This document shows positions 1-64,000 of a stretch of 64,000 bases of DNA, piece after piece. Below the pieces are notes generated by a model. That model was not told where the DNA came from. It made no database searches and saw nothing but the letters and a program-made list of their open reading frames with translations. A program made the position numbers and the translations under genes. Each line of letters begins with the position of its first letter. Position 1 is the stretch's first letter. Origin of the DNA: Eledone cirrhosa (taxonomy: Eukaryota); assembly GCA_964016885.1 (NCBI GenBank), contig OZ024740.1, forward strand, positions 228,160,001 to 228,224,000, written 5' to 3'.

Positions 1-1380
1 TAGTAGTAATGGTTGTGATGGAAATGATGGTGTTGGTGGTTGTAGTGTAGGTGGTAGTAGTAATGGTTGGATGGAAATGATGGTGTTGGTGGTTGTAGTG
101 TAGGTGGTAGTAGTAATGGTTGTGATGGAAATGATGGTGTTGGTGGTTGTAGTGTAGGTGATAGTAGTAATGGTTGTGATGGAAATGATGGTGTTGGTGG
201 TTGTAGTGTAGGTGGTAGTAGTAATGGTTGTGATGGAAATGATGGTGTTGGTAGTTGTAGTGTAGGTGGTAGTAGTAATGGTTGTGATGGAAATGATGGT
301 GTTGGTAGTTGTAGTGTAGGTGGTAGTAGTAATGGTTGTGATGGAAATGATGGTGTTGGTAGTTGTAGTGTAGCTGGTAGTAGTAATGGTTGTGATGGAA
401 ACGATGGTGTTGGTAGTTGTAGTGTAGGTGATAGTAGTAATGGTTGTGATGGAAATGATGGTGTTGGTAGTTGTAGTGTAGGTGGTAGTAGTAATGGTTG
501 TGATGGAAATGATGGTGTTGGTAGTTGTAGTGTAGGTGGTAGTAGTAATGGTTGTGATGGAAATGATGGTGTTGGTAGTTGTAGTGTAGGCGGTAGTAGT
601 AATGGTTGTGATGGAAATGATGGTGTTGGTAGTTGTAGTGTAGGTGGTAGTAGTAATGATTGTGATGGAAATGATGGTGTTGGTAGTTGTAGTGTAGGTG
701 GTAGTAGTAATGGTTGTGATGGAAATGATGGTGTTGGTAGTTGTAGTGTAGGTGGTAGTAGTAATGGTTGTGATGGAAATGATGGTGTTGGTAGTTGTAG
801 TGTAGGTGGTAGTAGTAATGGTTGTCATGGAAACGATGGTGTTGGTGGTTGTAGTGTAGGTGGTAGTAGTAATGGTTGTGATGGAAATGATGGTGTTGGT
901 GGTTGTAGTGTAGGTGGTAGTAGTAATGGTTGCGATGGAAATGATGATGTTGGTGGTTGTAGTGTAGGTGGTAGTAGTAATGGTTGTGATGGAAATGATG
1001 GTGTTGGTAGTTGTAGTGTAGCTGGTAGTAGTAATGGTTGTGATGGAAACGATGGTGTTGGTGGTTGTAGTGTAGGTGGTAGTAGTAATGATTGTGATGG
1101 AAATGATGGTGTTGGTGGTTGTAGTGTAGGTGGTAGTAGTAATGATTGTGATGGAAATGATGGTGTTGGTGGTTGTAGTGTAGGTGGTAGTAGTAATGGT
1201 TGTGATGGAAATGATGGTGTTGGTAGTTGTAGTGTAGGTGGTAGTAGTAATGGTTGTGATGGAAATGATGGTGTTGGTAGTTGTAGTGTAGGTGGTAGTA
1301 GTAATGGTTGTGATGGAAATGATGGTGTTGGTAGTTGTAGTGTAGGTGGTAGTAGTAATGGTTGTGATGGAAATGATGGT
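1..1380. repeat. 54-bp GT-rich minisatellite, about 25 copies, runs off the window start
   Basis: Unit TAGTAGTAATGGTTGTGATGGAAATGATGGTGTTGGT(G/A)GTTGTAGTGTAGGTGG; the 18-aa period of ORF 67..1386 reflects the unit length. Confidence 0.95.
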
Positions 1381-1599
1381 GGGTGATATGGTAGCAGTAG
1401 ATATAGTGGTAGGTATTGTGGGTGGTATCTGTGGTAGTAGTGGTGGTTGTAGTGTTGAAGGGGTATCACCACTGATACTACATGATGATGATGATGATGA
1501 TGATGAGGAAGAGGAAGAGGAGTTAGTGGAAGAGGGAGAATGGGAAAAGTAGGAGGGGATTAATAATAACAATAATAATAAACAATCAATAACAAAAAA

Positions 1600-1631
1600 T
1601 AGTAGTAGTCGTAGCAGCAGCAGCAGCAGTG

Positions 1632-1697
<66 letters not shown>

Positions 1698-1838
1698 TAA
1701 TGATGATGAAGATGGTGACGGTGACGGCGAAGAAGAAGAAGAAGAAGAAGAAGAAGAAGAAGAAGAAGAAGAAGAAGAAGAAGAAGAAGAAGAAGAAGAA
1801 GAAGAAGAAGAAGAAGAAGAAGAAGAAGAAGAAGAAGA
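1600..1838. repeat. (GTA)n then (GAA)n microsatellites
   Basis: Direct reading. Confidence 0.95.
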
Positions 1839-2085
1839 AAATGATTACGAAATCGAACTAACAACAGATGTTAGACTACTGACAGTGAATGGATGATGAA
1901 ATCATTGATTGATTATATTTTCTAAACCGAGCCGTGCTACCTTATTTATTTATTATTTATATTATTTATATAATTCATTCTCTTATTCTTTCAGCCATTC
2001 TTTTAATCATTCATTTTTCATTTATTCTTCCATTCTTTTATTCATTCGTTCAACTATTCATTTGTTCGTTATTATTTCGTTCTTT

Positions 2086-2270
2086 CGGTGGATTGGCAGT
2101 ATCGGTAGAGAGTCGGACGCCATGCTTTCCAGCATAGTTACGTCCCTTTACGATCTGAGTTCAAATCCCGCCGAGGTTGACTTTGCCTTTCATCCTTACA
2201 GGGTCGATAAAATAAAGTACCAGTAATACACTCGGTAATTGCTGGCCTTGTGCCTAAAAGTAGAAACAAT
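2086..2270 (+). mobile_element. tRNA-derived SINE, family 1, full length
   Basis: A-box-like TGGCAGTATCGGTAGAG, B-box GAGTTCAAATCCC, core GCCTTTCATCCTTACRGGGTCGATAAAATAAAGTACCAG, tail TTGCTGGCCTTGTGCCTAAA; many near-identical copies in the window. Confidence 0.9.
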
Positions 2271-2699
2271 TATTTCGTTCTTTCACTATTTGTTCATTCT
2301 TTCAGTCCCTCTTTCATTCAATATTCCATTCATTCGTCTATTCATTCATTCAGTTATTCTAACAGTCAAGTCATTCACAACTTCATTAATTCATCTCGAT
2401 TCAGCTCTCCAGCTGGGAACGATGGACGTTTATATAATGCAGTATAACTAAACTACGTCTCTCTCACTGACGTTTGTCACTATGAATAATAGTAAAACTT
2501 CTATTCTAAGATTGGCTATAGTTAGTTTATCAGATAGAATATAACCAATGACTCGTTAAGCCATTGAAATAAAATTAAAAAGAAGAAAAATCAAATTTAT
2601 TGCACACACCTCTGCAAATTTAGTTGACTTCTTATGAGGTTGTATCTTATAAGACAAGAAAGGGGACCTTCTGAAAGAAGTACGAATTTCGCTGGCACC

Positions 2700-3305
2700 A
2701 CCATCCTCATTGCAACCATTGTCGATCATTCCTGACAAAGTCTGTCCACAATCACGATTTTCCATTGCTCCTGTTAACTGGTCCTTACTGAGGTTTGTAT
2801 CAACCGGGAATTGATCGATGACGGTTCGAGCAAGTCTTCCTCTACTGCGTCTCCTATGAGTTGGTTCCCACAACATCACATATATCATCCTCATTGCGAC
2901 CACAGTTGGACATTCCTGACAAAGTCTGTCCCCAATTCACGATTTTCCATTGCTCCTGGTTGAGGTTTGTATCATCTGAGAGTTGGTCGATGAATGTTTG
3001 AGCAAGTCTTCCTGTATTGCATCTCCTGTAAGTGGGTTCCCACAACATCACATATACATATCATCATCATTGCGATTACACTTAAACATTCCTGACAGTC
3101 TCTTCACAATTCACAATTTTCCATTGCTCCTGGCAACTGCCCCCTACTGAGGTTTGTATTATCTGAGAGTTGATTGATGATTGTTCTAGCAGGTCTTCCT
3201 CTTCTGTGTCTCCCATTAGTTGGTTCCCACAATAGTAACTTGTGTATAACTTCTTGCTTACTCCTCCAACAATGTCCTGCAAATTGTAACCATCTTTAAG
3301 CAATT
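2700..3305 (-). mobile_element. Decayed RTE-clade LINE 3' end with the last ~180 bp present as three diverged tandem copies
   Basis: Minus-strand translations RWLQFAGHCWRSKQEVIHKLLLWEP and LWEPTHRRRSRGRLARTVIDQ...AMENR match the RTE ORF C-terminal pattern; units at about 2702, 2886 and 3061. Confidence 0.75.
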
Positions 3306-3845
3306 ATAGTTATGTTGGGCAAATTATCGTATCAACTTTCATTTCTAATACGTTGGCACCAGTTAATATTTTGTACAACCCTAAGCAAAATTCAAATTAC
3401 AGTATATTTTAGATAATTTTATTTTTTTTATCCATCTTTTCAACTAATTTTAACTCGTAGAAGCAAACAAACAAATAACCCATGTATATTTCTTTATTTA
3501 CATTTGTAATTATATTTTGTAAAATTACTGGCGTTTAGAGAGAAACTATTTTTTCACAATGTGGCCGCATTGGATGTTAGATGAAATCTATGCGACCCTT
3601 TCAGCATAAAAAAACGTTTCTCTATGCTCGTCCTATTATAAAAGGCAACGTGAAATGAAGCGTCTAGCTCAAGAACACAACACATCCTTTGAAGTCGTTG
3701 AATAAAGTACCATTCCAGTACTGGGGTCGATTCTTCCTCTATATCTCTTTCTCTATTTCAACCACCACCGATGTCAACTTTGACTTTCATCCTTCAAGGT
3801 CGATACACAAAGTACCAGGGTTTAAAGGTCTAAAGTCTGTCTTAA

Positions 3846-4114
3846 GCCAGAAGGCTCGTCAGGCCGGTGCTTATCACGGTTTCGTGGCGTGAAGCGACTG
3901 AGAGTACAAGACTCCTCCCTGGACAGGACGCCAGTTCATCGCAGCTCATCGCAGGGTTAAAGCCTCAGTACTGGTACTCATTTTCAGTTGATTGTACTAG
4001 AGCAACGTGAAATGAAGTGTTTTCCTCAAGAACACAACATGCAACTCAACCCAGGAATCGAACCCTCGACATGATGATTGTAAGTCCAACACGTTACCAC
4101 GAGGCCACGCGCCT
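3846..4114 (-). mobile_element. tRNA-derived SINE, family 2 (CORE-SINE-like)
   Basis: Minus strand GGCGCGTGGCCTCGTGGTAA (A box), GGGTTCGATTCC (B box), TGTGTTCTTGAGGAAAACACTT CORE-like segment, CCTGCGATG...GTCCAGGGAG tail. Confidence 0.7.
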
Positions 4115-4337
4115 CCACCGGTTAAGGTGCCAGACAGGATGTTTTGCAGTATTTGTTCCGAATGTGTGTGTTCTGAGTTCACAATCTCACCTCTTCTCAC
4201 CAGAAAACCGATGACACTTCTGCTAGGAATTGCCACTGACACACAGTATCAGCAATAGAAAAACCAATAGAAATATAATAGCCTTGCTCCGACCTGACCA
4301 TCCACTTCTTTCCGTTCCTCATTAATTATTTAGTTAC

Positions 4338-4525
4338 AGGCGGTGGATTGGCAGTATCGGTAGAGAGTCGGACGCCATGCTTTCCAGCATAGTTACGTTC
4401 CTTTACGGTCTGAGTTCAAATCCCGCCGAGGTTAACTTTGCCTTTCATCCTTGCGGGGTCTATAAAATAAAGTACCAGTAATGCACTGGGTGATTGCTGA
4501 CCTTGTGCCTAAAGTAGAAACAATT
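4338..4525 (+). mobile_element. SINE family 1, full length
   Basis: Near-identical to 2086..2270. Confidence 0.9.
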
Positions 4526-4569
4526 AATTATTTAGTTACTTTTCACTTTGATTATTTCTGCCTATTTGA

Positions 4570-4736
4570 AGGCGGTGGACAACATGCTTTGTAGCATATA
4601 GTTTCGGCCCTTTAACTTCTCACTTCCACCAAGGTTAACTTTTCTTTTCATCCTTACGGTGTCACTAAAATAAAATACCAGTAACGCACTGGGGGTCGAT
4701 TTAATCATTGGCCTTGTACCAAAGGTAGAAACAATT
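4570..4736 (+). mobile_element. SINE family 1, degenerate and internally deleted
   Basis: Core and tail recognisable. Confidence 0.7.
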
Positions 4737-4960
4737 ATTTCTGTCTGTTTGTCTGCCTATCTGTTGCCTTTTCTTTCACTCTTTCCTTCTCTCTCTCATT
4801 CTCCTCTTTCCCGATCTATCTTTCTGTTTCCCTTTCTCCTCCCCTCTCTCCCTCTCACTGACACACGCACGCAAATACACACATATACTCATTCATACAC
4901 ACACATATCCAAACACAATGCATCTATGCGTTTATGTTCCTAATATTTATAATTATTAGG

Positions 4961-5190
4961 GCTGTGGATTAGCAGTATCGGTAGAGAGTCGGACACCATG
5001 CTTTGCAACATAGAGTTACGGCCCTTTATGATCTGAGTTCAAATCCCGCCGAGGTTAACTTTGCCTTTCATTCTTACGGGGTCGATAAAATAAAGTACCA
5101 GTAATGCACTTGGGTCGATTTAACCGACCCCCCCTCCCCCCCCCCCAAAAAAAAATTTGCTGGCCTTGTGCCTATATAGGAAGCCATTAT
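4961..5190 (+). mobile_element. SINE family 1, long-tail variant
   Basis: A and B boxes, core, GGGTCGATTTAA-poly(C) insert, tail. Confidence 0.85.
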
Positions 5191-5762
5191 TTAAAATTAC
5201 TACTAGTAATGCCCAGTTATATCCGTTGAGTTATTGGAACACCACTGGAAGTCTTGTCTTCATCTAGTGACACATCATTTATACGCAAAATTAGTTTTAC
5301 ACAGAATTAGTTTCACTTTGATGATTTCTAATCCAACTCAAGACTTGCTACACTTCATAGAAGATTTATATTTTTCACAGCAACCTCACAAATAATCAAT
5401 TATGTAATGTTTCAGTTAAGTTAAGCAGCGAATCGGCAGACGTGTTAGTGCGTACAGCAGAATGTCTAACGATATTTATTTCAGCGCTCTGAGTTCAAAT
5501 CCCACGGAAGTCAACTTTGATTTTTCTCAATGTAGGATTAATAAATAAAGTACCAGTCCGGTGTTGTGAATTGGTAGAATGTTTATATCGTCGGTGTCTT
5601 TCAGTTTTCTGTGTTCTGAGTTCAAATACGACGTCCTTTCATCGGAAAAGGGGTAACATAAAAGGACCAAGACCACTTATCATTAAAACACCCAAGAAAC
5701 CTCTTCTGACATGTAGCCTCATAGAAGGCCCGTGAAACCTGCATAAATGTCAGCGGAACATT

Positions 5763-6648
5763 AACTACAGAAGCAACAGTAGCAGCAACAACAATCGCAA
5801 CAACAACAGCAACAGTAGCAGCAACAACAGAAGCAACAACAACAGCAACAGTAGCAGCAACAACAGAAGCAACAACAGCAGCAACAACAGAAGCAACAAC
5901 AACAGCAACAACAGCAGCAACAACAGAAGCAACAACAGCAGCAACAACAGAAGCAACAACAACAGCAATAACAACAGCAACAACAGAAGCAACAACAACA
6001 GCAACAACAGCAGCAACAGTAGCAGCAACAACAGCAGCAACAACAGCAGCAACAACAATAGCAACATTAGCAGCAACAACAGCAGCAACAACAGCAGCAA
6101 CAGTAGCAGCAACAACAGCAGCAACAACAGCAGCAACAACAATAGCAACATTAGCAGCAACAATAGCAGGAACAACAGCAGCAACAGTAGCAGCAACAAC
6201 AGCAGCAACAACAGAAGCAACAACAGCAGCAACAGTAGCAGCAACAGCAACAGCAACAGTAGCAGCAACGACAACAGCAACAGTAGCAGCAACGACAACA
6301 GCAACAGTAGCAGCCACAACAGCAGCAACAACAGCAGCAACAGTAGCAGCAACAACAGCAGCAACAACAGAAGCAACAACAGCAGCAACAGTAGCAGCAA
6401 CAGCAACAGCAACAGTAGCAGCAACGACAACAGCAACAGTAGCAGCAATGACAACAGCAACAGTAGCAGCAATGACAACAGCAACAGTAGCAGCAACGAC
6501 AACAGCAACAACATCAGAAACAGTAGCAGCAACAACAGCAGCAACAACAACAACAGCAACAGTAGCAGCCACAACAGCAGCAACAACATCAGAAACAGTA
6601 GCAACAGCAGCAACAACAACAACAACAGCAACAACGACAACAACAACA
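5763..6648. repeat. Compound (GCA/ACA) trinucleotide low-complexity tract
   Basis: Direct reading; source of poly-V/A and poly-L spurious ORFs. Confidence 0.95.
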
Positions 6649-6819
6649 TTCTGTCGTGTAAGATTTTGTGAGATAGACATCGTACTTTTCTGAATCGAAT
6701 ATTGGTTTCTGAAGTTCACACGATGGATCCTCCGTCTGTTTCAACGATGAGCATTCAGTTATTCGATCAACTGAATGCCCAGCTTGTGAATTGATGTGTG
6801 AGTAGTGGTTGGGTATTCT

Positions 6820-7035
6820 ACAGACACGTGTAGCCTTAGTCTTCATCTGACTCTCAAGTCTGAATACTAGGAGTTGTAGGATGTTTAACTGGCATTCTAA
6901 TAAGATGATCAAACCAGTTAATATATTGATAAGGTATAGCACCAACTATCTGCCTAATGTCTTCTTTCATGACCTGGTGTATTCTGGTTTTGCCAGTTGC
7001 TCACCGGAGACGTCTCAATACACAGGCTGAGAGTG
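6820..7035 (-). mobile_element. Decayed RTE-clade LINE fragment
   Basis: Minus-strand translation LRRLR*ATGKTRIHQVMKEDIRQIVG...INWFDHLIRMP resembles RTE LRRI.G.TR.D...NE.IR...WFGH..RM. Confidence 0.55.
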
Positions 7036-7164
7036 GTCGTTCTAGGGTTTTGGTTAGTGTCCAGGTTTGAATATTTAACACAGCATATCTTAGAGTGTGT
7101 GCGTTGTTTAGTGCTTAGGGTGCTTGGCTCACAATCGTGAGGTCATGAGTACTATACCCAGTTA

Positions 7165-7580
7165 TACGTATCTCTGAGCTAGCAAAAATGAGATGTACTT
7201 GGAATTCAATGGGTTAGCCTTGACAGTCACTGCGTCACACAGAATCTCTCTGAGAATTACATTAACCGTGCCCATGTTAGTGGAATTCGAAACTACTTGA
7301 GCGTTCATTTCACGAATAGGCTGTTCAATAGGTCCAATATATGACTCGGAGGCGGTTCGCCGCAGCAATAGCGCCGAATGGAGGGCCGTCTCGAATAAAG
7401 TCTATTCTCTGTTTTATATTTGTCGTAATCATCTTATCGATTACCTAATCTTTGTAATCTACACCTGATGACGTCGCCAAAGTCTTACATCATGAACTGA
7501 TGATATAACCAGGTAGAAATGCGTATTGTGATTTCGCAACATTAAAAGAATATTTTGAGTCCGGGCTTCTGTTGTCTTAT
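7165..7580 (+). mobile_element. Possible Penelope-like pLTR remnant with degenerate hammerhead core
   Basis: CAC-CTGATGA at 7462..7471, GAAAT-GCGT-ATT-GTG at 7516..7530, ATTAAA downstream, ends in AT microsatellite; stem II pairs poorly. Confidence 0.35.
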
Positions 7581-7607
7581 ATGTATATATATATATACAC
7601 ACATTTA

Positions 7608-7646
<39 letters not shown>

Positions 7647-7651
7647 ATATC

Positions 7652-7842
7652 TCCTGGAGACGAGGGTTGCACATTTTTTCGGGGGTATGTGTTACCCATA
7701 TAAACTGTCTCCCCCTATTGGGGAAAATCGACTAACTTTTTAAATTACATTTGTGATAACATTTTACACGTTTTTATTGTATGTAAACTTCCCCCTTTGT
7801 ATTTGTCCCCTTCTTTTGTGCCCCTGTGGCTAATAAAGAAAC
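7652..7842 (+). mobile_element. Probable LINE (L1/Tx1-like) 3' UTR fragment
   Basis: T-rich segment ending TGTGGCTAATAAAGAAA inside an (ATCT)n tract; a similar end occurs on the minus strand at about 41924..41960. Confidence 0.35.
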
Positions 7843-7851
7843 ATATCTATC

Positions 7852-7886
<35 letters not shown>

Positions 7887-8293
7887 AAACAATAATATTT
7901 TCTAATTTAGACACAAAGCCAACAATTCAGTGGAGGGGAAATACGATTAACTTGACCTCAGAAAAATGAAAGGCAAAGTTGACTTTGTGGGATTTCAACT
8001 CAGACTGTAAAGAATTTTAATTAAATGTCGCTAAGCAGCTTGTCCGATGCTCTACCGATTCTACCAACTCACAATAATAATAATAAAAGGAGGAATTAGG
8101 ATGCAACATGTTTACAATTGGCAGCCATCTTGAATCTTAGTTGTTGTTAATTGTATTACATTAAATTCTATTAATCTCACACTTACATACGTGCATGCAT
8201 ACATACATATATACATACATACATTCGTACATACATACATACATATATACATACATACATTCGTACATACATACGTGCATGCATACATACATA

Positions 8294-10163
8294 GGCTTTA
8301 CAGTTAGCCAAAGTCCCACAACCATTGGTAGCTGCTGTTGAACGCCTGACCAAGAACTGGTACACCAATTTGATCCTTAGAGGTGAGAAGGAGCAGGTTA
8401 AGACTGATAAGATACATTACCAGAAGGGCATCTTTCAGGGTGATAGCTTGTCAGTGCTACTCTTCGTTCTCTCACTGAATCCACTATCTTACCTACTCAG
8501 GAAACAAGGTGGACAAAGAAGTGGGCCCAGAAGTATCTCCCATCTTTTCTTTGTTGATGACCTGAAGTTGTATGGGCCAAATATCAATGACATCAAGAAA
8601 CAATTGGACCTCATTACACAATTTTCAACCGACATCAAAATGAAATTTGGTGAGTCCAAGTGTGCATATTTGGCAGTAAAACGTGGAAGAGCTGTGCCCT
8701 CTTCTAGAAATCTAGAGATGAACGGCCTGACAATACAACCTCTGCAGTCAGGTGACAACTACAGATATCTTGGACAGGATGAGAATGTCAGATATAATGG
8801 ATCCATAAATAAGGAGAGAACCAGAATTGAATACCTCAGAAGAGTAAAGAAAATATGGTCATCAGAACTGTCAGCATACAACAAATACATTGCCCACAAT
8901 ACTTATGCTGTGCCAATTCTAACGCCAACATTTGGCCTACTGAACTGGTCATTGCAAGAACTAAGTGAGATGGATGTTAGAACTCGCAAACTTCTCAGTG
9001 TTACTGGGAACTTTAACATCAATGGTGATGTGGATAGGCTATACTTCTCACGCAAGGAAGGTGGCCGGGGTCTAAAATCAATATTAACAACATATGAGAC
9101 CCGGATAGTAACACTGAAGCAACACCTTCAACAGAGGAAAAAGGTTGGCAACCATCTTGCCCAGGTTTATGACCATGAAAAAAGAAATATCATTAGAATA
9201 GCGACTGATCTGGAGGAGAGATATGGAATAAAGCCTGATATAAATCTCTCACCCAGAGAAATCGGAAGATCCTATTCAATGTTCAAACAAGATGAAAAAA
9301 TTGACCAATTTACAGAAAAAGTTGTGCATGGATACTTGAGGCGTAAAACACAGACCATAGAGGGGATAAACCACTCAAAAAGCCTGGCATGGAGTTCCGA
9401 CAAGTTTATGACATCACACCTTGAGGGATATCTCTATGCAATACAGGAACAAGAACTCCCTACCAAATATCTGCTGCACAAAAGAGGAGGGTCAGCAGCT
9501 GACAATAAATGTAGGCTATGTAAAACAAAGATCGAGGATGTAAGCCACATTGTTGCCAGCTGCGAAAGAATGTCATCTCGCTACTACCTCCCCATGAGAC
9601 ACGATGAGATAGCTAGAACCATCTGGAACGCACTTCGGAAAACAAAATTAACAACAAACGAGGAAGAATATATTGAGACAGATGGCACTAAGGAATACTG
9701 GTGGAACCTGAAAATAACAACTGCCACCAAATTAAAGCACAACCGGCCTGATATTGTAGTTTGGGACCACACATTGAAAACGTGTTCTGTTGTGGAGATC
9801 AGCTGCCCACTTGATGTAAACGTTGTCAGAAAAATACAGGAGAAGGAGGACATCTACGGACCATTGATGAGGAGCTTACAAATCCAGTATCCAAGATACA
9901 CCTTTAGCTTCATACCCATCATTATTGGTGCTACGGGTTATATACCAACCCGCTTGGACCAAAGTATGACTGAACTTGGATTTGCGGACAAAAAGCGCAG
10001 CTCCCTAATTCATAGTCTACAAATGGCTGCGATAGCTGGCACCTTCAAAATTTGCAAAACATTCTTGCGATTCAAGGGATGACAATTTCTTTTCTTTTAC
10101 AACCTTGCCACCAGGAAGGTAGCCGGTCAAAAAAATATACTCGAAATTAAGAGAAAGAGAAAA
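8294..10163 (+). mobile_element. R4/Dong-clade non-LTR retrotransposon, family A, 5'-truncated, inserted in (CATA)n
   Basis: RT plus RLE ORF, 81-bp 3' UTR ending GAGAAAGAGAAAA; compound CATA/ATTCGTAC microsatellite on both flanks; second copy at 33460..33985 defines the 3' end. Confidence 0.93.
8325..10082 (+). CDS. Reverse transcriptase (C-terminal part) + CCHC zinc knuckle + PD-(D/E)xK restriction-like endonuclease; N-terminally truncated, frame open from 8295
   Basis: Motifs KGIFQGDSLS, HLFFVDDLKLY, FGESKC, YRYLG, GGRGL, AIQEQ, CRLC-x8-H-x4-C, RHD, NRPDIVVWD, VVEISCPLD; no stops or frameshifts. Confidence 0.93.
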   Translation: MVAAVERLTKNWYTNLILRGEKEQVKTDKIHYQKGIFQGDSLSVLLFVLSLNPLSYLLRKQGGQRSGPRSISHLFFVDDLKLYGPNINDIKKQLDLITQFSTDIKMKFGESKCAYLAVKRGRAVPSSRNLEMNGLTIQPLQSGDNYRYLGQDENVRYNGSINKERTRIEYLRRVKKIWSSELSAYNKYIAHNTYAVPILTPTFGLLNWSLQELSEMDVRTRKLLSVTGNFNINGDVDRLYFSRKEGGRGLKSILTTYETRIVTLKQHLQQRKKVGNHLAQVYDHEKRNIIRIATDLEERYGIKPDINLSPREIGRSYSMFKQDEKIDQFTEKVVHGYLRRKTQTIEGINHSKSLAWSSDKFMTSHLEGYLYAIQEQELPTKYLLHKRGGSAADNKCRLCKTKIEDVSHIVASCERMSSRYYLPMRHDEIARTIWNALRKTKLTTNEEEYIETDGTKEYWWNLKITTATKLKHNRPDIVVWDHTLKTCSVVEISCPLDVNVVRKIQEKEDIYGPLMRSLQIQYPRYTFSFIPIIIGATGYIPTRLDQSMTELGFADKKRSSLIHSLQMAAIAGTFKICKTFLRFKG

Positions 10164-10580
10164 CATATATATACATACATACATTCGTACATACATACAT
10201 AGATACATACATACATACATATATACATACATACATTCGTACATACATACATACATTCGTACATACGTACATACATAGATGCATACGTACATATATACAT
10301 ACATATATACATACATACATACATAGATACATACATACATACATATATACATACATTCGTACATACATACATTTGTACATACATACATACATACATTCAT
10401 ACATACATGCATAGATACATAAATACATATATATACAGGCATACATTCGTACATACATTTATTCGTATATGCATATATTCGTACATACATACATATATAC
10501 ATATATATATACACCGATATAGATATGAGTGTGCGTATATGTGTGTGTATATGTGCGTGTGTATGAGTGTATGCGTGCAC
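10164..10580. repeat. Compound (CATA)n microsatellite
   Basis: Same ATTCGTAC variant units as 8184..8293. Confidence 0.9.
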
Positions 10581-11024
10581 AGTTTCTAACAGAGCTCATT
10601 AAAGTGAATTCATCGTAAAATGTGAAATGGAAAGTTTGATTTGAATCTTTATTCTCTGGGATTAAATATCAAATAGTGTCCTTCATACGATATCTCCACC
10701 CGAGAAGAGAAAGCTTCTCTTTCTCTTTTATGTAGACAGAATATAGATCTAATGGAATTTGAAAGTATATTCTACGGTCTGATATTCATATATCTTATAA
10801 TGGAGTGACGTAGTATTGTATATTTTATAGAATAAACTAGAAACTGAAACTTTGATATGCATTAAATATATACGATTTCATATATTTTAAGCAGCATATA
10901 TATATGTATATATATATATATAACTAAAGATTAGTATGGTTCGTTCATTACTCAACGAATACAATTTTTATATATATATATATATAATATATGTGTGTGT
11001 GTGTGTGTGTATGTATACATACAT

Positions 11025-11109
<85 letters not shown>

Positions 11110-12732
11110 GGAACTTTATTGAAAATATATTGAGTGTATGTTGATTTAAATTGAAACCTAATTGAAATAACAAAAGAAAAATACACAAGTGACTTTATAA
11201 AAACACTGTCTTCTATAGAATTGCCTGAACATTCAGGATAGGTTATAGCAATTTTAAATTGACGCTAGTACTTGACTTTATTGGCAGAGTCGTTAGGTCA
11301 GTGGATTAAAAATATATCGGTATTTATTCCGGCTCAATGTACCTTAAGTTCAAATCCCGCCGAGTTCAACTTTACCTTTAACATTTTCGAGGTCAATGAA
11401 TAAAGTGCCAGATCAGAAACAGAAAAATACGCTGGTGATAGATTTAGTAATGTGTGATAAGAAATGATCAGATGTATTACGTATTTAACTCCCGATTCTA
11501 ATGCAGGTGTTTCTGTATGTTTCAGAGTATGACACATGATCTATGCGGAACCACGATTTCCTTAGCCGCCTAAAGTAAGTCCCATATGACCCATGGAACA
11601 TGTCTAACTAGAGAAACTAGTACTTCTGTTTTACAGTTTAGTCAGGGAGGGAAGAATATTGTCTAAGACCCCTCTCAGTACGCATTGAGACTAATGAGAG
11701 AGAGGGTGGAAGACATCCTCAAACCTGAGTCCTGATTCAAATAATTGTAAGAATGGTTTCGACTAAAGGCACCTAAAGGCAACCAAAGGTACCAAAAGTA
11801 ACCAAAGGCAACCAAAGGCAACCAAAGGTATTAAACCTTTTGACGGATTAAATCTACCTAAGTTGGCTAATGTAAGATTTGAACTCAGAATAGAAATAGT
11901 CGGAAAAATACTGCAGCTCATTTAGCACTCTAACAACCCCGGCTTACAATTCGCTCTGGACTGGTATATTATTTTATCGACCATGAAAAGAAGCGTTAAC
12001 CTCGGCGTGATTTGAACTTAGAAGGCAGAGAGTGACGAGGCAAATACTGCAATACCACAAGGTATTCTGATCTACGCTCTAACGATTCTGTCAATTCGCT
12101 GCCACGAAGTTAATCCACTGTGTTTCCTTTTGAAAATACGATAGGTACTTTAATTATTGGATCGATAAGACTGACTCATCATGTTTACGTAAACTGATAT
12201 CATGATATTATATACTATGTACCACTACCGCCATTACTCACCACCATTCCACATGTTCATCGCCCAAAGAAGATGTCTACGAAACTCAGCTGAAAATTTC
12301 ATAGGATGACGATGAAGGAGTGATGTTAGCTCTGTGAAATCTTGCATGCATTAATTTGAACTCTTCTTATTAATAACTGCATTGTTTATTTTTAGAGACT
12401 ATGTTGAAAAATAAATCTCATTTGGTAATTCCATGAGAGTATCTTGGTCAGCCTATAAACTTTTCAGCCGACCGTCGTATATGTCATCACTCCGCATGTT
12501 AAAAATAGCAGTCAAATTCCCCTGAAATCACTCTCTGTCGTTAAAATAAATAATGTACATTTTGAATAATGTAGAAATATCTTTCTTTTTCTTTTTTAGG
12601 AACAGTCTTGGCTGAATTTCTTTTATAAGTTGGCCTCATCAGTGCAGAAATAAATTCCTTTTGATTTCATTCGTTAATATCTTGGTTGATATTGGGTCAG
12701 ATACAGTTTGCGGTTATATAAGAAATTGGGTA

Positions 12733-28200: not shown

Positions 28201-30250
28201 TGTTGTGGTGGTGTTGTTGTGGTGTTGTGGTGTTGTTGTTGTGTTGTTGTGGTGTTGTTGTTGTGGTGGTGTTGTGGTGGTGTTGTGGTGTTGTTTTTGT
28301 GGTGGTGTGGTGGCGTTGTTGTGGTGGTAGTGTTGTGGTGGTGTTATTGTGGTTTTGTTGTGGTGTTGTTGTGGTGGTGGTTTTGTGGTGGTGTTGTGGT
28401 GTTGTCATTGTGGTGGTGTTGTTGTGGTGGTGTTGTTGTGGTGGTGTTGTTGTGGTATTGTGGTGGTGTTGTTGTGGTGGTAGTGTTGTGGTAGTGTTAT
28501 TGTGGTGGTGTTGTGGTGGGGTTGTGGTGGTGTTGTTGTGGTGGTGGTGTTGTGGTGGTGTTGTGGTGGTGTTGTGGTGGTGTTGTTGTGGTGGTGTTGT
28601 TGTGGTGGTGTTGTTGTGGTGGTGGTGTTGTGTTGTTGTTGTGGTGGTAGTGTTGTGGTGGTGTTGTGGTGTTGTTGTGGTGATGTTGTTGTGCTGGTGT
28701 TGCGGTGGTGGTGTTTTGGTGTTGTTGTGGTGGTAGTGTTTTGGTGGTGTTGTGGTGTTGTTGTGGTGATGTTGTTGTGGTGGTGTTGTGGTGAGGTTGT
28801 TGTGGTGATGTTGTTGTGGTGTTGTTGTGATGTGATATAGATGTCGTTGTGGTGGTGTTGAGGTGTTGTTGTTGTGGTTGTGTTGTGGTGTTGTTGATGT
28901 GGTGGTGTTGTGGTGATGTAGTTGTTGTTGTGATGTAGTTGTTATTGTGGTATTGTTGTTGTTGTGATGTGATGTAGTTGTTATTGTGGTATTGTTGTTG
29001 TTGTGATGTTGTGGTTTTGTTGTTGTGGTGTTGTTGTTGTGATGGGATGTAGTTGTTATTGTGGTATTGTTGTTGTTGTGATGTTGTTGTGGTTTTGTTG
29101 TTATGGTGTTGCTGTTGTGATGTAGTTGTTATTGTGGTATTGTTGTTGTTGTGATGTTGTGGTTTTGTTGTTGTGGTGTTGTTGTTGTGATGTGATGTAG
29201 TTGTTATTGTGGTATTGTTATTGTGATGTTGTTGCGGCGTTGTTGTTGTTGTGTTGTGATGTTGTGGTGCTGTTGTTATTGGGGTATTGTGATGTTGTGA
29301 TGTTGTTGTGGTGCTGTTGTTGTGGTGATGCTGTTGTTATTGTGGTTTTATTGTTGTCATGTTGCTGCGGCCTCTTATTGTTGTGGTGCTGTTGTTATTG
29401 TGGTATTGTTGTTGTGGTGCAGTTGTTATTGTGGTAGTGTTGTTATTGTGGTAATCTTGTTGTGGTATTGTTGTTGTTGTGATGTTGTTGTTGTGGTGTT
29501 GTTGTTGTGGTATTGTTGTTGTGGTGCTGTTGTTGTTGTGGTGCTGTTGTTGTGGTGCTGTTGTTATTGTGGTGCTGTTGTTGTAATGTTTTTGTGGTGC
29601 TGTTGTTGTTGTGGTATTGTTGTTATTGTGGTATCGTTGTTATTGTGGTATTGTCGTTGTTGTGATGTTGTTTTGGTGCTGTTGTTGTGGTGTTGTTGGT
29701 GTGGTGCTGTTTTTGGTAGTTATTTTGGTTGTTTGTTAATGGCGTAACAATGTTAATGTTTGTTAATATTGTGATGTTGTTGTGGTTTTGATGATGTTGT
29801 GAAGTTGTTGTGATGTTGTGATATTGTGATGTATTTTGTGGTGATGTACTTGGTTTGTTTGTTGTCGTGCTGTTGTTGTGATATTGTTGTTACGATATTG
29901 TTGTTGTGTTGTTGTTGATGTTGTGTTTTCGTGTTGTTATGATGTTGTGATGTTGTTGTTGTAATGTTGTTGTGGTGTTGTTGTTGGGATGTTGTTGTGA
30001 TGTTGTTGTGATGTTGTGATGTTGTTGTGATGTTGTTGTTGTGATGTTGTTGTTGTGATGTTGTTGCGATGTTGTGATGTTGTCATGTTGTTGTGGTGTT
30101 GTTGTTGTGATGTTGTTGTGATGATGTTGTTGTGATGTTGTTGTTGTGATGTTGTTGCGATGTTGGGATGTTGTGATGTTGTTGTCAGTCGTCATTATTG
30201 TTTCCACAGAACATGTTGCTGTAGTTGTCGTCGTTTTTGTTGTCGTTATT
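25272..30250. repeat. 5-kb G/T low-complexity tract (GGT/GTT/GT) with internal duplications
   Basis: Almost no A or C on the + strand; 384-bp duplication marked by ATGGTGTTGTCGTG at 26147 and 26531. Confidence 0.95.
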
Positions 30251-30272
30251 GCTGCTACTATTATCTTTGTCT

Positions 30273-30358
30273 TTCTTTCATCCTTACGGGGTCGATAAAA
30301 TAAAGTACCAGTAATGTACTGGTTAATTGCTGGCCTTGTGCCCAAAGTAGAAACAACT
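30273..30358 (+). mobile_element. SINE family 1, 5'-truncated
   Basis: Core and tail only. Confidence 0.8.
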
Positions 30359-30469
30359 ATTACCTTGCCTCTGCTGCTTATGCAACAGTTGTTTTCCTTG
30401 TACTCACGCCATTGTCTCTGATGATAATAACGTTTTTTTTATTAGATATTATGTATGTAGAAATGTTTC

Positions 30470-30483
30470 AATGTCTGTCTATA

Positions 30484-30534
<51 letters not shown>

Positions 30535-30856
30535 ATGTCTGTTTGTCTGTATATATGTCTGTCTATATGTCTGTCTGTCTGTCTGTATGTCTGTCTGTCT
30601 GTATGTCTGTCTGTCTGTCTGTCAGTCTGACTATATATGTCTGTCTGTCTGTCTGTATGTCTCTATGACTGCATACATGTCTGTCTGTCTGTCTGTATGT
30701 CTGTCTGTCTGTCTGCCTGTATGTATGTATGTAGATATGTATGTATGCATGTATGTATGTACACATGCATGTATGTATGTACACATGTATGTATGTATGT
30801 ACACATGTATGTATGTATGTATGTATGTATGTATGTATGTATGTACACATGTATGT
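30470..30856. repeat. (GTCT)n grading into (ATGT)n
   Basis: Direct reading. Confidence 0.9.
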
Positions 30857-31460
30857 CAGGTCACCAGTTGGTGCTACTGGTAACATGTATCCCAGTACAA
30901 CCTGCCCCATGGTCGGGTCGTTGGCGACTAAACTGGCAACCCCACCAAGGTTTCTTGGTGAGTAGGGTGACTTTGGACATCCTGCAGGACTAAAAACAAA
31001 ACCTGTCAAAGGGCAAAGGAGCTCTTAAGAGTCAATGGCCATCCAAAATCACCGGGAGAGATGACCCCTTAGCCTTTGTCAAGGCAGAATTCTAGGAGAA
31101 GGAAAACTTTGATATAACACCTGCAACCCTGATGGTATCCAATGATGTTGACTTGTTCTTCTTTTTGGTTAATATCATCTTGGTTAAGAGAGTGGGACTG
31201 GCTTTGTGCAGTGCCTTTGCTCACTATAAAAGCTTCACGGCACAGGCATTGCTTTATATCTGGAGATCTCTGCAGTTGTCGTCACATGGTACCATGGGCC
31301 CAGCACTATGTGTCAATAATTGTCACAAGTGTAGTTTTTGTACCAGAATTTTCAAGTCGCTGGCTGGACTAAAAAGTCACACTCGTTCAGCGCATCGGTA
31401 GGGGTTCTCCTACATGGATATAAAGTAGTGGCCGTACTCGAAAACGAGTTGGCAGCCAAC
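30857..31460 (+). mobile_element. Short non-autonomous RTE-derived retroelement (5' UTR-like part + 3' end), copy 1
   Basis: 16-bp TSD ATGTACACATGTATGT (30841..30856 and 31461..31476); AGGAGAAGGAAAACT motif; C2H2 finger remnant CSFCTRIFKSLAGLKSHTRSAH*; 3' hairpin ACTCG-AAAA-CGAGT. Confidence 0.7.
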
Positions 31461-31552
31461 ATGTACACATGTATGTATGTATGTATGTATGTATGTATGT
31501 ATGTATGTATGTATGTATGTATGTATGTATGTATGTGTGCATGTATGTATGT

Positions 31553-31960
31553 CCGGGAGAGATGACCCCTTAGCCTTTGTCAAGGCAGAATTCTAGGAGA
31601 AGGAAAACTCTGATATAACACCTGCAACCCTGATGGTATCCAATGATGTTGACTTGTTCTTCTTTTTGGTTAATATCATCTTGATTAAGAGAGTGGGACT
31701 GGCTTTGTGCAGTGCCTTTGCTCACTATAAAAGCTTCACAGCACAGGCATTGCTTTATATCTGCAGATCTCTCTGCACTTGTCGTCACATGGCACCATGG
31801 GCGCACTATGTGTCAATAATTGTCACAAGTGTAGTGTTTGTACCAGAGTTTTCAAGTCGCTGGCTGGACTAAAAAGTCACACTCGTTCAGCACATTGGTA
31901 GGGGTTCTCCTACATGGATATAAAGTAGTGGCCTTATTCGAAAACGAGTTGGCAGCCACC
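31553..31960 (+). mobile_element. Same RTE-derived element, copy 2, 5'-truncated
   Basis: Highly similar to 31052..31460 with the same 3' end GGCAGCCA(A/C)C|ATGT; flanked by ATGTATGTATGT. Confidence 0.75.
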
Positions 31961-32063
31961 ATGTATGTATGTATGTATGTATGTATGTATGTATGTATGT
32001 ATGTATGTATGTATGTATGTATGTGTGTATGTATGTATGTATGTATGTATGTATGTATGAATG

Positions 32064-32455
32064 TTCTTCTGGTTTTATAATTTTATAAATTTTACCAATA
32101 GAGAGAGAGTCGATTTCTAACATAGATACAAGACTCTCTCATTGGAATTTACACACCATCAACTAGGTAGATATGTATGTATGCATGTCTGCATGCATGC
32201 ATGTGTGTGCAGGTATGGATGTTATTGTATGTGCAGATGTGGATGTCTTGGGTTGTATGTGTGCATGTGTATATCCTTTGTATCTGTACAAGTGTATATG
32301 CAGTTATTAGATGCATCATTTTTGGAATGATTTACATATTTTTACTGTTCCATTAATGGATTGTACTTGTAATTTCCTAACTAGTTGTGTTCTTTCTGTT
32401 CCTGTGAAGTCTAGCTTCTCAAGATATGTATTGAGGCATTATAATTATAACATTT
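32064..32455 (-). mobile_element. R4/Dong-clade family B, 3' fragment, copy B2
   Basis: Minus strand encodes CLNTYLEKLDF...QSINGTVKICKSFQ; 3' UTR shared with 32772..33385. Confidence 0.8.
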
Positions 32456-32771
32456 TGTATGTATGTATGTATGTATGTATGTATGTATGTATGTATGTAT
32501 GTATGTATGTATGTATGTATGTATGTATGTATGCATGTGTGTGTGTGTGTATGTGTATGTTTGTGTATGTATGTATGTGTTTGTGTATCTATGTATGTAT
32601 GTATGTATGTATGTATGTATGTATGTATGTATGTATGTATGTATGTATGTATGTATGTATGTATGTATGTATGTATGTGTGTGTTTGTGTATGTATGTGT
32701 TTGTTTGTGTATGTATGTATGTATGTATGTATGTATGTATGTATGTATGTATGTATGTATGTGCATGTATG

Positions 32772-33385
32772 TTCATCTGGTTTTATAATTTTATAAATTT
32801 TTGCCAATAGAGAGAGACCCGGTTTTTAACATAAACATAAGACTCTCTCATTGGAATTCAAACATCAAGTAGGTAAATATGTAGCATGCCTGCATGTTTG
32901 TGTGTACATGTGTGTATGTGTATGTGTGTGTGTGTGTGTATGTATGTGCATGAATGCGCGCGCGCGTGCGCGCGTGTGTGTGTGTGAGTCTGTGTGTGTG
33001 TCTGTGAGTGTGTGTGCAGGTATGGAAGTTATTATCTGTGTGCAGGTATAGAGTGTGTGTGTGTGCAGTTATGGATGCTATGTATAGGTTTTGAGTTATA
33101 TATGCGCATGTGCATATGTTTTGTATCTGTACATGTGTACATGCAGTTATTGCATGCAGAATATTTGGAATGATTTACATATTTTTACTGTTCCATTAAT
33201 GGATTGTACTTGTAGTTTCCTAACTAGTTGTGTTCTTTCTGTTTCTGTGAAGCCCAGCTTCTCAAGAATTGTACGGAGGCAGTTACTAACATATCCCAGT
33301 GCCCCAATAATCACAGGTATAAATCTGAAAGTATAATCAGGGTGGAGTATCTACAGATTTCTCATTAGTTCTGCATATGTAATGT
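32772..33385 (-). mobile_element. R4/Dong-clade family B, 3' fragment, copy B1
   Basis: Minus strand TYAELMRNL*ILHPDYTFRFIPVIIGALGYVSNCLRTILEKLGFTETERTQLVRKLQVQSINGTVKICKSFQ aligns without gaps to the family A C-terminus IYGPLMRSLQIQYPRYTFSFIPIIIGATGY...GTFKICKTFL. Confidence 0.85.
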
Positions 33386-33459
33386 GTAATGTATGTATGT
33401 ATGTATGTATGTATGTATGTATGTATGTATGTATGTATGTATGTATGTATGTATGTATG

Positions 33460-33985
33460 TTTTCTCTTTCTCTTAATTTCGAGTATATTTTTTTGACCGG
33501 CCACCTTCCTGGTGGCAAGGTTGTAAAAGAAAAGAAATTGTCATCCCTTGAATCGCAAGAATGTTTTGCATATTTTGAAGGTGCCAGCTATCGCAGCCAT
33601 TTGTAGACTATGAATTAGGGAGCTGCGCTTTTTGTCCGCAAATCCAAGTTCGGTCATACTTTGGTCCAAGCGGGTTGGTATATAACCCGTAGCACCAATA
33701 ATGATGGGTATGAAGCTAAAGGTGTATCTTGGATACTGGATTTGTAAGCTCCTCATCAATGGTCCGTAGATGTCCTCCTTCTCCTGTATTTTTCTGACAA
33801 CGTTTACATCAAGTGGGCAGCTGATCTCCACAACAGAACACGTTTTCAATGTGTGGTCCCAAACTACAATATCAGGCCGGTTGTGCTTTAATTTGGTGGC
33901 AGTTTTTATTTTCAGGTTCCACCAGTATTCCTTAGTGCCATCTGTCTCAATATATTTTTCCTCGTTTGTTTTCAATTGTTTTCAA
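33460..33985 (-). mobile_element. R4/Dong-clade family A, heavily 5'-truncated copy (endonuclease domain + 3' UTR)
   Basis: ORF 33541..33975 nearly identical to the last ~140 aa of 8325..10082; about five substitutions by eye; (ATGT)n on both sides. Confidence 0.93.
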
Positions 33986-34330
33986 CATGTATGTATGTAT
34001 GTATGTATGTATGTATGTATGTATGTATGTATGTATGTATGTATGTATGTATGTATGTATGTATGTATGCATGTATGTATGTATGTATATGTATGTATTA
34101 TGAATGTATGTATACATATATATGCATGCATATATTTATGCATGTATTTATGCATGCATGTGCATGTATGTATGTATATACGATATGTATGTACGAATAT
34201 TTATGTACGAATGTATGTATATATGCATGTATGTATGCTTGTATGTACATGTATGTGCATATATTATGTATGTATATATGTATGTATGTATATATGTGTG
34301 TATGCATGCATGCATGTATGTATGTAAGTA

Positions 34331-34361
<31 letters not shown>

Positions 34362-34365
34362 ATGT

Positions 34366-34405
<40 letters not shown>

Positions 34406-34469
34406 ATTATATATGTGTGTATGAAGCTCATGTGGCCAACGAAGTAATCATTATCGGTTTAGATGTTGC

Positions 34470-35200
34470 TACTATTATTAATGCATTTGGCATTTGGAAT
34501 GTTGCCAGACGCGCATTGTACTCTGCCAGCTGAACGACGTGGCGGCTGGGCAATTAACACTTACATTATATAGAGGAGTAGTGGGAGGTATACGGAGTGA
34601 TGGATCAGTGGCCTGGGAGCGATTCCTGGCATCAACGAGGGTAGCCCGATTAGTCTCTTCTGCAGGATCTTCAGGTCGGGGATTATGGATAATTTCCAAA
34701 AGCTCTTTGCCCGGTAGTGCTACGAGGCCACATTATTTGTTAGGGAGAAATTCTATAGAATCCTCAGATTGAGATTCAAAGCAAGGCAACGAAATCAACA
34801 TGCACACTTTTATTCAGTGTCCGCGCATTACTGATTTGTGGGTTTGTGTCGAGCACCTACTGTCACGTGTAGTTCTGATTAGCCTTATTAACGTACAAAT
34901 CAATCCGCCTCCATCAATTGGTAAAGAAGGGTGACTAGTTTTTCTCTGCTTCGTAGCTATGGTGAAGGTAGTTTTATGGTGTACGTAAATGAAAAGTTTG
35001 AAGACAGGAATTTTCCTGCATGACCAAAATCTCACCAGCTTCTTCAAGTACTACTTAAAGATGAGGGTAAACGCCGAAAGAAAGGTGCTAACTTCCAGTG
35101 TGTTTTACGAAAGGTGGGCAAAAGCGACAAAATTGATGAGGTTGAGCGAACTTTCTCTGGTTATGCGACTATCAACAGGCAACAAGAAACAATATGTGTA
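34470..35200 (+). mobile_element. Decayed Tx1/L1-clade LINE, ORF2 C-terminal region
   Basis: Broken frames give IMDNFQKLFAR*CY, EINMHTFIQCPRITDLW (zinc-finger H-x4-C) and FFKYYLKMRVNAERKVL..FYERW. Confidence 0.6.
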
Positions 35201-35269
35201 AAAGTAATCTTAAATCATTGATGCATGGAAGTAAATCAAAACTTATGTGTGAAGAGTTACGAAAGAAAA

Positions 35270-35560
35270 CAAGAGTTATTAAGGAAATAGCAAAAACAAT
35301 GTGAAGGTTGGGGAGGGGAAGAGCATTGAGCCACAACATAGGACAATAGATAGATGAAAAGAATCAGGGAGAAGATTGTACAAGATGGACGGAGAAGGAG
35401 CAGACAGAAAAGAGCTGGATGGGTGATATCGAAGAACACAAGAAGGAGATCAAGGGTGGTACAAGACCAGTTTGGAAAAGAATGCCACAGGAAAGGAAGG
35501 AATGGAGGAGGCTTGAACGGTGTATACGTCTAGCAGTGGGTTGCTATATCTTAAAACCAA
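35270..35560 (+). mobile_element. Decayed RTE-clade LINE 3' end
   Basis: Fragments GRRR..QK.SWMGDI and VWKRMPQERKEWRRL resemble the RTE C-terminus. Confidence 0.4.
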
Positions 35561-36857
35561 AGCAAGATAAGATAATCCAAGTTTTTCCATATCATAGACC
35601 GATCTTGTGTTGATTTTACAATCCCAGGAGAGAGTTATATTCAATGACTAAGGGTCCTTTGGGATTCTTTAATTTGTTTAATTTTTGAGCAACTTCCTAT
35701 AGCGTCGGACGAGATGCATTGTGGTATTTGTTCCAGCTCTTTGCATTCGGAGTTCAAATCCCATGGTTTAACACTGATCTTAGGTGCTTTAATTTGTAAA
35801 GATTTAATTCAAGTCTCGGGTTTGAAGATAGCTTCCTCCCACATTTTCTTCCAGCTTACCCCTCCTTTCTTTCCCCCTTTCCTCCCACCTTTCCTCGGTC
35901 TTTCCTTCCTATTTCCTTCCCACTTCCCCTCATTTCCCCCTCCCTTCCCCCTCTCTCTCTTTACTACCAGTCTCGAACACTTTGAAAAGAGTCATAGATA
36001 ATGCCATTCCGCCCCTGATTAACCATTTAAAAAATATTAATTGTCATCCTGTCGTTGTTAGGTAACATGATCGGGACACGTTTATACAGATTCTCAGTTT
36101 TCAGCTCAAAACATCGACATATTTCTCAAGGGACATAACCGTCGACACGATTGTGTCTGTGAATATATCTGACTTTGCAAGAACTGGAAAGCCATATATC
36201 GTCTCATTGTTCACTTTGTTTTCACAATTCCTTTCTGAACATTGTTTTATATTCTCACAACGCAATATTTAGATGGTAGACTTGAAATGTTACCCTATTT
36301 AACAGTACAACCTGTTCTCGTGGTACCTTTAGCGGAGTTCACTGTTGCAGGTATAAGGATAAATTACTCCCATCAGAGGCCATGAAAAAGGATAATGGGT
36401 GCTGCATTTCTCACGCTGACTAAGCATTGAAAAAAGGTTCCGCATCAGTAGACGTCCCTCTCCAACCACATTCTTTTAAATTAAATCACGCGTCTTTCAG
36501 TTTCTACCACCTTTCTGCCCAAACAATCTGCCTTTATCTTTCAAAATGCTACGATCATTGAAAAGCATTTTCCTCTCACATTTTCTACTTTTTTATTTAT
36601 TGATGATTTGCTATAGCCCGAAACGTTGATATGTCGTCTCGGAGCCTTTAAGTAGTAACTTGACCTGATACATATAAAAACTAAATCTTCCTCAAACCCT
36701 GTCCTACAATTTTAAAATCAAAAAGGTTACATTGAACAATGCAATCCTATATATTCCAAAAATGATGGAATGGTCACGGATGGAATGTCTGCTATTGCTC
36801 GATCAGGGCTGACCTCGAGCTATAGAGCTAAACAGTTAAACGACAGTGTAACAGAGA

Positions 36858-36891
36858 GAACAACAACAAAAGCGATAAAAGCAACATCATC

Positions 36892-36930
<39 letters not shown>

Positions 36931-38190
36931 AACAGCAAAAACAATAACAGCAACGACAACAAAAACAACGATGGTGACACCACCAACACCCCCCAGTACC
37001 GTCAACAACACCACCAGCACCATCACCACACCAACACCACCACCAACACCACCACCGCCAACACCACCACAATCACCACCACCACCACCACTACTATCAC
37101 CACCACCACCACCATCACCATCACTACCACGAACACACAGGCACCGCCACCACCACCACTACCACCACCAGCACCACCAACACCACCACCAACACACCAC
37201 CACCGACATCAACACCACCAGCACCACCAACACCACCACCACCACCACCAACATCAACACCACCAGCACCAGCAGCAGCACCACGTCGACGACGACGACG
37301 ATGACCACCACCACCACCACCACCACCACCACCACCACCAACACCAGCACCACCTACATCATCATCACCACCTTCATCACCACTACCACTAATACCATCA
37401 CCACTACCACTAGCACCACTAGCACCACCACCACCTCCATCGATAGACACAACAACAGCAACAACAACAACACCATTATCACCATCACAAATCAGGCCAC
37501 TACCACCTTCGACACCACAACCAACACAAAAACCACAACAGTCACAGCAACAACAACAACACCAACAGCAACATCATCACCACTATCACTATCACCATGA
37601 TCACCGCCAGTAGCACCACCACTACCACCACCACCACCGCTACCACCATCACCACCACCACCACCACCACCACCACCACCACCACCACCACCACCACCAC
37701 CACCATAACCGCTACCACCACTATCACCCCCCCCCCGCTACACCCCTCCCCCCAGCACTACTACTACTACTACCACAACCACAACCACCACCACCACCAC
37801 CGCTACACACCACCACCACCACCACCACCACCACCACCACCACCACAACCGCTACCACCACTACCCCCTCCCCCCACCGCTCCCCCCAGCACTACTACTA
37901 CTACTACCACAACCACAACCACCACCACCACCACCGCTACACACCACCACCACCACCACCATAACCACCACCACCACCACCACCACCACCGCCACACCAC
38001 CACTACTACTACTACCACAACCACAACCACCACCACCACCACCACCACCACCACCACCACCACCACCACCACCGCCACACCACCACTACTACTACTACCA
38101 CAACCACCACCACCACCACCACCACCACCACCACCACCACCACCACAAAAACACTACAGCCACAGCCACAGCAACAACAACAACAACAGA
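36858..38190. repeat. (CAA)/(CAC)/(CTA) trinucleotide low-complexity tract
   Basis: Direct reading. Confidence 0.9.
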
Positions 38191-38489
38191 CTTTGGAACA
38201 ATCTTTACGTTTTCTCCTCACCTCAAATTTCTGCTCACATCTTCAAAGAGTAGATGCTGGTATATACTCTGTTCATCTTGCTGCCTGTCTTAGATGTTTT
38301 TATCATTGATATAGGCAAGATCAATAATCAATATTTACTTTATTGGGTTTACGTACACCGTACTCAAAATTCCCCCAGCAGATTCTTCTTTTTTTCTCCT
38401 TCCTCTTCTGTCTCTTTAGTTTTCATTTGGTCCCATCATCCTTTTATCATTATCATACGTTAAACTAGTGGAACTATATATATATATAT

Positions 38490-38524
<35 letters not shown>

Positions 38525-38538
38525 AAGAAGTGTCTCTC

Positions 38539-39172
<634 letters not shown>

Positions 39173-39183
39173 TATATATATAT

Positions 39184-41202
39184 TAGAGTGTGCCATAAAA
39201 AGCAAGGTCACAATACTAACGCTCCCTGTATATTTTCCCATTATAAATGCCCCCATTGGTAACATAAAAAATATTTCGTATAAAATAAATTATTTTGAGC
39301 TTTGCCTATATCATGGTGATTATAGTGGAAAGTGTGATTATGTTGCATGAAATCATGAAAATGTGAAACCAAATATGACCATACAATAATTGTTTATTCT
39401 ATTAATCCATTATATTTAGTAAACCAGCTTTGAATATAAAGGTGTACAAGGAAGAAACAAGTTCAGTTAAGTTAACTCCAGCTATATTTTTTTCAGAGTT
39501 TCTTTTTTGAAATCCGGGACCTTGCGACGATGAGCTTCGACTACTTGAAGAACACACTGCTTCTCCTCCTCATTCTTGGTGATGGCAACAAAATCAGTTA
39601 TCAACTTGACTGCTCTCTCCGCCAGATCGTTGACTACCTTGATATTGTGAACAACAGCACAGGCATTTTGATATGACGTTTGTGATGACCAAGTTGTAGG
39701 CGACAGCTCAAGCCAAGTTTCGTCGAGACCAAGGAGATCGAACAGAAGCCTTGATTTCTTCCCAACTAGATGAGGCAGCTTCATGGACGACTTCAACTCT
39801 GGAAATACTGGAGCACCACAGTCGAGAGGCCCAGACGTTTTCGTTTTGACAAGACGTTTGGCTATTTGTTTCTTCTCGGACTCTTGGACCCGACTTGAAA
39901 ACAGCGCTAGCTAGCGGAATGGCTTCCTCCGTCAGGTACCTAAGATGCCTGCTCAGAGCAGTAGTGGCTGCTTGCGTGAGATCTCTGTCAACCTTACTGT
40001 ACTGTGTCAACTCCACGTAGAATTGAAGGTCATTGGATGGTGCATCAGCACACTTGACTGCTGTCAGCCAGTATCGCTCGTAGAACAGAGCATTGAACAT
40101 ACAGATCCGGCGCAACTTTTCCATTTTAGCTTGATCGTAATTGAGTCGCTCACCAAATGCATACATCTTTGCACTATAGATGATTGTAGACATCCACCCA
40201 GCGTTATGATGTGCACCAGGCAGCATCCAATGAATTCCACGAGGAGGGGCGACACTAAGCAAGATAAACACCAACTCGGCACAATCTCGGTAGTCGTCCC
40301 GTGGAAGTGAACTCATTTCCCCATCGTCGGATGTCAGCAAATCTTGGAGGAACTTGATGTTCTCAGAACACAGACGCTTGAGTCTCCGGTTGACTGTTCA
40401 ATGTTTTAAAGTTGGTCTTGTCCGTGAGTGACACCCAATCTTTTTTTAACTCCTTGAACTCTGGGGTGTCTGGACTGGACATTGCTCCGAATAGTTGTTG
40501 CCACACTGCACACAAGATACGCTCCATGACATGGTACCGACAAGCAAAATAAAACACCTTTTTGTTGAGCATCTCTTTTAGTTTCACGCAGGCACCATTT
40601 TTCCATCCAGAATTCGAAGCAGTTGTGTCGAAGACCAAGCCCACCACAGACCCACCAACATTCCAATCTTTAACAAGATCAAATGATGCTTTGGCTTGGG
40701 TGGTTCCAGTGCCATCGGAACACCGAGGAGTTTACCTTCTCTGAAGTCCGGAGTTCCAGCAACTAGCACACCTAGCCTCTCGTGGTCACCAGGAATTATT
40801 TTGCCATCCCAATGCAAGGTAACAAAGTCTGGTACAGCAAATTGTTCCTTTATGTGTTCAGCCCCCACAGTTCTGATCTTTTCGTGTTTCTAGGACCATC
40901 TTTCAGGTAGAAGAAATATCTTAGAACATCCCACTTTGTTGGTATTTTGTTTAGTGAAAAGGATGTAACATATTGTCCCAGGAGCCATATTTCTCGATCA
41001 TCACAACGGAGCGAGTAGCTACACTAGGCCCACTGGTTTCCGCCATTATTCTGCCAGTTTGCAACGATTAGGCAAAGCTTACATTATGTCTGAAATAATC
41101 AAAATTACATTATAAATTGATAATATACAAAATGGCATGAGAAAATGCATAGGGAGCTAAGAAAAAAACACTTTTGTGTAAAATGTGGGATTCTGGAACA
41201 CC

Positions 41203-41205
<3 letters not shown>
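39184..41205 (-). mobile_element. hAT-superfamily (hATm-like) DNA transposon, internally deleted and decayed
   Basis: Termini TAGAGTGTGCCA and TGGAACACCCTA form imperfect TIRs; ATATATAT on both sides fits an 8-bp TSD; transposase remnants inside. Confidence 0.8.
39482..40870 (-). pseudogene. Frameshifted DDE transposase
   Basis: Successive frames carry LHWDGK, FDTTASNSG..GAC, ACRYH (CxxH), VKCADAPSNDL, VVNDLAERAVKLITDF and LQVVEAHR. Confidence 0.85.
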
Positions 41206-41239
<34 letters not shown>

Positions 41240-41241
<2 letters not shown>

Positions 41242-58074: not shown

Positions 58075-60678
58075 GGAGTGAGAACGAGAGAGACTGAGAG
58101 AACATAGAGAGAGGGAGAGGGAGAGGGAGAGAGAGAGAATAGGAGAGACAAGGAGAGAGACTGAGAGAAACATAGAGAGAGGGAGAGAGACTGAGAGATA
58201 GAATAGGAGAGAGAAGGAGAGAGACTGGGAGAAACATTGAGAGAGGGAGAGAGAGAGAGAATAGGAGAGACAAGGAGAGAGACTGAGTGAAACATAGCGA
58301 GAGGGAGAGAGAGAGAGAGAGAGAATAGGAGAGAGAAGGAGAGAGACTGAGAGAAACATAGAGAGAGAGAGAGAGAGGGAGAGAGAGAATAGGAGAGAGA
58401 AGGAGAGAGACTGGGAGGAAAACATAGAGAGAGGGAGAGAGAGAGAGAATAGGAGAGGGACAAGGAGAGAGACAGAGAGAAACATAGAGAGAGGGAGAGA
58501 GAGGAGAATAGGGAGAGAGAAGGAAGAGAGACTGAGAGAAACATAGAGAGAGGGAGAGAGAGAGAGAGAGAGAGAGAATAGGAGAGGCAAGGAGAGAGAC
58601 TGAGAGAAACATAGAGAGAGGGAGAGAGAGAGAATAAGAGAGACAAGGAGAGAGACTGAGATAAACATAGAGAGAGGGAGAGAGAGAGAGAATAGGAGAG
58701 ACAAGGAGAGAGACTGGGTGAAACGTAGAGAGAGGGAGAGAGAGAAAGAATAGGAGAGACAAGGAGAGAGACTGAGAGAAACATAGAGGGAGGGAGAGAG
58801 AGAGAGAGAATAGGAGAGACAAGGATAGAGACTGAGAGAAACATAGAGAGAGGGAGAGAGAGAATAAGAGAGACAAGGAGAGAGACTGAGAGAAACATAG
58901 AGAGAGGGGGTGAGAGAGAGAGAGGGAATAGGAGAGACAAGGAGAGAGACTGGGTGAAACATAGAGTGAGGGAGAGAGAGAAAGAATAGGAGAGACAAGG
59001 AGAGAGACAGAGAGAAACATAGAGAGAGGGAGAGAGAGAGAGAATAGGAGAGAGAAGGAGAGGAGACTGAGAGAAACATAGAGAGAGGGAGAGAGAGAGA
59101 GAGAGAATAGGAGAGGCAAGGAGAGAGACTGAGAGAAACATAGAGAGAGGGAGAGAGAGAGAATAAGAGAGACAAGGAGAGAGACTGAGATAAACATAGA
59201 GAGAGGGAGAGAGAGAGGAGAATAGGAGAGACAAGGAGAGAGACTGGTGTGAAACGTAGAGAGAGGGAGAGAGAGAAAGAATAGGAGAGACAAGGAGAGA
59301 GACAGAGAAACATAGAGGGAGGGAGAGAGAGAGAGAGAATAGGAGAGACAAGGATAGAGACTGAGAGAAACATTAGAGAGAGGGAGAGAGAGAGAGAATA
59401 AGAGAGACAAGGAGAGAGACTGAGAGAAACATAGAGAGAGGGGTGAGAGAGAGAGAGGGAATAGGAGAGACAAGGAGAGAGACTGGGTGAAACATAGAGT
59501 GAGGGAGAGAGAGAAAGAATAAGAGAGACAAGGAGAGAGGACTGGGAGAAAACATAGAGAGAGGGAGAGAGAGAGAGAATAGGAGAGAGAAGGAGAGAGG
59601 CTGGGAGAAACATAGAGAGAGGGAGAGAGAGAGAGAATAGGAGAGAGAAGGCGAGAGACTGGGTGAAACGTAGAGAGAGGGAGAGAGAGAAAGAATAGGA
59701 GAGACAAGGAGAGAGACTGAGAGAAACATAGAGGGAGGGAGAGAGAGAGAGAGAATAGGAGAGACAAGGATAGAGACTGAGAGAAACATAGAGAGAGGGA
59801 GAGAGAGAATAAGAGAGACAAGGAGAGAGACTGAGAGAAACATAGAGAGAGGGGGTGAGAGAGAGAGAGGGAATAGGAGAGACAAGGAGAGAGGACTGGG
59901 TGAAAACATAGAGTGAGGGAGAGAGAGAAAGAATAGGAGAGACAAGGAGAGAGACAGAGAGAAACATAGAGAGAGGGAGAGAGAGAGAGAATAGGAGAGA
60001 GAAGGAGAGAGACTGAGAGAAACATAGAGAGAGGGAGAGAGAGAGAGAGAGAATAGGAGAGGCAAGGAGAGAGACTGAGAGAAACATAGAGAGAGGGAGA
60101 GAGAGAGAATAAGAGAGACAAGGAGAGAGACTGAGATAAACATAGAGAGAGGGAGAGAGAGAGAGAATAGGAGAGACAAGGAGAGAGACTGGGTGAAACG
60201 TAGAGAGAGGGAGAGAGAGAAAGAATAGGAGAGACAAGGAGAGAGACAGAGAAACATAGAGGGAGGGAGAGAGAGAGAGAGAATAGGAGAGACAAGGATA
60301 GAGACTGAGAGAAACATAGAGAGAGGGAGAGAGAGAGAGAATAAGAGAGACAAGGAGAGAGACTGAGAGAAACATAGAGAGAGGGGGTGAGAGAGAGAGA
60401 GGGAATAGGAGAGACAAGGAGAGAGACTGGGTGAAACATAGAGTGAGGGAGAGAGAGAAAGAATAAGGAGAGACAAGGAGAGAGAGACTGGGAGAAACAT
60501 AGAGAGAGGGAGAGAGAGAGAGAGAATAGGAGAGAGAAGGAGAGAGGCTGGGAAGAAACATAGAGAGAGGGAGAGAGAGAGAGAATAGGAGAGAGAAGGC
60601 GAGAGACTGGGGAGAAACATAGAGAGAGGGAGAGAGAGAGAGAGAATAGGAGAGACAATGAGAGCGACTGAGAGAAAC

Positions 60679-60731
<53 letters not shown>

Positions 60732-60859
60732 GAGAGAGAGAGAGAGAGAGAGAATAGTAGAGAGAATGAGAGAGGACTGGGAGAAACATAGAGAGAGGAG
60801 AGAGAGAGAGAGAGAGAGAATAGGAGAGAGAAGGAGAGAGGCTGAGAGAAACATAGAGA

Positions 60860-60952
<93 letters not shown>

Positions 60953-60960
60953 GGAGGAAA
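56995..60960. repeat. Purine-rich ~60-bp minisatellite with variable (GA)n
   Basis: Unit AATAGGAGAGACAAGGAGAGAGACTGAGAGAAACATAGAGAGAGGG(AG)n; source of the L/S-rich minus-strand ORFs. Confidence 0.95.
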
Positions 60961-61120
60961 AAAGGGTGTGCGTGCGTTTGTAGCTAGAGAAAGAGGGAAA
61001 GTGTAAGAGAGAGAGAATGAGAGGAGATAGTGACAGAGAGAGCGAGATATAGAGACAACGAGAGAGAGAGAGAATGGGGAGAGAGAGATAGAGAGAGATA
61101 TAGATAGAGAGAGCGAGCGC

Positions 61121-61152
<32 letters not shown>

Positions 61153-61350
61153 AACAGAGAGTGATAGTGAGGGAGCGAGAGAGAGCGTGTAAGAGAAAAA
61201 GAAAATGTGTGTGTGTCTGTGAAGAGAGAGGACAGGCAGTTTATGTGTGTGAAAAGAGAGAGTAAATAGAGGATGATAGAAAGAAAGAGAGGGGGGGGTG
61301 TATGCGAGAAGGATAGTGTATATATGTGTGAGAGAGTGACAAAGATCAAG

Positions 61351-64000
61351 ATGGTGGTGTTGGAGGTGGTGGTATTGGAGATGGTGGTGTTGGAGTTGGT
61401 GGTGTTGGAGGTGGTGGTTTGGCGGTGGTGGTGTTGGTGGTGGCGGTGTTGGAGGTGGTGGTGCTGGAGGTGGTGGTATTGGAGGTGGTGGTGTTGGAGG
61501 TGGTGGTGTTGGTGGTGGTGGTGTTGGCGGTGGTGGTGTTGGAGGTGGTGGTATTGGAGGTGGTGGTGTTGGAGGTGGTGGTGTTGGCGGTGGTAGTGTT
61601 GGTGGTGGTGGTGTTGGTGGCGGTGGTATTGGCGGTGGTGGTGGTGGTGGTGGTGGTGTTGGAGGTGGCGGTGTTGGAGGTGGCGGTATTGGAGGTGGTG
61701 GTGTTGGAGGTGGTGGTATTGGCGGTGGTGGTGGTGGTGGTGGTGGTGTTGGAGGTGGCGGTGTTGGAGGTGGTGCTGTTGGAGGTGGTGGTGTTGGAGG
61801 TGGTGGTGTTGGAGGTGGTGGTATTGGAGGTGGTGGTGTTGGAGGTGGTGCTGTTGGAGGTGGTGGTGTTGGAGGTGGTGGTGGTGGTGGTGGTGGTGTT
61901 GGAGGTGGTGGTGTTGGAGGTGGTGGTATTGGAGGTGGTGGTGCTGGAGGTGGTGGTGTTGGAGGTGGTGGTGTTGGAGGTGGTGGTATTGGCGGTGGTG
62001 GTGTTGGCGGTGGCGGTATTGGAGGTGGCGGTGTTGGAGGTGGTGGTATTGGAGGTGGTGGTGCTGGAGGTGGTGGTGTTGGAGGTGGTGGTATTGGCGG
62101 TGGTGGTGTTGGAGGTGGCGGTATTGGAGGTGGCGGTGTTGGAGGTGGTGGTATTGGAGGTGGTGGTGTTGGAGGTGGTGGTATTGGAGGTGGTGGTGTT
62201 GGAGGTGGCGGTATTGGAGGTGACGGTGTTGGAGGTGGTGGTATTGGAGGTGGTGGTGCTGGAGGTGGTGGTGTTGGCGGTGGTGGTGTTGGAGGTGGCG
62301 GTGTTGGTGGTGGCGGTGTTGGAGGTGGTGGTGCTGGAGGTGGTGGTGTTGGAGGTGGTGGTGTTGGAGGTGGTGGTGTTGGAGGTGGTGGTGTTGGAGG
62401 TGGTGCTGTTGGAGGTGGTGGTGTTGGAGGTGGTGGTGGTGGTGGTGGTGGTGTTGGAGGTGGTGGTGTTGGAGGTGGTGGTATTGGAGGTGGTGGTGGT
62501 GGTGGTGGTGGTGGTGTTGGAGGTGGTGGTGTTGGAGGTGGTGGTATTGGAGGTGGTGGTGTTGGTGGTGGCGGTGTTGGAGGTGGTGGTGCTGGAGGTG
62601 GTGGTATTGGAGGTGGTGGTGTTGGAGGTGGTGGTGTTGGTGGTGGTGGTATTGGAGGTGGTGGTGGTGGTGGTGGTGGTGTTGGAGGTGGTGGTGTTGG
62701 AGGTGGTGGTATTGGAGGTGGTGGTGTTGGCGGTGGTGGTGTTGGCGGTGGTGGTATTGGAGGTGGTGGTGTTGGCGGTGGTGGTGTTGGAGGTGGTGGT
62801 TGTGGCGGCGGTGGTGTTGGAGGTGGCGGTGTTGGAGGTGGTGGTATTGGAGGTGGTGGTGGTGGTGGTGTTGGAGGTGGTGGTGTTGGAGGTGGTGGTG
62901 GTGGTGGTGGTGGTGGTGTTGGAGGTGGTGGTGTTGGTGGTGGCGGTGTTGGAGGTGGTGGTGCTGGAGGTGGTGGTGTTGGAGGTGGTGGTGTTGGTGG
63001 TGGTGGTGTTGGCGGCGGTGGTGTTGGAGGTGGTGGTGGTGGTGGTGGTGGTGTTGGAGGTGGTGGTGTTGGTGGTGGCGGTGTTGGAGGTGGTGGTGCT
63101 GGAGGTGGTGGTGTTGGAGGTGGTGGTGTTGGAGGTGGTGGTGTTGGCGGCGGTGGTATTGGAGGTGGTGGTGTTGGCGGTGGTGGTGTTGGCGGCGGTG
63201 GTGTTGGAGGTGGCGGTGTTGGAGGTGGTGGTGCTGGAGGTGGTGGTGTTGGTGGTGGTGGTGTTGGCGGCGGTGGTGTTGGAGGTGGTGGTGTTGGAGG
63301 TGGTGGTGTTGGAGGTGGTGGTATTGGAGGTGGTGGTGGTGGTGGTGGTGGTGTTGGAGGTGGTGGTGTTGGTGGTGGCGGTGCTGGAGGTGGTGGTGTT
63401 GGTGGTGGTGGTGTTGGCGGCGGTGGTGTTGGAGGTGGTGGTGTTGGAGGTGGTGGTGTTGGAGGTGGTGGTATTGGAGGTGGTGGTGTTGGTGGTGGCG
63501 GTGTTGGAGGTGGTGGTGCTGGAGGTGGTGGGTGTTGGCGGCGGTGGTGTTGGAGGTGGCGGTGTTGGAGGTGGTGGTGCTGGAGGTGGTGGTGTTGGCG
63601 GCGGTGGTGTTGGAGGTGGTGGTATTGGAGGTGGTGGTGGTGGAGGTGGTGGTATTGGCGGTGGTGGTGTTGGCGGTGGCGGTATTGGAGGTGGCGGTGT
63701 TGGAGGTGGTGGTATTGGAGGTGGTGGTGCTGGAGGTGGTGGTGTTGGAGGTGGTGGTATTGGCGGTGGTGGTGTTGGAGGTGGCGGTATTGGAGGTGGC
63801 GGTGTTGGAGGTGGTGGTATTGGAGGTGGTGGTGTTGGAGGTGGTGGTATTGGAGGTGGTGGTGTTGGAGGTGGCGGTATTGGAGGTGACGGTGTTGGAG
63901 GTGGTGGTATTGGAGGTGGTGGTGCTGGAGGTGGTGGTGTTGGCGGTGGTGGTGTTGGAGGTGGCGGTGTTGGTGGTGGCGGTGTTGGAGGTGGTGGTGC
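61351..64000. repeat. 15-bp G-rich tandem repeat (GGAGGTGGTGGTGTT)n, runs off the window end
   Basis: Direct reading. Confidence 0.95.

What the first reader, a model, noticed from the sequence alone, without database searches (positions are those of the whole stretch)
8294..10163. Candidate (CATA)n-microsatellite-specific R4/Dong retrotransposon with intact RT and endonuclease
Seen: an uninterrupted ~596-codon RT-CCHC-RLE frame splits a compound CATA tract, with the same ATTCGTAC variant units on both flanks. Its 3' junction GAGAAAA|CATA is identical in the independent copy at 33460, which differs by only about five substitutions. Family B copies end GATGAA|CATA (32772) and GAAGAA|CATTCATA (32064). 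All four insertions share orientation and phase relative to CATA, and none lies in the abundant (TA)n, (CA)n or (GTA)n tracts. Known: RLE-encoding R4-clade elements are often site-specific (nematode R4 in large-subunit rDNA, Bombyx Dong in TAA repeats). Inference: a recently active lineage whose endonuclease recognises a tetranucleotide repeat, i.e. a possible new sequence-specific integration system. I do not know whether it is already catalogued.
Basis: partly seen in the sequence, partly recalled or inferred. Interest (0 to 1): 0.82.

Follow-up and report, generated by a model that had tools for sequence, protein, structure and literature searches.

The report
CATA-repeat-targeting Dong-like retrotransposon family
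This is a front-truncated copy of a young jumping-gene family with about 4,500 copies, whose sampled members sit almost only inside CATA repeats while a related family in the same genome sits in TAA repeats, so it is likely a known kind of repeat-seeking element that has switched to a four-letter target.

Summary
Real, and it holds genome-wide. Window 8294-10163 is a 5'-truncated copy of an R4-clade (Dong-like) LINE, here family A. Its 3' end occurs 4,516 times. In the first 64 listed copies, CATA repeats lie on the 5' side in 55 and on the 3' side in 58, against 1.3% background, although (TA)n tracts are about 19 times commoner. So CATA is a target, not just a tail. At least 12 full-length copies keep a 1,169-1,170-aa ORF (Myb-like domain, RT, CCHC, RLE), with median divergence 0.12%. 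Two corrections: the window copy's RT is not intact (574 residues missing, including a catalytic Asp), and only 3' junctions are phased. The same genome holds a TAA-flanked Dong family and a TA-dominated RTE-like family, so target follows lineage. Families A and B group with two CTTA-flanked elements, apart from TAA-flanked and 28S-inserted relatives. Dong-R4 LINEs are catalogued in octopus, and an R1-clade element already targets ACAY repeats. I found no report of CATA specificity in the R4 clade, but Repbase and two key papers could not be read. Verdict: new variant of a known kind; the recognition mechanism is inferred, not tested.

The parts
8294..10163 (+). 5'-truncated family A copy (last ~1.87 kb of a ~4.22-kb R4-clade LINE)
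   Evidence: 98.6% identical, without gaps, to nt 2354-4224 of the intact copy in L272
8295..10082 (+). stop-free frame of 595 aa = residues 575-1169 of the full ORF; no start codon; RT N-terminal part missing
8550..8561 (+). FVDD reverse-transcriptase motif
   Evidence: sequence; residue 660 of the full ORF
9510..9563 (+). CCHC zinc knuckle CX2CX8HX4C with Arg between the first two Cys
   Evidence: spacing as given in PMC5678591 passages
9597..9857 (+). restriction-like endonuclease core motifs RHD ... RPD ... E ... K..Y
   Evidence: aligned with TAA-, CTTA- and 28S-inserted relatives; residue positions
10083..10163 (+). 81-nt 3' UTR ending GAGAAAA
   Evidence: a 23-mer from its 3' end has 4,516 exact matches genome-wide
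8184..8293 (+). upstream half of the compound (CATA)n target tract
10164..10513 (+). downstream half of the compound (CATA)n tract, with the same variant units
33461..33983 (-). second, shorter family A copy between CATA tracts (33389-33460 and 33987-34423)
32773..33380 (-). truncated family B copy (RLE end and 3' UTR; 49% protein identity to A) in CATA
32065..32438 (-). second truncated family B copy in CATA

Best explanation
The window holds a 5'-truncated copy of a young R4-clade LINE family whose sampled copies lie in (CATA)n tracts in one orientation with a fixed 3' junction, and the family likely inserts by target-primed reverse transcription after its own protein finds and nicks the repeat. 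Shown: full-length copies are ~4.22 kb with a ~630-nt 5' UTR and one 1,169-aa ORF (N-terminal three-helix domain, RT, CCHC knuckle, RLE motifs). Both flanks are CATA, the 3' junction is phased, and the 5' junctions of truncated copies are not. Inferred, by analogy with R2: the Myb-like domain would bind the repeat upstream of the site; the RLE would nick the TATG strand between G and T (TATG^TATG); the freed 3' end would prime cDNA synthesis from the RNA 3' end, probably helped by a few read-through CAUA bases; and the second strand would be joined through microhomology, which gives unphased 5' ends. That would explain the nested clusters.
For: 4,516 exact 3'-end matches, 2,292 of them followed exactly by WAA+CATACATA. 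First 64 listed copies: CATA 8-mer within 24 nt in 55 5' flanks and 58 3' flanks, against 1.26% of windows in 200 kb of arbitrary genome; TA in 1 and 3 of 64 against 8.3% background; 19 CATA versus 361 TA tracts of 12 nt or more in that background. Pooled 145 copies: 131 and 130. The two flanks of one copy share variant units more than shuffled pairs do (mean 7.08 vs 4.49 +/- 0.41, highest of 200 shuffles 5.51; 106 copies), as expected if an existing tract was split. Same-genome controls: family C (TAA clade) has TAA in 26 of 28 3' flanks and 11 of 15 5' flanks and CATA in none; an RTE-like family has TA in 19, TATG in 11 and CATA in 0 of 30 3' flanks; family B has CATA in 30 of 30 3' flanks. 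The N-terminal domain folds as three helices, and its best matches are mostly Myb/SANT/telobox domains. Its third helix differs by clade: A PKHLNEQ, B AKQLRQQ, CTTA elements LRDQ/LRDK, TAA elements mostly E-Q-R/K-L-A-D/G-Q. R2Bm uses Myb at -31 to -34 and RLE at -6 to +1 (PMC10499050, passages).
Against: No biochemistry and no true empty site was seen, so the cut position and TSD length are inferred. The fold match is middling (best Z 5.9), and Foldseek gave nothing at E <= 0.001. 9 of 64 5' flanks and 6 of 64 3' flanks fail the CATA test; by eye three of the nine are imperfect CATA, one is (CAGA)n, one is (TATG)n of opposite polarity, and four are other sequence. About half of the 4,516 ends lack the exact WAA+CATACATA. 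The longer upstream tract expected from upstream binding is significant in the pooled set (median 34 vs 15 nt, p 2e-5) but not in the positional 64 (31 vs 18.5 nt, p 0.18). The pooled set is not random and includes tandem duplicates.
Confidence: 0.68

Rival explanations
1. Specificity comes mainly from the RNA. Transcripts read through into the downstream tract and end in (CAUA)n, which would pair with the TATG strand at nicks made by a relaxed nuclease. The target would then be inherited through the tail rather than through the protein.
For: Avian R2 needs at least 4 nt of target-pairing 3' tail (PMC13580325, passage). All 10 full-length family C copies share AAC variant units just after the 3' end, which may be RNA-borne. 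34 of 41 youngest A copies begin their 3' flank with an identical AAACATACATA.
Against: The first 24 nt of the 3' flank depart from pure CATA in 106 of 145 copies, and those variants match the same copy's 5' flank more than chance. So the flank mostly reflects the local tract. The Myb-like third helix changes with target clade. R2Bm does not need 3' homology to start TPRT.
Confidence: 0.2
2. Compatible with the best explanation: the element needs only a short CATA-like site and itself adds CATA units at the 5' junction by slippage or template jumping, so it would amplify its own target.
For: Several copies show a marked variant string on both sides with pure CATA between the upstream string and the element (L101: 18-nt string then 28 nt; L067; L080; L012). 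5' pure runs exceed 3' runs in the pooled set, also in the 41 youngest copies (34 vs 17 nt, p 0.003). Only 1 of 19 background tracts exceeds 28 nt.
Against: Preference for long tracts, upstream binding, higher-order repeat units and later slippage predict the same pattern. The asymmetry is not significant in the positional sample. No orthologous empty site was found among held loci.
Confidence: 0.25
3. There is no targeting: CATA is only a 3' tail, or copies accumulate passively in repeat-rich regions.
For: CATA tracts are crowded with several element families, in the window (30.8-34.4 kb) and in the loci.
Against: CATA lies upstream of 5' ends truncated at dozens of different points. Orientation is fixed (CATA 55 vs TATG 2 of 64). 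Far commoner TA tracts are avoided. Families C and RTE-like in the same genome show other flanks.
Confidence: 0.04

Closest known systems
Dong (Bombyx mori), DongAg, DongBg: R4-clade, TAA-microsatellite-specific LINEs (PMC3812793, passage)
   Same: Single-ORF RT-CCHC-RLE build; insertion into a microsatellite with repeat on both flanks. TAA-flanked relatives share the N-terminal three-helix domain and lie in the same supported group (100/100).
   Different: Target is CATA, not TAA (0 of 64 within 24 nt). Family A is in a separate clade (100/100) from the TAA-flanked clade (97/96), with about 30-40% RT identity. No named Dong sequence was available, so TAA-flanked elements stood in for it.
Dong-R4 LINEs of octopus (PMC13282606; PMC9115989; PMC8967140; passages; supplement search)
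   Same: Probably the same or closely related families: O. vulgaris has 51 Dong-R4 consensus sequences, with 5 recently active families and 1,129 recently active insertions averaging ~4.2 kb. The nearest named protein is from Argonauta hians (63-66%).
   Different: The passages and the one supplement searched give no target site. Sequences could not be compared directly.
WaldoAg1, WaldoAg2, WaldoFs1 (ACAY microsatellite-specific; PMC3812793, passage)
   Same: Their target class includes (ACAT)n, which is the same repeat as (CATA)n.
   Different: APE-type elements (R1 clade, recalled and per the title of the cited paper) from insects; here an RLE element, so the shared target is convergent.
R4 of nematodes (large-subunit rDNA; recalled) and R2 (28S rDNA)
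   Same: RLE-type LINE. R2 proteins are the best solved-structure matches. Two relatives inserted in LSU rRNA (L247, L249) root the comparison.
   Different: Target is a dispersed microsatellite with thousands of copies, not rDNA. No N-terminal zinc finger is evident in the model or sequence.

Membership tests
R4 clade (RLE-type non-LTR retrotransposon) | single long ORF | tested here: met
   1,169-aa ORF in full-length copies
R4 clade (RLE-type non-LTR retrotransposon) | non-LTR RT followed by a CCHC knuckle CX2-3CX7-8HX4C | tested here: met
   spacing from PMC5678591
R4 clade (RLE-type non-LTR retrotransposon) | C-terminal PD-(D/E)xK restriction-like endonuclease and no N-terminal APE | tested here: met
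   RHD, RPD, E, K..Y aligned with relatives; the N-terminus models as helical. The RLE itself was outside the folded 1,007 residues.
R4 clade (RLE-type non-LTR retrotransposon) | RT phylogeny groups it with named R4, Dong and Rex6 references | tested here: inconclusive
   It groups 100/100 with TAA-flanked and LSU-rRNA-inserted elements against distant outgroups. The references are identified by target site only, not by name, and no R2 sequence was in the tree.
Dong in the narrow sense (TAA-specific) | insertion in (TAA)n | tested here: not met
   0 of 64 on either flank; family C of the same genome does meet it
Dong in the narrow sense (TAA-specific) | member of the TAA-flanked clade | tested here: not met
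   separate clade, 100/100; sister relation to the TAA clade only 87/65
Dong in the narrow sense (TAA-specific) | 5' self-cleaving (HDV-like) ribozyme as in B. mori Dong (PMC3774820, supplementary legend) | tested here: inconclusive
   No Rfam ribozyme hit; 5' end folds no better than shuffles (z -0.75); my descriptor found none, but also none in TAA-clade elements, so it lacks a positive control
R4 proper / R2 (rDNA-specific) | insertion in large-subunit rDNA | tested here: not met
   flanks are CATA
Waldo (ACAY-specific) | APE endonuclease | tested here: not met
   RLE motifs present; helical N-terminus
any of the above | sequence-specific nicking and TPRT by the encoded protein | not testable with these tools
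   needs biochemistry
any of the above | an existing Repbase or Dfam entry with this target | not testable with these tools
   those databases are not held

The most novel reading that the evidence does not exclude
An undescribed R4 sublineage reads four-letter repeats (CATA, CTTA) through a retuned Myb-like helix. It has moved between those two targets more than once, since the two CATA families do not form one clade (AU p 0.007). It also writes extra CATA at its 5' junction, so an active retrotransposon would be building the microsatellite landscape that it and other elements colonise in octopod genomes.
Probability: 0.2. Interest if true: 0.78.

Novelty: new variant of a known kind. Interest (0 to 1): 0.55.

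Why it matters
It supplies a natural experiment on how RLE retrotransposons change targets. One genome holds intact ORFs of a CATA-specific family (A, 1,169 aa) and a TAA-specific family (C, stop-free frame of 1,141 aa), with CTTA-flanked relatives elsewhere. Domain and tail swaps can therefore ask whether Myb, RLE or RNA tail sets the target, which the review read here calls not well understood for microsatellite-targeting elements (PMC3812793). It adds a candidate all-RNA insertion enzyme with a non-rDNA target. It may also explain why short-read insertion calling saw little Dong activity in O. bimaculoides (PMC9115989): insertions inside microsatellites map poorly. That last point is my inference.

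Tried and rejected
Empty allele in sequencing runs: 24 runs were listed (no RNA holder listed, which says nothing on expression), but no reads or contigs were laid, so TSD length, pre-insertion tract length and polymorphism remain open. A search of held own-genome loci for adjacent flank pairs (98 of 145 copies queried) gave only element-to-element spacers and self matches, no true empty site. Ribozyme searches were inconclusive; the Rfam hits were microsatellite artefacts. Foldseek on the N-terminal domain gave nothing significant. Literature: searches found no report of a CATA-, ATAC-, TATG- or CTTA-specific R4/Dong element; the single hit was unrelated. Kojima and Fujiwara 2004 and Fell et al. 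2025 are not held, so their tables and supplements could already list this target. Earlier scan findings: nothing relevant. The first tree run did not finish; the FastTree tree used 66 rows and the IQ-TREE tree a 32-row set chosen by me. 26 of 80 metagenome loci were left out of the trees as short or broken. The AU test group was named after seeing the tree. Rejected: 'intact RT' for the window copy; CATA as tail only; generic attraction of all elements to CATA.

Full report
Observation. The stretch 8294-10163 (+) is the 3' part of a non-LTR retrotransposon. A stop-free frame of 595 codons runs 8295-10082, followed by an 81-nt 3' UTR ending GAGAAAA. Pfam finds RVT_1 and zf-RVT. It sits between compound CATA tracts at 8184-8293 and 10164-10513, both with TTCGTAC variants. 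A second copy at 33461-33983 (-) is 98.3% identical over 526 columns and has the same 3' junction. Two copies of a related family B lie at 32773-33380 and 32065-32438 (-), also ending on CATA. The RT is not intact: the frame starts at residue 575 of the full protein, after the DYQKAFD motif. And phase is fixed only at 3' junctions.

Host and family size. The assembly is 3.0 Gb, and the nearest named protein is from Argonauta hians at 63-66%, so the host is likely an octopod (inference). A 23-mer from the 3' end matches 4,516 times with 0 control matches; 2,292 continue exactly WAA+CATACATA. A 5'-terminal 21-mer matches 332 times. Of the 150 best RLE-region hits, 21 lie in open frames of 1,174 aa or more. 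I fetched them in 20 stretches; 12 distinct copies had both ends recognised by my patterns and an ATG-initiated ORF of 1,169-1,170 aa, with median pairwise divergence 0.12% (one locus was parsed twice). The family is therefore young and probably still able to move; current activity was not observed.

Target test. I took the first 64 listed matches on contig 1, a positional sample not chosen by flank, and mapped both junctions. A CATA-phase 8-mer lies within 24 nt upstream in 55 and downstream in 58. The same test is positive in 1.26% of windows in 20 arbitrary 10-kb stretches. TA repeats (8.3% of background windows; 361 tracts against 19 CATA tracts) occur in 1 and 3 of 64; CA and TAA in none. 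Truncation points are spread from nt 1 to 4189, so upstream CATA cannot be a 3' tail. Two pairs in the sample are segmental duplicates. 29 of 30 full-length 5' ends also follow CATA, and 110 read exactly ATACATAC|AATGGCG. In 145 pooled copies (not random), 131 and 130 have CATA runs at the two junctions, and variant units are shared between the flanks of one copy more than between shuffled pairs (7.08 vs 4.49 +/- 0.41). This fits insertion into an existing tract. Upstream pure runs are longer than downstream ones in the pooled set (34 vs 15 nt, p 2e-5) but not significantly in the 64 (31 vs 18.5 nt, p 0.18).

Controls in the same genome. Family B (6,111 matches; about 54% RT identity to A) has CATA in 30 of 30 3' flanks and, by eye, in 14 of 20 resolved 5' junctions. 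Family C, found with a TAA-flanked relative as query, has 1,140-1,141-aa stop-free frames and TAA in 26 of 28 3' flanks and 11 of 15 5' flanks, CATA in none; 1 of 30 loci did not match the reference. An RTE-like family (label from a recalled C-terminal motif and the C2H2 finger reported for octopus RTE in PMC9115989; 28,026 matches) has TA in 19, TATG in 11 and CATA in 0 of 30 3' flanks. Target follows lineage, not a general pull of CATA tracts.

Relatives and tree. Of 80 metagenome loci, 22 have TAA-polarity repeats after the ORF, two have (CTTA)n (L191 on both sides, 51% RT identity; L192, 41%), and none CATA. L247 and L249 are inserted in LSU rRNA. In an IQ-TREE tree of 32 RT rows, A, B, the Argonauta protein, L191, L192 and five rows of unknown target form a clade (100/100). 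TAA-flanked elements with family C form another (97/96), and the rRNA-inserted elements a third; the link between the first two is weak (87/65) (FastTree on 66 rows agrees). B groups with the CTTA element L191 (97/92), and holding A, B and the Argonauta protein together is rejected (AU p 0.007, group named after seeing the tree). So the target has changed between CATA and CTTA more than once, in an unknown direction. The CTTA calls rest on two collapsed metagenome contigs.

Protein. A model of residues 1-1007 (mean pLDDT 84) matches R2 proteins best. The knuckle is CX2CX8HX4C, and RHD, RPD, E and K..Y are conserved with relatives. Residues 22-74 form three helices; modelled alone they match mostly Myb/SANT/telobox domains such as Zeste, TRF1 and NgTRF at Z 5-6, which is suggestive only (Foldseek negative). 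The third helix differs between CATA, CTTA and TAA lineages. No 5' ribozyme could be shown.

Mechanism. By analogy with R2Bm, where Myb binds upstream and RLE reads the cut site (PMC10499050, passages), I infer protein-guided nicking at TATG^TATG, TPRT from the RNA 3' end, and microhomology-based 5' joining (confidence 0.68). The cut phase is read from 3' junctions, including G|CTTA in L192. The main rival is specificity through a read-through RNA tail (0.2). A compatible addition is that the element lengthens the upstream tract as it inserts (0.25); copies such as L101 show a duplicated variant string separated from the element by pure CATA. No empty allele was examined, so this is open.

Known or new. 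TAA-specific Dong elements, including one from a snail, and ACAY-specific Waldo elements are in print (PMC3812793, passages). Most R4-clade elements are target-specific (PMC4640811, passages). Dong-R4 LINEs are catalogued as abundant and recently active in octopus, with no target given in the passages and the one supplement I searched (PMC13282606; PMC8967140; PMC9115989). Nine literature searches found no CATA- or CTTA-specific R4 element. I read passages only, no whole paper, and could not see Repbase, Kojima and Fujiwara 2004 or Fell et al. 2025. It works like Dong and belongs to the wider R4 group, but fails the TAA test for Dong in the narrow sense.

Verdict. A real, well-supported target specificity; a new variant of a known kind; interest 0.55, with a fair chance that a curated database already notes it.

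Noticed in passing
window 30857-31459 and 31553-31958 (+): Two short RTE-like copies with a C2H2 finger sit in the same tracts as families A and B but in the opposite polarity (3' end followed by ATGT). Genome-wide the family has 28,026 end matches and is flanked by TA or TATG, so CATA/TATG tracts collect at least three families.
   Followed up: partly
L381-L390 (own genome): A TAA-specific Dong family (C) with 1,140-1,141-aa stop-free frames; all 10 full-length copies share AAC variant units just after the 3' end, which may be an RNA-borne tail or part of the element.
   Followed up: partly
L217, L228, L216, L238, L211 (metagenome loci): Relatives followed by (TTA)n of reversed polarity, (CT)n, (AAC)n or (AT)n: possible further target switches in the R4 group.
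   Followed up: no
L075-L076 (G000:C2:248.457-248.467 Mb); L084-L085; L094; L276: Head-to-tail arrays of family A copies separated by short CATA spacers (period about 3.09 kb in the first); could be tandem duplication, repeated targeting or template jumping.
   Followed up: no
L065 1385-1688: The family A 5' UTR contains an imperfect direct repeat of about 140-150 nt (74% identical).
   Followed up: no
L069, L092, L093, L129: Short interspersed elements have inserted inside family A copies at sites without CATA, a further sign that CATA preference is not general.
   Followed up: no
L292 (own genome): An additional Myb-like N-terminal domain of a different Dong-like family was hit by the profile; its target was not examined.
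   Followed up: no
window 39708-40397 (-): A 229-aa non-repetitive open frame with only a weak Pfam hit (E 0.07); possibly a transposon remnant.
   Followed up: partly
window 1-1381, 12943-18842, 43123-43995, 53230-55030: Minisatellite arrays of 54, 28, 54 and about 56-58 bp.
   Followed up: no
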